Positions 1 through 64,000 of a stretch of 64,000 nucleotides of DNA are shown piece by piece. The notes under the pieces are model-generated. The model was not told the origin of the DNA. It searched no databases and worked only from the letters and a program-made list of their open reading frames with translations. Every line of letters begins with the position of its first letter. The first letter of the stretch is position 1. The stretch comes from Candidatus Eiseniibacteriota bacterium (GTDB lineage Bacteria; Eisenbacteria; RBG-16-71-46; CAZAMP01), in NCBI GenBank assembly GCA_965224245.1, contig OZ245046.1, forward strand, positions 2,432,001-2,496,000. Reading direction: 5' to 3'. Position numbers and translations under genes: made by a program.

Positions 1-1506
1 CGTCTGCCGCGGCCGACCACGCTCGAACTCGGCGGCATCCGAGACGAGCTCGACCCGCACCGGCTCGGCGCGGCTGGTCTTGCGAGCTCTCTGAGACCCT
101 GACGTCGGCAGGTACCCGACGTTCTCGACCACGGCCAGCACGTGCCAGCGATCGGTGCCGACCGGCGTGACCCGCACGTCCACCCAGCGGAGCCGGGGCG
201 CCATCGACGCCATGCCCACCACGAACGGCGCCTGCCGCGCGATCTCGCTCTCCAGGAGCGCCGGCGGCGGATTCCGCCACGAGAAGAGGAAGTCCCAGCC
301 GCCGATCTCGACCGGCCCCAGCTCGGGATGCTCGAAGGGACGCCACTCGACGAGCGCGTCCGGCGCGTGCTCGGTCACGAACGACAGGATGCGATGGTCG
401 TCCTCGACGGGGTGGGTCCGCGACCACTCGATGAACTTCAGGTCCTTTCGCTTGGTCTCGATGCCCGATGCCGTCGGCAGGTCCCACAGCTCGACGGTGA
501 GCGCGAACGCCCCGAGATGGTCGTAGAGCCAGTCGTCGAACGCCCCGCCCATCGTCTCCTTCGGGTGATAGCGGAAGTGATGGAACACCGACACGCACGG
601 GTACTCGGTCAGCTCGGTGCCCAGCTCTCCAATCGCGTCGAAGACCCAGAGGTCGTGCGTGTCCATCTGCTCGTCCGACCGGTCGCTGAACGGACGCAGC
701 AGCACGCGGCCGTAGGTGTGGAACGTGATCGCCCCGAACACGTTCGGATGCGTGGTCATGAAGTCGATCACGGCGCGGATCTCCGGCTCGGAGCCCGGGA
801 AGTCGCCGGCGCCCAGCTGCTCGCCCTCGGGGCGCCAGCCCGCCGGGAAGTTGCGATTGAAGTCGAGCCCCCGATGCGCACGCGCCATCTCGATGGTGTA
901 GCCGTCGTAGCTCTCGACCCGGCCCTCGGGCAGCACGCGGTAGTACGTACCGCCATTCTCGTGCGGTGCTCGCTTGACCAGGAGCCGGGGGTCTCGATCG
1001 GACACCTTCCAGTCGCCCGCGGCATCCCGGATGCGCATCTGGAGGACGCGACCGTCACCGTCGACGTCCTCGACGTGCAGACCATCGGCCCGTCGATCCT
1101 CCGGATACGGGCGGGTGCCCGATCGCAGGATCTCGGGCGGCCGGGCCAGGGCGCGGGCCGCCCCGTCGGGATTCAGGCGGGGCACGACGTAGAACACCTG
1201 CTCGTCGACCACCCGCGTGATCTCCGGATCCGAGCCGTGGCCGCGGAGGAGGTGGTCGATCAGATACAGCGCCGCCATCGACGCCGTCACCTCGGTGGCG
1301 TGGATGTTTCCGTCCACCCAGAAGGCGGGCTTGTCGGTGTCGGGGCCCGTATCGCGATTGGTGACGACGCAGAGCGGGATCTCGGCGCCCTCGAACGACC
1401 GCCCGAGCACGCGTCGCTCGACCAGCGACGGATGCGCCTCGATCCAGTGATCCAGCATCGCGCCGAGCGCGGCGTTGTCGCAGTAGGTGTCGAAGCGAAT
1501 CTCCAC
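1..1506 (-). CDS. M14 family zinc carboxypeptidase (3' end runs off window)
   Basis: Not in the ORF track because it runs off the window edge. My translation from GTG 1506 (RBS GAAGGAG) gives VEIRFDTY...LGRSFEG...KPAFWVDGNIHATE...VPRLNPDG...ITFHTY, containing the M14 HxxE and second His zinc ligands. The + strand ORF 142..1617 is its antisense shadow. Confidence 0.88.
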   Translation of the reverse strand, partial: MEIRFDTYCDNAALGAMLDHWIEAHPSLVERRVLGRSFEGAEIPLCVVTNRDTGPDTDKPAFWVDGNIHATEVTASMAALYLIDHLLRGHGSDPEITRVVDEQVFYVVPRLNPDGAARALARPPEILRSGTRPYPEDRRADGLHVEDVDGDGRVLQMRIRDAAGDWKVSDRDPRLLVKRAPHENGGTYYRVLPEGRVESYDGYTIEMARAHRGLDFNRNFPAGWRPEGEQLGAGDFPGSEPEIRAVIDFMTTHPNVFGAITFHTYGRVLLRPFSDRSDEQMDTHDLWVFDAIGELGTELTEYPCVSVFHHFRYHPKETMGGAFDDWLYDHLGAFALTVELWDLPTASGIETKRKDLKFIEWSRTHPVEDDHRILSFVTEHAPDALVEWRPFEHPELGPVEIGGWDFLFSWRNPPPALLESEIARQAPFVVGMASMAPRLRWVDVRVTPVGTDRWHVLAVVENVGYLPTSGSQRARKTSRAEPVRVELVSDAAEFERGRPRQT

Positions 1507-1576
1507 CGATCGGCTCCTTCCCGTGTGGCGCGGCACCGCCGAGAGACGCAACCGAGGCGGCGTCCGCGCGAGGTGA

Positions 1577-2110
1577 TCAGCGATCGCCCTGGAATCGCGA
1601 CCGCATCGCTCGTGTGAACGTCTCCGACTCGCCCCTCGGAATGCTCAACGACTCCCACTGATCGTCCACGAGGTGCCGGGCGATCACGATGATCTGGCCG
1701 ACGTGATACGCGGTGTGTGCCAGGCTCCGGTGCATCGCCGCGATCACCGTGTGAGGCTCGCCCCGGATCGAGACGGTCCGATCCAGGTCCGTGGGGGTGA
1801 GCCGCGACAGCTCGTCGAACACGACGTCCCACGCGGCCTGCCATCGCGCGCGAAGCACGGCCGGCGTGTCGTCGTCGCCGACGACGAACTCCGAGTCACG
1901 ATCGCGATCGGGCTTCTCGCCGTCGGTCGTCAGGAAGTCGGACCAGCGCGAGCGGAGGTTGCCGCTCACGTGCTTGAGGAGCGTCGCGATCGCGTTGGAC
2001 TCCACCCCCAGCGCCAGCCGGTAGTCGTCGTCTGACACCTGTGCGAGCGCACGATCACCCAGCGTCTTGTAGCGGCGAAACTCGAACTCGATCGATTCGA
2101 GCGCGTCCAT
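1577..2110 (-). CDS. DUF1572/DinB-like protein
   Basis: MDALESIEFEFRRYKTLGDRALAQV...SNAIATLLKHVSGNLRSRWSDFLTTDGEKPDRDRDSEF...HTAYHVGQI. ATG at 2110; the track ORF's upstream extension is spurious. Confidence 0.85.
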   Translation of the reverse strand: MDALESIEFEFRRYKTLGDRALAQVSDDDYRLALGVESNAIATLLKHVSGNLRSRWSDFLTTDGEKPDRDRDSEFVVGDDDTPAVLRARWQAAWDVVFDELSRLTPTDLDRTVSIRGEPHTVIAAMHRSLAHTAYHVGQIIVIARHLVDDQWESLSIPRGESETFTRAMRSRFQGDR

Positions 2111-2154
2111 GGCCTGAGTCCTCCGATCTCCGCACGCTCGGTAGGGACGCCCGG

Positions 2155-3597
2155 TCAGTCGAACAGACGATAGGATACCCAGCGCGTTCGACCGCGATCC
2201 ACCTCGACCCCCGTGAGCGTCACACGCTCGACGACTCCGCCGCCACCGCTCCGGCTCGTCAACGTCAAATCGTGTATGCCCGCGGGGACGGTCATCCGGG
2301 CCAGGAAGACGTCGCGGGGCAGGTTTCGCCAGCTCCGCACGTCCGCGCGCTCGGTGACCGAGCCCAGGATGTCGACCACCAGCCCGAGTCCCTTGCCGCC
2401 GGCATCCTCGGCCTTTCTCCTGGCGATGTACTTGAGGAGAGCGCGCGCGATCGTACGGATCAGGATCGACGACTCGCGGTCGCGGAAGCTGCGCTCCGCG
2501 TTCGCCGCGAGATCCGAGACCCGCACGGCGCGCACCGGGGCCAGCGCGGGCGAGCCCGCGGAGACCCCGTCCGGGTCCGATGCCGAGGGCGCGACCGCGA
2601 CGTCCACCTCGCGCACCCGGGCCGGCACGTCCGTGAACACCGGATAGGCGATCGAGAGCAGGTACGCCAGCTCGGCCCTGGGCGGCCGCCGCCGGTGGTG
2701 GACGCGCCGGTAGGCGGAGCCGGCCACGAGCCAGACGTCGTGCTCCTCCCTGCTGTCGGTCTTCAGGATCGGAACGTCGATCCGAGCCTCTGACAGCGCG
2801 GGCACGAATCCGCTCTCGACGAGGACCAGCACCGTACCGTGGGACGGGTCGTGCTCGGGAAGCACGACGTCCGGGTATCGCTCGCGCCAGCGAACCACGT
2901 CGTCGGATCGCCCGAGCCGTGCGGCCGTGGTCAGAAGATCCTCGACGAGGACCTCGGGTACCCTCGGACCGCCGTCCTCGCGCTGGGCCGCGTAGATCGC
3001 TTCCGCCTTCTGGAACGACACGTAGGCGTCGTTCCACTCGCCGGCGTCCGCGTACAGGAGACCGGTGACGTACTGCACGAATGCGTCGTCGCGGTAGAGG
3101 GGGTCGGCCAGGTCGTCGGTGTAGAGCTCGAGGTTGGCGTTGGCCTTTCGTGCCTCGACGAGCGCGCTCTGTGGCGCGTCCAGCGCGATGTAGTTGAGCG
3201 CACGGTAGACGTGCACCATCACGCGTTCGAACGTGGCGCCGTCGTAGGGCCGGAGCGCATCGGACGTGACGAGCGACGCGATCTCGACCGAGAGGCTCTT
3301 CGTGTAGAGCTCGTCGATCAGACGCTCGGCCGTCTCGAAGGCCTCGTTTGACGCGACGTAATCCGCGGCGTAGTGAAGAACCAGCCCGCGCTCCAGGGCG
3401 ACGAGGAGCGCGTCGCCACCCTTCTCGACCTCGTCCAGCGCAGTCAGCGCATCGTCGTAGCGGCGCGCCACGAGGTCGCCGCGCGTCCGATCCGACACGC
3501 TGGTGTAGGAGGTCGCGCATCCGACGAGCAGAACCAGGCCCACGACCCACCCCGAGCGCGGACGCGCGCGCAGTGCGCGCGGACGCGCCCGGGTCAC
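2155..3597 (-). CDS. TPR-like lipoprotein of COG3014 type (commonly next to lpoB)
   Basis: Lipobox LLVGC, SNEAFETAE, RPYDGATFE, ALVEARK, ERADVRSWRNLP. GTG start overlaps the lpoB stop (GTGA). Confidence 0.72.
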   Translation of the reverse strand: MTRARPRALRARPRSGWVVGLVLLVGCATSYTSVSDRTRGDLVARRYDDALTALDEVEKGGDALLVALERGLVLHYAADYVASNEAFETAERLIDELYTKSLSVEIASLVTSDALRPYDGATFERVMVHVYRALNYIALDAPQSALVEARKANANLELYTDDLADPLYRDDAFVQYVTGLLYADAGEWNDAYVSFQKAEAIYAAQREDGGPRVPEVLVEDLLTTAARLGRSDDVVRWRERYPDVVLPEHDPSHGTVLVLVESGFVPALSEARIDVPILKTDSREEHDVWLVAGSAYRRVHHRRRPPRAELAYLLSIAYPVFTDVPARVREVDVAVAPSASDPDGVSAGSPALAPVRAVRVSDLAANAERSFRDRESSILIRTIARALLKYIARRKAEDAGGKGLGLVVDILGSVTERADVRSWRNLPRDVFLARMTVPAGIHDLTLTSRSGGGGVVERVTLTGVEVDRGRTRWVSYRLFD

Positions 3598-4199
3598 GGC
3601 TTGAACCGTCCCCGCGTGATCCCCTTCTTGATCTTCTCGACGTCGGTCCACGTGAGCAGGTTGGTCTCGATGTCGAAGAGCTTCAGATCGATCTGGTAGA
3701 ACGCGACGCGGGCGCCCTCCTCCTGGTCGAGGATGCTGTTGATCTCGCCCACGAGCATGTAGTCGGCACCGAGCTCGCGACCGAGTCGTTTCACGGTCTC
3801 GGGGTCGGCGTTCTCCAGCTGGTCGAGACGCTCGTCACGCACCTGGTCTCGCTCCCCCGCGTCGGCCACGACCTGGACCTGACCGCTGTTCACGAACGCG
3901 CGCTGGAGATCGTTCAGAAACGTCCGGACGTTGATGTGCTCGGTCGTGTTGTTGCGGATGCTGCCGGCGATGACGACCGGGTTGCGCCCGCTCCTGCGAT
4001 GAAAGTCCGCGAGCCAGCGTCCCTCCAGCGAGGACCCGATCATCTGCTCGGCCACCAGGCGGCTGTCGGTGTCGTTCCAGCGACCCGAGAGGTCGGTGAC
4101 GGTACCGGGATCCAGTCGCGTGACCTCTCGCTTGGCGCAGCCGACGGTTCCGCCGGCGATCCACACCGCGCAGATCGCGCACAGTATCCAACGAGCCAC
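3594..4199 (-). CDS. lpoB: Penicillin-binding protein activator LpoB family lipoprotein
   Basis: Lipobox TVGC, DLSGRWNDTDSR, IRNNTTEHIN, GADYMLVGEINSI, FYQIDLKL. RBS AAGGAGG. Confidence 0.82.
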   Translation of the reverse strand: MARWILCAICAVWIAGGTVGCAKREVTRLDPGTVTDLSGRWNDTDSRLVAEQMIGSSLEGRWLADFHRRSGRNPVVIAGSIRNNTTEHINVRTFLNDLQRAFVNSGQVQVVADAGERDQVRDERLDQLENADPETVKRLGRELGADYMLVGEINSILDQEEGARVAFYQIDLKLFDIETNLLTWTDVEKIKKGITRGRFKP

Positions 4200-4285
4200 G
4201 GGGTCCTCCTTGCGGTCGAGTCGCGACCGGGTTGGGGCGTCGCACGAGGCAGGCAGGGCCGATCGCCACCGCGATCGAACGAACG

Positions 4286-4314
4286 AGTCTCCGAGAGACC
4301 GGCTGCGATGTCAA
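4286..4314 (-). promoter_or_regulatory. Putative sigma70 promoter for lpoB operon
   Basis: TTGACA-17 nt-GAGACT on the minus strand upstream of lpoB. Confidence 0.4.
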
Positions 4315-4376
4315 CCGATCCCTGGCGCTACTCAACCCGTGCCGCGCGGGGAGGTTCCGCCGGCGGCCTCGGGACG

Positions 4377-5729
4377 TCATGTCCGGAGCTCGTGCCCCTG
4401 GTGGACGTGCTTCTGGACCTGAGGATCGAGCCGGTCCAGATACGCGGGGTTCTCGGTGGCGATCCGGATGTACGCGCGCAGGCAGGCTCCGTAGAAGTGG
4501 CGGAGGTTGTCACACACGTGCTCGAGCTTCGAGAAGTCGTGGCTGCCCGAGACCATCGCCTCGTGGTAGCACCCGCCACCGCATAGATGGCGAAGCCAGC
4601 ACGGGGCACAGTACTCCTTCATCCGGACGTTGTTGCCGCGGATGAAGCGGTTGCGGAAGTCGTGGTCGATGCCCTCTTCGATCGTGCCCACACTGTAGCG
4701 ATCGTCACCCACGAAGCGATGGCACGCGTAGAGCTTCCCGTCGGCATCGCTTCCCACGAGTCCGAGCGTGGCCCCGCACGGGTAGTCGCGCACCGATCCC
4801 TCGTGGAACCGCTTGACGAGGCTTGCCACGTTGGAGAATCCGAAGTGGCGGCCGGCGATCGCCTCGTCGGCGAACGTGTCGGCCAGACGGGCCAGTCCCT
4901 CGTTCAGGGCCGCGTAGTCGTCGTCGGTGAACCTCATGCCGGGCTTCTCGACCGAGGCCACGCTCGCGGCCACCTCGTAGAAGCCCATGCCGATCAGGTG
5001 CCGGACGATGTGCTCGACGTCGGCGTTGGCGTGGGTCATCGTGGCCCGTGCCCCCACCTTGAACGGACGGTGCTTGAAGCCGTCGAGAAGGGCGGCGATC
5101 TTCGGAATGATGGAGTCGTAGCTGCCCTTGGACCGATCGCCGACCCAGGGACGTCGGAGGTCGTTCCCCTCCCGGTCGCCGTCGATGCTGACGGTGGTCT
5201 GGACGTCGTACTCGACGAGGAAGTCGATGGCCTCCCGATCGAGCAGGGTGGCGTTGGTGGTCACGGTGAAGGTGACCTCCTTGCCCAGCTCGGCCCCCCG
5301 CTCACGGGCGTGGGCGGCCGCCGCCTTCATGACCGGGAAGTTCATGAAGGGCTCGCCCCCGAAGAACGTGATGGTCACCCGCCTGGCGTCGTCCCCGGCC
5401 TGCCCCAGGAGGAAGTCCACCTGGCGGAGCGCCTCCGAGCGCGTCATCCGGGCCGCGATGGGGGTGGGCGTGTGGTCCTCGAACACGTAGCAGTACGTGC
5501 AGCCGAGATTGCACTCTCCGAGGAGGCTCATCGACAGCGTCTTGACGCTGACCCTCTCGCTCTCGAAACGCCCCGGCGGCGGCGCCGCCGACGCGGCCCG
5601 CTTGCGAAGATCGGACTCGGTGGGAAGCCCATGACCGTTCTCCGACTCGGCCTCGCCGAAGATCTCTCCGGTCTCGACCAGGTACACGTACTCCTTGCCA
5701 CCGACCTCGACGATCTTCGTATCCGCCAA
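4377..5729 (-). CDS. Radical SAM/SPASM peptide maturase, QhpD/ranthipeptide (thioether-forming)-like
   Basis: CNLGCTYC, FFGGEP, TTNATLL, VSIDG; SPASM PCGA...YACHRF...CAPCWLRHLCGGGCYHE...C. TTG start after GGAGGAGG. Confidence 0.85.
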   Translation of the reverse strand: MADTKIVEVGGKEYVYLVETGEIFGEAESENGHGLPTESDLRKRAASAAPPPGRFESERVSVKTLSMSLLGECNLGCTYCYVFEDHTPTPIAARMTRSEALRQVDFLLGQAGDDARRVTITFFGGEPFMNFPVMKAAAAHARERGAELGKEVTFTVTTNATLLDREAIDFLVEYDVQTTVSIDGDREGNDLRRPWVGDRSKGSYDSIIPKIAALLDGFKHRPFKVGARATMTHANADVEHIVRHLIGMGFYEVAASVASVEKPGMRFTDDDYAALNEGLARLADTFADEAIAGRHFGFSNVASLVKRFHEGSVRDYPCGATLGLVGSDADGKLYACHRFVGDDRYSVGTIEEGIDHDFRNRFIRGNNVRMKEYCAPCWLRHLCGGGCYHEAMVSGSHDFSKLEHVCDNLRHFYGACLRAYIRIATENPAYLDRLDPQVQKHVHQGHELRT

Positions 5730-5993
5730 GTCTGCCTCCTCCGGGGGGTTGGGCGATCCGCTGGGGTGTTCGCGAGTTGGCGGAGTATAGCAGATGCCCG
5801 ACGTCCGGTCGCCGCGCCCGCCCGGGCGGGGCGGCGCACCGGCGCCCAACCGGCACCGACGCGGCCGTTGACCCCCCGGATTCGCTTCCCTAGAATGCGC
5901 CGTTCGGCGGTTGCCCTCGGAAAAGGCGCCGCCGTTTCTTTGGACCATTCCCGTACCAGCGGTTCTCCGTGTCCCCCGTGAAAGGAGCCATCC

Positions 5994-6947
5994 ATGAGCG
6001 CTGTCGCCGAGGCGGCGCGGGCGGCGATGACCAAGTGCCTGGCCGTGCAAGCTGAGGACTACGTGCTCGTCGTCACCGACGAGACGTGTCAGGAGATCGG
6101 CCTGACGTTTCGGGACGTTGCGCAGTCACTGGAAGCCGAGACGCTCTTTCTCCAGTATCGCTCGCGCGAGCATCACGGGGACGAGCCGCCGATCGGGGTG
6201 GCCGAGATCATGCGCGAGATGGACGTCGTCCTGGCCCCGACGAAGATGTCGATCAGCCACACCGACGCGCGCCGTCGTGCGTGCAAGGCGGGGGCCCGCA
6301 TCGCGACCCTGCCCGGCGTCACGCCCGAGATGCTCGAACGCTGCTTCGGCGGGGACATCGACGCGGTCGCGGCGCGGGTCCGCGAGATCGCGCGGGCCAT
6401 GCAGGGGCGCGCCGAGGTCCACGTCACCGACGAGGACGGGAGCGACCTCCGGTTCTCGATGGACGGCGCGCGCGTGTTCCAGGACACCGGCATGATCCGG
6501 CAGCCGGGCGACTTCGGCACGCTTCCCCCCGGCAAGGCCGCGGTGGCGCCGGTCGAGGGCAGTGCCCGGGGCGACATCGTCATTCGCGGGACCATGTTCG
6601 GCCGCAAGCTCGAGGACGAGCCGCTCCGGCTCCGCATCGAGGGCGGCCGCGTCGTGGGCGTGGAGGGCGGCGAGGCCGCCGCACGTCTGAACTCGGTCTT
6701 CGAGGCGTTCGGCGACGATGCACGCACGCTGTCGGAGTTCGGGCTCGGCGCGCACGACCACGCGATCCTGACCGGCAATCCTCTCGAGGACGAGAAGGTC
6801 CAGGGCACCATGTACCTGGCGTTCGGCAACAATCGCTCGCTCGGCGGATCCATCGAGGTCGCCGTACACGAGGTGGCCGTCCTGACCGACAACAAGGTCA
6901 CGCTGGACGGTCGAACGCTCCTGGAGAACGGCGTCCTGTCCCTGTAG
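5994..6947 (+). CDS. M29 (aminopeptidase T/AmpS-like) family protein, metal ligands partly lost
   Basis: SHTDARRRAC, GSDLRFS, GTLPPGK, SEFGLG, LEDEKVQGT, AFGNNRSLGG. RBS AAGGAG. Confidence 0.8.
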   Translation: MSAVAEAARAAMTKCLAVQAEDYVLVVTDETCQEIGLTFRDVAQSLEAETLFLQYRSREHHGDEPPIGVAEIMREMDVVLAPTKMSISHTDARRRACKAGARIATLPGVTPEMLERCFGGDIDAVAARVREIARAMQGRAEVHVTDEDGSDLRFSMDGARVFQDTGMIRQPGDFGTLPPGKAAVAPVEGSARGDIVIRGTMFGRKLEDEPLRLRIEGGRVVGVEGGEAAARLNSVFEAFGDDARTLSEFGLGAHDHAILTGNPLEDEKVQGTMYLAFGNNRSLGGSIEVAVHEVAVLTDNKVTLDGRTLLENGVLSL

Positions 6948-6979
6948 CTCGCGAGTCGGCGGCTCGTCCGGCCACGCGA

Positions 6980-7759
6980 TCAGTCGGAGCCGGCCCCCGT
7001 GGGGTCGGCCTCCGGCGCCCCCCCTGACCGATCCAGAAGCGACAGGCGATCGCGGGCCAGGACGGCCTCCTCGGAGTCGGGGTACGTCGAGATCACCGAC
7101 TCGAGATAGCGCCTCGCCGCGTCGAGGTCGTCCAGCTCGATGAACGAGAACCCCAGCTTCAGACGCGCGGCCGGAACCTTGTCCGCGGAGGGGTATGTGT
7201 CCATCAGACGTACGAAGGCCTCGACGGCCCGGTTGAAGTCGCCCTCGGCGTAGTAGCACTCTCCGATCCAGTAGATCGCGTTGTCCGCGAGCTCGTGGGC
7301 GGGATGCCGGCGGAGGAACGTCTCGAACCGCTGGATGGCCTCGGACAGGTTGCCGATGGTGACCTCGTGGTACGCGGCCTCGTACTGCGCCCGCGCGTTC
7401 TCGAGGGTCGGATCGGGCGCCGTCGGCCGGCGCCCAGCGCGAATGGACGAGTCACCCAGGCGACCCAGCACGTCGAAGATCTGGTTCTCGATCTGGGTGA
7501 GGCGGGTCTCGAGGTCTTCGAGGCGCAGGAGGGTCTCGGCGTTCGCGTCGGCCATCCGCTCCGTCAACGCGTCCTGTGACGCCGACACGGCATCGAGCTT
7601 CCTGGACGCTCGCGCCTGCCCGGCGAGCACGTCGTCGAGGCGCGTGTCCACCGGTGGAGGGCTGCCGCACCCGCCGAGCCCGGCGAGTCCGGCGAGCCCC
7701 ACGGCGAGGGTCGCGCCGACCCGGAGCGATCGGCGCGACGACCACGAGCCTCGACGCAT
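6980..7759 (-). CDS. cpoB: Tol-Pal system protein CpoB/YbgF (coiled coil + TPR lipoprotein)
   Basis: Lipobox LGGC, coiled coil, ADNAIYWIGECYY, YPSADKVPAARLKLG. Lies downstream of pal. Confidence 0.88.
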   Translation of the reverse strand: MRRGSWSSRRSLRVGATLAVGLAGLAGLGGCGSPPPVDTRLDDVLAGQARASRKLDAVSASQDALTERMADANAETLLRLEDLETRLTQIENQIFDVLGRLGDSSIRAGRRPTAPDPTLENARAQYEAAYHEVTIGNLSEAIQRFETFLRRHPAHELADNAIYWIGECYYAEGDFNRAVEAFVRLMDTYPSADKVPAARLKLGFSFIELDDLDAARRYLESVISTYPDSEEAVLARDRLSLLDRSGGAPEADPTGAGSD

Positions 7760-7769
7760 CGGAGGGCGC

Positions 7770-8282
7770 TCAGCCCTGAACGCGGAAGTGCGAGCGGCGA
7801 TTCTTCGACCAGGCATCCTCGGTGTGCCGCGGGTCGACCGGGCGCTCCTCACCGTAGCTGACCGTGCTGAGGCGTGCCGCATCGATGCCCTTGCCGATCA
7901 GGTACTGCATGGTGGCCTGGGCCCGGCGCTGGCCGAGCGCCAGGTTGTAGTCCGGTGTCCCGCGCTCGTCACAGTGTCCCTCGATGACGATCCGCTCGTC
8001 GTCGTGGACCATCAGCTGCGAGGCGTTCGCGTCCAGCGTCCGGCGCGCGTCGCCGCGAATCTCGGCCTTGTCGAAGTCGAAGTAGATGTCCTCCAACAGG
8101 AGCGGCGGCGGAGGCGTCTCGGCCGGCTGCTCCATGGGCGGCGTCTCGATCGGCGTGTCCTGGACCACGTCGGCGGGCGGCGTGTCGACGTCCATGTCGG
8201 GAGGGGTCTTCTGGCCGCCGCAGCCCGATCCGACCGCCACCGTCATCACCGCGATCACCAACACGTTCACGAAGCGACTCAT
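7770..8282 (-). CDS. pal: Peptidoglycan-associated lipoprotein Pal
   Basis: Lipobox GSGC, IYFDFDKAEI, IEGHCDERGTPDYNLALGQRRA, VSYGEERP, AWSKNRR. Confidence 0.95.
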   Translation of the reverse strand: MSRFVNVLVIAVMTVAVGSGCGGQKTPPDMDVDTPPADVVQDTPIETPPMEQPAETPPPPLLLEDIYFDFDKAEIRGDARRTLDANASQLMVHDDERIVIEGHCDERGTPDYNLALGQRRAQATMQYLIGKGIDAARLSTVSYGEERPVDPRHTEDAWSKNRRSHFRVQG

Positions 8283-8341
8283 GTCAAGAACCTCCAGCGG
8301 TGGTCTCACCGCAAGTCGTGCAAACCGCCGCACCTGGCTAT

Positions 8342-9634
8342 TCATCGTTCTGGCGCACTGATCCAAGCCGGTCCATAACAATCACCTGGACCGGTTGTCA
8401 AGATCCGATCCCTGAAAGTGTCGACATCCACGACGTACAGGCGACGCTCGTCCCCTCGGAGCGCGCTGTAGACGATGTGGCGACTGTCCGGCGCCCAGCT
8501 CGGGCTCTCACAGTCACCGTTTGCGAAGACGATCGGCTCGAGCCTCGAGCCGTCGGCCGGCATGATGTACAGGTTGTGAATGTTCCCGTCCCTCGACACG
8601 AACGCGATCCGGTCTCCATCCGGCGACCAGGCCGGGGCCGCATTGTATCGACCCGTCAGCGTCAGCCGGGTCACGTCACGGCCGTCGGCGGTCATCCGGT
8701 ACACCTGCGGCGTGCCGGTCCGGTCCGAGACGAACGCGATGTGCCGGCCGTCGGGCGACCATGTCGGGGACGTGTCGATTCCGACCCCCCTCGTGAGCTG
8801 CCGGACGGTCGAGCCGTCGGCGTTGGCCAGGAAGATGTCGGCCTCGCCGGCCACCGACCCCGAGAACGCGAGTCGCGTCCCGTCGGGCGAGAACGCCGGC
8901 GAGCTGTAGCTCGACGTGCCCAGCGTGAGGATCCGCTCTCCGCCCCCGGCGAGGTCGATGAGCCCGATCTCCGGCCGGCCGCGCCGGTAGGTCGTGTACG
9001 CCACCCGCCGCCCGCGCCGGTCGACGTCGGCCATGATCGCCAGATCCCCATCGTACGTGAGCTGGCGGAGGTTCTCACCGTCGATGTCGACGATCCACAG
9101 CTCCTTCACCGGGCCGGACGCCTTCGCGAACACGAGCTTCGTGCGACTGATGCCCACCTGCCCGGTCAGGTTGGCCACGATGTCGTCGGCGAAGCGGTGT
9201 ACGGCGTCGCGCGCGGTGAGCTGGGAGAACGGGTACTCGGACTGGAAGACCAGGGGCTGGCCCGGGAAGCTCTCGACGCGGCCCCGGAGCAGCCAGGCTC
9301 CGCCCTGCTTCTCGACCACTCCCCTCACCAGCGCTTTCGCCTTGGGCGACGCGGGCTGGCCGGAGAAGCGGAAGCAGCGATTCACGTTGAAGAGATCCGA
9401 GAAGTCGAGATCGTCGTAGAGGATGTCGTCCAGGCGGCGCTGCCACGCGGGGGCGTCCCCGACCAGCCCGGGCAGGACGAAGTTCTCCATCTCGATGTCC
9501 ATCTTCTCGACGTCGCGGGCGACGGTGCCGGTGTCGATCAGCGGCGACTCGGACTGCGCCATGGACGCGACCGGAGCCAGCGCCAGGCAGATCGACAGCG
9601 CTCGCGCGAGCGCGCACGGGCCTCGGTGGGTCAT
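8342..9634 (-). CDS. tolB: Tol-Pal beta-propeller protein TolB
   Basis: DDLDFSDLF, VHRFADDIV, repeated PD40 motifs (SPAFSPDG, SPTWSPDG, APAWSPDG). ATG overlaps the upstream stop. Confidence 0.92.
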   Translation of the reverse strand: MTHRGPCALARALSICLALAPVASMAQSESPLIDTGTVARDVEKMDIEMENFVLPGLVGDAPAWQRRLDDILYDDLDFSDLFNVNRCFRFSGQPASPKAKALVRGVVEKQGGAWLLRGRVESFPGQPLVFQSEYPFSQLTARDAVHRFADDIVANLTGQVGISRTKLVFAKASGPVKELWIVDIDGENLRQLTYDGDLAIMADVDRRGRRVAYTTYRRGRPEIGLIDLAGGGERILTLGTSSYSSPAFSPDGTRLAFSGSVAGEADIFLANADGSTVRQLTRGVGIDTSPTWSPDGRHIAFVSDRTGTPQVYRMTADGRDVTRLTLTGRYNAAPAWSPDGDRIAFVSRDGNIHNLYIMPADGSRLEPIVFANGDCESPSWAPDSRHIVYSALRGDERRLYVVDVDTFRDRILTTGPGDCYGPAWISAPER

Positions 9635-10338
9635 CAGTATCCTCGTCGGTATTCGAAGAAGAAGCGAATGCGGAGGTCGTCCCACTCGAAGCCCGCCGGG
9701 AGCGGCGGGAACTTGGGGACCAGCCTGACGGCCTGGAGCGCGACGGCGTCGAAGTCGGAGATGCCCGACGACTCGTCGATCGCGACGTTCGACGCGGTGC
9801 CGTCCCGGGCGATCCGGAAGGTCACGACCGCCTTCGCGCCGTCCGGCGTCCCCACCAGCGGCGTCCATCGTTCGGTGATGAGCCGGGTGACCGCCTCGGT
9901 GTAGTACGCGTACGGAAACGCGACCTCGGTCTCGAGGCGTCCGCCCGCGCCCTTCTCGGGCTCCGGCGGCGGCGGAACCGGTGAGACGGGGGCGTCCGGC
10001 GGCGCTTCGAGCGTGCGCGGCTCCCTCGGCGTGCGGCGCGGCCTGCGCGTCTCGGGCTTCACCTCGGGGATGCGGCGTTCGCGGGGAACGGGGACCTCGC
10101 CGCGAGGACTCTCGACGCCGGTGACGGGCTGCTCGACGACCTCGGGCATGGGCTCGGGCTCCGGCTCGGGGAGCTGCACGAGCTCGACGACGTGCCCCCT
10201 CGGCACCTGGATGGCATCGTCGGCGTGGGCCACGATCAGGCCGATCACGATCATGCCGAACACGTGCACGCCCATCGACCCCACGAGCGCGGTCGTGAGG
10301 CGGCGGCGCTCCGCGGCGTGAGACTCCAACACCGGCAT
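9634..10338 (-). CDS. TolA/TonB family protein
   Basis: N-terminal TM with SxxxH (SMGVH), Pro/Glu-rich linker, TonB_C-like domain (FRIARDG...SSGISDFDAVALQAV). Confidence 0.82.
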   Translation of the reverse strand: MPVLESHAAERRRLTTALVGSMGVHVFGMIVIGLIVAHADDAIQVPRGHVVELVQLPEPEPEPMPEVVEQPVTGVESPRGEVPVPRERRIPEVKPETRRPRRTPREPRTLEAPPDAPVSPVPPPPEPEKGAGGRLETEVAFPYAYYTEAVTRLITERWTPLVGTPDGAKAVVTFRIARDGTASNVAIDESSGISDFDAVALQAVRLVPKFPPLPAGFEWDDLRIRFFFEYRRGY

Positions 10339-10481
10339 CTCCAGCGCGACTCTCCTAGACGTGGCGGCGTGGCAGGCCCCGAGCCGCGCGCACTATACGC
10401 GCTCAAACGAGAAACGCACACCCGAACGTGAAGTTCCGGGTGTGCGTCGATCGAGACCGGTGGTGCCGGCGCGGCGTCGCG

Positions 10482-11420
10482 CTAGCGCCGTCCGAACCCG
10501 ACGCCGACGAGGAAGCTCAGCGACTCGTGGCTGTACTTCGTGCCCATCAGAAGGAACGCGCGCTCGCGATAGTACGGCGCGTACCGGAGGATGAGGCTCG
10601 CGTACGGATCGCTGGAGTCGTCGTCGGTGCCCACGCGAACGTTCGAGAAGCCGGCGCCGAGATCCAGCGACGCCTTGCGGAACCAGAGCTCGTAGTTCGC
10701 GTAGACGCCGGCCTCCTTGATCGTGGTGCCCTGCTCGTTGCCGAAGCCGAGGGCACCGGTCACGCCGAAGTCGAGCTTGCCGCGCCGGTAGAAGTCCTTC
10801 GCCAGGGAGAACGTCAGGAAGTTCGCGTCCTCGGTGAACTCGACGTACGCGGCCAGGCTCGCGGAGATCGGGAAGACGCTCCAGGGATCCCGGTTCCGGT
10901 ACGCGACCATGTCCTCGACCTCTCGCGCGAGCGCGAGCCGGCGCTGATCGTTGGCGAAGAGCGTATCCTCGAGCGTCGCCTGCTGGCTGGCGAGCGCGTC
11001 GCGCCGCGCGTTCAGGGCGTCGACCTGCGCGCGCAGGTCGCGGAGCCGGTCGCGCTGCGTGCCGAGACGCCCGCGGAGCTGAAGGTTCTCGGCGGTCAGA
11101 TCCTGGGCCTTCTGGCGGGACTCCTGGATGCGCTCGACCTCGCGGGGGATCTCGGCGCGCAGGTCCCGGGCGAGGTGGTCGATCGAGTCGCGACGCGCCT
11201 CGGCGCCCCGGATCTCGGCCTCCTTGTCCGCGATGCGCTCACGCTCGGTCGCGATCGAGGCCTCGGCGGCCTGCTCGGTCGCCACGACCTCCTGCCGGGC
11301 CTGCTCGATCGCGGTGACACCCTCGGTGCGGTAGCAGTGCACGCCGAACCCGAGGACCAGCACGACCATCAGGATCGTGTCGATGATGGCCCCGAGGATG
11401 GGGATGTTGAACAGCTTCAT
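10482..11420 (-). CDS. Hypothetical: N-terminal TM, long coiled coil, C-terminal beta-barrel-like domain
   Basis: ATG 11420 after GGAGG; heptad-rich middle; amphipathic strands ending SFLVGVGFGRR. Confidence 0.7.
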   Translation of the reverse strand: MKLFNIPILGAIIDTILMVVLVLGFGVHCYRTEGVTAIEQARQEVVATEQAAEASIATERERIADKEAEIRGAEARRDSIDHLARDLRAEIPREVERIQESRQKAQDLTAENLQLRGRLGTQRDRLRDLRAQVDALNARRDALASQQATLEDTLFANDQRRLALAREVEDMVAYRNRDPWSVFPISASLAAYVEFTEDANFLTFSLAKDFYRRGKLDFGVTGALGFGNEQGTTIKEAGVYANYELWFRKASLDLGAGFSNVRVGTDDDSSDPYASLILRYAPYYRERAFLLMGTKYSHESLSFLVGVGFGRR

Positions 11421-11431
11421 GACGTCCCCTC

Positions 11432-12040
11432 CTACTTGTACGGGCGCCCGGGATCGATGAGACCCCGCGTCCGGTCGAATTCCTCGGGATGCTCGAGACG
11501 ATACAGGCGGTCCCGGAGCGTCTGCTGCTCCTGGCCGAGCGTCGTGATCGAGTCCTGGAGCGCGGCGATGTTCGAGGTGTGCTCGTCGATCGCGCGCTCC
11601 GCCTCCGCTTTGTTCAATGTCGCCTGTTCCAGCGGCTCCTTGAGTTCTTCGAGCTGCTCGGTGAGGCGGGCGATGCCGGCCTCGAGGGTGGGGAACGTCT
11701 GTTCGATGCCCCGCCGCACCGCCACGAGGCTGTCGTGGGTGCTCTTGGCCCACTCGTACTCGGGCACGGTGAGCGTGTCGATGGACATCTCGACCGCGAA
11801 GAGCTCGTTCTCGCGCGTCAGGAACTCGGCGTCGAGCTCCTCCAGGCGGTCGGCCTCGGCCTTCTTGATCTTGTTGACGGCGCTCTCGGCGTCGGCGACG
11901 TACGGTGAGACGTAGGCGTCCGCGAAGATGCTTCCCAAGAACGGCATCAGAAGCAGCCACCAGCGGCGCATGATCGTCGCGAGCAACGGCGCCTTGGGAG
12001 TCCGCCAGTAGGTGGTGGACTTCCTCTTTACGGGAACCAT
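11432..12040 (-). CDS. Hypothetical single-TM coiled-coil protein
   Basis: RRWWLLLMPFLGSIF TM followed by an acidic coiled coil. Start uncertain (12064, 12040 or 11971). Confidence 0.65.
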   Translation of the reverse strand: MVPVKRKSTTYWRTPKAPLLATIMRRWWLLLMPFLGSIFADAYVSPYVADAESAVNKIKKAEADRLEELDAEFLTRENELFAVEMSIDTLTVPEYEWAKSTHDSLVAVRRGIEQTFPTLEAGIARLTEQLEELKEPLEQATLNKAEAERAIDEHTSNIAALQDSITTLGQEQQTLRDRLYRLEHPEEFDRTRGLIDPGRPYK

Positions 12041-12320
12041 GCCCTTCCCCTCATTCTTCGTCACGCGCCTCGGCGCGCCTCCGCCCCGGGATCGCCCATC
12101 GGCCGACCCCGCACACGGACCCCTCTACGACGGCCGCACGGCTCGCGCGTTGCCATCGCGTTACGGTTCCACGGGTTTCGAGACAGTGGCCGCCCAGCGG
12201 CGCGCCCGCTGGCAGGGAATTCGCTGCAGCCGATGTTACCGGGCACCCCCGGGTTTGACAAGCCCCCCGCGCGACCGCGCCCCCCCATGGAGGGCGCGGC
12301 GCGGACGGCCCCCGGTCGGG

Positions 12321-13277
12321 CTAGAGGCCGACGGCGTCGACCTCGACCTTGACCGACTGGACCGCCTTGGCCGACTTGTCCAGGAGGGCCCGCTCGTCGG
12401 CCGTGAGCTCCATCTCGATGACCCGCTCGACGCCGTTCCGGCCGAGAACGACCGGTACGCCGATGAACAGGCCGTCGTAGCCGTACTCGCCTTCGAGCCG
12501 GACGCAGCAGGGGAGGATCTTCTTCTGGTCGTAGGCGATGGCCTCGGCCATGGCGAGCGCCGCCCAGGCCGGCGACACGAACGCGGAGCCGACTCCGAGA
12601 AGCTTGACGACCTCGCCCCCCGCCTTTCGCGTCCGATCCTCGATGGCGGCCAGGGTGGCCTCGTCGACGAACGACTCGACCGGCATGCCGGCGATGCGGC
12701 ATGCGCTCCGGATGGGCACCATCGTGTCGCCGTGTCCGCCCAGCACCATCGCCTCGACGTTGGAGACCGAGACGCCGGCCGCATCGGCCACGAACCGGCG
12801 GTAGCGCGCGCTGTCCAGCACGCCGGCCATGCCCAGGAGCCGGTTCTTGGGCGGATCCAGACGCTGATGGAGTCGGTACACGATCGCATCCAGCGGGTTC
12901 GCGATCGAGATCACGAGCGCGCCCGGGCAGTGCTCGCGAATGCCCGCCGCGACCATGTCGGTGATCTTCAGGTTGGTGGCGAGAAGCTCCTCGCGGCTGG
13001 GGAGCGAGCCGTCCGGCTTCGGCTTGCGCGGCACGCCCGCGGTGTTGATGACCACGTCCGACCCGGCAAGCACGTCGTACGTCTTGCTGCCCACGCAGGT
13101 GACGTCGCTGCCGAGGATCGGCGCGCCCTCGGCGACGTCGAGTGCCTTGCCGGCGGCGAAGTCCGGCGTGGCCACATCCATGAGACCGACCTCGCGCGCC
13201 AGCCCTCGGCGTGCGATCTCCTGAAGCAGTACGCCGCCGATGTTCCCACCGCCGACGATCCCGATCTTGCCCAGCAT
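12321..13277 (-). CDS. mdh: Malate dehydrogenase (LDH-like)
   Basis: GIVGGGNIG, TAGVPRKP...SREELLATN, NPLDA, GMAGVLDSAR, VLGGHGDTMVP. Confidence 0.95.
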   Translation of the reverse strand: MLGKIGIVGGGNIGGVLLQEIARRGLAREVGLMDVATPDFAAGKALDVAEGAPILGSDVTCVGSKTYDVLAGSDVVINTAGVPRKPKPDGSLPSREELLATNLKITDMVAAGIREHCPGALVISIANPLDAIVYRLHQRLDPPKNRLLGMAGVLDSARYRRFVADAAGVSVSNVEAMVLGGHGDTMVPIRSACRIAGMPVESFVDEATLAAIEDRTRKAGGEVVKLLGVGSAFVSPAWAALAMAEAIAYDQKKILPCCVRLEGEYGYDGLFIGVPVVLGRNGVERVIEMELTADERALLDKSAKAVQSVKVEVDAVGL

Positions 13278-13398
13278 CGTCCTCGTCCTTTCACCGGCAA
13301 AACCCGCGCACACGCCCGTGCACGGGCTTTTCGCGGCCGATGAGTGTGATCTCGACGTGACGCTCCCGCAAGCGGAATCTGGGGGGCGAGCCGTCCGT

Positions 13399-13689
13399 TC
13401 AGGCGACGATCTCGAGCTGGGCGCGCCAGCCGTACTTGGCACAGATGGCGGTCGCGAGGGTGCGGAGGGCGTGGATGGTCCGACCTTGCTTTCCTATGAG
13501 CTGGCCCGCGGCGCGCGGGCTGCCCGGAACGACCTCGATGAGGACGAGGTTCCCGGCGTGGGTGAAGTTCGTCGCGCACGTTTCACGATCGTCGATGAGC
13601 TCGGCGACGAGCGTCTCGATCACGTTCGCGATCTCTTTCGTCGTCTGTTCGGTTCGTCGCCGCTGTCTGAGCGTTACCGTCGACTCCAC
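13399..13689 (-). CDS. KH domain RNA-binding protein (KhpA-like)
   Basis: GQLIGKQGRTIHALRTL GxxG KH motif. GTG start after GAGGGG. Confidence 0.8.
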   Translation of the reverse strand: MESTVTLRQRRRTEQTTKEIANVIETLVAELIDDRETCATNFTHAGNLVLIEVVPGSPRAAGQLIGKQGRTIHALRTLATAICAKYGWRAQLEIVA

Positions 13690-14392
13690 GAGCTGTCCCC
13701 TCGGTGTCGTGCATCTTTGCAACCGACGCTTGTCGTCACCGGATCACGCGCGAACCGATGGATCCGGCTCGCAATCCCTCCAAACTGCTGTGTACGATAC
13801 ACACCAGAACCGCGTATGGGCAAATGGAAAACGCGATCGGCGTTCCGTTCTCGCTGGCGCCCCCGGGCGCCTGCCGCCTTTCCGGTGGGTGGCGGTGTGG
13901 CCTTCCGGGGATCCGTCGTGCCGTCGATCGCCCTCGGGTGGGCACGGGTCGGGCGAGACGCTGGCAGAGCATCCGGCGGGGGTGGCCGGCCAAAGGCAAG
14001 GGCCACCCCCGCCAAGGGTTATCACGTGTTCCTCGGAGGGAGCTAGTCGGTCAACTCCCCATTCGGATGTCGACTGCTACTTTCCAACAGCATCTCCTCC
14101 CCCGGCAGTGCCGGCGCCCGGTGGTGTCTCGGCCGTCATCGACCATCGGTTCGACGGCGGTCGCTCGCCTCGCCGGGCGTTCGTCGGGGCTCCTGAAGCG
14201 CGGCGCCCTCTCCGCGGCCGCGAGACGGTGGACCGGACGGCCCACTCCCCTCGCATCATCGAGCCACGGGCACTCGAGCAAGGGGCATGCGTCGACGTCT
14301 CCGGCTACTGGGTCCAAGGTAGCAGGTTTGTGCCGTGAGCGACCAGCCTCCGAATCACGCGGGACGTGGCGGTTGCCCGAGTCGCGCGGCTC

Positions 14393-14402
14393 GTGATAAC
14401 GT
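14393..14402 (+). promoter_or_regulatory. Putative extended -10 promoter, P-domain paralog 1
   Basis: GTGATAACGT (TGnTAnnnT); equivalent motifs lie at similar distances before paralogs 2 and 3. Confidence 0.45.
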
Positions 14403-14591
14403 GTTCCTCGTTGGTGTTCGGACTGTCTCGATCTCGCAGCCTCTTCCGTCTGCTCCCTCGGAGAGCCGTGGAGCGCGCGACATCGTCTGGTCTGCAACTC
14501 TTGGTGTTTTTGCTCCGGCACGGGTGTCTTCCGAGTCCGACATGTGGCGGTCGTCCGTGCCTTTCGGTCTCTTCAACTCAAGGAGTCCAGG

Positions 14592-15266
14592 ATGAACTGG
14601 AAGGGTATCTGTGGTCTCGCTCTCGGTATGGTCGTCGCGGTTGGCACCGCCTCGGCGGAGAAGGTCCCGTACCACGGTGACACCTACGGGCCGGACGGCG
14701 GCTGTGACACCACCGACTACAAGCTGTACACGGGCACGGGCGGCTCCATCCCGGATTGCGATCCGGCCGGCGTATCGTTCCAGGTGGCCACGGATGCCGA
14801 CGGCGACACGATCGACGACGTCATCCTCAGCGCCGAGCTGAGCCACACCTGGTCCGGCGACCTTCGCCTGTGGCTCTCGTACGACGTCGAGTGCGACGGC
14901 ACCGACGATGCCGGTCCCGTCGCCGCGCTCTGTCGCCCGGGACTCGGCACCTGCGATCCCGACGGCTGCTGCGGCTGCTCGGCCGGAGTCCTTGGTCTGT
15001 ACATGTTCAGCGACGACGGTGGTATCCCGCTCGCCGAGGACTGCATCGCGGTGGATCCGGGCTGCTACTCGCCGGCGATCGACTCGCCGAACCCGTTCGC
15101 GGTCTTCGACGGACTCGCCAAGGGTGGCTGCTTCAACCTGTTCGCGGCCGACGGCGCCTGCGCCGACACCGGCACGGTCAACACGTGGATCGTCGCCGTG
15201 AAGAACGGAACCGGCGGCGTCCCGACCGAGAGCGTCAGCTGGGGCGAGCTCAAGTCCACGTACTAG
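14592..15266 (+). CDS. Secreted Cys-rich proprotein-convertase P-domain protein, paralog 1
   Basis: Signal peptide; IPD..G...IDDV....HTWSGDLRLWL P-domain signature; 12 mature Cys; C-terminal SWGELKSTY. RBS AAGGAG. Confidence 0.85.
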   Translation: MNWKGICGLALGMVVAVGTASAEKVPYHGDTYGPDGGCDTTDYKLYTGTGGSIPDCDPAGVSFQVATDADGDTIDDVILSAELSHTWSGDLRLWLSYDVECDGTDDAGPVAALCRPGLGTCDPDGCCGCSAGVLGLYMFSDDGGIPLAEDCIAVDPGCYSPAIDSPNPFAVFDGLAKGGCFNLFAADGACADTGTVNTWIVAVKNGTGGVPTESVSWGELKSTY

Positions 15267-15295
15267 GGGCCTGAGCACAGACTGAGAGATCCCCG

Positions 15296-15331
15296 GGGCG
15301 TCCGCGGCACCGTTCGCGGACGCCCTTTTTT
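15296..15331 (+). terminator. Intrinsic terminator
   Basis: GGGCGTCCGCG / CGCGGACGCCC stem followed by T6. Confidence 0.85.
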
Positions 15332-15440
15332 CAATCCCCTTTGCCGCACCCGTTTGCGCTCACGCCACCCGCTGGGCCCCGACCGACCCCTCCCCGCCCG
15401 CCCGCTGGGCTCCGGCCCACTAGTCGCCGGAAGCGCCCAC

Positions 15441-15616
15441 GTGGTATTGTATTCTGGATGGGAAGCTCAGACTCGAGCATTCACTTCAGGGAACCATGGA
15501 ACGCACGACACGTGGGCAAAGGCGCGGGTGTGCGGTACGTGGCATCGAGAAACGTCAACTCGGAAGGTTCAGCGTCTCTGGCAGCCCAACAGGGGTATCG
15601 GCGAAGGAGTCTCAGC
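15441..15616 (+). promoter_or_regulatory. Extended -10 (GTGGTATTGT) plus conserved structured 5' leader, paralog 2
   Basis: Blocks GGAAGCTCAGACTCGAGCAT and CGAGAAACGTCAACTCGGAA are shared with the paralog 3 leader. Confidence 0.6.
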
Positions 15617-16300
15617 ATGAACGCCAAGGGTATCTGTAGCGTCGCTCTCGGAATGGTCATCGTGGCCGGATCGGCGGTCGCGGAAAAGGTCCCGTACGAC
15701 ACCGGCGACTACACGCCGGACGGCGACTGCCCCGTGGACGGATACAAGCTCTTCGAGAGCACCGCCTTCCTGAGCATCCCGGACTGCGATCCGACGGGCG
15801 TCAGCAACGTCATCGCCACCGACGACGACGGTGCCACGATCGACGACGTCATTCTCGCCGTCGAGGGTTTCCACACCTGGATCGGCGACCTCCGCATCTG
15901 GCTGTCGTACGACGTGGGTTGCGACGGTGCGGCCGACGCCGGCCCGGTCGCCGCGCTGTGTCGCCCGGCACTGGGCACCTGCGATCCCGACGGCTGCTGC
16001 GGCTGCTCCGGAGATCTCGAAGGTGTGTACCTGTTCAGCGACGCTGGCGGCGACCCGATGGGCGAGTTCGACTGCCCGAGCTTCATTCCGGGCGGCTGCT
16101 ATGGTGTCGCGGTCGACTCGCCGAACCCGTTCGCGGTGTTCGACGGCCTGCCGAAGGGCGGCTGCTTCGAGCTGTTCGTGGCCGACGGCGCGTGCGCGGA
16201 CACGGGATTCATTGCGAGCTGGGGCGTGGCCGTCCTGAACGGACCCGGCGGCACCCCGACGCAGGACGTGAGCTGGGGCGCGCTCAAGTCGGCTTACTAG
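15617..16300 (+). CDS. Secreted Cys-rich P-domain protein, paralog 2
   Basis: Same architecture as paralog 1: HTWIGDLRIWL, TCDPDGCCGCS, C-terminal SWGALKSAY. Confidence 0.85.
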   Translation: MNAKGICSVALGMVIVAGSAVAEKVPYDTGDYTPDGDCPVDGYKLFESTAFLSIPDCDPTGVSNVIATDDDGATIDDVILAVEGFHTWIGDLRIWLSYDVGCDGAADAGPVAALCRPALGTCDPDGCCGCSGDLEGVYLFSDAGGDPMGEFDCPSFIPGGCYGVAVDSPNPFAVFDGLPKGGCFELFVADGACADTGFIASWGVAVLNGPGGTPTQDVSWGALKSAY

Positions 16301-16332
16301 AGCCTGCTCACACCGAGACCGACGTCTGAACC

Positions 16333-16363
16333 GGCGTCCGCGGCTCGTCCGCGGACGCCTTTT
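16333..16363 (+). terminator. Intrinsic terminator
   Basis: GGCGTCCGCGG / CCGCGGACGCC stem + T4; paralogous to the 15296 terminator. Confidence 0.8.
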
Positions 16364-16489
16364 AGTGCTCTCGGCCCCACACCCTGGTCAGGCTCCACAC
16401 CCCCCCCGGCTCCGCGGCTCTTGCCGCCCGCGCCCCACGCTCACATGCCTCGTGACCCCACTTATGGGCTGGCGGGGCCAAATCCCTGC

Positions 16490-16658
16490 GTGATATCATG
16501 CATCAGGTGGAAGCTCAGACCCGAGCATCTGGCACGCACGTGGCACCTTCTCGTGGGCGGAGAAGACACGTGCGTCTGGCACCCGGCAACGAGAAACGTC
16601 AACTCGGAACACACTTGTGTCTGGCGGCCTATCTGGGTAACGACGAAGGAGTCTCAGC
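16490..16658 (+). promoter_or_regulatory. Extended -10 (GTGATATCAT) plus conserved structured 5' leader, paralog 3
   Basis: GGAAGCTCAGACCCGAGCAT; stem ACGCACGTG/CACGTGCGT; CGAGAAACGTCAACTCGGAA; GAAGGAGTCTCAGC-ATG. Confidence 0.6.
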
Positions 16659-17336
16659 ATGAACTTCAGGGGTATCTGTAGCCTCGCTCTCGGGATGGTG
16701 ATCGTGGCCGGCGCCGCGTCCGCCGAGAAGGTCCCGTACCACGGCGACACCTACGGTCCGGACGGTGGATGCGTGACCGACGGTTACAAGTCCTTCTCCG
16801 GGCCCGGCGGCATGTTCATTCCGGACTGCGACCCGGCTGGCGTGTCACAGGGCGTCGCCACCGAGGATGACGGCGCGACCATCGACGACGTCATTCTCGC
16901 CGTCGAGATGGACCACACCTGGGTCGGCGATCTGCGCATCTGGCTCTCATACGACATGAACTGCGACGGCACGGCCGAGGCCGGTCCCGTGGCCGCGCTC
17001 TGCCGCCCGGGGCTCGGCACCTGCGATCCCGACGGCTGCTGCGGCTGCTCTGCCGGCGTCTTTGGCGTGTATCTCTTCAGCGACGACGGTGGCGTTCCGC
17101 TGGCCGAGGACTGCGTCGCGGTGGACCCGGGCTGCTACTCGGCCGCGATCGACTCGCCGAATCCGTTCGCGGTCTTCGACGGCATGCCGAAGGGCGGCTG
17201 CTTCGAGCTGTTCGCGGCGGACGGCGCCTGCGCCGACACGGGGTCGGTCCGCAGCTGGACCGTCTACGTGGCCAACGGTGGCGGTGGCACGCCGACCGAG
17301 ACCGTGAGCTGGGGCCACCTGAAGTCCAGCTACTAG
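16659..17336 (+). CDS. Secreted Cys-rich P-domain protein, paralog 3
   Basis: Same architecture; C-terminal SWGHLKSSY. Confidence 0.85.
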   Translation: MNFRGICSLALGMVIVAGAASAEKVPYHGDTYGPDGGCVTDGYKSFSGPGGMFIPDCDPAGVSQGVATEDDGATIDDVILAVEMDHTWVGDLRIWLSYDMNCDGTAEAGPVAALCRPGLGTCDPDGCCGCSAGVFGVYLFSDDGGVPLAEDCVAVDPGCYSAAIDSPNPFAVFDGMPKGGCFELFAADGACADTGSVRSWTVYVANGGGGTPTETVSWGHLKSSY

Positions 17337-17421
17337 ACCTGGCGGATACGAGGCGCACCTGATCCCGGGTGCGGCCAGCGCCCATCGCGACCGCCGGGAG
17401 ACTGATCGGGTCTGATCGATG

Positions 17422-17454
17422 CGAGCCGTTCCTCACGGGACGGCTCGATTTTTT
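17422..17454 (+). terminator. Intrinsic terminator
   Basis: CGAGCCGTTCC / GGGACGGCTCG stem followed by a T run. Confidence 0.75.
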
Positions 17455-17494
17455 GATATCCCCTGCGTCCGCATCCGGTCGGGTACCGGGCCGC

Positions 17495-19348
<1,854 letters not shown>

Positions 19349-19476
19349 GCCGGAGTCCGGTCTTCGACCCCGATGACCCTCTCGTCGCGCCTGCGAGGCG
19401 GCGGTGATCGGGGTGAGCGCGGGTCACGCGGGGCTCGGGGATCTCGTCGTCATGATCGTCCGGCGGACCCGGTTCC

Positions 19477-19824
19477 TTAGCGGGATCTGCCCTCGCCCGG
19501 ATCGGGCCGCACGACCGCCACCCGGCCTCGCCGGAGGGCGAGCAGCATGATGCCGGTCTCCAGGAGCTCCTCGGCCAGGAAGACCGCCGCGAACGCGATC
19601 GGCCAGGTCGTGGAAGTCGCGACGCCGCCGATCAGGAACCCCAGCCCGGCGGCCACGATGAGTGCCCGGAAGCCGCGAATCACGTGGGCGGTCCCGTCCG
19701 GGTCGGCCGCGGCCCCCAGGCCCCGCCGGAACGCCCGGATCCCCCGCCAGCCGGACGCCACGAGCCCGGCGGCGGCCGCCGAGAGCGTCACCTGGCGGAT
19801 CGGCGTGTCGAAGAGCCAGTCCAT
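19477..19824 (-). CDS. Small membrane hypothetical protein
   Basis: MDWLFD after GAGGAGG; about 3 hydrophobic segments; AEELLETG motif. Confidence 0.6.
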   Translation of the reverse strand: MDWLFDTPIRQVTLSAAAAGLVASGWRGIRAFRRGLGAAADPDGTAHVIRGFRALIVAAGLGFLIGGVATSTTWPIAFAAVFLAEELLETGIMLLALRRGRVAVVRPDPGEGRSR

Positions 19825-19924
19825 CCCATCCTCCTCGCGCGAGGGAGGGCCCGGAAGATACGGCCGGGCGCGGCACGGGTTGCCCCGAGAAGGTGCTCGG
19901 GCGGGGACCGGGGCCACGTGCCGG

Positions 19925-20218
19925 TCAGAGCGGTGCGACGGCGTCGCCGTCGCCCGCCGCGTCGCGCGCGCCCCAGGCGCGGCGGGCCTCCTCCCACGAG
20001 AAGAACCGCCGGACCGAGACCTCTCCGTCTCGAGCGTCGAAGATCGCGGCCACCGGGTCGTTCACGCCGTACCACCAGCGCGTGCGCAGCGGGAAGAAGA
20101 TCGCGAAGTCGCGTCCGGATGGATCGCCCCGGAGCTCGGCGTCCCGCCATCCCATGCGAGCGACCATCAGCCAGAGCTCGTGATCTTCCGGATGTCGAAA
20201 CGAGAGCTGAGAGCCCAT
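19925..20218 (-). CDS. Hypothetical protein (97 aa)
   Basis: ATG after GGAGG; protein-like composition (MGSQLSFRHPEDHELWL...). Confidence 0.45.
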   Translation of the reverse strand: MGSQLSFRHPEDHELWLMVARMGWRDAELRGDPSGRDFAIFFPLRTRWWYGVNDPVAAIFDARDGEVSVRRFFSWEEARRAWGARDAAGDGDAVAPL

Positions 20219-20393
20219 GTCGGTGAGCCTCCGGCTTCGTGTTCGGGGTCGCGTCTGGTGTGGAGTCGGCGTGGGCGATCGCGCGCGCGCGGCCCAATGC
20301 GTGTATTCTAGCGCACGTCGACCGACCGGCGCGCGGCGCCGGTCGGAGGGTCGGGTCGCTCGACGGCGTCGAGCGCATCGTGAGGGAGGATCC

Positions 20394-21032
20394 GTGACCT
20401 CGACGGAACCGTCGTCATCGGGCGGCAGCAACTGGATGAAGCCGGTCGGCTTCGGATGCCTCGCGCTCCTCGTCCTCGCCGTGATCGGAATCGTGGTCAT
20501 CAAGCAGAACATCACCGCGATCACGGCCAAGATCGGAGAGCGGGCGCTCGTGTCGGCGGTCGAGGACCTCGGTCTGCCCGAGGCCGACGAGGCTGCATTC
20601 GTCGCCGAGATTCGCGAGCTCTCGCGGGCCTACCGGGAAGGCGAGATCAGCGAGGAGGAGATCGCGGAGATCGTCGAGCGCGTGTCCGAGGACGACGCGC
20701 TCACCGCCGGGGCCGCGATCACCGCGTTTCGCTCGCGCGCGCTGGCCGCGTCGGGACTGCCCGACGACGAGAAGGCCGAGGCCGATCGGATCTGCCAGCG
20801 ATTCACGCGCGCCGTCGTGGAGGAACGCGTTGACGGGCGCGCGCTCGAGCGGCTCCGTGAACGCGCGCACGACATGCGCGGGCGCGACATGCGCGACGAC
20901 GAGATCCGCGACCTGATCGAGTCGCTGGCCGCCGAGGCCGAATCGGCCGGCGTCCCCGACGAGCCCTATCAGATCGACCTGGCCGGGCGTTTCCGTGAGG
21001 TCGTCGCCGAGGCGCAGGCAGCTGCGCCGTGA
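20394..21032 (+). CDS. Hypothetical membrane-anchored helical protein
   Basis: GTG after GAGGGAGG; GFGCLALLVLAVIG TM then an acidic helical domain. Confidence 0.7.
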   Translation: MTSTEPSSSGGSNWMKPVGFGCLALLVLAVIGIVVIKQNITAITAKIGERALVSAVEDLGLPEADEAAFVAEIRELSRAYREGEISEEEIAEIVERVSEDDALTAGAAITAFRSRALAASGLPDDEKAEADRICQRFTRAVVEERVDGRALERLRERAHDMRGRDMRDDEIRDLIESLAAEAESAGVPDEPYQIDLAGRFREVVAEAQAAAP

Positions 21033-21088
21033 CGGGCCCGTCTCGGGAGGTCGTGGGTGCTTCGTGAGGCCCGAGCTGGGCTGCGCCA

Positions 21089-22123
21089 TCAGCTCGGGCT
21101 CGAGGCCGCCCGCCCCTCGCGGGTGATGCGCTCGGGAACCCCGCGGAGCCCCCACACGAGCCCGACCTTCGACATCAGCCACAGCCCGTAGAACGTGATG
21201 TCGTACTCCCACCAGTAGAACCCCTGGCGCGTGGAGCCGGGGTAGCGATGGTGGTTGTTGTGCCAACCCTCGCCCAGCGTGATGATCGCGAGCAGCGGGT
21301 TGTTGCGGCTGTCGTCGCGCGTCGCGAACCGGCGCGTCCCGTACCTGTGGGAGAACGAGTTGATCGTGTACGTGCCGTGGTACGTGGCCACGGTCGAGAT
21401 GCAGAACCCCCACACGAGCATCTGCAACGCTCCGGTGCCCGCCGACGGCACCCAGGCCCCGAGCGCCGCCCCGAACGCCGCGACCATGACGGCGAGGCTC
21501 GCCGGCGCCCACACGTGGTGGCGCTCCAGCCAGCGGAGCTCCGGGTAGGTGACGAGGTCCTTCACGAGCCGCTCGTCCACCGGACCGGCTTCCTCGGTCC
21601 AGAACCAGATCATGTGGGCCCAGAGAAGACCCCACAGCCGGGGCGAGTGGCGATCGGGCGGCTGATCGGAGTGGCGATGGTGGTGGCGATGGTGGGCCGC
21701 CCACCACAGCGGCCCCCGCTGTCCCGCCGAGCAGCCGATCCACGCGAACACGAACTGGACGGCGCGCGAGGTGCGGAACGTGCGGTGCGAGAAGTAGCGG
21801 TGATACCAGCCGGTGATCGCGAACATCCGCACGAGATAGAGCGCGACCGCGGTGCCGACGGCGACGGGACTCCAGCCGACCCAGATGATCGCCAGGCACG
21901 CGACGTGGAGCCCCATGTACGGCAGGAACGCCGTCCTCGTCAGCAGGTGCCGGCGCGTCAGGGGGCTTCGCCGCGGTGACGCGTCCCCGACCGGAGGGGA
22001 CGGGTCGCCGGCGGATCTCACCGTTCGCTCGGGAATGGACGTGCTCTCGCAGGCGCGCACGTACGGGTCCTCCCATGCGTCGCGTCGACTCCCGCGATCG
22101 GGATCGACGATCGTCCGGGTCAC
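21089..22123 (-). CDS. Acyl-CoA (delta-9) desaturase
   Basis: His boxes YHRYFSH, WAAHHRHHH, GEGWHNNHH. Start uncertain. Confidence 0.93.
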   Translation of the reverse strand: MTRTIVDPDRGSRRDAWEDPYVRACESTSIPERTVRSAGDPSPPVGDASPRRSPLTRRHLLTRTAFLPYMGLHVACLAIIWVGWSPVAVGTAVALYLVRMFAITGWYHRYFSHRTFRTSRAVQFVFAWIGCSAGQRGPLWWAAHHRHHHRHSDQPPDRHSPRLWGLLWAHMIWFWTEEAGPVDERLVKDLVTYPELRWLERHHVWAPASLAVMVAAFGAALGAWVPSAGTGALQMLVWGFCISTVATYHGTYTINSFSHRYGTRRFATRDDSRNNPLLAIITLGEGWHNNHHRYPGSTRQGFYWWEYDITFYGLWLMSKVGLVWGLRGVPERITREGRAASSPS

Positions 22124-22255
22124 GGTGATCCCGTACCGGGATCGGGTTCGAGGCCGATGAGCCTACGGAAGTCCGCTCCCCCGTTCCAGGCGATTCTGAT
22201 ACCGTGGCACGGAGAGCGATGCGTCGTGATCGGTGACCGAACCGACGAGCACACC

Positions 22256-23143
22256 GTGGCCACTCCGGCACTGCACATTCTCGGGACCGCACAGGACGGG
22301 GGCGTCCCCCAGCTCGGATGCGCGTGTCCGACCTGCGCGCGCGCCGCCGCGGACCCGCGGGCGCGGCGGCGGGTCGCGTCGGTCGGCCTCACGCTGCCCG
22401 ACCCCGACGGCACCGAGCGGCGGCTCGTGATCGACGTCACGCCCGACGCGCGGAGCCAGCTCCCCGCGCTCGCCGTCGCTGGATCCGGAGACGACCTGCG
22501 CCCCGCGCGGTCTCTCGTCGACGGCGTCTACCTGACGCACGCGCACGTCGGACACTACCTGGGCCTCGCGTTTCTCGGGTTCGAGGTGCTGAACGTCTCC
22601 GAGCTGCCCGTGCACGGGACGGCGCGCATGTGTGCGTTCCTCGAGCGCCACGCCCCCTGGAGCGAGCTCGTGCGGCGCCGCCACATCGTGCCGACGACGC
22701 AGGCCACCGACGAGCCGACGCTCCTGAACCCGGACGTGCGGCTCACGTCGTTCCTCGTGCCCCATCGAGCCGAGCTCACCGACACCGTCGGGTATCTCGT
22801 GCAGGGGCCCCGTCGTAGCGTCGCGTACGTTCCCGACACCGACCCCTGGAACCGGTGGACCGACGCAGCGCGGCGGCGCCTGTCGGGCGCGGACGTCGTA
22901 ATCGTCGACGCGACGTTCCACTCCGCCGCCGAGCTGCCCGACCGGGATCTCTCCACGATCGGGCATCCCCTGGTGACCGACACGCTCGACGCGCTCGGGC
23001 CGCTGGTGGACGCCGGACGTCGGGTCGTTCTGACGCACCTGAACCACTCCAACCCACTGCTGGACCCCGAGAGCGCCGCGCACCGGCTCGTGCGCGAGCG
23101 GGGCTTCGAGATCGCCCGCGAGGGCGACCGGATCGAGCTCTGA
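22256..23143 (+). CDS. MBL-fold metallohydrolase (PqqB-like)
   Basis: LGTAQDGGVPQLGCACPTC, LTHAHVGHYLG, THLNHSNP. Confidence 0.85.
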   Translation: MATPALHILGTAQDGGVPQLGCACPTCARAAADPRARRRVASVGLTLPDPDGTERRLVIDVTPDARSQLPALAVAGSGDDLRPARSLVDGVYLTHAHVGHYLGLAFLGFEVLNVSELPVHGTARMCAFLERHAPWSELVRRRHIVPTTQATDEPTLLNPDVRLTSFLVPHRAELTDTVGYLVQGPRRSVAYVPDTDPWNRWTDAARRRLSGADVVIVDATFHSAAELPDRDLSTIGHPLVTDTLDALGPLVDAGRRVVLTHLNHSNPLLDPESAAHRLVRERGFEIAREGDRIEL

Positions 23144-23167
23144 TCGCGGGTTCTCGCACGGGGAGCG

Positions 23168-23950
23168 ATGCCGCATACTGCGGTCATGAACACACCCGGC
23201 TTCCGGCTCGACGAGATCGAGCCCGGCATCCTGATCGGAACACTGAGCCGCCCCGCACGCAGCAATGCACTCGACGCCGCCACCATCGACGAGCTCGAGG
23301 CGGCGGTCTCGCAGATCGAGTCGGATTCCTCGGTGCGCGTGCTGATCCTCACCGGCGCCGGGGATCGTGTGTTCTCCGCCGGCGGCGACTTCGCGTACTT
23401 CGCGACGCTGTCCAGCGCCGAGTCCGTGCGCGCGATGTCCGAGCGGATGCAGCGACTCTTGCACCGCCTCTGGATCGGCCGCGTCGTCGTGATCGCGGCC
23501 GTCAACGGCGCGGCCATGGGAGGCGGCTCGGAGATCCTGACCGCGTGTCATCTGAGGCTGGCCGCCGACACCGCACGGTTCCGGTTCGTCCAGGCGGTGC
23601 GCGGGGTGACTCCGGGCTGGGGCGGCTCGGCACGGCTCGTGAGCCTGATCGGACGCGCCCGCGCGCTCGACCTGCTGCTCACCGCTCGCACGCTCGACGC
23701 CGCGGAGGCGTCGAACGTGGGGCTCGTGACCGAGGTCGTGCCGGCCGACCGCCTCATCGCGCGCGCGACCGCTCTGGCGCGAACGGTCGCGTCTCATCCG
23801 CCGTACGCGGTGGATGGGCTTCTGGGGATCGTGGGCGCGATGGACGGCGCACACGTCGCGGCCGCCTACCGCACCGAGACCGAGCACTTCGTCGCGTGCT
23901 GGATGCGCGCGCGATTCTGGGAGACGTGCCGGGCGTCCGGTGATCGGTGA
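23168..23950 (+). CDS. Enoyl-CoA hydratase/isomerase family
   Basis: FSAGGD, IAAVNGAAMGGGSE, PGWGGSARL. Confidence 0.9.
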   Translation: MPHTAVMNTPGFRLDEIEPGILIGTLSRPARSNALDAATIDELEAAVSQIESDSSVRVLILTGAGDRVFSAGGDFAYFATLSSAESVRAMSERMQRLLHRLWIGRVVVIAAVNGAAMGGGSEILTACHLRLAADTARFRFVQAVRGVTPGWGGSARLVSLIGRARALDLLLTARTLDAAEASNVGLVTEVVPADRLIARATALARTVASHPPYAVDGLLGIVGAMDGAHVAAAYRTETEHFVACWMRARFWETCRASGDR

Positions 23951-23975
23951 TCGGTGATCGGTGATCGGTGATCGG
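23938..23975. repeat. Tandem heptanucleotide repeat (CGGTGAT)x5 + CGG
   Basis: Directly visible; spans the stop codon of the enoyl-CoA hydratase gene. Confidence 0.95.
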
Positions 23976-23987
23976 ACGGACGCGAGA

Positions 23988-24470
23988 TCACGCACCGCCT
24001 CGCGCCGCGAGCTCACGCAGGTGATCGACGAACGCGTCGCGATCGGTGTCGAGCGCCGCGAAGACCTGATCGTCGGCCGCCGCCACGAGCGGTATGGCCC
24101 GGTCCATCACCGCGAGCCCGTCGGGGGTGATGCTGACGGTGACCGTGCGCGTGTCGGACACCGACCTCGCGCGGGCCACCAGCCCACGGCGCTCGAGCGA
24201 GCGAAGGACCGTGGACGTCGTCATCGGGTCGACCCCGCTTCGCGTGGCGATGTCTCGCTGCGCGGGACGTGCGTCGGGCTCCGGCGGCGCGCCGGTGTCG
24301 AGTCGCGCCGTCACGGCCAGGAGCACGAACTGCACGTGGGTCAGGTCGACCGGCGCCAGAGCGCGCCGGACCGTGCGCTGCCAGGCGTTGGAGACCCGCC
24401 ACAGCCAGAAGCCGGCACCATCCCCCGGTTCGGGCGACGTGTCGCCGGCGCCGTCTCGGCTAGGCGGCAT
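23988..24470 (-). CDS. MarR family transcriptional regulator
   Basis: GFWLWRVSNAWQR...LTHVQFVLL...DPMTTSTVLRSLERRGLV...DTR...TPDG. Confidence 0.9.
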   Translation of the reverse strand: MPPSRDGAGDTSPEPGDGAGFWLWRVSNAWQRTVRRALAPVDLTHVQFVLLAVTARLDTGAPPEPDARPAQRDIATRSGVDPMTTSTVLRSLERRGLVARARSVSDTRTVTVSITPDGLAVMDRAIPLVAAADDQVFAALDTDRDAFVDHLRELAARGGA

Positions 24471-24891
24471 GCCGGGAGTCTCCCGAGGCACGCGCGCACA
24501 GTCGCGCCATTGCGCTCGGCAGCCTCCGGGCGTACGGACGACCGATCAGGGCCGCGGCGACCCTCGACATCGGCCCCGAGAGCTCGATCCGATGCGTCAC
24601 CTGCGTGCCGGGCCCCACGGGTCGCAGCGCGTGCCGGACCCGGACCTCGCAGCCCGGAAGCTGCGCCCGGGTGCTGAAGCCCACGTTGGACAGCACCGTC
24701 TCCAGCGTCCAGCGTCGAGCCGGGCCGATGCGGTCCTTCGTTACGGCCGTGGAGCCGGGCCGAAACGGACCGTCGAGCCGCGACCAGGCCAGCCCGGCGT
24801 CCCACTCGGACCAGCTCCCCACCCGCTGATACTCGCGCCAGATCGCCTGCGCGGGCGCCTCGGTGACGACGACGTGCTCGTGTGTCCACAT
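24460..24891 (-). CDS. SRPBCC/polyketide cyclase-like protein
   Basis: MWTHEH..., WSEWDAG...LDGPF; upstream of and coupled to marR. Confidence 0.8.
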   Translation of the reverse strand: MWTHEHVVVTEAPAQAIWREYQRVGSWSEWDAGLAWSRLDGPFRPGSTAVTKDRIGPARRWTLETVLSNVGFSTRAQLPGCEVRVRHALRPVGPGTQVTHRIELSGPMSRVAAALIGRPYARRLPSAMARLCARASGDSRHAA

Positions 24892-24908
24892 GGGATCGAC
24901 CTCCTTTT

Positions 24909-24937
24909 ATAAGCTAACTTATTTTAAGCTTACTTAT
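24909..24937. promoter_or_regulatory. Tandem palindromic operator (probable MarR sites)
   Basis: ATAAG-CTAA-CTTAT and TAAG-CTTA-CTTA, 15 bp apart, in an AT island just upstream of the SRPBCC-marR RBS. Confidence 0.65.
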
Positions 24938-25027
24938 CATCGATCGCAAGCACAAAAAACGCCGGCCGAACGGCCGGCACATCGTCCTGTGGCGGGGGGA
25001 CGTTCGCCGCGATCGCGGGAGGTGGGA

Positions 25028-25984
25028 TCAGTCTCGCTGGACCTCGATCTCACCCATCGACGCGGTCGTGTGGATCCGCAGTGCGAATCGCTCGATCTCC
25101 TCGTCGCCTTCCCGGATGCGCGGCGGGCGGACCGAGACGCCCTCGACGTCCATGTCGCGCGGCACGGTCACCTCGATCCCTCCCATGCGGGCGTGGAGGT
25201 CGACGGTCGCGGAGTTCAGCCACTCACCGGTGAGATCGATCTCTCCGCCCCCCATCCGGCAGCTCACGTCCAGCTCGGACGGGCTCGCGTTGCCGAGCCT
25301 GACCCCCTGGACGCCGCCCATCTCGCCCGAGATGACCAGTGCCGTCATCGGCTGCCGGAGGGGCTCGTCGATGCTGAGGATCAGACCGCCCTTCTCGAAC
25401 CGGACGTCGGCCGACGTGATCCAGAGCCCGCCGATCTCGGCCTCGAGCCCGCCCTCCTCGACGCTCAGGACGAGCTCGATCGGGACGTCCGGCGACAGGT
25501 AGATGTCCATCTCCGGGTCGGAGGCACCCATGAGCTCGGCGAAGAGCGCGGTGAGACCGGAGCGGGAACCCTTGCGGTGAAAACGGACCTCGTACGTCCA
25601 CGTCGAGTCGGAGTCCTCGGTGAAGCGCTCCTCGAGGGTGTAGGCGTTCCTGTCGAACGTCGCCTCGACGAACGTCCCCTCGCCGGGGTCCGACGGCCGG
25701 AGGCGGAACTCGCCCTGGCCGACGTCGAGAACGACCCGCCCCACCGGCCGACCGGTCCGGGTTGCAACGTCCGGGTCTGCCGCCGCGGCGACCGCGGCAC
25801 CCGCGGCAGCCTCGCGGGCCGGCCCGGGCAGATCCGGCGACAGCGTCTGCTCCTCGACGACCTCCCGATTGACGCCGCGCCACGCGATCAGCGCACTGAT
25901 CCCGCCCATCAACGCGCCGAGCACGATGATCCCACCGCAGCCGATCAGTCCGAACTTCAGGCAACCCTTGCCACCACCAGCCAT
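25028..25984 (-). CDS. Membrane-anchored LiaF/toast-rack-like beta protein
   Basis: N-terminal GCLKFGLIGCGG TM; repeated MGG/beta-solenoid motifs (EMGG, RMGGG, RMGG, SMGE). Confidence 0.65.
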   Translation of the reverse strand: MAGGGKGCLKFGLIGCGGIIVLGALMGGISALIAWRGVNREVVEEQTLSPDLPGPAREAAAGAAVAAAADPDVATRTGRPVGRVVLDVGQGEFRLRPSDPGEGTFVEATFDRNAYTLEERFTEDSDSTWTYEVRFHRKGSRSGLTALFAELMGASDPEMDIYLSPDVPIELVLSVEEGGLEAEIGGLWITSADVRFEKGGLILSIDEPLRQPMTALVISGEMGGVQGVRLGNASPSELDVSCRMGGGEIDLTGEWLNSATVDLHARMGGIEVTVPRDMDVEGVSVRPPRIREGDEEIERFALRIHTTASMGEIEVQRD

Positions 25985-26164
25985 GTCGCCTCCGCGGTTG
26001 CACACGCCTCGGCCGAGCCTACACGCCCTCGGGGCACGGATGGGAGCGCGATGCGTCCCTTTTTTCGACGCCTCCCCGATCTGCTACGGTAGCCGTCGAG
26101 TCGAGTTACAGAACCGCGCCCCCGCGCGCCGGTCCGAGCGCTCCCACCGTGTCGAGGACACCCG

Positions 26165-26971
26165 ATGAACGACTGCCTCTCGACCATCGTTCGCCACCGC
26201 TCGATCCGTCGCTTCCGGTCGACACCGATCGCGGACAGCGATCTGGACGCGATCCTCCACGCCGCCGAGCGTGCGTCCTCGAGCGGCAACATGCAGACGT
26301 ACAGCATCATCGTCACCACGGACGCGGCCAGGCGCGCCGCGCTCTGGGAGCTCCATGGGCGCCAGGACATGATCAAGCAGGCACCGGTGCTGCTGACGTT
26401 CTGTGTGGACTGGCACCGCATGAACAGATGGTGCCGGCTGTCGGAGACCGAGCCCGGCTACGGAAACGTCCTGTCGTTCCTGGTCGGGTTCGCCGATGCG
26501 CTGATCGCCGCGCAGAACGCGGCGCTGGCGGCCGAGTCCCTCGGGCTCGGCATCTGCTACATGGGGACGACGCTGTGTGCCATCGAGCGCCTGACCCCGT
26601 TCTTCGCGCTACCCCCGGACGTGGTCCCGGCCACCACGCTGGTGATCGGCCATCCCGACGAGGATCCGGCGCTCCGCGCGCGCCTGCCCCAGAGTGGTAT
26701 CGTGCACCGGGAGACGTACGAGGCTCCCGACGACGCGCGCATTCGCGAGATCTACGCCTCTCGCGAGACCGAGGGATGGGATCGCTACATGTCGATCCCG
26801 GCGCTCGCGCAGGCGATCGAGACGTCCGGCGTCCGGAACCTGGCGCAGGTCTACACGCAGCTCAAGTACACCCGCGAGAACAACGAGGCGTTCTCGGACC
26901 AGATCCTCCGGACGCTCCACAGGCAGGGCTTCCTCGCGGGATCCTCCGACGATCAGCCGACTGGAGGGTGA
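26165..26971 (+). CDS. Nitroreductase (NfsA/Frp-like)
   Basis: RHRSIRRF, RASSSGNMQTYSII, AAESLGLGICYMG, RARLP. Confidence 0.9.
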   Translation: MNDCLSTIVRHRSIRRFRSTPIADSDLDAILHAAERASSSGNMQTYSIIVTTDAARRAALWELHGRQDMIKQAPVLLTFCVDWHRMNRWCRLSETEPGYGNVLSFLVGFADALIAAQNAALAAESLGLGICYMGTTLCAIERLTPFFALPPDVVPATTLVIGHPDEDPALRARLPQSGIVHRETYEAPDDARIREIYASRETEGWDRYMSIPALAQAIETSGVRNLAQVYTQLKYTRENNEAFSDQILRTLHRQGFLAGSSDDQPTGG

Positions 26972-26972
26972 C

Positions 26973-27674
26973 ATGAAGATCGACGACGTGATCGCGCTCG
27001 TGACCGGAGGCGGCACGGGCATCGGGTTCGAGACCGCCAGGCTCCTCACCGAGCGGGGGGCGCGCGTGGCCGTCATGGGCCGACGGGCGGATCGCATCGA
27101 GCGCGCGGCCGAGACGCTGGGGGCGCTCCCCATCGTCGGTGACGTGGGCGTCGAGGCCGACGCGGCGAGGGCGGTCACGACCGTCGTCTCCGAGTTCGGG
27201 GACTACAACACGCTGGTGAACAACGCGGGCTGGGGGCGTTTCGGCCCGCTCCTGGAGCTCAGCCTCGCCGACCTTCAATCCGTGATGGCGACCAACGTGT
27301 TCGGCGCGATGCTGATGGCACGCGAGTCGGCCCGGCACTTCGTCGCGCGGAGCTCCGGCAACATCGTGAACGTCTCGTCCACCGCGGGATCGCGCGGATT
27401 CGCCGGCGGCACGTCCTACGTGGCCAGCAAGTTCGCGCTGGGCGGCATGACCGAGTGCTGGCGCGCGGAGCTCCGAAAGCACGACGTCCGCGTCATGCAG
27501 GTGAACCCGAGCGAGGTGATCACCGACTTCGCCCCGAGCGCCGGGTACGAGCAGCGCGCGAGCGACCGGAAGCTCCGCGGAGAGGACATCGCGCACGCGA
27601 TCCTGTCGATGCTCGCCATGCACGACCGCGGATTCACCACCGAGCTCACCGTGTTCGCGACCAACCCCGACTGA
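26973..27674 (+). CDS. SDR family oxidoreductase
   Basis: TGGGTGIG, NNAG, YVASK. Confidence 0.92.
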   Translation: MKIDDVIALVTGGGTGIGFETARLLTERGARVAVMGRRADRIERAAETLGALPIVGDVGVEADAARAVTTVVSEFGDYNTLVNNAGWGRFGPLLELSLADLQSVMATNVFGAMLMARESARHFVARSSGNIVNVSSTAGSRGFAGGTSYVASKFALGGMTECWRAELRKHDVRVMQVNPSEVITDFAPSAGYEQRASDRKLRGEDIAHAILSMLAMHDRGFTTELTVFATNPD

Positions 27675-27716
27675 CCGTGCGTCGTCGGGACGACGCCGGC
27701 GTATCCGACGCCGGGC

Positions 27717-28667
27717 TCAGGATCCGTGCGGACTCCCGACGCCGGCCGGAGCCCGGACCGGACAGATCTCCAGGATGGCTCCGATTCCGTCGCACGTGGC
27801 CTTGCCTCCCGGCACGCACGGCGAATCGGGCAGCAGCATGAACGTCTCGTCGTCGCAGAAGAGCGGATCCTCGTGGAGGTCGGTGTCTCCCGGCACGCAC
27901 GACTCGGAATAGTCCGCCGTCGCGCTCTCGAACAGCAGATTGCATCCGAGTGTCGGCACCGGCGTTTCGAAGCACGCGATGCCGAAGTTCGCCGACTGCA
28001 CGATCGCGTTCTGCGACACGATGGGCGCCGACCCGCTCGTGAAGATCCCGCAGTCACCGGATCGCGCGATCGTGTTGCGCTCCACGATCGGCGCGGCGCC
28101 CATCGTGCAGTGCACGCCGAAGATGCCCGGGGCGACGAGGACGTTGCGCTGGATCACCGCGTCGCTCTCGGGGGTGGGGCACGAGATCGCGTACCGGGCC
28201 GCACCGTTCACGCGGCAGTCGAGCACGCTGACCCCCGAGGCCCGGATCACGACCCCGCTCCGGTAGGTCCCCTCGATCACGACGTCCTGGATCGTCACGT
28301 CGCGGGCGTTCACGAGGATCGCGTCGGTCGTCGACCCGAGATCGAACGAGAGGGTGGCGCGGGTCGTCCCGCCGCGCGCCGCGTCTCGCGTCGACGGCTC
28401 GCGGCCCATGATCGTGACGCCGCGCTGTTCGGCCTCGATGACGACCGGCGCGTCGACGACGTGCAGGCCCACCGCCGCGCTCACCACACCGTTCGCGCCG
28501 GCTTGCGCAACGGCCATCCCGAGGTCGGCCACCTGCTCGGGGAACCTCACCGCCGTCGGGGTCGGGTCGTCGGGGGACGTCGTCTCGTCGTCGCCGCAGC
28601 CGAAGACCGTCAGGGCCGCCGCCGCGACGGCGATCGCCCTCGCGCGGGCACTGTCTGCGTGTCTCAC
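27717..28667 (-). CDS. Lipoprotein with right-handed parallel beta-helix repeats
   Basis: GTG after GAGGAGG; lipobox VFGC; PbH1-like repeats; DPLFCD...SPC tail. Confidence 0.75.
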   Translation of the reverse strand: MRHADSARARAIAVAAAALTVFGCGDDETTSPDDPTPTAVRFPEQVADLGMAVAQAGANGVVSAAVGLHVVDAPVVIEAEQRGVTIMGREPSTRDAARGGTTRATLSFDLGSTTDAILVNARDVTIQDVVIEGTYRSGVVIRASGVSVLDCRVNGAARYAISCPTPESDAVIQRNVLVAPGIFGVHCTMGAAPIVERNTIARSGDCGIFTSGSAPIVSQNAIVQSANFGIACFETPVPTLGCNLLFESATADYSESCVPGDTDLHEDPLFCDDETFMLLPDSPCVPGGKATCDGIGAILEICPVRAPAGVGSPHGS

Positions 28668-28861
28668 GGGACCTCCTCGTGGCCTGAGCGTCACGACCGG
28701 CCGTCGCACGAGGATCATCCTAGCGCGGGGCCTGCCGGCGTGCGAGCCCACGACGGTCGGGGCCGCCCCGGCGAGCTCTCCGGACGCCACGGCCACCGTT
28801 GGCGAGGTCCGGGCGGTGCGCTACGTTTCTGCGATCCACCCGGGTCCGGCGAGGGCAAGCC

Positions 28862-30127
28862 ATGACACGAACGGACAGGTCTCGACGATCGGTGGCTTCG
28901 GGCCTCGTCGCCGCATCGGTGGCCGGGGCCGCCGGCATCTCGGCAGAGGCGGCCGAGATCACGTTCCGGGTCGAGGTGCCCGACGACACCCCGACCGCCG
29001 ATTCGATCCATGTGGCCGGCGACTTCCAGGGCTGGGACCCCGGGAGCGCCGGGCACCGGCTGGCCCTGGCCTCCGACGGACGCTACGTGATCACGCTGAC
29101 GCTCCCACCGGGACCGATCGCGTTCAAGTTCACGCGCGGCGACTGGGCCCGCGTCGAGAAGGGCGCGTCGGGCGAGGAGATCGCGAACCGCGTCGTCCGG
29201 GTCGACGGCGACGAGATCGTCGACGCCGTGGTACGGAGCTGGGCGGACCGGCGCCCCGCCGGGAGCCCCTCACCGCCGCCGCGCCGGTCCACGATCACGG
29301 GCGAGGTACGTACGCTCGAGATCCCCGGCTTTCTCGGCGGCCGCCGTGTCTGGGTGTACGTACCACCGGACTACCACGCCGAGCCCGAGCGCCGCTATCC
29401 GGTCCTGTACATGCTCGACGGGCAGAACGCGTTCGACGCCGCCACGAGCTTCGCCGGAGAGTGGCGCGCGGACGAGACCTCGGAGGCACTCGTGCCGCGG
29501 GGCGAGATCGCGCCGGCGATCGTGGTCGCCATCGCCAACGGAGGCGAGCGGCGTCTGGACGAGTACACGCCGTTCGTCGACGCACACCGTGGCGGGGGCG
29601 GTGGACGGGCACACCTCGAGTCGATCATCCGCATGGTGATGCCGGTCGTCGACGAGCGGTTCCGCACGCTCACCGGCCCCGAACACACCGCGCTGGTCGG
29701 GTCGTCGCTGGGCGGGCTGATGGCGCTCTACGCCGTGCATGCGTTTCCCGACGTCTTCGGGATGGTGGGCGCGGTATCGCCGTCGCTGGCCTGGGCCGAT
29801 CACGCGATCTTCGACTGGATCGCGTCCGAGTCACCGGCGCCGGACGATCCGAGCGCGCGGGCACGGATCTACGTCGACATGGGGACGCGTGAGTCCGGCG
29901 TGCTCCGTGACGCGGACGGGAACGGCATCGACGACGCGGTCGACGACGTACGGGAGCTCGGCGCCCGGCTCATCGCGAGCGGACGATCGCCCGGCGTGGG
30001 CCTGAAGATCGTCGAGGATGAGGGCGGGCGGCACGACGAGCGAACGTGGGCCGAGCGCTTCCCCGACGTTCTCAGATTTCTCTTTCCTCCCGAGGCCCGA
30101 GGCGGTCAGGATGCCGGCCGTCGCTGA
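28862..30127 (+). CDS. Alpha/beta hydrolase (esterase) with N-terminal CBM20-like domain
   Basis: VAGDFQGWDP...FKFTRGDW CBM; YPVLYMLDGQN, GSSLGG nucleophile elbow, HDERTW. Confidence 0.88.
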   Translation: MTRTDRSRRSVASGLVAASVAGAAGISAEAAEITFRVEVPDDTPTADSIHVAGDFQGWDPGSAGHRLALASDGRYVITLTLPPGPIAFKFTRGDWARVEKGASGEEIANRVVRVDGDEIVDAVVRSWADRRPAGSPSPPPRRSTITGEVRTLEIPGFLGGRRVWVYVPPDYHAEPERRYPVLYMLDGQNAFDAATSFAGEWRADETSEALVPRGEIAPAIVVAIANGGERRLDEYTPFVDAHRGGGGGRAHLESIIRMVMPVVDERFRTLTGPEHTALVGSSLGGLMALYAVHAFPDVFGMVGAVSPSLAWADHAIFDWIASESPAPDDPSARARIYVDMGTRESGVLRDADGNGIDDAVDDVRELGARLIASGRSPGVGLKIVEDEGGRHDERTWAERFPDVLRFLFPPEARGGQDAGRR

Positions 30128-30151
30128 GACCCCGACATCTGGAGGCGCGAC

Positions 30152-30982
30152 GTGTTCATCCGTGTCGTTCCCATCGTGCTCGCGCTGTGGGCACTCGTCG
30201 CGACCTCGCCCGCGGTGGCCGAGCCGGTCCGCATCACCCTGGACGATGGCTCGACGGTGGTGGGAGAGGTCGTCTCGGAGACCGAGACGTCACTCGTGCT
30301 CGACACGGAGAGCCTCGGGCAGGTCACGATCGCTCGCGTGCGCATTCGCGAGATGGAGGCGGGCACGGGAGCGAGGTCCGAGGCGCGCGGTGATCCCGAC
30401 TACAACTCCCTTCTCCTGGTCCCCACGTCCGAGACACTGCGCAAGGGCGACTCGTACTACCGCAACTTCGAGGTGTTCTTCAACAACCTCGGGCTGGCCA
30501 TCACCGACGACCTGAGCCTCAGCGTGATGGCGGCCTTCCCGGTCGACGCGAGCTTCCGGATCGGCAGTGTCGGCGCCAAGCTCCGACTCGCCTCGCTGGA
30601 TCGCTCACCGCTGGGCGCCGCGCTGGCGGGCAACGTGCTCGTGGTCGGGGACCAGACGATCTACACCGGAACGGGCATCGTCTCGCTCGGATCTCGCCTC
30701 AGCAACCTGAGCCTGGCCATGAACGTCGTGGGAACGGACTCGGACACCGCGACGTTCGTTCTGGTCGGCGCCGGCGTTCTGATCGGAAATCACTGGAAGG
30801 CGATCGTGGAGTACGGGAACAGCTCGGACGCCATCCTCGACGACGACGATTACAACGGTCTCGTCAACATCGGGCTCCGGTACTTCAATCGCGAGTACAG
30901 CCTGACGCTCACGGGTCTCCGCCCGCTGGAGGTGAGCGGCGGATTCGCGTTTCCGCTCGTCAGCGTCTCGTTCCACTTCTGA
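30152..30982 (+). CDS. Hypothetical exported/outer-membrane beta protein
   Basis: Signal peptide, small N-terminal domain (ITLDDGSTVVGEVV), amphipathic strands, C-terminal F. Confidence 0.65.
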   Translation: MFIRVVPIVLALWALVATSPAVAEPVRITLDDGSTVVGEVVSETETSLVLDTESLGQVTIARVRIREMEAGTGARSEARGDPDYNSLLLVPTSETLRKGDSYYRNFEVFFNNLGLAITDDLSLSVMAAFPVDASFRIGSVGAKLRLASLDRSPLGAALAGNVLVVGDQTIYTGTGIVSLGSRLSNLSLAMNVVGTDSDTATFVLVGAGVLIGNHWKAIVEYGNSSDAILDDDDYNGLVNIGLRYFNREYSLTLTGLRPLEVSGGFAFPLVSVSFHF

Positions 30983-31124
30983 TGGACGCCACGGCTGTCG
31001 CCGACGACGAGGCCGAGCTCCGGACGGCGACGGCGACGACGCCCCTCGGGGGCACATGCCGGCCCATCGCACAGGCCGGCTGCGGCTCGAGCCGCGCGCG
31101 ACGCCGCCGGGTCCGCCTCTGGCG

Positions 31125-31970
31125 CTAACGAACGTCGATCGTGGCGATCCGGACGCCGTTGGTGACCTCGTTCCCCGGAGGTGCGGGCGTGACGGCGCGG
31201 GAGTCGGCATCCCCGTCGTCGGCGTCGCTCAGGTCGTCGATCAGCGACGTTGCGTGCTCACCGGAGAGTCGCCCCTCGATCTCGGTCCACAGGAGCTCGA
31301 ACGCGCGTGCCGGTGCGCTGCCCCGGGCGAACTCGGAGATCGGTCCCCGCTGAACCCCCATGCGCTCGACCGGGCTGGCGTACGGAACCCAGGCGGCGAG
31401 GAACGCGTCGTCGCGGGCGGCATCTCGAGCCAGCTCGCGATGGAGCTTCCGCCGGCGGTCCACCATCGACAGGAACGGCATCACGAGCGGCCGATAGCCC
31501 GACGATCGATCCAGATGCGCGCGGAGCTGCTCCAGCGTCCGCATCGAGAGCGGAGTGGGAATGGTCGGCACCACGAGTGCGTCAGCCGCCGCGAAGATAC
31601 GCTCCGACGCCGGCGTGAGCCCCGGGGGACAGTCCAGCACGATCAGCGTGTAGTGGGGCGACAGCGCGTCGAGAACGGTGTCGACGTCGCCGGATCCGGC
31701 CGCCCCCTCCCCGGGCGATCGCGCTGGAATGAGGTCCAGCCCGTCGAACGCCGTGGACCGCGCCCCGTGCCGGCGCAAGACCTCGCTCTCCCCGCTCGTG
31801 TCGGACTCGGTCGCCTCCTTCAGGCCGAGGTAGAACGTGGAGGCACCCTGAGGATCCAGATCCCAGAGAAGCGTCCTGGATCCCTCCCGGGCCGCGACGT
31901 GAGCGATGTTGACCGCGGCCGTCGTCTTGCCGACGCCGCCCTTGATGTTGACCATGGCAATGGTAGTCAT
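31125..31970 (-). CDS. ParA/Soj family ATPase
   Basis: NIKGGVGKTT deviant Walker A, LWDLDPQG, LDCPP, PTIPTPLS. Confidence 0.9.
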   Translation of the reverse strand: MTTIAMVNIKGGVGKTTAAVNIAHVAAREGSRTLLWDLDPQGASTFYLGLKEATESDTSGESEVLRRHGARSTAFDGLDLIPARSPGEGAAGSGDVDTVLDALSPHYTLIVLDCPPGLTPASERIFAAADALVVPTIPTPLSMRTLEQLRAHLDRSSGYRPLVMPFLSMVDRRRKLHRELARDAARDDAFLAAWVPYASPVERMGVQRGPISEFARGSAPARAFELLWTEIEGRLSGEHATSLIDDLSDADDGDADSRAVTPAPPGNEVTNGVRIATIDVR

Positions 31971-32295
31971 GCTGAGCCTGTACTCCAGGTCGATGGTCTC
32001 GCCGAAGGCGAGCGTGATGGGTGGTGGAACGTCCATCGGCTGCGCGAAGATGCACTCGGATGGATGTCGTCGTCGAGCGTACGCTGCATATATGGCGCAT
32101 CGCGGGCGTCGTGTCCACTGTCGATCTCCCGGGAATCGCGCGCGACCATCCGTCGTGATCGGGTCGGGAGCGTGTGCTAGAGTGCCTCGTGCGACGTCCG
32201 AGCGTCGTCGGGCCGACACGCCGGCCGCCGGCGCACCGAGCCCACGCGCGCGCGATCATCCCGGATTAAACAGACACTTCCACCGGACGGTGACG

Positions 32296-34071
32296 ATGCT
32301 CGACCGCCCCAGGCCGCCTCGTCCACCGCGGACACGCGGCGCGTGGATCGGCCTCTCGCTCGGCGCCCTCCTGGCGCTGGCAGGGCCGGCGTCACGACCC
32401 GCGGCGCTCGCCGAGACCCTCACTCTCACCCCCGAGTGGTCGGTCGACACCGGCGGATGAATCTTCGCCAACCCCGAGGTCTCGGGGGATCGGGTCTACG
32501 TCGGATCGTGCAACGGGCGGTTCCAGTGCCGCGACCTCACCGACGGCTCGATCCGGTGGAGCTACGACGTCAGCGCCGACGGCGAGGCCCGGAGCTTCCA
32601 CGGGAACATGCTGCTCCAGAAGAACGTGATCCTCGTCGGCACCGACCCCGAGGACGGCTACCTGTACGCGTTCGACCCGCAGACGGGCGAGGTACGCTGG
32701 AAATGGTGGGCCGCTCCCGGGATCGGTACCGACCTGGTCGCGGGGCCCGATCTCGTCTACGCGGTGACGCTGGACGACGTGCTCGTGTGCCTCGACCTGG
32801 AGACCGGCGCCGAGCAGTGGCGCAGCGTCCCCGAGACCACCGTCAGCTCCATGCTCACGCGCGGATCCACCCCGGCGCTCGAGGACGAGACGATCGTCTT
32901 CGCCGGCGTGGCGGGCCGCGTCCAGGCGCTGGACGCGCGGACCGGCGCCGCCGGGTGGTCCACCGAGGTCGGGGGGCCGGTGACCACGTCGGTGGCCCTC
33001 CATCGCTCACGAGCGCTCGTCGGAACCGAGGCCGGCGTGCTCCACGCGCTCGATCGCACCACCGGGACCGTCCTCCGTTCGGTGTCGCTGCCCGGCTCGC
33101 CGCGCGGCGAGATCGTCACGACCGAGGCGGGGCTGGTGGTGCTCGTCGGCGAGGACGGCTGGCGAGCACGGCTGGTCGCGCTGGACGACGATCTGACCGT
33201 CGCGTGGGAGAGTGTCGCCACCGACGGCTCGCTCTGGACGAGCGCCCGCCCGACGCGAGCGGGCCGGTGGATCCTGGTCGGCACGGCCAGCGGCGAGCTG
33301 GCCGCGATCTCGTCCGACACCGGCGAGACCGACTGGACACTCCCGATCGAGCCCATGCGCGACTGGACCGGGGACGGCATCCGGAGCGCCTCCATCGTCG
33401 CCGGCCGCCTCATCGTGGGCACGATCGCCGGGCGACTCACGTCGTATCGACTCCCCCCGGAGATCCTGGCCGGGGCCGGGCCCGTTCGGCGGCCCCGCCC
33501 GCGTCCGGTGGCCATGGCGCCCACGTGAGCCGGCTGACCCGGCGAAGGGTCGCCGCTTCGGGGAAGCGGCCTGGATCACGACTGGACGGTCTCGCTGCGG
33601 TACGTGGATACCGGAACCGATCGGGCTCGCTGGCGTTCCACGATCAACCGGCGCGTGCTGCCGACGCTCTCGCTCGGGATCGAGTTCAACCCGGTCGTCG
33701 GCGAGGTCGGTCCGCTGGTCACGTGGTTCTTCGTCGGTGAGGGGCATGGCACACCCGCCGTCTTCGTCGGCACCAGCTCCGATCGGATCGGAACCGACGA
33801 GGGCGAGCAGAGCTACTACGCGACGGCGACCAAGCGGCTGCCGTGGTGGCCGGTCTCGGCCTACGTGACCGCCAACTACTCCGAGGCGGACGAGTCGTTC
33901 AACGTGCCCTTCGGGGGCACGATCAACCTCACCGAGACGCTGTCGATGCGTCCGATGTACGATGGCGAGCGCACGCATCTGATGGCCACGGCGGCCACCG
34001 AGCGGTTCGCGGTGTCGCTGATCGCAGTCTGGCTGGAGCGGGTCGGCGTCTCGGTCTCCACGGGCTTCTGA
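32296..34071 (+). CDS. Putative triple-selenocysteine protein (591 aa): signal peptide, PQQ-repeat beta-propeller (Sec55), UxxU linker (Sec411, Sec414), C-terminal beta-barrel-like domain
   Basis: Track ORFs 31906..32460, 32608..33528 and 33604..34071 are in one frame, separated only by TGA at 32458, 33526 and 33535. Intervening codons are open and protein-like. A SECIS-like hairpin follows each TGA. Confidence 0.75.
32472..32487 (+). promoter_or_regulatory. Bacterial SECIS-like hairpin for TGA 32458-32460
   Basis: TGA + 11 nt + CCCCGA-GGTC-TCGGGG. Confidence 0.75.
33540..33570 (+). promoter_or_regulatory. Two overlapping SECIS-like hairpins for the UxxU codons
   Basis: CGGCGA-AGGG-TCGCCG (33540-33555) starts 11 nt after TGA1; GCCGCTTC-GGG-GAAGCGGC (33552-33570) starts 14 nt after TGA2. 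Confidence 0.65.
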
Positions 34072-34097
34072 AGGTCTCGACCACGAGGATGGCGTCA

Positions 34098-34769
34098 ATG
34101 CGCAAGCTCGTCCGTCACGCGATCGCGATCGTCGCGGTCGCCGCCTGCACCGCCGTGTTCGCCGATCCCGCCGAGCACCCGGACGAGGCGGTCTGCCGCA
34201 CGTGCGAGATCCGTGGCGGCGGGCACGGTCTCGAGAAGGTCGCCGCACACCGGGAGTACGAGGGCACGTTCTACTACTTCTGTGACCCGGGCTGTGCGGA
34301 CGCGTTCGATGCGTTCCCCGAAGCCTACGCCCACCAGCCCCTCCCGAGGCCGGCCCCCGACGTCACGTTCACCTCGCTCGACGGCTCGTCCGTTCCCCCG
34401 AGCGCGCTTCGCGGGCAGCACGTGCTCGTGGACTTCTGGGCCACGTGGTGCAAGCCCTGCGTGACGAGCATCCCCAAGCTCGTCGAGATCCAGGAAGAGT
34501 TCGGTGAGCGGGGCTTGCGCGTGGTCGGGGTCTCGATCGACGAGATCGAGGCCGATCGCGTCCGTGCGTTCGTCGACGAGAAGAACATGGCGTACACCGT
34601 GGCGCTGGACGGCGGCGACGAGCCGGCCTGGCTGGCCTATCGGGTGGCCGCGATTCCCGCGGCCTTCCTCGTCGATCCCGACGGTCGCATCGTGGCCGAG
34701 TGGAAGGGGGCGGTCGATCCCTCGCGAATCCGGGCCGAGATCGCCGACCGGCTCGGGGGGACGGACTAG
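34098..34769 (+). CDS. Exported YHS-domain + TlpA-type thiol-disulfide oxidoreductase fusion
   Basis: Signal peptide; VCRTC...YEGTFYYFCDPGCADAF YHS/TRASH domain; VDFWATWCKPC, IPAAFLVD. Confidence 0.88.
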   Translation: MRKLVRHAIAIVAVAACTAVFADPAEHPDEAVCRTCEIRGGGHGLEKVAAHREYEGTFYYFCDPGCADAFDAFPEAYAHQPLPRPAPDVTFTSLDGSSVPPSALRGQHVLVDFWATWCKPCVTSIPKLVEIQEEFGERGLRVVGVSIDEIEADRVRAFVDEKNMAYTVALDGGDEPAWLAYRVAAIPAAFLVDPDGRIVAEWKGAVDPSRIRAEIADRLGGTD

Positions 34770-35004
34770 CTCGACCGGGCCCCGGTAGGCCGCCACCGGG
34801 GCGCCCCCCGGCGCTCCCGCGAGGCTCGAGGTCGTCCGGGATCCCCGCAGCGTCCCCAAACCGCTCATCGGTAAGCATTTGCCTCAAAGCTGAGGATCGT
34901 TATATTCTGAACCGACGCCGAGCGGCGATGGGGGTCGTGTGGGCGGTACGGTCCGCACTCCGGGCGACGCGCGTTTGCCGCTGGAGACGCCGCAGGAGAG
35001 CCCG

Positions 35005-35640
35005 ATGTCCGCCGCCGCCGCTGATCTACCTCCATGGATCCACTCGCTGCCGGTTGCGATCTGGGTGTCCGACGAGCACATGCGCCTGTCGTACGTCAAC
35101 GAGGCCGCAGAGCGTCTCTTCGAGATCACCGGCGACGTCGTGGGCTGCCACTGCTTCGAGATCGTGCGCGGCCGCGACGCAAGCGGAGCTCCGTTCTGTC
35201 GCCCCGACTGTCCGGCGGCGGCCGCGATTCGTGACGGGTGCGCGAACGACGGCTTCGATCTCAAGATCGGTGACGGGGTCGGATCCTGGACGCGCGTGTT
35301 CATCGCTCCGGTCGCGGGTCGCTCGTCGCGGCCGATCATTCACTTCGCGGTCCCGATGCAGCGCGAGCACTGCGCCGAGGACTTCGTCGAGCGCGTCGCG
35401 GAGCGGACCCGTGCCGCGTCCCAGGCTCGACTCGACGCGCTCACCGACCGCGAGAAGGAGATCCTGGCACTTCTGGCGCGCGACAAGACGGCACGAGTGA
35501 TCGCCGACGAGCTGGCCATCAGCTATTCCACCGTTCGCAATCACATCCAGCACGTGCTGACGAAGATGGACGCGCACTCGACCCTGGAAGCGGTCGCGTG
35601 CTGGGTGCTCGCGACCGCCGTCGTGTCCGGCGAGGAGTGA
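35005..35640 (+). CDS. PAS + LuxR-type HTH transcriptional regulator (Cys-rich PAS)
   Basis: YVNEAAERLF PAS; GCHCF...FCRPDCP; LTDREKEIL...IADELAISYSTVRNHI. Confidence 0.88.
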   Translation: MSAAAADLPPWIHSLPVAIWVSDEHMRLSYVNEAAERLFEITGDVVGCHCFEIVRGRDASGAPFCRPDCPAAAAIRDGCANDGFDLKIGDGVGSWTRVFIAPVAGRSSRPIIHFAVPMQREHCAEDFVERVAERTRAASQARLDALTDREKEILALLARDKTARVIADELAISYSTVRNHIQHVLTKMDAHSTLEAVACWVLATAVVSGEE

Positions 35641-35769
35641 CGTCCAGCCATCCCGGACGAGAGCGCTACCGTCCGGTCGCGATCACGCGTCCCGCGACCG
35701 GCGATCACGCCACCGGGACCCGCGCCGGCGACGAGATCCTCGACCGATCGCGATCCAGGAGGCCACGCG

Positions 35770-36381
35770 ATGTCGCCGACCGGGACGTTCGAGATCGCCC
35801 CCAGCGGACGGGCGAGGTGTCGCGGGTGCGGCCGTGCAATCGCCAAGGGCGAGATCCGCTTCGGCGAGCGAATGCCCAATCCCTTCGGTGACGGCGAGAT
35901 GACCCTCTGGTTCCATCCACGATGCGCCGCGTACAAGCGCCCCGAGCCGTTCCTGGACGCCCTGTCCTCGGATACGACTCACTCCGGTGAGCTGTCCGGA
36001 CGCGAGTCCCTGATCGACGCCGCGCGGTGCGGCGCCGCGCATCGCCGGCTACCCAGGCTGAGCGGCGCCGAGCGCGCGCCGAGCGGACGCGCTCGCTGCC
36101 GGTCCTGCCGAACGCTCATCGACAAGCAAAGCTGGCGGTTCTCACTGGTGTACTACGAAGAGGGTCGCTTCGAGCCCGCCGGCTTCATCCACGCGGGCTG
36201 CGCACCGGACTACTTCGAGACGACCGTCGTGACGGAGAGCGCGACGCCTCTCGTGGAGGGCGGCGAGCTTCTCGTGGAGCGCGCCGCACACTTCTCGCAG
36301 CTGGACGACGCGGATCGGTTGGCGCTCGCCGAGGCCGTGGCCGGCGGAGGTCCGTCCACGTCCCCGGTGGCGCTCCCGTGA
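35770..36381 (+). CDS. Tandem PARP-type zinc-finger protein
   Basis: Two copies of ExAPSGRARCxxC...HxxC. Confidence 0.8.
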   Translation: MSPTGTFEIAPSGRARCRGCGRAIAKGEIRFGERMPNPFGDGEMTLWFHPRCAAYKRPEPFLDALSSDTTHSGELSGRESLIDAARCGAAHRRLPRLSGAERAPSGRARCRSCRTLIDKQSWRFSLVYYEEGRFEPAGFIHAGCAPDYFETTVVTESATPLVEGGELLVERAAHFSQLDDADRLALAEAVAGGGPSTSPVALP

Positions 36382-37127
36382 CGGCGCATCGCCGGGGAGC
36401 CGCCGGCGGGGTCGCGGCGGATCTCGTGCACGTCTGGGTCATGCCGGTGGATGCGTGCATCGCGGCGCACGGCGAGCCGGCGCTCGTGGAGCTGCTCGAC
36501 GCCGGCGAGCGAGCCGAGTGCGGCCGGGCTCGACAGGACCGGGTCCGGCGTGAACGCCTCGTGTCCAGAGCGCTCCGCCGCGTCGCCCTGTCCTGGCTCG
36601 CCGATCGTCCGGCGACGAGCTGGACGTTCACGGTCAACGCGTTCGACCGGCCCGAGCTCGTCCCGACCCCTGGCGTGCCCCCCATCCGCTTCAACGTCTC
36701 CCACTCCGGCGGTCTGGTCGCGTGCGCGACCGCGCTGGCGCACGACGTTGGAGTGGACGTCGAGGACGTCACCCGGCGGGTGTTCGACCTGGTCGCCATC
36801 TCCGGCTACCTGGCGCCATCGGAGAACGAGCATGTCGTGGCGCAGCCGGCGGCGACTCGCGCGCGCACGTTCTTTCGCTACTGGACGCTGAAGGAGGCCT
36901 ACGCGAAGGCTCGCGGCATGGGGCTCGCGGTGGGCTTCGACTCGTTCGAGATGGATCTCGGCGGCTCCATACCGTGCCTCAGCACCGGGCCGGAACGTAG
37001 CGCCTGGCGCTTCGAGCAGTGGGACGTGGGCGACTCCCACGTCGTGGCACTGGCGGTCCACGCGGAGGCAAACGAGCCGCTCCGGATCGTGTTGACCCGG
37101 CTGGACGATCTGAATCCGATTCCCTGA
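36378..37127 (+). CDS. Sfp-type 4'-phosphopantetheinyl transferase
   Basis: FNVSHSG, VGVDVE, FFRYWTLKEAYAKARGMGL. GTGA overlap with the upstream gene. Confidence 0.92.
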   Translation: MTAHRRGAAGGVAADLVHVWVMPVDACIAAHGEPALVELLDAGERAECGRARQDRVRRERLVSRALRRVALSWLADRPATSWTFTVNAFDRPELVPTPGVPPIRFNVSHSGGLVACATALAHDVGVDVEDVTRRVFDLVAISGYLAPSENEHVVAQPAATRARTFFRYWTLKEAYAKARGMGLAVGFDSFEMDLGGSIPCLSTGPERSAWRFEQWDVGDSHVVALAVHAEANEPLRIVLTRLDDLNPIP

Positions 37128-37356
37128 CACCGCGCCGGGCAGCGCCACGCGTTCGTGGAGCCGGGTCGATCTCTCCCGAGAGTGCGTAGCCGAGGGTGAT
37201 GAGCGTGACGTGACCGCATCCGGCCCGAACGGACGACGGCGCGCTCCGCGGGGCGGAGCGCGCCGGAGGCTCGAACGCGTGTGAGGTGGGCTCCCCGCTG
37301 GCAGGGCCGGGCGGTGGGATCCGATCCTGCCGTCATCCGGCGTCCCGGGACGGCCT

Positions 37357-37929
37357 TCAGAACGTGAAGCGGAGCCCGGCCGCGAACGGCCACACCCACG
37401 AGTTGCTGGTGCCGACCTCGTCCTCGTCGGTGAACGCGATGTCGCCCTGGGGGCTCAACACGAACGCCAGCTGCGGAGCGAGCGCGTAGGCGAGCTTGGC
37501 TCCCACGTTGATCGCCGGGTACGTGAAGCGGTCACCGCCGTCCACGTCGAACGTCATCGCCCCGGCCCCCGCGTTCACCAGAACGCTGAAACGTCCATCG
37601 GGGCTCGTGTACGCGTCGTAGCCGACCTTGGCCATGATGTGCGCCACGTCGATGTCGGGGCCACTGATGTCGCCGTCGAGGCTCGCGCCCCCGTGACGGC
37701 CGTAGTCCACGTCGGCGAGGAGGTAGAGCTTCGGGCTCACCTGGTAGCCTACTCCGAGGCCGAAGCTCCCGCCGGCCTCGGCCGCGTCGGTGATGTCGAA
37801 AGTCGGCACGTTCAGGCCGCCGCGCGCTTCCAGCATCATCGCGTTCTGGGCGATCGCGGCGCCGGGCAGGGTGATCCCGATCGCGAGCGCCGCCGCCAGC
37901 GCGAGGATCGTCGAGCTCGATGCATTCAT
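37357..37929 (-). CDS. Outer membrane beta-barrel protein
   Basis: Signal peptide, amphipathic strands, C-terminal GLRFTF. Confidence 0.82.
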   Translation of the reverse strand: MNASSSTILALAAALAIGITLPGAAIAQNAMMLEARGGLNVPTFDITDAAEAGGSFGLGVGYQVSPKLYLLADVDYGRHGGASLDGDISGPDIDVAHIMAKVGYDAYTSPDGRFSVLVNAGAGAMTFDVDGGDRFTYPAINVGAKLAYALAPQLAFVLSPQGDIAFTDEDEVGTSNSWVWPFAAGLRFTF

Positions 37930-38026
37930 GATGGTCCACTCCTGGTCGTGAGTCCGGGACGTCGCGATCGGCCGTCACCGGCGAACCGGGACGGCCGACG
38001 CGTTTGGTTCAGGTCGGAAGGTGCGC

Positions 38027-38572
38027 CTATGACGGGAGGATCACGCCGTCGATGACGTGGATGATGCCGTTGGAGGTCTCGATGTCGGTCGTGACGACCA
38101 TGGCGTCATTGACCATGACCTTTCCATCCTTCACCTCGATGGTCACGTCCTGCCCCTCGACCGTCTTCGCGCTCTTCAGCTTGACGACGTCCGACGCCGC
38201 CACCTTGCCCGGGACCACGTGGTAGGTGAGGATCTGGACAAGCTTGTCCTTGTTCTCGGGCTCGAGAAGCGTCTCCAGCGTCCCCTCGGGGAGCTTGGCG
38301 AACGCCTCGTCGGTGGGCGCGAACACCGTGAACGGCCCCTCGCCCGACAGCGTCTCGACGAGACCCGCGGCCTTCACCGCGGCCACGAGCGTGTCGAAGT
38401 TGCCGGCGCCGACCGCGGTCTCGACGATCGTCGGCAGAGGCGCGGCGTCGGTCGATGCGGTCGCCTCGTCGTGAGCGTGGCCATGATCGGCACCGCGGTC
38501 GGCGTGGACGGCCGGCGAGAACGTCAGTGTCGTGATCGAGACGAGGGCAGCGAGTGAGAATGCGCGAGTCAT
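38027..38572 (-). CDS. Fasciclin domain protein
   Basis: [47 protein letters not shown]. Confidence 0.95.
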
Positions 38573-38867
38573 GAGTCCGGTCTCCTGTTTCGATGTGGTC
38601 GTTTCCCGGGAGAACCACGGCGAGGCCGACGGCCGTCGGTCCGCGATGCTCCGTCTCGCCCGAGTGTTCCTGACGACACCTGCATGGATGCGCTTGTCCG
38701 AGAAATATATTCAACAAAATCTCAACCTGCGATGGTTGTTGGGGTTACGGAGTCTCAGATCCTGGACAGACACCCGGTCGAGGGCGTCCGAACCTGATGC
38801 CACGCCGGCGAGCGGACCGGCCAGCCGGAGCGTCCGCGGCCGACGTCGGGGGGGCACCGGGGCCGGG

Positions 38868-40466
38868 TCACTCCATCGCGGGAAGGCGCTCGTGGAACGG
38901 ATCCCGGAGCGTGCCGCGTCGGGCTCCCCGGGCGCCGGTCTCGTCGTCGAGAACGCGGACCGTCCACTCGTACAGCTGATCCGCCTCGTCGCGCGTGTTG
39001 CCGACGCAGGTCACGCCGACCTTTCCGAACTGCGAGAGCGCCCCGATCATGTGGAACAGCACGCCGGTCTGCGTCACCGGCCGGAAGCTGAGACCGTGCT
39101 GGGTCAGGATCTCGAGGAAGTCCTCGGGCAGAAGCCCGCGATAGGACGGCGAGGTCAGCGCGTCGGTCGAGAAGTAGAACTTCGGCCGGCCGTCCGGCGC
39201 GTGGAAGACACCGCTGTCGGCGTCCAGCGATCCGCAGGTCAGGAACTCCAGCGCCTGGAACGGATGCGTCGTTCCCCCCATCCGGAGGTTGATCTCGATC
39301 GCCGCGATCCGCCACGGCTCGCCCGGCTCGCGCCAGGCCAGGAAGTCCACCGCGACGCGACTGACGACCCCCTTGGCCGCCAGCGCGTCCGCGATCTTCC
39401 GGGCCTCGGCCTGGATCGCAACCCGGTAGTCGTCCGACGCGGGGAACCGGCAGCCGACGTACGCCTGCTTGTTCGGTCCGCCGAGCACCTGATCGTGAGA
39501 CGAGATGACCGCGTGCGTCCCGTCGGGATGGATGCGCATCTGGACGCTCGGTGATCGTACCTCGCTCGCCTCGATGAACTCCTCCACCACGCCGCCCATC
39601 TCGCTCAGCTTGCGGAAGAAGCTCCCGGGCGTCTCCTCCTCGGCGTTGAACACGAGGTGGTCGAGCGCGGCGTCGATCGCCCGGACACGCGCGGCCCGCT
39701 CGGTCGACGAGGGCGACGGGAACGTGAACATCGCGTTCCCCTCGCCCGAAAAGCTCTCGTCCAGCTTCACGACCGCCCGCTTCGAGGCCGGGCGCGCCTC
39801 GGCGAGGTCGGCCAGCGCCTCGGCGAACTCCCGTCTGGTGTGAAGCCCGTGTGAGCCGTGGGGATGGGGCACGCCGGCATCGGCGAACAGGTTCCGTCCC
39901 CCGCTCTTCGTCCCCAGCGCGCGCAGGTCGGGATCGAGCCCGTTGAGCGGAATGTCGAGCGCCAGCGCCAGACGTCGCTCCAGCTCGGTGGAGTTGAAGC
40001 ACGTCAGGTACGCCTGTCGCGGGTTGCCGATCCAGTGCTTGATTCGCTCGATCGCCCTCGGGCGCTCGAGGATCTTCTCGGTGAGCGCGCGGGAGCTGCT
40101 GTCCATCATCGACAGAAAGCCCAGCCGTTTCGACGCGTGGCTCGATGGCACGCCGACCAGGAGATGCAGGTAGTAGTCGATGATGTCCGGGTGGATCGGC
40201 TGGCTGGATAGATACAGAACGCGCGAGGACGGATGCCGTAGCCGCATCAGCGCGAAGAGCAGTCGCTCCTCGTAGCTGGGTACGCCGGAGATCTTCGCCA
40301 GCTCTTCCTGGTCGAAGCTCAGCGACGGCACGACCACCGAGGTATGTTCGAGTGGACGGGCGCCCTGGATCCTGTTCCAGAGCGGTGGGAGCCGCTTCTG
40401 GAGCTCCAGGAACGCCGAGCGCTCCGTCTCGGAGGCAGCGCCCCGATGAGCGGGCATGCTGGTCAT
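38868..40466 (-). CDS. PGM1-related ATP-grasp peptide ligase family protein
   Basis: VVVPSLS, YEERLL, GTKSGGR, KLDESFSGEGNA, SPSVQ, HDQVLGG, EINLRMGGTTHP. Confidence 0.82.
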   Translation of the reverse strand: MTSMPAHRGAASETERSAFLELQKRLPPLWNRIQGARPLEHTSVVVPSLSFDQEELAKISGVPSYEERLLFALMRLRHPSSRVLYLSSQPIHPDIIDYYLHLLVGVPSSHASKRLGFLSMMDSSSRALTEKILERPRAIERIKHWIGNPRQAYLTCFNSTELERRLALALDIPLNGLDPDLRALGTKSGGRNLFADAGVPHPHGSHGLHTRREFAEALADLAEARPASKRAVVKLDESFSGEGNAMFTFPSPSSTERAARVRAIDAALDHLVFNAEEETPGSFFRKLSEMGGVVEEFIEASEVRSPSVQMRIHPDGTHAVISSHDQVLGGPNKQAYVGCRFPASDDYRVAIQAEARKIADALAAKGVVSRVAVDFLAWREPGEPWRIAAIEINLRMGGTTHPFQALEFLTCGSLDADSGVFHAPDGRPKFYFSTDALTSPSYRGLLPEDFLEILTQHGLSFRPVTQTGVLFHMIGALSQFGKVGVTCVGNTRDEADQLYEWTVRVLDDETGARGARRGTLRDPFHERLPAME

Positions 40467-40537
40467 GCGCGGCAGTATCACCAGGGGTCCCGGGATTGTC
40501 ACGACCGAAACGGCGCCGGCGCCCCCGAGTCCGGGCG

Positions 40538-41686
40538 CTACTCGCCGAACCAGCGCGACAGCCGCTCGGACTCGAACCGCCGCTTCGCCTCGGCGTGCTC
40601 GGCGGAGACCGACCCGAGCGCGATCTCGGGCTCGGGCTGCGCGAAGAAGTCTCCCTCGACCCGCGTCGCCGTCGAGCGGCCCATCTCGATGAAGCAGAAG
40701 CCCCGGCCGTCGAAAGACCCGGGCATCGCCCGGCCGAGACGGTCGGCGGCGATGGCGGCCGCCACCCGCCGACCCTGGAGCTCGGCGAAGAGCCCGGCCT
40801 TCGGAAGCGGGAGTCCGTTCGCGAGCTCGATCCGCGTGACGTCCCCGATCGCGAAGACGCGCTCGTGCTCGGTCTCGAGCGTCGCGGGTCGCACCGCGAT
40901 CCACCCTCCCGGTCCGGTGAGCCCCGACTCGCTGACCACGGTGGGGACCCGGTGCGGGGGCACCGCCATGATCACGTCGGCGTCCAGCGATGCGCCGTCC
41001 GCGTAGCGAACCCGGCCGGGCTCGACGGCGTCGACCTTCCGCCCCACCTCGAACCGGATGCCCCGCTCGGCGAGCCGTTCGCCGAGCCAGCTCGACCCCT
41101 CGGCGCCGGCGTTCGGGAGCAGCATCGGCTGGAGGGTCGTGACGTGAATCTCCGAGCGGTCACGGAGACCCCGATCCCGGAGGTGCTCGTCGAGGAGCAT
41201 CGCGCACTCGTACGGCGCCGGCGGACACTTGTACGGCGCACCGGCCACGACGATCGCGACTCGACCGCCGTCGAACGTCGCGAGCGCCTCGGCACAGGCC
41301 GGGATCGCATCGGCATCGTAGAGATTGTGTCCGTGCTCGACGAGCCCTGGCACCAGATCGGCGCGCGCGACCGCACCGAGGGCGACGACCAGGTAGTCGC
41401 CGTCCAGCATCTCCGCGTCGGTCCGGATCCGGCGAGCGACCGGGTCGATCGTCTGGACATCGCCGCGCACCACCCGGATCCCCCGCCCGGCCAGCGTCGT
41501 GCGCGAGCGCCGCCCCTCCTCGAGCGTGCCCAGGCCCACGAGTGCCCAGAGCTTTCGGAGGCCGATCATGAACGCGTCGCGGCGATCCACGAGCACGACG
41601 TCGTGATCGTCGCCCAGGAGGCTCCGGAGCTCGGTCGCCACCGTCAGGCCGCCGAATCCACCGCCCAGTATCAACGTGCGTGACAT
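40538..41686 (-). CDS. FAD-dependent oxidoreductase (sulfide:quinone oxidoreductase-like)
   Basis: ILGGGFGG, YKCPPAPYE, FAIGD, LPKAG, GFCFIE. Confidence 0.88.
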   Translation of the reverse strand: MSRTLILGGGFGGLTVATELRSLLGDDHDVVLVDRRDAFMIGLRKLWALVGLGTLEEGRRSRTTLAGRGIRVVRGDVQTIDPVARRIRTDAEMLDGDYLVVALGAVARADLVPGLVEHGHNLYDADAIPACAEALATFDGGRVAIVVAGAPYKCPPAPYECAMLLDEHLRDRGLRDRSEIHVTTLQPMLLPNAGAEGSSWLGERLAERGIRFEVGRKVDAVEPGRVRYADGASLDADVIMAVPPHRVPTVVSESGLTGPGGWIAVRPATLETEHERVFAIGDVTRIELANGLPLPKAGLFAELQGRRVAAAIAADRLGRAMPGSFDGRGFCFIEMGRSTATRVEGDFFAQPEPEIALGSVSAEHAEAKRRFESERLSRWFGE

Positions 41687-41843
41687 GCTGTCTCCTCCCC
41701 CGAGCGAGGTCGTCGTCGCTGCGCCGAGGTCGACCCGCCGTCGCGGTGCGGATGATACCCCCGTTGACGCCGGATGACATCGCCGCCTATCGTCGCGATC
41801 GATGCCGGCGAGCAGTGGGCCCCTCACCGGTGGAGACGGCTGC

Positions 41844-42353
41844 ATGAACCACCGCGACGACGACACGATCGCCCTCCCGGGCACGGGCGGGTGGGCCGTC
41901 CGGCCGACACGCGAGCCGGACCGCGAGCCGTTCGGCCGTCTGCTCTCGTCGGTCGGACTCCCCGAGAGCGGCTTCACCGACCAGTTCGAGCACTTCGTCG
42001 TGGCCGAGCGCGACGGCCACATCGTCGGCGGGGCGGGCGTCGAACGGTACGGCCGCGATGGGCTCCTGCGCTCGGTGGTCGTCGATGCATCCCAGCAACG
42101 GAGCGGGCTCGGGTCACGTCTGGTCGCCGAGTGCGTGACGCGAGCCGAGAGCGACGGGCTGGGCGCGCTCTACCTGCTGACGGAGACCGCACCCGAGTTC
42201 TTCGCCGCCCTCGGCTTCGTCCGGATCGATCGCGCGTCCGTGCCCGAGGCCATCGCGCGATCGAGCGAGTTTGCCAGCGTCTGCCCGGATTCCGCGGTCG
42301 CCATGATGCTCCCGCTGGTCACCGGCTCGACCGCACCCGATCGCGCCCCGTGA
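41844..42353 (+). CDS. arsN2: GNAT N-acetyltransferase, ArsN2-like
   Basis: LLRSVVV, GLGSRLV, YLLTETAPEFF..LGF, SSEFASVCPDSAVAM. Confidence 0.75.
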   Translation: MNHRDDDTIALPGTGGWAVRPTREPDREPFGRLLSSVGLPESGFTDQFEHFVVAERDGHIVGGAGVERYGRDGLLRSVVVDASQQRSGLGSRLVAECVTRAESDGLGALYLLTETAPEFFAALGFVRIDRASVPEAIARSSEFASVCPDSAVAMMLPLVTGSTAPDRAP

Positions 42354-42589
42354 TCAACCGGTCACCGCTGATCGAGGCTCGGCCGCCGCATGGCGCGGTG
42401 ACCGCCAATCCGGTCTCGCCGGGAAAGGACAGATCGGTGTCGACCCACCATGCCCCCGGCCGCATCGGCCGGCAATACCTCACGTCGAGGCTCGACGTCC
42501 TCCTTGCCGTCGGGGTCGCGACCGACTGCAGCTCGGGTCGCCACATGGGCGTCGAGTCCTCGCGACTTCGACGCGCGCGGAAACGGTGG

Positions 42590-42754
42590 CGCGCGGGATC
42601 GATCATGCCCCCGATGCCGTGGCCGGCGCACCGCGACGTCACGGACGAGGATCTGCACGCCATCTGGGCGTACCTGCGCACGGTGCCGGCCATCAGCAAC
42701 GGGGCGCCGCGGCCTGCGCCCCCCGGCGAGGGTGCGGCCTCGGCTCCGCACTGA
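42590..42754 (+). pseudogene. C-terminal remnant of a diheme c-type cytochrome-like gene
   Basis: IMPPMPWPAHRDVTDEDLHAIWAYLRTVPAISN with no CxxCH or start upstream. Confidence 0.6.
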
Positions 42755-42764
42755 CGGTCCCGGC

Positions 42765-43970
42765 GTGCCGAAGAACGCCACGATCGTCCTCTGCAACCGG
42801 CAGGGCGAGCTTCTCGGGGAGCTGGATCCGATCCGTGTCGAGATGCCGTGGTGGCAGGAGGTCTCCGACGTCGTCGCCGCGATCGCCGAGCGGGATCGGA
42901 TCCGGATCACCGTGCTTCGGCTTCTCCAGACGCGTCTGCCGAGCCCCACGTCCCCGAGCGACGCGAGCGACGTCACGTATCTCGCCGAGCTGGACCCGGC
43001 GACGTCGCCGCCTCGCCTGCGGAAGACCGCCTTCGCCAACCCGCCCCATCCTCTGCGATGCGACTACGCCGAGCCCGGAGGACCGACGGCCCTGATCGAG
43101 TGGGCGCGTACCGAGCTGGCCCACGCGGGGCTTCCGGAGACCGGCCCGCCGGCGCAGATGCGCACGTGGAACCTCTCGGCCATCTGGCGATTCGACACAC
43201 CCGGCGGACCCGCGTGGCTGAAGGTCGTGCCACCGTTCTTCGCGCACGAGCCGCTCTTGATCGATCACCTGACACCGGGTCCCGTCCCCGAGCTGATCGC
43301 GCACGCACGGGGTCGGAGCCTCCTCCGGCACGTCCCGGGACGGGACGTCTACGAAGGAGACATGGCCGCACGCCTCCGGCTCCTCGACGTGGTCGTCGGA
43401 CTTCAGCGCGCGAGCGTCGACCGCCTCGACGCGCTGACGGCGATCGGCCTCTTCGACTGGCGTACCCCGGCGCTCGTCGACCGGATGGCGAGGCTGCCGG
43501 CGTACGCGCGCGATGCGGATCGCGAGGCGGTGGAGACGCTCGTGGCGGGGATCGAGGATCGGCTCGAGGCGCTGGCCGCGTGCCGCTTTCCCGACACGCT
43601 CGTGCACGGCGACGCGCACCTGATGAACGCCCTTCTCGGTGACGACGGCGAGATCACGATGCTGGACTGGGGCGATGCCGGCGTCGGTCACCCGCTGTTC
43701 GATCTGGACGCGCTCGAGCGGTGGCGTCCGCCGGACGAGATCGCCACCGTGCGCGACCGACTCGTGTCGCTCTGGTCGGATCTCGTTCCCGAGCCGGACG
43801 TACGCCGGGCCATCGCGCTCTGCCGGCCGCTGGGCGCCCTGCGCGAGGCGCTCGTGTACGCGGGATTCGTGGAGAACGTGGAGCCCGACGAGCGGATCTA
43901 CCACGCCGACGACGTTCCGGCGGCCCTCGCCACCGCCGTGGAGCGCGCCGCAGCGGAGCCCACCGCATAG
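42765..43970 (+). CDS. Aminoglycoside phosphotransferase (APH)/kinase-like protein
   Basis: AWLKVVP, TLVHGDAHLMN, LDWGD, HPLFD. Confidence 0.85.
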   Translation: MPKNATIVLCNRQGELLGELDPIRVEMPWWQEVSDVVAAIAERDRIRITVLRLLQTRLPSPTSPSDASDVTYLAELDPATSPPRLRKTAFANPPHPLRCDYAEPGGPTALIEWARTELAHAGLPETGPPAQMRTWNLSAIWRFDTPGGPAWLKVVPPFFAHEPLLIDHLTPGPVPELIAHARGRSLLRHVPGRDVYEGDMAARLRLLDVVVGLQRASVDRLDALTAIGLFDWRTPALVDRMARLPAYARDADREAVETLVAGIEDRLEALAACRFPDTLVHGDAHLMNALLGDDGEITMLDWGDAGVGHPLFDLDALERWRPPDEIATVRDRLVSLWSDLVPEPDVRRAIALCRPLGALREALVYAGFVENVEPDERIYHADDVPAALATAVERAAAEPTA

Positions 43971-44095
43971 GTCCGACACCCTCATGCACGCCGGCCGGCG
44001 ATGAACCCGTTCACGTCGTCGGGCGCCCGGTCAGCGAGCCATGCCATGGCGGACGCCGTGCACGCCGACGCGGCGGCGAGCGTCGCCGCCGTCGA

Positions 44096-44674
44096 TCATC
44101 GCGCCGACGACCCCGACGGCGCATGGTCGGTGTTGCGAGTCGCCTCCGGATCGTCCGGGCTCGATGCAGGGGCCGGCATCTCCGGATCGGGACCCGGCTC
44201 GGCGAGCAGCGCGGCGAGCCGGGCCTCGAAGGCCTCGACGTCCTGCGGTCGGAACCCCTCGTGGCGGATTCGAAACGCACCGGTCCGGTCGAAGACGAAG
44301 GCCGTGGGCACCACCTCGAGCCCGAACGCCTTCGCCAGGTCACCCCTGGGATCGCGCAGGACCGGCAGCGTCACCTCGAGAGCCTCGATGAAGCGGTCGG
44401 CGGCCTCGGCGCGGCGGTCCAGGTTCACCGTGACCACGCGGAGTCCGTCGTCGGCACGCTCGGCGGCCAGCGTCTGCATCCATGGAAAGGACGAGCGGCA
44501 CGGCACACACCAGGATGCCCAGAAGTCGACGTAGACCACCTGCCCCGCGTACGGGGCCGGATCGTCGACCAGCGCGAGCACGGCGTCGAGAGAGGGCGCC
44601 GGCTCGTCGGCGGATGCGATGGAGGCTCCCATGGCGAGAGCGCACAGGACGGCGGCGGTGAGACGCGGGTGCAC
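44096..44674 (-). CDS. TlpA family thiol-disulfide reductase (exported)
   Basis: GTG after AAAGGAG; signal peptide; VDFWASWCVPCRSSFP, VPTAFVFD. Confidence 0.92.
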   Translation of the reverse strand: MHPRLTAAVLCALAMGASIASADEPAPSLDAVLALVDDPAPYAGQVVYVDFWASWCVPCRSSFPWMQTLAAERADDGLRVVTVNLDRRAEAADRFIEALEVTLPVLRDPRGDLAKAFGLEVVPTAFVFDRTGAFRIRHEGFRPQDVEAFEARLAALLAEPGPDPEMPAPASSPDDPEATRNTDHAPSGSSAR

Positions 44675-44869
44675 GTGGGCTCCTTTCGCTCGGTGGACGA
44701 CACGGTCGCGAAACCGAAGGCGCGGCGTCACACGCGCGCGCGGCGGCATCGACGCCGCGGGGGCGCGTGCGAGTCGCCGTCACCGACCTGTTGCACACGA
44801 TCCCCCGAGGCGGGGTTCCCGCCGATCGCGGCGTCCTCGCGCTCGGACGCCGACCCCGTGGCGGGCGCC

Positions 44870-46300
44870 CTACCGCACGACGACGATCCGATGCACGGCC
44901 TGCAACAACCCGTTTCGCAGCCCGACGTGATAGACCCCGGGCGCAACCCGGCGTCCCAGGCGATCGGTGCCGTCCCAGAGCACGTCGCCGGCGGCGGTGG
45001 CGATCGGCGAGGCGATCCGCCGGCCCGACGCGTCGACGACGACGGCATCGGCGCCCACCAGCGCATCGCCGACGATGAGATGGACCGCGCCCCGCGTCGG
45101 GTTCGGCGTCAGCGACCGCAGCAGCACCGGGGAGGCCGGCGTCTCGGCGACCGAGATCAGCGGGTCGCCCTCGGCGACGTACACGTTCCAGCTCCCGCTC
45201 GAGTCGTCGCACCACGCAACCGCCACCTCGCCCCCGGAGTTCGTGGTCACCGACGGCTCGCGCACGTCGCGTCCGATCCCCAGCTCCTGATCGAACGTCC
45301 AGGTGCCCGAGAGATTCCAGGCGACGATCAGACGCTCGTCGACCATCGACAGCGACTCGTCCCAGGACTCGTGTCGCCACGCGAGAACCGGCCGTCCGAC
45401 CTGGGTCAGGTGCAGCCACAGCTCCTGCGGCCACTCGAACAGAGTTCCCGTGTGTCCGGTGCCGATCGCGTCGGCGTCGCCGAACGCGCCACCGGTCCCC
45501 GTCGCGACGCTCACCTGGTTGCACGGACACGTGGGCTGCTGGCCGTGCGCGGCCAGCGCCATGGTCCACGTGTTCGGGTCGACGGCGAGATCGAAGCGGA
45601 TACCGGCGCCCTCCATCACCGGCGATGCCGGCTGCCACGTGGTGCCGTCGAACTGGCGTCCCTGCACGCCGGGGAACGCCGCCCCCGTATCGAGCCAGGT
45701 CACCAGCAGTCGATCCTCGGCGTCGACCGGGCTCAGCTCGACGGAGAGTTCACCGATCGGATCGACCGCGATCGGTCCGGCCAGGATCAGCGGCGCGGAC
45801 CACCCCTCGGTGACGAGCTCGGAGAAGAGCACGTGGAAGACGCCGCTTCCCTCGTCCAGCTCGGCCCAGGCCACGTGGGGCCCCGAGGCCTTCGCGGGAG
45901 ACGGATCGATCGGCGTGCCGAGCCCGGCGCTCCCGACCACGTCGGCGTCGTGCCACGTCCCGCTCTTCCAGCTCCGGAAACGAACCTGATCGGCGTCGTC
46001 TGACCAGACGACGTAGATCTCGTTTCACCTGAGACAGGTGTAGTGGTCGAAGTCGTGCCCGACGCCCACGGTCTCGATTGGACCCCATCCCCCCTCGCTC
46101 TGGTCCTGGTGGAGGATCTCGTCGCCTTCCTGCCAGAGCAGGTGCCGGACGTCGAACGCGTCGGTCGTGAGGATGGGAGCCGTCGACGGGATCGGCGTCG
46201 TGGTGTGCTGGGTCTCGATCCACCCGGCCGCCACCGGCGACGAGACCGTCGCCAGGAGCGTGACGACCGCGGCGGCGCCGACGGGGCGTGGCGCGGGCAT
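44870..46300 (-). CDS. Putative selenoprotein (476 aa): secreted beta-propeller-like protein with CxxU (Sec92) and FlgD-Ig/T9SS-like CTD
   Basis: Track ORFs 46025..46300 and 44870..45940 are in frame; the only stop between them is TGA 46025-46027 in HYTCLR-U-NEIYVVW. RBS GAGGAGG, signal peptide, CTD PNPTRG...WDGTDRLGRRVAPGVY. Confidence 0.8.
45994..46013 (-). promoter_or_regulatory. Bacterial SECIS-like hairpin for TGA 46025-46027
   Basis: Minus strand: TGA + AACGAGATCTA (11 nt) + CGTCGTCT-GGTC-AGACGACG. Confidence 0.8.
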
Positions 46301-46560
46301 GGGGTCCTCCTCGGATAGTTGAGCATGCGAGTCGCGGGTCCCGGCCGGGGCCGCGCGAGGAGACCCGACGAGTGTACACCCCCCGCGCGATCGGGTCCGC
46401 CTCGCTCTCGACTACCCGCGTTCGCATCGGCGGGGCGCGCCCCCGCCCGCGACACGGCGGCCGGTGGTCTGCGATAATCACCCCCGTGCATCCACGAGAC
46501 CGCGTCGACGTCCCGGCGGCTCGCCGTCGCCGGCCCTCCCTCGAGCCCGGAGGCATCACG

Positions 46561-48186
46561 ATGATCCGCTCGACCCCGTACCGCGCCGGCGCCGCGCTGG
46601 CCCTGGCCCTCTTCGCAGCAACGGCCCTCGCCGACGACGTGAGGACGCATCTCGAGACCCACGACGGGGGCACGCGCGCGGTCGAGCTCGTGTCACCGGG
46701 CGGCGGCGGTGGCGGGGCCGACACGGGCACCGTCGCTGCGCGCGGGGGGATCGGCGTCGAGTGGCAGCGCACGCTGACCGATGCCGTGTACACGACGTGC
46801 GCGATCGTCGGCAGCCCGGTCACCGACGTGGCCGCGGGTACCGAGCTCAACCCCCCGCGTCAGGCCGAGCTCGTCCCGTCGGTGGGAGACGGCACGCCGA
46901 CCTGGTTCCATCCGGGAACCTCGTTCCGCGTATCCGCCTCCCGCGCCGGTGACGTGATCGCCGGCGTCGACTACGAGTCCGCGACCCAGACCGTCAGCGT
47001 GTACCGCTGGGCGCCGGACTCCAGCACGCCGCTCTGGACCGACACGCTCACGGGCGTGACGCCCGGCTCGTATCGCGCGATCGCGACGTCGGCCGACGGG
47101 TCGACCGTCGCCGTGCTCGTCTCGGTGCAGGCCGGGGGACCGTTCGCCCGGTGTCGCCTGTACGACGCGGCCACCGGCGCGCTGATCGGAGAGCACGACG
47201 GCCCGGCGGGGTTCGGACGCAACGTCTCCATCGGAGCCGACGGTCGATTCGTCGCGTTCATCGGGCTGGCCACCGCGTACGTCGTGGACCGGGACCTCGA
47301 CGCCATCCGCTGGAGCGGCAGCATGGGCGCGACCAACGATCCGATCGCGATCTCCACCGACGGCACGTACCTGGCCTTCGGGTGGACGAGCCTTCAGATG
47401 CGCGCGTGGAACGGCACCGACTACGCCCCCGCGTGGAGCATCGCCGGCGGCAGCTACCAGGTGAAGAGCGTCACGTTCTCGTCGGACAGTGGCACGTTCG
47501 CGGCCGGGTGGTATCGCTCCGACTACCTGCAGAATCGGATTCACCTGTTCGATCCGTCGAGCAGCACCCCGCTGTGGACGCACCTCGACACGCCGGGAAG
47601 CGGCGCGTACCAGGACATCCCCGCCGATCTCGCCCTCACGGCCGGCGGCGAGTATCTGGCCGTCGGATGCTGGGGGGACGCCGCCCACACGAACGACGAG
47701 ATCCGCCTCTACGGCCACGGCTCGCCCGACGCGCTCGGGTCGGTCGGATCGCCGGGCTCGATCTTCGACGTGGACGTGGCGCTGGACGGCGACGGCGTCG
47801 TCGTCACGGCATGCGGCAAGCACGTGCATGCGAACGAGACCGGCCGGGGCGGTGACCTCTTCTCGATCACGTTCACCGAGCCGGTGGCCGTCGGTGACGC
47901 ACCGGGACGACCGCTCGGGCTCGCGATCGACGTGGCCAACCCGCTCCGGGCCGGGGGACGCATCGTGGTGAGCACCGAGCGTGCGACCGACGTCGAGCTG
48001 ACCGTCTACTCGGCGACCGGCCGGCGTGTCCGGGCGCTGGGGTCGGGCATGTTCGACGCGGGACGCCACGAGGTCACATGGGACGGTCGCGACGACGCCG
48101 GGCAGGACGTGGCCGCGGGTGTGTACCTCGTCGAGGGACGGAGCCGAGACGGGAGCGTCACCGCGCGCACGCTCCTCTTGCGTTGA
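46561..48186 (+). CDS. Secreted WD40/PQQ-like beta-propeller protein with FlgD-Ig/T9SS-like CTD
   Basis: Signal peptide; repeated S.DG...A / PLW blades; CTD VYSATGRRV...WDGRDDAGQDVAAGVY. Confidence 0.82.
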   Translation: MIRSTPYRAGAALALALFAATALADDVRTHLETHDGGTRAVELVSPGGGGGGADTGTVAARGGIGVEWQRTLTDAVYTTCAIVGSPVTDVAAGTELNPPRQAELVPSVGDGTPTWFHPGTSFRVSASRAGDVIAGVDYESATQTVSVYRWAPDSSTPLWTDTLTGVTPGSYRAIATSADGSTVAVLVSVQAGGPFARCRLYDAATGALIGEHDGPAGFGRNVSIGADGRFVAFIGLATAYVVDRDLDAIRWSGSMGATNDPIAISTDGTYLAFGWTSLQMRAWNGTDYAPAWSIAGGSYQVKSVTFSSDSGTFAAGWYRSDYLQNRIHLFDPSSSTPLWTHLDTPGSGAYQDIPADLALTAGGEYLAVGCWGDAAHTNDEIRLYGHGSPDALGSVGSPGSIFDVDVALDGDGVVVTACGKHVHANETGRGGDLFSITFTEPVAVGDAPGRPLGLAIDVANPLRAGGRIVVSTERATDVELTVYSATGRRVRALGSGMFDAGRHEVTWDGRDDAGQDVAAGVYLVEGRSRDGSVTARTLLLR

Positions 48187-48243
48187 GCGATTGCGGTCAG
48201 CGTCGGCGTCGCGGCGGCGTCGTGGCTGCGCCGGTGCGATTCG

Positions 48244-48639
48244 TCAGCTCGCCGGCTCGTCGGCGCCGCGCGATGCGCCCGTGTTCGTCGAGTAGTGGGG
48301 CTGAAACAGCTCGACCGTGAAGTCGCCCGGCATCTCGAAGTGCGTCGAGAGCGCATAGCCCGCGTCGGAGACCTCGTCGGTGAATCGGACGCCGCGCGAC
48401 TTCAGCTCGGCCACCGTGCGATGGATGTCGTCGCAGTAGAACGAGATCTGTGCGGTCCCGGACGCCGGCGTTCCATCGTCGCGAAGCGGATGACATCCGA
48501 TGTCGGCCCTGGGAGCGTCGAAGATGAGCCACCCGCCGCCCGCGTCGACGTAGGAGTCGAACCCGAGCTTGTCCCGGATGAACGCGCGCAGCTCGTCGGC
48601 CTGGGACGTGAAGAACATCGTGTGCACACCCTTGATCAT
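48244..48639 (-). CDS. VOC (glyoxalase/extradiol dioxygenase) family protein
   Basis: MIKGVH, DAGGGWLIF, SFYCDDI, ELFQP. Confidence 0.85.
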   Translation of the reverse strand: MIKGVHTMFFTSQADELRAFIRDKLGFDSYVDAGGGWLIFDAPRADIGCHPLRDDGTPASGTAQISFYCDDIHRTVAELKSRGVRFTDEVSDAGYALSTHFEMPGDFTVELFQPHYSTNTGASRGADEPAS

Positions 48640-48812
48640 GACTCCTCCTCGTGTGTCTCGATCCCTCGGCTCGGCGCCGCACGCTCCCGGGTGTCATCGA
48701 AACCGATCCGCGGCTACACTCCATCCGGGGCGATCCCGTGTGCATGCCTCCGCGCGACCGCCCTCGTGTGGGACACGTCGACGTCACACACTCCTCGATC
48801 TCTGGAGGACAC

Positions 48813-50036
48813 GTGCGAGCTCGGCACACGATGTCGATCGCGGCACTCGCGATCCTCGGGGCACCGGAGGCGTTCGCCGCCGACCTCACGATCGAGGAAG
48901 AGGTTACGCGACAGCTGGCCCGGATCGCGACACTGATCGAGACCCCCGACGGTGCCTGGATCGATCCGTTCGTGTCCGACGGTATTCGCGTCGTGTTCGT
49001 GGGCGAGGAGGTGCACGGCGTCGCCGAGCATCTCGAGCTGAAGCGTGAGCTGGCGCGACGGCTCGTGACCCATCACGGCTTCACGCACGTGCTGTTCGAG
49101 GACGACGTGTACAAAGGCGACGCACTCGACGCGGCTCTCCGGGCCGATCCCCCGACCCGAGCCGCCGATGCGATGAGATCGTTCTTCTGGTGCTGGAACG
49201 TCACCCAGATCCACGCGCTGTTCGACCGGGATCCCGGCCTGGGGCCGCTGCCCATCATCGGCGGGATCGACGTTCAGACCGGCGCGTTCGCGTTGTCCTC
49301 GCTGGAGACCGAGATCGTCAGCGAGGAGCAGCGAGCGGCATTCGACCGGCTGGACGCGATCTTTGCCGGCGGGAACCGCGAGTACGCGGCGACGGAACCG
49401 GGCGAGAAGGCGGCCGACGCGCGCAGGATCGCCGACGCCGCGGCTCGGTTCACGACGCCGGCCGCGGCGCGCGTCTTCGCGCATCTCGGGCGCGTGCACC
49501 GCGTCCGATCGGCCGCCGCCGAGCACGGACCCCGCATGAAGGCGCGCGAGGCCGGCATGGCCGAATCGCTGATGGACGTTCTCGACGCCGATCCCCACCA
49601 TCGCGTGGTGGTGTTCGTCCACGATGCGCACGGGGGCTACACGCCGTTCTACGAGTCGTTCACCGGCGGCGTCGTGCCGGTGGCCGCGCGCGTCCGGGAG
49701 GAGGGCGCCGGCGTGCTGTCGGTCGGCGCCGTCTTCGCCACCGGATCGGTCCTCCTGGACCCGCGGGCGCGCGACGACGAGGGCGGCGCGATCCGGACCC
49801 ACGAGACGCCGCCCGAGGGCTCGCAGGCCGCGTTCTGGATCGGGATCCCGCACGGACGCTGGCTGATCGATCTGCGCTCAGCGGCGGTCTCCGGGAGCGA
49901 GCCGCTGCACGCGTTCCTCCATGCGTCCCCGGCCGGGTACTTCGAGAACTACGGTCCGGCGCGCCCGCTGGCCGACACGTACGACCTCCTCGTGGGATAC
50001 CGCCGGGTAACGCCGGCCACGCCGCCCGAGCCCTAG
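48813..50036 (+). CDS. Erythromycin esterase family protein
   Basis: VGEEVHG, RRLVTHHGF..VLFE, GIDVQ, REAGMAE, HDAH. Confidence 0.75.
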   Translation: MRARHTMSIAALAILGAPEAFAADLTIEEEVTRQLARIATLIETPDGAWIDPFVSDGIRVVFVGEEVHGVAEHLELKRELARRLVTHHGFTHVLFEDDVYKGDALDAALRADPPTRAADAMRSFFWCWNVTQIHALFDRDPGLGPLPIIGGIDVQTGAFALSSLETEIVSEEQRAAFDRLDAIFAGGNREYAATEPGEKAADARRIADAAARFTTPAAARVFAHLGRVHRVRSAAAEHGPRMKAREAGMAESLMDVLDADPHHRVVVFVHDAHGGYTPFYESFTGGVVPVAARVREEGAGVLSVGAVFATGSVLLDPRARDDEGGAIRTHETPPEGSQAAFWIGIPHGRWLIDLRSAAVSGSEPLHAFLHASPAGYFENYGPARPLADTYDLLVGYRRVTPATPPEP

Positions 50037-50085
50037 TGACGGCGTCTTCGATCGAGGTGTCCCGACGCCACGACAGGACCCGGCG

Positions 50086-52284
50086 TCAGAGCTCGAGCCC
50101 CAGGTAGAACCCGGGCCACACCCGGACCCAGGTGTCCTCCTCCCGCGAGGAGTGCCACGTCGGGCCGTCGTACAGGTCGCGCCCGTCGCTCAGCTTCGAC
50201 ACGTAGACGTTCACCGTGCCACCGACGACGACCGACAGGCGATCGAGGATCGGCACCCCCAGTCCGACGCGGGCCTGGTTCAGCATGTGCACCTCGTCGG
50301 GCCAGTCGCTGTTCTCCACGATCGCGTTGGCCAGCACCTCGACGTCGACGAAGTAGCGCCGCGCCGGGATGTGCGCGCCGAGCCCGAGCCCGATGAAGAA
50401 GCGATCGTCGTCGTACACCGACTCCGTCGCCGCCGTGTAGAGCGTGTAGACGTGCCGGCTCCCGAGCTTGACGGCCACCCCGGCCTCCGAGACGTCGCTG
50501 GCCCAGAGTCCGACGCGATGGTGACCGTTCTTGACCACGCTCAGGAGCCCGATCGCGGCCCCGTCCACGTCCTCGGCCACGTTCACCACGCCCACCATCG
50601 CGCCCTCGACCCGGCGACCCACGTTCACCACCGAGAACTGGGCGCCGCGCAGGTCGCCGACGACGTTCACCGCTCCGCTGGCCTGAACTCCCTCGAACGT
50701 GACCGCATGGTTCGCCACCCCGGCGAGCTGGGCGCCGCGCGCGTGCGTGGCCTCGTTGGCCACGCCGGCCGCCTGCACGCCGTCGAAGGGCCCGATGGCC
50801 ACGTTGGCCACCCCGGCTCCCTGCATCCCGCGGATCTGACGGTCCCTGGCCAGATTGAAGACGCCGGCGAACTGCACGCCGAGCGTGCGATCGGCGTACC
50901 GGCCACCGTCGAGGTGTCCGCCCGACTCGCCGAGCGAGACGTTTCCGATGCCGGCGAGCTGGGCCCCGATGAGCCCACCCCGGGCGACGTTTCCGAGGCC
51001 GGCGTACTGGACGCCCTCGACGTCCCCGTGGTCGTAGCTGCCGAGCCAGCCGAGTTCGAAGCCGCGCACCCCGCCGTGCTCACCGACGAGATTCAGCGCG
51101 ATCCGGTTCACCGTCCGCTTCGCGTCGGGTCCGGCGGTGCTCACGCCCGGCCACAGCCCCACCGAGAACGTGACCTCCGGATGCGGGGCGCCGGACACGT
51201 CCGGTAGCGGCCCGCCACGCGCGACCGCCGCCTCGACGTCCAGCTCCGAGAGCTGCATCATGGTCAGTGTGGTCGCCTCGTGTGCGTCCACGTGCAGGCG
51301 GCCGCCGTAGTAGTCGCCCTCGCGGCTCACCACGACGCGATAGTCCCCGGGCTCGAGCCCCAGCTCGACCGTGCGACCGGGCATCTTCTGGAGCGCGACC
51401 ACGAGCGCATCGTTCCGATCCCGCACGTGTATGCGGCCGGCCAGGTCGGTTCCGAGCTGAAGCCCGGCCGTGGTGCCACGGATGTCGGTCATCACGAGAT
51501 CACCCGCCCCCACGAGCTGGATGTCGTACGCGGGATGCTGGGCCCCGCCCTGTGTGGCCTCGGTCCGGGCCAGCGTCTCGTCGAACGCGAACTGATACGC
51601 CTCGTTCAGCGTGACGCGTCCGTCACCCGACGCGTCGGCGGCGCCGCGCAGACCCGACACCAGCGCGTTGGTGAAGAACGAGCCGCCGATCCGGTCCGAT
51701 TCCTGGGCCGCCTCGTCCTCGGAGCTGGATGTCAGGAACGCGTGCCCCTCCATCCGCCTCGACGTGTCCACGAGAAACGGGGGCTTCGGCGTGCCGCCCT
51801 TCAGGCGCGTCAGGACCCCGGACGCGCAGCTGTCGAGAATCACCACGCGCACGTCCGCGGGAAGACGGTCGATCGCGGCTCGGAGCTCCTGGTACTCGTA
51901 GCGCGACTCGCCGATCAGGAGGCCGCGCTCGTCGGAGTGACCGGAGTAGTAGACGAAGACCTCCACGCGTCCCGGTCGCGGGCTCAGCGCGTGAATCCTC
52001 GCCTCGAGCTCGGAGAGCGCGGACACGAACGCGTCGTGATCCGGGTCCACGAGAACGATCCGGTCCTCGTCCCGCACGCCGCCGAGCGTCTGGAACACCG
52101 ACGCCACCGAGCCGGCGTCGTGCGCGGCGTAGCGCAGGCGCACGCGATCGGACCCACCGTCGTTGACCCCCATCGAGATCATGAACCGCCGGACCGCGAA
52201 TGCGTCGTCCGCCTGAGCATCGGCCGCGGCCGGGATCGAGGCGATCAGTCCGGCCAGGACGGCGATCGACGCCGTGTTCATCAC
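50086..52284 (-). CDS. Secreted caspase-like (peptidase C14) protein with Gly/Asn-rich repeats and C-terminal barrel-like domain
   Basis: Signal peptide; YYSGHSD and ILDSCASG His/Cys dyad; GxQxAGxxN repeats; C-terminal WPGFYLGLEL. Confidence 0.85.
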   Translation of the reverse strand: MMNTASIAVLAGLIASIPAAADAQADDAFAVRRFMISMGVNDGGSDRVRLRYAAHDAGSVASVFQTLGGVRDEDRIVLVDPDHDAFVSALSELEARIHALSPRPGRVEVFVYYSGHSDERGLLIGESRYEYQELRAAIDRLPADVRVVILDSCASGVLTRLKGGTPKPPFLVDTSRRMEGHAFLTSSSEDEAAQESDRIGGSFFTNALVSGLRGAADASGDGRVTLNEAYQFAFDETLARTEATQGGAQHPAYDIQLVGAGDLVMTDIRGTTAGLQLGTDLAGRIHVRDRNDALVVALQKMPGRTVELGLEPGDYRVVVSREGDYYGGRLHVDAHEATTLTMMQLSELDVEAAVARGGPLPDVSGAPHPEVTFSVGLWPGVSTAGPDAKRTVNRIALNLVGEHGGVRGFELGWLGSYDHGDVEGVQYAGLGNVARGGLIGAQLAGIGNVSLGESGGHLDGGRYADRTLGVQFAGVFNLARDRQIRGMQGAGVANVAIGPFDGVQAAGVANEATHARGAQLAGVANHAVTFEGVQASGAVNVVGDLRGAQFSVVNVGRRVEGAMVGVVNVAEDVDGAAIGLLSVVKNGHHRVGLWASDVSEAGVAVKLGSRHVYTLYTAATESVYDDDRFFIGLGLGAHIPARRYFVDVEVLANAIVENSDWPDEVHMLNQARVGLGVPILDRLSVVVGGTVNVYVSKLSDGRDLYDGPTWHSSREEDTWVRVWPGFYLGLEL

Positions 52285-53123
52285 CGCATTCCTTTGCGAA
52301 GGATCGTCGAGAACTGATCGTACCCGTCCGGCAGCTCGAGCGCCCCCTGCTCCCGCCGGCCGGGATCGCCCGCGAGAAGCCGGGCCGCCGCCTCGACGGT
52401 CGCCACCGACACGGGCTCGGCGCCGGTGACCAGGAAGAACCGCTCGAACGCCGGCGCGGCGTCGAGCTCGTAGGCATGGGGAATGGGCACCTCACCGTCG
52501 TGCGCCAGCTCGGTCGAGCCCGACGGATCCTCCGGGAAGTGCCGTGTCACGACGCCCGCGCCGTCGATCGAGACCACGACGCCGAACGCATCGTATCCGG
52601 CCACGACCGACAGCTGGAGCACGTCACCGGCGGTCACGGTGGCGCCGTCGGCGAGCCGTTCCGCCTCGTCTCCGGCCCGCCGGTAGACGTTGAGGTGCGG
52701 CGCGAGTCCCTTGGTCCGGATCTCGCCCGAGCCCGGCCCCCGCGGGTCGTCCCCGGGAACCGGTCCCGGCGGCAACAGCAGCATCGCCGCCACCGCCGCC
52801 GCGGCGAGGACGGGAACGCCGAGGAGCCACGATCGGCGACGCGACGGCGTCCGGGTCGTTCGGAGGTCGGGCGGCCGGTCGCGATCGGTCGCGCGAGAGT
52901 TGCGCTCCAGCCGATCGCGGACGCTCCGGGCGAACCGCTCCGGTGGGTGGACGGCCAGGATCTCCGCGTCCGAGCGACGGATCGCGTCCAGGCGCGCCGC
53001 CAGCTCCGCGTCCCCGGCCAGCCGGTGCTCGATGGCCGCCATCGCGTCCGGATCGAGCTCGCCGAGCGCGAACTGCTCGAGCAGAACGTCGGAGATCGGC
53101 GTGGCCTGTTCACGGGAGTTCAT
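52281..53123 (-). CDS. Anti-sigma-like membrane protein (ActD/DUF4384-like)
   Basis: ISDVLLEQFALGEL N-terminus, single TM, RTKG, VVVSIDGAGVVTRHFP, ELDAAPAFERFF. ATGA overlaps on both sides. Confidence 0.75.
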   Translation of the reverse strand: MNSREQATPISDVLLEQFALGELDPDAMAAIEHRLAGDAELAARLDAIRRSDAEILAVHPPERFARSVRDRLERNSRATDRDRPPDLRTTRTPSRRRSWLLGVPVLAAAAVAAMLLLPPGPVPGDDPRGPGSGEIRTKGLAPHLNVYRRAGDEAERLADGATVTAGDVLQLSVVAGYDAFGVVVSIDGAGVVTRHFPEDPSGSTELAHDGEVPIPHAYELDAAPAFERFFLVTGAEPVSVATVEAAARLLAGDPGRREQGALELPDGYDQFSTILRKGMR

Positions 53124-53599
53124 GCGTCCTCCAGCGCGCGGGCGCGCACCCGGAGTCCCCGGAGCCGCTTGCGTACCCCGGAGACCGAGAGCCCGACCTC
53201 GCGCGCGGTCTGTTCCAGCGTGAGGCCGTCGACGTAGTGCAGCACCGCCATCACGCGCGTCGACGGACGTTCGTGCTCGAAGAGCCGGGCGATGCCGAGG
53301 CGTGCGAGGAGGCTCGCCTCGCCGTCGTCGCGACCGGCGATCTCGGAGAGGAGCTCGGACTCGGCGTCCTCGGGTCTCGACCGACGAGACCGGAGGACGT
53401 TCAGGCACACCCGGGTCGCCATTCGCATCAGAAGTCCGGCCGGTCTCTCGTCGGCCAGCTCGTCCTGCTTGCGCACGAGCCGCACGAAGACGTCCTGCGC
53501 CGCGTCCATCGCGAGATCCTCATCCTTCAGCAATCGCCGGCATCGGCGGACCACCATCGGTCCGTACCGGCGGTACATCGCTTCGACGTCGATCGGCAC
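53120..53599 (-). CDS. ECF RNA polymerase sigma factor
   Basis: YRRYGPMV, AMDAAQDVF, ATRVCLN, LHYVDGLTLEQTA..VGLSVSGVRKRL. Confidence 0.92.
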   Translation of the reverse strand: MPIDVEAMYRRYGPMVVRRCRRLLKDEDLAMDAAQDVFVRLVRKQDELADERPAGLLMRMATRVCLNVLRSRRSRPEDAESELLSEIAGRDDGEASLLARLGIARLFEHERPSTRVMAVLHYVDGLTLEQTAREVGLSVSGVRKRLRGLRVRARALEDA

Positions 53600-53872
53600 G
53601 TGCGGCTCCTCCCGACTTCATCAAGAACAACACGAGAACCGACCGGATGTGTTACCTCGGATCGCGGGAATCTCCACTCCACGTCCCCCGGCGCCACGCG
53701 ACGCACCACCGGCGGGTATCGAACGACGGTGGCATCGGTTCGAACATGGATCGAGAACCGCTCCCGGTGACGCGCCGTACGGCGGCGGATGGACCGCGCG
53801 GGTGCGAGAACGCCGGCGCGGCGCTAGAATGGTGGGTTGCGCCGACCCGATCCGCCGCCGAGGAGGCTTCCC

Positions 53873-55168
53873 ATGCGTCGATCCAGCGCCACGCGGCTCA
53901 CCGTCGCTCTCGTCTCTCTGGCCCTCGCGACCGGCGCGGCGGCCACGACCTGGTACGTGCCCGGCGATGCGAACACCATCCAGGGCGGCATCGACCTGTC
54001 CACCGACGGCGACACGGTTCGGGTCGCTTGCGGCACGTACGTCGAGCACGACCTCGCCATCACGCAGGGCGTGGTCCTGATCAGCGAGACCGGAGACCCG
54101 GGCTGCGTCACGGTCGACGCGGATGGACGGGGGCGCGTGCTGAGCATGGAGCTCGCGACCGGTGCGCCGCGCATCGAGGGGCTCACGTTAACCGGCGGCG
54201 TGACCGAGGCCATCGACGACGTGCCGGGCTGGGGCGGTGGGATCCTCTGCCTCGGAACCGCGGCCTCGATCACGCGCTGTGTCTTCGACGGCAACCAGGC
54301 CTACGGCGGCGGCGGCCTCGCCGCCGTCGGACACGCCGCGCCGACCATCAGTGCGTGTACGTTCACCGGCAACGCCGCGCACGATGGTGGAGGCCTCCTC
54401 TGTCTGGTGGGCACGCACGTCGTGACGGACTGCACGTTCACCGGCAACGCCGCCGACTCGCTCGGTGGCGCGGTGCACGCGGTGCTCGGGGTCGTCGACG
54501 TCGCGGGCTCGACGTTCCACGGCAACGCGGCGCCGTTCGGTGGCGGCGTGGCATCGGGGGTGTTCGAGTCGGTGTTCGAGATGAACCGATCGATCCTGTC
54601 GTTCAGCACCGCGGGCGATGCGGTCAGCTGCGACGAGCAGTCGCACGCCGCGCTCGCGTGCTCGGACGTGTTCGGCAACGCGGGCGGTGACTTCGTCGGA
54701 TGCCTCGCCGGCCAGGACGGCACGTCGGGCAACTTCTCGGCCGATCCGCTGTTCTGCGACGCGGCGAGCGGCGACGTTCGGCTGGCGCCGACCTCACCGT
54801 GTCTGCCGGGCCAGCATCCCGACGGCGCCGCCTGCGAGCAGATCGGCGCCCACGGCGCCTGTGACGTGCTGGCCGCGGGGGAAGCGCCCGCGACCTCGGC
54901 ACGGCCGTCGCTTCACGCGCACCCCAACCCGGCGCGGGGCGCGATCGTGCTGCGCTACGAGGCGGGGCCCGACCGCGACGCCGTCGTGTCGATCTTCGAT
55001 CTCGCCGGTCGCCGCGTGCGCGCGTTCTCACCGGTGCGCGGCGCGGGGACGATCATCTGGGACGCGACCGATCTCGCGGGTCGCGCGGTGGCCGCCGGCA
55101 CGAGCTACTTCGTGCGCATCCGCACCGGTCACACCGAGCGCACGCTCCGCCTCACGCTCCTGGAGTGA
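53873..55168 (+). CDS. Secreted right-handed beta-helix protein with FlgD-Ig/T9SS-like CTD
   Basis: VPGDANTIQGGID, FTGN.A..GGG repeats, NFSADPLFCD, PNPARG...IFDLAGRRV...WDATDLAG. Confidence 0.85.
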   Translation: MRRSSATRLTVALVSLALATGAAATTWYVPGDANTIQGGIDLSTDGDTVRVACGTYVEHDLAITQGVVLISETGDPGCVTVDADGRGRVLSMELATGAPRIEGLTLTGGVTEAIDDVPGWGGGILCLGTAASITRCVFDGNQAYGGGGLAAVGHAAPTISACTFTGNAAHDGGGLLCLVGTHVVTDCTFTGNAADSLGGAVHAVLGVVDVAGSTFHGNAAPFGGGVASGVFESVFEMNRSILSFSTAGDAVSCDEQSHAALACSDVFGNAGGDFVGCLAGQDGTSGNFSADPLFCDAASGDVRLAPTSPCLPGQHPDGAACEQIGAHGACDVLAAGEAPATSARPSLHAHPNPARGAIVLRYEAGPDRDAVVSIFDLAGRRVRAFSPVRGAGTIIWDATDLAGRAVAAGTSYFVRIRTGHTERTLRLTLLE

Positions 55169-55235
55169 GCGAGCCGGACGAGGCGACCGGCCCGGTCGTT
55201 CGAGGCGAGAGGCGACGCCCGACCGGGGACGGCGA

Positions 55236-56564
55236 TCAGCCGGGGTCGACGGCCACCCCGGGAGCTACGTCGATGGCTCGCAGCCGCTCACCGGCCGCAT
55301 CGAACACCTCGATCACCACCGGCGTGTCCGACGGCACAAAGAGACGCGCCGCCGACTCCCCGTCGGCCTCGGCCCAGTCGAGCGGCACCGCCTCGTCGGG
55401 CTCGCCGTCCACTCGGGCCCGGAGGATGCACGTCCGATCGCGGCACCCGGGGACGTCCACGTCGAGCGCACGACGCCGGCCGCCCAGCGTCATCCAGTCG
55501 GGACGTCCGTTCGTGTACGTGGTCCTCGGCGTGAAGACCTGCAGGTCCACCGCGAAGTCGGCCGGCGCGTACGGCCGGCCGTCAGCCTCCACGAGGACGA
55601 CCGGTCCTCCGTCGAGGAGCCCCGCCGCGAGCGCGGCCCGGTACGCCGGATGCTCGTGCGCGGCGTCGCTTCGCTCGCTGAGCCGCGTCTGATCGACGGT
55701 GACCGGATCGATCCCGGTCATCTCGCGGAGATAGAGCGCCATCGGATACCAGCGCTCGGTCTCGCGCTCGAGGATGTGTGAGAAGCCGGCGTGGACGAGC
55801 ACCCTGGCCTCGGGGTCGGCGTCGAAGATGGCGTGCGCGAGGTTCTCGGCCTGCGCACGATCGCGCCGGGCCTGTGGGGTCAGGTCGTCGTCGGTGTCGG
55901 TCTGATCGGGTCGGCTCTCGTAGGGAACGAGCCGGTAGCCGAGCCGGAGTGCCTCGCGTACGACGGCGGCGAAGACGGGCTCGCCGGTGTACGTGCCGGT
56001 GCCGTCCGTCGGGTACCCGCGCGTGGCCAGCGTGGAGTCGTCGTGGGAGAACGCCTCGGCCGCCAGGTAGCGGTAGCCCTTCTCCTGGAGGATCGGGAGA
56101 AGCTCGAGCGTCAGGAGGCGATCGGACGCCGCGTGATGGCGCTCGTTGATCATGATCACGCGCGCGGTGTCGGCCACGTCGGCGAGGTACTCGATCGCGT
56201 CGATCGCCCGGAGGTCGTCAGGGAGCGTTCCCACCGAGTCCGGTCCGCCCATCAGGGAGTCCCAGGCACGAAGGGCGGCGGCGTGGTGGCCGAGCGCGGC
56301 CTCGGCCTGGGCGAGGATCTGCGTGTACGCACTCTCCCACCGGGTGCCCTCGTAGTCGGATGCGTGAGCGCGGGTGCGCAGCAGCGGTGCCCACCGTGGC
56401 TCGCCGGGCTCGCGTCGCGAGAGGTTCCAGGGCGGCTCGGGCTCGGCGGCGGGCGCGGCGACGGCGGGCTCGGCCGCGGGCTCGGGGTCAAGATCGGACC
56501 GTGCCCACGCCGGAGGCGCGAAGAGGAACGATGCGCCGAGAATCATCGCAAGCGTCGACCGCAT
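55236..56564 (-). CDS. Secreted hypothetical protein (ChaN/TIKI-like hydrolase fold possible)
   Basis: Signal peptide MRSTLAMILG; IMINERHH, GYRYLAAEAF, RRDRAQAENL, VHAGFSH. Confidence 0.7.
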   Translation of the reverse strand: MRSTLAMILGASFLFAPPAWARSDLDPEPAAEPAVAAPAAEPEPPWNLSRREPGEPRWAPLLRTRAHASDYEGTRWESAYTQILAQAEAALGHHAAALRAWDSLMGGPDSVGTLPDDLRAIDAIEYLADVADTARVIMINERHHAASDRLLTLELLPILQEKGYRYLAAEAFSHDDSTLATRGYPTDGTGTYTGEPVFAAVVREALRLGYRLVPYESRPDQTDTDDDLTPQARRDRAQAENLAHAIFDADPEARVLVHAGFSHILERETERWYPMALYLREMTGIDPVTVDQTRLSERSDAAHEHPAYRAALAAGLLDGGPVVLVEADGRPYAPADFAVDLQVFTPRTTYTNGRPDWMTLGGRRRALDVDVPGCRDRTCILRARVDGEPDEAVPLDWAEADGESAARLFVPSDTPVVIEVFDAAGERLRAIDVAPGVAVDPG

Positions 56565-56704
56565 GATCGGCGCGCTCAGACACGGTCTTTCGGGTGACGG
56601 GTTCGTTCGATCATGGAGGAGATCATACCTCGAACGATCGACACCCGCCGCCGGGTTTTCGAGGTGATGGACCGCGACCCGGAACTCTGGTCGCAGAGTC
56701 CCCA

Positions 56705-57472
56705 CTACATGCCGACGACCACCGAGACGACCGCGTAGTGAAGCCAGGCGAAGTTGTAGACGGAATCGACGTCCGCGCCCCCCTCGAGCGTGCGGTAGCC
56801 ACCGGTGATTCGCCAGCGCTCGCCGACGTCTCGACCCAGCTTCAGCGCGACGTCGAAGGCCCGGCCGGGGCCACCCGCGAGGCCGTCGAAGTCGAAGAGA
56901 AGTCGCCATCGCGGAGCGACCTGCCAGTCGGCTCCGAGATGCAGGAGGGGGACGAAGCCGACGTCGGTGTCCCTGCCGGTCGTGGACCCCTGGACGAGCT
57001 CGACCTTCGCGTCGCGGACCTTGGCCGTGAAGCCCGTCCACAGGCTCAGCGTCTCGCGATCCGTGAGTCGATAGCGGTACGTCAGGCGCCACGAGTTGAA
57101 CTGGTACGTGGCCTCCACCGGTCGGGCGGGCTCGAACATCGCGCCCGCGAAGCGGACCGGTCCGGGAGGCCGGTCGGTCTCTCGTATCGACAACGGTGCG
57201 AGCAGGGCGCGCAGGCTGTGTTTGGCTCCGAGGTTGGCGGTCAGATACAGGCGTCCGGCTGCAAACGGGCCGTTGCCGGTCACGTCGATGAGCGAGAACC
57301 GGGATCCCGTCTCGTCGTTGGGGATCTGAACGTCGTTGCGACTCTGCCAGAGAGCGGCGCCCTCCAGCTCGGCGACCAGGAACGAGTCCTCGAGGGTCGT
57401 CGCCGTCGAGACCGAGCACAGCGCCGGCATCGTCAGCGCCAGCAGAACCGCTCGCGTGATTGCGTCGGGCAC
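56705..57472 (-). CDS. Hypothetical outer-membrane beta-barrel protein
   Basis: GTG after AAGGAAGG; signal peptide; NDVQIP, YQFNSWRLTY, GYRTLEGGAD. Confidence 0.7.
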   Translation of the reverse strand: MPDAITRAVLLALTMPALCSVSTATTLEDSFLVAELEGAALWQSRNDVQIPNDETGSRFSLIDVTGNGPFAAGRLYLTANLGAKHSLRALLAPLSIRETDRPPGPVRFAGAMFEPARPVEATYQFNSWRLTYRYRLTDRETLSLWTGFTAKVRDAKVELVQGSTTGRDTDVGFVPLLHLGADWQVAPRWRLLFDFDGLAGGPGRAFDVALKLGRDVGERWRITGGYRTLEGGADVDSVYNFAWLHYAVVSVVVGM

Positions 57473-57652
57473 GGAGGTCCTTCCTTTGTCCGTCTCACGC
57501 CGGTCGGGCATGGTTGCGGTCGAGACGAAGCGCCTACCGGTACCTCGCCGTCTGGCGGTCACCCCGGGCACTTCTCTCTGGCGGGGCGTGCGCGGAGAGG
57601 CTAGAGTCCGGCCCGCGTCGGAGGACGCGCTGTACCCGACCACAATCCGATC

Positions 57653-58078
57653 GTGACCGACGTGCTGCTCACTCTCCAGCTGGCGACGACCCTCACGCTG
57701 ACAGGCGTGATCTGGTATGTCCAGCTCGTTCACTACCCGCTGTTCGCCATGGCGGATCGAGCGCGCTTCGCGCAGTTCGAGCGCCGACACTCCAGAGCGA
57801 CCGGCCGGGTGGTCGCGCCGCTGATGATCGTCGAGGCGATCTCGGCGCTCGCGTTCATGCTCACCGCCGATCCCGACCACCGATCTCCGGCGCTCGCAGG
57901 GGCGCTTCTCGTCGCCGCGATCTGGCTGTCCACCTTCCTGCTTCAGGTCCCCTGCCACCGGACGCTCGGCACCGGCTTCGACGCCAACGTACATCGACGA
58001 CTGCTCCGCACGAACTGGATCCGCACCCTGGCCTGGAGCGGGCGGTCCGCGATCCTCCTGTGGATCGCGGCGCGATGA
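57653..58078 (+). CDS. Small integral membrane protein
   Basis: TGVIWYVQLVHYPLF, STFLLQVPCH, NWIRT. Confidence 0.75.
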   Translation: MTDVLLTLQLATTLTLTGVIWYVQLVHYPLFAMADRARFAQFERRHSRATGRVVAPLMIVEAISALAFMLTADPDHRSPALAGALLVAAIWLSTFLLQVPCHRTLGTGFDANVHRRLLRTNWIRTLAWSGRSAILLWIAAR

Positions 58079-58150
58079 CGCGTGCGTCCAGGCTCCGTCA
58101 TAAGGCGTCACGCCGGCGAGCGTGCGCGCCCTGATGGGCGTCCGGGCTCA

Positions 58151-59365
58151 TCACTCGTGGCCACCCGTTCCCGGGGAGGATCCGCTGGCTCCTTCTCGGG
58201 GCAGGCCCAGGCGGAGGACCGCGAGCCCGACGAGGGCCGAGAGGATCGAGCCACCGAACACCCCCAGCCGCGTCGCGACCGCGTAGTCCGCCGGCTGGCC
58301 CTCGAACGCGAGCATCCCGATGAACAGGCTCATCGTGAATCCGATGCCGGTGAGGATGCTGACCCCGAGGAACGCGACCCAGGACACGTTGCCGGGCAGC
58401 CGCCCCAGGCGCGCGAGAACGGCGAGCGCGGCGAAGCCGAATACCCCCACGGCCTTCCCGATGAAGAGCCCGCACGTGATCCCCAGCGTGACCGGCCCCA
58501 GCCACACGTCTCCCCCGATCCCCCGGAAGCTGACCCCGGAGTTCACGAACGCGAAGAGCGGCAGGATCAGGTAGGCCACCCATGGGTGCAGAATGTGCTC
58601 GAGATGCCGGAGCGGCGATTGACCGCCGTCATCCTGCGCGCGCAACGGGATGGCGAACCCGAGCGCGACCCCGGCGAGCGTCGCGTGGACACCGGACTTG
58701 AGCACGCAGATCCAGATGATGCTACCGACGACGAAGTAGGCGCCGAGGTGCGTGACGCGGCATCGGTTCAGGATGAACAGAACGGCGACCCCGGCCGACC
58801 CGAGCCCGAGCGCCAGGGTCGAGAGCTGCTCGGTGTAGAAGAACGCGATGATGAGGATGGCGCCGAGGTCGTCGACGACCGCCACCGCGGTCAGGAAGAC
58901 CTTCAAGGCCAGGGGCACACGGGTTCCCAGAAGAGAGAGGATCCCCAGCGAGAAGGCGATGTCCGTGGCCGCGGGAATGGCCCAGCCGGTGCGCGCAACC
59001 GGATCATTCTGTGCGAACCCCAGGAAGACCGCGGCGGGCACGACGACGCCCCCGAGCGCGGCGATGACGGGGAGGGTGACCTGCCGGCGGTCGGACAGCT
59101 CGCCGTCCAGGATCTCGCGCTTGACCTCCATCGCGACCAGCAGGAAGAAGATCGCCATCAGCCCGTCGTTCACGATGAGCAGGAAGTTCTTCTTCAGCTC
59201 GAGCGCTCCGAGCGTGATCTCGATCGGGATGTCGAGCAGCAGCTGATAGATGCGTGCGAGACCGGGTACGTTCGCAGAGACGAGCGCCGCCGCAGCGGCC
59301 AGGATCAGCAGGATCCCGCTGGCCGACTGGAGTTTCAGAAACCGCTGAAGCATCTGAACGGGCAT
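58151..59365 (-). CDS. nhaA: Na+/H+ antiporter NhaA
   Basis: NDGLMAIFF, GWAIPAATDIAF, AVVDD, KSGVHATLAG, GIGFTMSLFI. Confidence 0.97.
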   Translation of the reverse strand: MPVQMLQRFLKLQSASGILLILAAAAALVSANVPGLARIYQLLLDIPIEITLGALELKKNFLLIVNDGLMAIFFLLVAMEVKREILDGELSDRRQVTLPVIAALGGVVVPAAVFLGFAQNDPVARTGWAIPAATDIAFSLGILSLLGTRVPLALKVFLTAVAVVDDLGAILIIAFFYTEQLSTLALGLGSAGVAVLFILNRCRVTHLGAYFVVGSIIWICVLKSGVHATLAGVALGFAIPLRAQDDGGQSPLRHLEHILHPWVAYLILPLFAFVNSGVSFRGIGGDVWLGPVTLGITCGLFIGKAVGVFGFAALAVLARLGRLPGNVSWVAFLGVSILTGIGFTMSLFIGMLAFEGQPADYAVATRLGVFGGSILSALVGLAVLRLGLPREGASGSSPGTGGHE

Positions 59366-59375
59366 GACGGTCTCC

Positions 59376-60287
59376 TCACCCGGCCTCGTGGCCGAACAGC
59401 CGATCCCTGGCCACCTCGAGAAGTAAACGTACGGCCGGATGCTTGACCTTTCGCTCCACGGAGATGGCGTAGAAGCGCTCGCGAAGCTCGGGAAGACGGC
59501 CGACCACCCGTACGCGATACTGCCGCACGATCTCGTCCTCGATGACGCTGGGGCCGATGAAGAGCCCGAGCCCGGCCTGACCGAACACCTTCAAGAGCGC
59601 ACTGTCCTCGAACTCCGCCACGATCCGGGGGCGGAAGCCGGTGCGTTCGCACCACCCGTCGAAGGCGCGCCGCAGCGCCGTGCTGGTGGTCGGCAACAGG
59701 AACGGCGCGCCGTCGAGAGAGTCGGGGAACCTCTCGAGGTGTCGCTCCGCGAGATCGCCGACACCGAAGACCGTCGACTCGCAGCCCCCGATCTCGTGGT
59801 TGAAGGCCCGGATGTTCACGTCGGCGCCGATCGGACCGTCCGACAGCACCAGATCCAGCTCGTGAACCGCCAGCCGCGCCAGGAGCTCGGGCGACTTGCC
59901 CTCGAAGCAGATCAGCTGAGTGGGCTCGGTCGAGGCCAGGGCCGGATCGAGGAGTCGATGGGCCACGAGCTTGGGGACGACGTCCACGACGCCCACGCGG
60001 AAGCGAAGCGGGCTTCCCGCCGGCCGCCCCTTCACCACGTGCCTGAGCTCGCGACCGAGCGCGAAGATCTCGTCCGCGTAGCGGTAGACCAGACGACCGG
60101 TCTCGGTCAGCACGAGCTTCCGGCCGGAGCGAGAGAAGAGCCTCGCCTCCAGATCGGCCTCGAGACGTCTTATCTGGGCGGAGATCGTGGGCTGGGCCAG
60201 CTGCAGCTTCTCACCGGCAGCGACGATGGTCCCCTCCCTGGCCACGGTCCAGAAGTACAAGAGATGATGGTAGTTGAGCCATTCCAT
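59376..60287 (-). CDS. nhaR: LysR-type transcriptional activator NhaR
   Basis: MEWLNYHHLLYFW, EFEDSALLKVFG, ERKVKHPAV; adjacent to nhaA. Confidence 0.95.
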   Translation of the reverse strand: MEWLNYHHLLYFWTVAREGTIVAAGEKLQLAQPTISAQIRRLEADLEARLFSRSGRKLVLTETGRLVYRYADEIFALGRELRHVVKGRPAGSPLRFRVGVVDVVPKLVAHRLLDPALASTEPTQLICFEGKSPELLARLAVHELDLVLSDGPIGADVNIRAFNHEIGGCESTVFGVGDLAERHLERFPDSLDGAPFLLPTTSTALRRAFDGWCERTGFRPRIVAEFEDSALLKVFGQAGLGLFIGPSVIEDEIVRQYRVRVVGRLPELRERFYAISVERKVKHPAVRLLLEVARDRLFGHEAG

Positions 60288-60301
60288 GATCAGAAACGTT
60301 A

Positions 60302-60318
60302 CATCGGCTGAGACGATG
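60302..60318. promoter_or_regulatory. LysR (NhaR) binding palindrome
   Basis: CATCG-N7-CGATG (T-N11-A) in the divergent nhaR/hpf intergenic region, next to an AT-rich tract. Confidence 0.6.
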
Positions 60319-60425
60319 GTTCAACATTTTATTTTCTATTTTTCTAATTCTCGATTCATCCCGATACTCCCCGTGCGTGGCAGGAGTCACGCGGTGCCCG
60401 ACTACCCGTGCAAGGAGATGACCCG

Positions 60426-60809
60426 ATGCGGCTCGAGATTCACAGTCGGAGCTTTCCCCTCACCCCGTACCTCAGTCGCCACGTGGAAGGGCGTGTCCAC
60501 CATGCGCTGGATCGGGTGCTGCCGCGCGTCTCGGTCGTGTCCGTGCGGCTGGCCGACGTCAATGGTCCTCGTGGCGGTAGCGACAAGCACTGCGGGGTGA
60601 CCGTCCGGCTGGCCGACGGCCAGACGGTGGTGATCCGCGAGCTGGACGCCTGCGCCTATCGCGTGGTGGACCGAGCGGTGACTCGCATGAAGCGCCAGGT
60701 CAAGGAGCGGCTCAAGGCGCAGCGCCAGCGGCGGCGCGGGCGTCTGACCATCCGACGTCCGGATCGCGAGCCGGGCGATGACGACGCCGACGCGGCGGCC
60801 GTGGCCTGA
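60426..60809 (+). CDS. HPF/RaiA family ribosome-associated protein
   Basis: VRLADVNGPRGGSDKHC...AYRVVDRAV. RBS AAGGAG. Confidence 0.85.
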   Translation: MRLEIHSRSFPLTPYLSRHVEGRVHHALDRVLPRVSVVSVRLADVNGPRGGSDKHCGVTVRLADGQTVVIRELDACAYRVVDRAVTRMKRQVKERLKAQRQRRRGRLTIRRPDREPGDDDADAAAVA

Positions 60810-60869
60810 TCGACGACGATGGGCCTTCGCGGGGGTTGGGCCTTCAACCAACCCCCGCCGCGGCGGGGA
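60808..60869 (+). repeat. Structured repeat element, copy 1
   Basis: Core GGGGGTTGGGCCTTCAACCAACCCCC (60831-60856) is identical to 61783-61808. Confidence 0.85.
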
Positions 60870-60893
60870 TCGAGTAACGTCCGGATATTTTTC

Positions 60894-60922
60894 TTGACAT
60901 TATGCTCGACATGCCCGAGAAT
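60894..60922 (+). promoter_or_regulatory. Sigma70 promoter for CIA30 gene
   Basis: TTGACA-17 nt-GAGAAT, followed by AAGGAGG and ATG 60949. Confidence 0.6.
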
Positions 60923-60948
60923 GCGGGTCGTTCGAAGGAGGTCCGGGA

Positions 60949-61671
60949 ATGGTGACATCGGATTACGTGGCCTGCATCGCCGCGGTCATCCTGCTGGCGG
61001 CGGTTCCGGCAGCCGCCGAGACGGGGGTCGTCGACCGCTCGTCCAGCGGGTCGAGCGCCGTGTCGCCGTCCTCGGAGCGTGTTCGTTTGGAGGTCGCGCC
61101 GATGTCTGCCGTACACGATCTGGTCGACTTCTCGACGCGTGGCGAGATCGATCGCTGGCGCGTGGTGAACGACGGCGTGATGGGAGGACTCTCGCGGAGT
61201 CGCCTCGTCGCGGTCTCGGATTCCACCGCCGCCTTCGAGGGCGTGCTCTCTCTCGAGAACGACGGGGGCTTCGCGTCGATCCGGCGCGCATCCAGCCGTT
61301 ACGACATGGCGGATGCGAGCGCGATCGAGGTCGTCGTCAGAGGAGATGGCCGACCGTACCAGCTTCGGCTGCGCACGAACGACGGGCTCGATGGGATCGC
61401 GTACCGGGCGACCTTCGACACCGTGCCGGGTGAGTGGCTCCGGATCGCCATCCCGTTCGACGAGTTCGTCGCGAGCTATCGGGGCCGGCGCGTTCCCGGC
61501 GCCCCCTCGCTCGACCCCGCCGACGTGCGTCAGCTGGGGTTTCTGCTCGCGGACGAGCGCCCCGGCCCGTTCAGGCTCGAGGTGCGCTCGGTTCGGGCAC
61601 GCGGGAGCGAGCCCATGGGCTCGGAGGGATCCGACTCGTCGGGCGGCGGGTCGGCAACGGGCGCCACGTAG
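60949..61671 (+). CDS. CIA30 family protein (exported)
   Basis: WRVVNDGVMGGLS, LSLENDGGFAS, RGDGRPY, GPFRLEV. Confidence 0.9.
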   Translation: MVTSDYVACIAAVILLAAVPAAAETGVVDRSSSGSSAVSPSSERVRLEVAPMSAVHDLVDFSTRGEIDRWRVVNDGVMGGLSRSRLVAVSDSTAAFEGVLSLENDGGFASIRRASSRYDMADASAIEVVVRGDGRPYQLRLRTNDGLDGIAYRATFDTVPGEWLRIAIPFDEFVASYRGRRVPGAPSLDPADVRQLGFLLADERPGPFRLEVRSVRARGSEPMGSEGSDSSGGGSATGAT

Positions 61672-61761
61672 GCGCCAGGCGACGGCTCGGGGTCCGACGT
61701 CTCGACGTCAAGGTCTCGAGCACCGCTGCGTTGATGCGGATGCGATGGCCGCCGGTCAGCG

Positions 61762-61823
61762 GATCGACAACAACGGCCTTCCGGGGGTTGGGCCTTCAAC
61801 CAACCCCCCGACGGCGGGGGGAC
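61762..61823 (+). repeat. Structured repeat element, copy 2
   Basis: GATCGACAACAACGGCCTTCC-GGGGGTTGGGCCTTCAACCAACCCCC-CGACGGCGGGG. Confidence 0.85.
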
Positions 61824-62057
61824 GTCTGGTCACCGTGCCGCTGTCGAACCCGACGAGTCTCTCGATGACCCACCAACGTCGACGCCCAGGCGCAGACGTT
61901 CCAGGAGCACTCGGCCTCGTCCCCCTTCTGACCCCGTCTGATGCTCCCTGGCATGTGCTCGCTGCACGACGCGACCTCTCGGCCTCGTCGCTCGAGACGA
62001 TGAGCGGCCACTGCGCCCCGCATCATGCGCTCCGCGGCGTCTGCGTATTCGACGAAC

Positions 62058-62747
62058 TCAGAACACGCCGGCGATGTACGCAAGCCCCATGAGTCCCAGA
62101 ATCGCCGCGCTGATCCTCGGCAGCAGATGTTCGTATCGGTGGAGCCTCTTCTCGAAGCGATTGAGCGTCGCGATGGCCAGGCATGTCAAGACCACGAGAC
62201 TCACGGCCACCGCAATGGCATAGACACCCATGACCAGCCACGCGTTCGCCTTCCCCGCCGCGAGCGCGATGATCGCGAACTCCTCCTCGTGAACGAAGCC
62301 GAGCGCAAACGCAAAGCCGGCGAGACCCATGAGACTCCCGACGGACTTTCCATCTCCGACAGCGTGGTCGTGGTGGTGATGGCCGTGATCGTGGTGCTGA
62401 TCACCGGCGCGGTGATGGTGGTGATGGTGATGATGGTGCCCACCACGCCACTGATGAGCGGCCATGAGCAGAAGCAGTGCACCCGCCACGACGTTCATCC
62501 AACCGAGGGAGTCGAGGTCCCACACGTGGTTCGCGAGCGCATACAGCGCGACGACGGCGAAGGACGACGTGAGGTGCGCAACACCCAGGATCACGGCGGC
62601 CCATATGCCGTACCACCACCGATACCGCTTGCGGAGCGCGAAGATCGCGGCGACCGGCCAGCCGTGCCCGGGCTCCACGCCGTGGAGCATCCCGATCGAG
62701 ATCGCGGTGGCGTAGACGGCAGCCGTCCCCTGGAGTGGCATGCTCAC
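62058..62747 (-). CDS. His-rich Ni/Co transporter-like membrane protein (RcnA/NiCoT-like)
   Basis: GMLHGVEPGHGWP, poly-His loop HHHHHHHH...HHDHGHHHHDH, GFVHEEE. Confidence 0.8.
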   Translation of the reverse strand: MSMPLQGTAAVYATAISIGMLHGVEPGHGWPVAAIFALRKRYRWWYGIWAAVILGVAHLTSSFAVVALYALANHVWDLDSLGWMNVVAGALLLLMAAHQWRGGHHHHHHHHHRAGDQHHDHGHHHHDHAVGDGKSVGSLMGLAGFAFALGFVHEEEFAIIALAAGKANAWLVMGVYAIAVAVSLVVLTCLAIATLNRFEKRLHRYEHLLPRISAAILGLMGLAYIAGVF

Positions 62748-64000
62748 CTCCCGGCGTGATCGAGTGTCTCGGTTGCGCGGTCCGACGTCAGATCCGAGCC
62801 CGCCCAGCGAGTGAACAGGACCGGTACCAGAATCATGTTCAGGAACGTGGAGGTCAGAAGACCCCCGATCAGGACCTCGCCCATCGGGCTCTGGATCTCG
62901 TTCCCCGGCTTCGTTCCCGCGAGTACGAGCGGCACGAGCGCGAGTCCGGCGGTCAGTGCAGTCATCAGAACCGGCGCCAGTCGCTCCTCAGACCCCTTGC
63001 GCACGGCCTCCCCGATCTCGAGTCCCTCGCGCATGAGGTCTTGATATCGCGAGACCAGAAGCACGCCGTTGCGCGTTGCGACGCCGAACAACGTGATGAA
63101 ACCCACGAGCGCGGCGATGCTCAGGACCCCCTCGCCGATCGCCACCGCGAAGACACCGCCGATCATCGCCAGCGGGAGGTTGACGAGCACGATGAGCGTG
63201 TGCCGGTGGTTTCGGAAGGCGACGTACAGCAGCGCATACATGGCAATCAAGATCAGAACGGCCAGTAGCATGAGCGTCCGTGCACTCTTGGCGCCCTCCT
63301 CGAACTGACCGCCGTAGCTGATCCGGTATCCTGTCGGGAGGTCCATCGCCTCCGAAACGGCCCGTCGTGCCCGCTCGACCGTGCCAGCCAGATCGGCCCC
63401 CTCGATGTTCGCCGTCAAGACGCCGACGCGCTGCACGTTCTCTCGCCGAACCAGGCTCGGGCCCAGGTCGAAGCGGACCTGCGCGACATCATCGAGTCGC
63501 AGCACCGCTCCGTCGGGCACTACGACCGGGATCTCACCGAGCTGATCTCGATGCTCGCGCAGCCGCTCCGGCAGCGTGACCACGATGCGTGATGGGACGC
63601 CGTGCTCGACGATCTCACCCACCTCCGTACCCTGAAACGCCGCCTCGACGATCTCGGCGAGATCGGATGCACCTAGGCCGTGACGCGCCATGCGCGTGCG
63701 GTCGAAATCGAGCAGAAGCTGAGGGACGCTCGCCTGCTCCTGGTTACTGAGGTCCACGATTCCCGGAACTCCGCGCACGATCTCCTCCACGCGGCTCGCG
63801 ATGCCGCGGATCACCGAGAGATCGGAACCGAAGACCTTGACGGCGAGATTCGACTTGCTGCCCGAGATCATGTGATCGATCCGGTGACTGATCGGCTGCC
63901 CGAAGCTGACCGTCGCGCCGGGAATCATCGCGACCGCATCTCGCATCTCGGCAAGTAGCGCTGCCTTTGGCCGCCCTTCCTGGAGGACGACTTCCATCTC
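62744..64000 (-). CDS. CusA/CzcA heavy-metal efflux RND permease (5' end off window)
   Basis: ISHRIDHMISG, RRENVQR, NLPLAMIGG, GFITLFGVATRNGVLL, ERLAPVLMTAL, GGLLTST. Confidence 0.93.
   Translation of the reverse strand, partial: EMEVVLQEGRPKAALLAEMRDAVAMIPGATVSFGQPISHRIDHMISGSKSNLAVKVFGSDLSVIRGIASRVEEIVRGVPGIVDLSNQEQASVPQLLLDFDRTRMARHGLGASDLAEIVEAAFQGTEVGEIVEHGVPSRIVVTLPERLREHRDQLGEIPVVVPDGAVLRLDDVAQVRFDLGPSLVRRENVQRVGVLTANIEGADLAGTVERARRAVSEAMDLPTGYRISYGGQFEEGAKSARTLMLLAVLILIAMYALLYVAFRNHRHTLIVLVNLPLAMIGGVFAVAIGEGVLSIAALVGFITLFGVATRNGVLLVSRYQDLMREGLEIGEAVRKGSEERLAPVLMTALTAGLALVPLVLAGTKPGNEIQSPMGEVLIGGLLTSTFLNMILVPVLFTRWAGSDLTSDRATETLDHAGR

Follow-up and report, generated by a model that had tools for sequence, protein, structure and literature searches.

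Positions 46300..44870 on the minus strand of the window (the whole 64-kb stretch of DNA analysed) probably form one gene, in which an in-frame TGA is decoded as selenocysteine (Sec) and whose product is an exported propeller belonging to a new selenoprotein family; we put the probability of this core reading at about 75%. True Sec decoding at 46300..44870, taken as a claim of its own, is quite likely, and it is very likely that the product is an exported propeller with a C-terminal domain (CTD) of the type IX secretion system (T9SS) type. A preliminary description of this DNA had proposed a Sec-containing CxxU motif in a secreted, non-thioredoxin protein of an undescribed family, and the Cys-containing homologs, the fold and the lack of a match to the families searched all support that proposal.

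Reading frame and SECIS-like hairpin

The gene comprises 476 codons and ends at TAG 44872..44870, with a lone in-frame TGA at codon 92. Its ATG at 46300 lies 4 nt downstream of a Shine-Dalgarno-like sequence read from the DNA, GAGGAGGA (46312..46305, minus strand). Residues 1-25 (46226..46300, minus strand) have the basic N-region, hydrophobic core and VAA end of a signal peptide, with a putative cleavage site, and equivalent N-termini are present on the homologs. Around the TGA (46027..46025) the frame reads YTCLR-TGA-NEIYVVW, so that a C-L-R-U motif (46025..46036, minus strand) extends from Cys89, encoded by TGT 46036..46034, to the TGA itself. The frame then stays open as far as the TAG, giving a read-through translation of 476 residues, U92 included, which also contains a TCPC motif and a C-terminal domain of the form PNPTRG...WDG...GVY. 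In all these respects the preliminary description was accurate: it had reported a strong ribosome-binding site and signal peptide at 46300, a C-L-R-TGA frame running on into the ORF at 44870..45940, and both of the downstream motifs.

The composition of the third codon position is of the coding type on both sides of the TGA (GC3 of 0.86 before and 0.90 after), and the in-frame UGA is thus flanked on either side by coding sequence of one protein. No other TGA of the 64-kb window is both preceded and followed by 50 open codons of high GC3. Genome-wide reassignment of TGA was considered and ruled out, because 25 of 35 complete, Pfam-supported ORFs are terminated by this codon.

Current protein databases divide the gene into ORFs of 91 residues (P0012) and 356 residues (P0002), which on the Sec reading is a concrete annotation error. 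Taken at face value, the same two ORFs, which are precisely those that gene callers produced, would represent separate genes, one for a secreted peptide of 91 residues ending at the TGA and one for a protein of 356 residues initiated at GTG 45940. This arrangement is very improbable. Initiation of the longer ORF would fall within blade 2 of the propeller described below and leave a protein that has a secretion CTD but no signal peptide. Residues conserved in the family are encoded by the 84 nt that separate the TGA from GTG 45940, and both parts are contained in one ORF in 6 homologs.

Another possibility is that a Cys codon, TGC or TGT, has been converted to TGA by mutation or by an assembly error, leaving a gene that is dead or misread and a hairpin that is there by chance. 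A single substitution would suffice for such a change. However, the coding signal does not weaken past the TGA, and the 384 codons that follow it contain no second lesion. The hairpin and the homologs bear on the same question, and taking all of this together we regard a lesion of this kind as improbable.

The SECIS-like hairpin occupies 45988..46019 on the minus strand. Its perfect 8-bp upper stem (46013..46006 paired with 46001..45994) encloses a GGUC loop (46005..46002), is flanked by a lower stem of 4 bp, and begins 11 nt past the TGA (spacer 46024..46014); the spacer, stem and loop agree with those given in the preliminary description. The 43-nt hairpin folds with -17.0 kcal/mol (z = -2.67), a value matched by 4 of 200 shuffles. 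The U-A pair that closes the loop is contributed by TCA, a rare Ser codon (12 of 498 Ser codons, 2.4%), at a residue that is Val or Ile in all six homologs of the Cys or Asp form. With a 4-nt loop starting with GG, a stem of 8 bp and 19 nt from UGA-92 to the start of the loop, the hairpin satisfies all four criteria of the bSECIS model quoted in PMC13188914.

By itself the hairpin is weak proof of Sec decoding, because generic bacterial SECIS criteria are passed by 273 of the 1286 TGA triplets in the window (21%), 30 of them with stems of at least 8 bp. The GC content of the window is 69.5%. This background rate speaks for a chance hairpin next to a mutated Cys codon, as does the lack of visible Sec machinery: the tRNA scan found no tRNA genes in the 64-kb window, and no SelA, SelB or SelD domain was found among the 55 ORFs scanned. 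Against chance stand the specific features of this hairpin, namely its GGUC loop, its 11-nt spacer, its z score of the fold, and the use of a rare codon at loop closure, where the protein departs from the Val or Ile of its family. No Rfam match was obtained over the whole window at gathering thresholds, nor near the TGA at E values up to 10; this negative carries little weight, and Rfam is not known to contain a broad model for bacterial SECIS elements.

When the window was searched for a TGA followed by a spacer of 9-13 nt and a stem of 6 bp or more with a GGTC loop, exactly two sites were found, 46027..46025 and 32458..32460. Dinucleotide shuffles contained 0.285 such sites on average, and two or more in 9 of 200 cases. 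The second TGA is also in frame, in a PQQ/BamB-like propeller gene (32296..33528), and its like geometry is a further point against a lesion at 46027..46025. The preliminary description had equated the geometry of the two hairpins, placing the second at 32472; the 11-nt spacer and the GGUC loop are indeed common to both, but the stem at the second site is only 6 bp long. The selenoprotein case at 32458 is weaker than that at 46300..44870, because the fold of the hairpin there is no more stable than that of shuffled sequence (z = 0.05) and because Cys was found opposite U55 in none of 44 covering alignments. These alignments came from a search that returned 47 proteins at E <=1e-10, one of them the window's own ORF and the other 46 at no more than 37% identity (best local); Tyr and Ala were the commonest residues at the position, and many of the proteins align through other blades.

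Homologs and the Sec/Cys position

Six homologs encode both halves of the protein as a single ORF. They are 470-488 aa long, are 31-46% identical to the read-through product, and span it from residues 7-27 to residues 457-476, depending on the homolog. The position of U92 is occupied by Cys in five of these full-length close homologs (CLMC, CPVC, CPAC, CLSC and CSVC) and by Asp in one (CRVD), whereas C89 is retained in all nine close sequences that include the N-terminus. UGA-92 is thus aligned with Cys in homologs, forming a Sec/Cys pair. The preliminary description had pointed to residues 89-92 as the place to look for CxxC in homologs, and had named a residue other than Cys at position 92 as evidence against its reading; the finding of Cys in five of the six, with Asp in the remaining one, bears it out. 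Distant members of the family lack the second Cys of CxxC.

Two further relatives, P0052 (90 aa) and P0059 (92 aa), end in C-W-N-stop and C-W-T-stop respectively, and the stop therefore sits on the U position. Both are known as N-terminal protein fragments alone, so that the stop codon might be TAA or TAG. Together with the window's own 91-residue piece, there are three N-terminal fragments that terminate one codon ahead of the position of U92. P0052 and P0059 are 38% and 42% identical to the window protein and 40% identical to each other, and these low values indicate that they are separate lineages. That most relatives carry Cys is compatible with loss of a Cys codon in the window gene, but termination at this very position recurs in two other lineages, which share about 40% identity, and three independent nonsense hits at one position are unlikely. 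Sec decoding at UGA-92 is the reading that we prefer.

Searches for additional members of the family were made with peptide patterns and with a word index. Two peptide patterns found no relatives of the protein in 185,579 species-representative genomes. The patterns were derived from the smaller homolog alignment and matched 100 stretches of genome contigs, of which none was confirmed; the larger alignment was too divergent to yield patterns. The word-index search with the window's 91-residue fragment returned only the fragment itself.

Sec/Cys pairs classically mark reactive cysteines, and the one found here thus points to a functional site in this family of hypothetical proteins, which combine a signal peptide, a CPC propeller and a FlgD-Ig CTD.

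Predicted propeller fold and C-terminal domain

The read-through product was modelled with AlphaFold2 (pLDDT 81.1, pTM 0.73). The model consists of a seven-bladed beta-propeller, residues 27-378 (45167..46222, minus strand), followed by an Ig-like C-terminal domain, and the N-terminal strand, residues 27-31, probably closes blade 7. Foldseek matched the propeller to the seven-bladed PLL/PHL lectins, to BT3686-type glycoside hydrolases and to sialidases, with E values from 8e-11 to 2e-8, and the fold thus resembles solved BNR_4/sialidase-like members. No BNR Pfam model matched the read-through product (P0001) itself at E values up to 1, so that it is not a Pfam member; BNR_4 was matched by 6 of the 10 large distant sequence relatives scanned. 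Thioredoxin-type models in Pfam and NCBIfam gave no match to the protein, which is not of the thioredoxin fold. The propeller-like 'hvvW' strands and the non-thioredoxin scaffold noticed in the preliminary description are therefore recovered in the model as a seven-bladed propeller.

The CxxU motif is placed by the AlphaFold2 topology in the A-B turn of blade 2, A and B being the innermost strands. The CPC motif, C258-P-C260 in PTCPCN (45521..45529, minus strand), is placed in the B-C loop of blade 5, and both of its cysteines are invariant in nine of nine close sequences and nine of nine distant family members. The two motifs probably lie on opposite faces of the modelled propeller. The suggestion that CxxU and CPC might be neighbours in the structure is thus unlikely to hold, given the blade 2 A-B turn of the one and the blade 5 B-C loop of the other.

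The CTD, residues 394-476 (44873..45121, minus strand), is an Ig-like domain of the FlgD-Ig/T9SS sorting-domain type according to Pfam, NCBIfam and profile comparisons. The scores of the protein itself lie below the curated cut-offs for this type of domain (TIGR04183/PF18962 and PF13860): FlgD_ig gave E = 0.0037 with a score of 17.7 against a cut-off of 27, and TIGR04183 gave E = 0.0068 with 16.4 against 23. The family profile, however, matched the CTD of PorU (6za2, E = 1.7e-6), FlgD and the CTD of PorZ (5m11, E = 3.3e-4), and FlgD_ig was matched by 9 of 13 aligned family members at E <=0.01. The domain therefore resembles the T9SS/FlgD_ig type without formal membership, since its own scores are below the cut-offs and the matches are at the level of the family. 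The FlgD-Ig/T9SS-like CTD of the preliminary description stands in this sense, as a resemblance detected with the family profile and with sub-threshold scores for the protein alone.

A search of the ESM Atlas with the standard-code ORF returned only look-alike hypothetical proteins bearing FlgD_ig, Por_Secre_tail or BNR domains. Similar architectures, with a signal peptide, a CPC-motif propeller and a FlgD-Ig CTD, are common there in candidate phyla of the FCB group. No T9SS core genes were recognised in the 64-kb window. According to PMC11285876, T9SS may occur in Gemmatimonadetes.

Neighbouring genes, possible function and known systems

Directly downstream of the propeller gene, on the same strand, lies a gene for an exported TlpA/ResA-like thiol:disulfide oxidoreductase with a WCVPC motif (44096..44749, minus strand; start codon tentative), which is a candidate reductant. 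It matches Pfam Redoxin (1.6e-16) and AhpC-TSA (3.2e-15), and the NCBIfam models for ResA, DsbE and TlpA all score below cut-off. Among the 55 ORFs in the Pfam scans only two encode Redoxin/AhpC-TSA proteins, and each of these closely follows a TGA-interrupted propeller gene on the same strand. On the other side, an intergenic region (46301..46560) is common to the propeller gene and to a divergent plus-strand gene, 46561..48186, for another secreted protein with a FlgD_ig CTD. One sigma-70-like site was found there, on the plus strand (46449..46478), and no promoter-like site for the minus-strand gene was found in 46301..46560.

A neighbouring SQR gene was used to collect 34 loci; the best match came from an unclassified MAG (69% identity), and the next ten (63-68%) were all from Gemmatimonadota. 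At E <=1e-3 these loci contained no relatives of the propeller, the TlpA-like protein, the PQQ-like candidate or P0020, a distant member of the propeller family. The adjacency of TlpA-like and propeller genes is thus observed in the 64-kb window only, with neither gene in any of the 34 SQR loci.

In the mechanism that we propose, SelB with Sec-tRNA(Sec) would dock on the GGUC hairpin of the mRNA during translation, and Sec would be inserted at UGA-92. The signal peptide would take the chain across the inner membrane, the exported chain would fold into a seven-bladed, BNR_4-like beta-propeller, and the Ig-like CTD would pass it to the type IX secretion system, to be released or attached to the surface. 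C89-x-x-U92, in its tight turn of blade 2, would serve as the redox centre, alternating between a selenenylsulfide and the reduced thiol/selenol, which is the least certain part of the scheme, and the downstream WCVPC protein would maintain C89 and U92 in the reduced state. The CPC motif on the opposite face may represent an older function common to the family, and CxxC/U an addition in one subfamily. A catalytic redox role for CxxU coupled to the TlpA-like neighbour is a tentative proposal; if the link is real, the two gene products would together carry out selenium chemistry beyond the cytoplasm, as a two-component system. Still broader, and doubtful, is the idea of an extracytoplasmic selenium redox system, in a bacterium probably belonging to Gemmatimonadota, with two unrelated secreted Sec propellers, one BNR_4-like and the other the PQQ/BamB-like product of 32296..33528, each with a dedicated TlpA-like reductase. 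On that view the protein would be without precedent both as a Sec-containing T9SS cargo and as a beta-propeller with Sec, and selenol/selenenylsulfide catalysis would take place at the cell surface or beyond it.

Sec might instead be inserted so that C89 and U92 form a site for soft metals or metalloids (Cu(I), Hg(II), Ag(I) or As(III)), the propeller being a trap or chaperone in the periplasm or at the surface and the TlpA-like protein merely keeping the ligands reduced. The TlpA-like gene next to the 32458 candidate carries a YHS domain, a domain linked to copper handling, and TlpA proteins act as reductants of copper-site assembly proteins. Metal-handling selenoproteins are known, and Table 1 of PMC13188914 includes MerT-like proteins with C/SxxU, CopZ-like proteins, MbdU and the SO_0444 Cu/Zn transporter. 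A metal site is nevertheless unlikely, as Pfam scans showed no copper or metal-resistance genes beside the propeller gene, the alignment has no conserved cluster of His or Met around the motif, and Asp replaces the second ligand in one close homolog.

It is less likely again that Sec is inserted to make C89-U92 a structural staple of the blade 2 hairpin, without turnover and with the TlpA-like gene an unrelated neighbour. A tight beta-turn of an exported protein is the usual place for structural disulfides, the second Cys is absent from one close homolog and from the distant family, and the synteny with TlpA is confined to the window, with 0 of 34 SQR loci showing it. Sec, however, is expensive for the cell and rarely occurs anywhere but at reactive sites, and both of the Redoxin genes among the ORFs scanned follow the two interrupted propeller genes. 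CxxU and UxxC are, moreover, redox-related motifs according to PMC13188914. A redox centre at C89/U92 is the function that we tentatively favour for the Sec-decoded propeller.

Bacterial selenoproteins are overwhelmingly cytoplasmic or thioredoxin-like. NCBIfam selenoprotein models gave no match to the protein, and at E values up to 1 only CTD-type and repeat-type matches were obtained. None of the 119 bacterial selenoprotein families tabulated in a 2026 review (PMC13188914) is a propeller or a T9SS cargo. Among the titles and abstracts returned by literature searches, none concerned a propeller or T9SS selenoprotein, and the supplements of PMC12013277, PMC13326102, PMC5029168 and PMC8318568 may add candidate families to those counted.

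Several known systems resemble parts of the protein. The Photorhabdus PLL/PHL lectins (6rgr, 5c9l) and the BT3686-type hydrolases (5muk) have the same fold, with a Foldseek probability of 1.0 and target-normalised TM-scores of 0.57-0.67, but their sequence identity is just 10-14% and the likeness is judged on fold; these proteins and the BNR_4/sialidase-like propellers are not known to contain a CxxC/CxxU or CPC motif. PorZ (5m11) and PorU (6za2) share the combination of signal peptide, propeller and Ig-like CTD, the family profile matches both of their CTDs, and 5m11 is listed by Foldseek. PorZ differs in having two propellers and in being a component of the T9SS, and the CTD of the window protein is nearer to Pfam FlgD_ig than to Por_Secre_tail, being below cut-off for both. 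Proteins of the PorZ/PorU type are not known to contain Sec or CxxC.

Among bacterial selenoproteins, a predicted beta-barrel CxxU protein is similar: each of the two scaffolds is all-beta, extracytoplasmic and unlike thioredoxin, and each protein was recognised by Sec/Cys pairs together with a SECIS-like hairpin. The barrel lies in the membrane, whereas the protein described here is a seven-bladed, soluble propeller that carries a CTD for secretion, and the two are unrelated in sequence (NCBIfam scan of P0001, E up to 1). In thioredoxin folds the CxxC/CxxU motif lies at the N-terminus of a helix, whereas here it is modelled in a beta-hairpin turn of the propeller. The thioredoxin-fold and AhpD-like selenoproteins with CxxU or UxxC (SelW-like, AhpD-like, Prx-SUH and DsbA/DsbG-like; PMC13188914 Table 1) have the same four-residue motif and the same presumed selenenylsulfide chemistry, with Cys forms the commoner. 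For the propeller, the neighbouring TlpA-like gene would provide the thioredoxin fold in trans.

An in-frame TGA at a cysteine position

The locus at 46300..44870 (minus strand) is a single gene in which an in-frame UGA occupies a cysteine position and is followed by a SECIS-like hairpin, and its product comprises a signal peptide, a propeller and an Ig-like C-terminal domain (CTD). The ATG start codon at 46300 lies 4 nt 3′ of GAGGAGGA. The TGA, at 46027..46025, is codon 92 (U92) and follows C-L-R, so that the C-L-R-U motif begins at C89. Translation of the minus strand past the TGA met no other stop until the TAG at 44872..44870, giving a read-through product of 476 residues with a typical signal peptide at its N-terminus. 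The ribosome site, signal peptide and stop-free frame of the preliminary description were all present on inspection. GC3 was 0.86 in the piece 5′ of the TGA and 0.90 in the piece 3′ of it, and this was the sole TGA in the 64-kb window flanked on both sides by 50 open, high-GC3 codons. When shorter flanking windows were used, a dozen additional TGA sites passed the open-frame and GC3 filter; their composition and location suggest antisense frames or adjacent genes with a common frame. A reassigned genetic code was rejected as the cause of read-through. TGA ends 25 of the 35 complete Pfam-supported ORFs (TAG ends the other 10); it is therefore an ordinary stop in the window, and reassignment does not account for the open frame.

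Two protein searches were carried out with the read-through product, carrying Cys at position 92, as query. They gave 630 matches at E ≤ 1e-3, the majority of the weaker ones aligning to the CTD or to single blades, and merely 8 at E ≤ 1e-30; the close family is small. Six full-length relatives (470-488 aa, 31-46% identity) contain both halves in one ORF, which makes it very improbable that the window sequence represents two separate genes. The motifs aligned to C-L-R-U in these relatives are CLMC, CPVC, CPAC, CLSC, CSVC and CRVD. The residue at position 92, on which the preliminary description had made its proposal depend, is thus Cys in five of the six and Asp in one.

Besides the 91-residue fragment from the window, the searches returned two more N-terminal fragments, 90 and 92 residues long, both with a signal peptide. 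They end C-W-N-stop and C-W-T-stop, which puts the stop at motif position four, and both stops are presumed to be TGA. These fragments are 38-42% identical to the window protein and 40% to one another; at about 40% identity, the three therefore represent separate lineages interrupted at one codon. Two C-terminal fragments, P0004 and P0009, begin at aligned residues 135-137 and 187 respectively, and may be the downstream halves of TGA-interrupted genes or may have been cut by contig ends. That the gene is a pseudogene, or the TGA a sequencing error, we consider improbable. As far as the alignments go, the homologs, rather than the hairpin, decide the case for a UGA standing in frame where most relatives have Cys.

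The hairpin 3′ of the TGA

A perfect 8-bp stem (46013..46006 with 46001..45994, minus strand) starts 11 nt after the TGA, closes a GGUC loop and is flanked by a 4-bp lower stem. The minimal SelB-binding hairpin of E. coli fdhF likewise lies 11 nt past the UGA and has a loop containing GGUC. The 43-nt fold has an energy of -17.0 kcal/mol (z = -2.67, equalled by 4 of 200 shuffles), and z is -2.18 for the 81-nt context. With 19 nt between UGA and loop, a 4-nt loop that begins GG and the 8-bp stem, it fits the bacterial SECIS model given in PMC13188914. The U-A pair that closes the loop depends on TCA, a codon used for only 12 of 498 serines in the genes of the window. All six uninterrupted homologs have Val or Ile at this residue in the alignment, and therefore the TGA-bearing form differs from the family exactly at the loop closure. 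The 11-nt spacer and GGUC loop recur after the TGA at 32458, the only other comparable in-frame TGA; shuffled windows contained a mean of 0.285 such sites, and 9 of 200 reached the two observed. The spacer, perfect stem and loop were as first described, and the geometry at 32458 agrees in spacer and loop but not in the stem, which is only 6 bp there. The TCA codon, the departure from Val/Ile and the repeat at 32458 place the hairpin beyond generic GC-rich structure. Generic SECIS criteria were satisfied by 273 of the 1286 TGA triplets in the window, 30 of these with stems of at least 8 bp, and Rfam gave no match for the hairpin region or the window. On sequence grounds the hairpin counts as support for selenocysteine, short of decisive.

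Architecture of the product and its cysteine motifs

An AlphaFold2 model was built on a 9-sequence alignment (mean pLDDT 81.1, pTM 0.73). In this model 28 strands form seven four-stranded blades at residues 27-378, with the N-terminal strand probably closing the last blade, and an Ig-like sandwich follows at residues 394-475. A thioredoxin fold was rejected on this basis. Its Foldseek neighbours were the seven-bladed lectins PLL/PHL of Photorhabdus (E = 8e-11, TM 0.67 normalised to the target), together with BT3686-type glycoside hydrolases, sialidases and PorZ, identity being 10-14% throughout. A Pfam scan of the protein found no propeller family; BNR_4 was matched by 6 of 10 large distant relatives scanned. 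ESM Atlas look-alikes came from FCB-group candidate phyla and were hypothetical proteins in which FlgD_ig, Por_Secre_tail or BNR domains occur. The CTD proposed in the preliminary description holds at family level, where FlgD_ig is matched by 9 of 13 aligned members (two of the 13 consist of the N-terminal part and have no CTD) and the family profile matches the PorU CTD (6za2, E = 1.7e-6), FlgD and the PorZ CTD (5m11, E = 3.3e-4), but the protein itself stays short of the curated thresholds (17.7 against 27 for FlgD_ig, 16.4 against 23 for TIGR04183). Model, Foldseek neighbours, BNR_4 relatives and CTD profile together bear out the proposed secreted, non-thioredoxin scaffold, and the product is predicted to be an exported propeller of BNR_4-like type that carries a T9SS-type sorting domain.

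In the strand list of the model, strand A of blade 2, the innermost one, terminates in C89, and U92 falls within the four-residue turn leading to strand B, in a block with pLDDT of 93-94. The CPC motif (C258/C260, in PTCPCN) is found in blade 5, in its long B-C loop. In a typical propeller the A-B turns face the opposite side from the B-C loops, and blade 2 stands almost across the ring from blade 5; CxxU and CPC are therefore probably far apart, so that they are unlikely to be neighbours, a possibility raised initially. Both CPC cysteines are invariant in 9 of 9 close and 9 of 9 distant sequences. The CxxC/U pair is restricted to the close subfamily, C89 alone being retained in four of seven distant members that have the N-terminus. 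We take the CPC motif to go back to the ancestral function and CxxC/U to have been acquired later.

Neighbouring genes and known selenoproteins

On the same strand, 120 nt past the main-gene stop (44096..44749, minus), a gene encodes an exported protein of TlpA/ResA-like type whose active site is WCVPC. The weaker candidate, a secreted PQQ/BamB-like propeller at 32296..33528 (plus; PQQ_2 1.3e-40), is interrupted by TGA at 32458..32460 (U55). It is followed by a 155-codon ORF without a Pfam match (33604..34071, plus), which may belong to the same operon, and by a gene with an N-terminal YHS domain and a TlpA-like part with WCKPC (34089..34769, plus). The two TlpA-like genes are the only Redoxin/AhpC-TSA genes among 55 ORFs scanned, and each of the TGA-interrupted propeller genes is closely followed by one of them in the same orientation. 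Drawn from a single window, the pairing is suggestive. In the PQQ-like candidate the blade motif continues across the TGA. Of the alignments to distant homologs, 44 reach the U55 column and show no Cys in it; its hairpin folds at z = 0.05, and the site failed the GC3 filter. On these comparisons the candidate is less well supported than the main gene. Public protein collections carry the main gene just as pieces of 91 aa (P0012) and 356 aa (P0002), and the PQQ-like gene solely as a 306-aa piece (P0157); database annotation therefore misses both read-through forms.

We propose that selenocysteine would be inserted at UGA-92 in a SelB-dependent manner, and that the product would be exported through the Sec translocon and then handled by the T9SS. 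C89 and U92 may cycle between selenenylsulfide and selenol, kept reduced by the TlpA-like neighbour; this reading is tentative, with a probability of about 0.4. It is unlikely that the pair is a soft-metal site, and less likely still that it is purely a structural staple.

A sulfide:quinone-reductase-like flavoprotein (SQR) is encoded at 40538..41683 (minus). Its best NCBIfam match is NF049943, the model for the selenoprotein form of type III SQR, with 163.7 bits where the cut-off is 525; the ORF has no in-frame TGA and is therefore apparently an uninterrupted, non-Sec relative. It has 34 relatives in species genomes (57-69% identity, mostly Gemmatimonadota), the top one being an unclassified MAG at 69% and the next ten, at 63-68%, all Gemmatimonadota; on this basis the window is tentatively placed in Gemmatimonadota. 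Neither the propeller gene nor the TlpA-like gene was present in the 34 loci retrieved via SQR. Gemmatimonadetes are named among phyla possibly having a T9SS in PMC11285876. The divergent neighbour at 46561..48186 (plus) encodes a secreted protein with a C-terminal FlgD_ig domain (5.5e-11) and an N-terminal part without a Pfam match. A PARP-type zinc finger in the ORF at 35641..36378 (plus; zf-PARP 5.9e-21) struck us as unusual for a bacterium.

NCBIfam includes many curated selenoprotein families, and none of its models matches the main-gene product beyond the CTD. Table 1 of PMC13188914 (119 families and subfamilies) contains no beta-propeller, BNR, FlgD-Ig or T9SS-cargo protein, in keeping with the undescribed family first suggested. 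That paper does not mention propeller, T9SS, FlgD, secreted, sorting domain, PQQ, sialidase, WD40, lectin or repeat, and 'propeller' is absent from the available parts of PMC12013277 and PMC13326102. Among the papers searched, titles and abstracts yielded nothing relevant on bacterial beta-propeller selenoproteins with SECIS, or on selenocysteine together with T9SS. Extracytoplasmic, non-thioredoxin selenoproteins are already known, among them the FCYXU TonB-dependent receptor, UshA-like proteins and BtuF, so the protein adds a family or a scaffold variant to a known phenomenon and is not a new kind of system.
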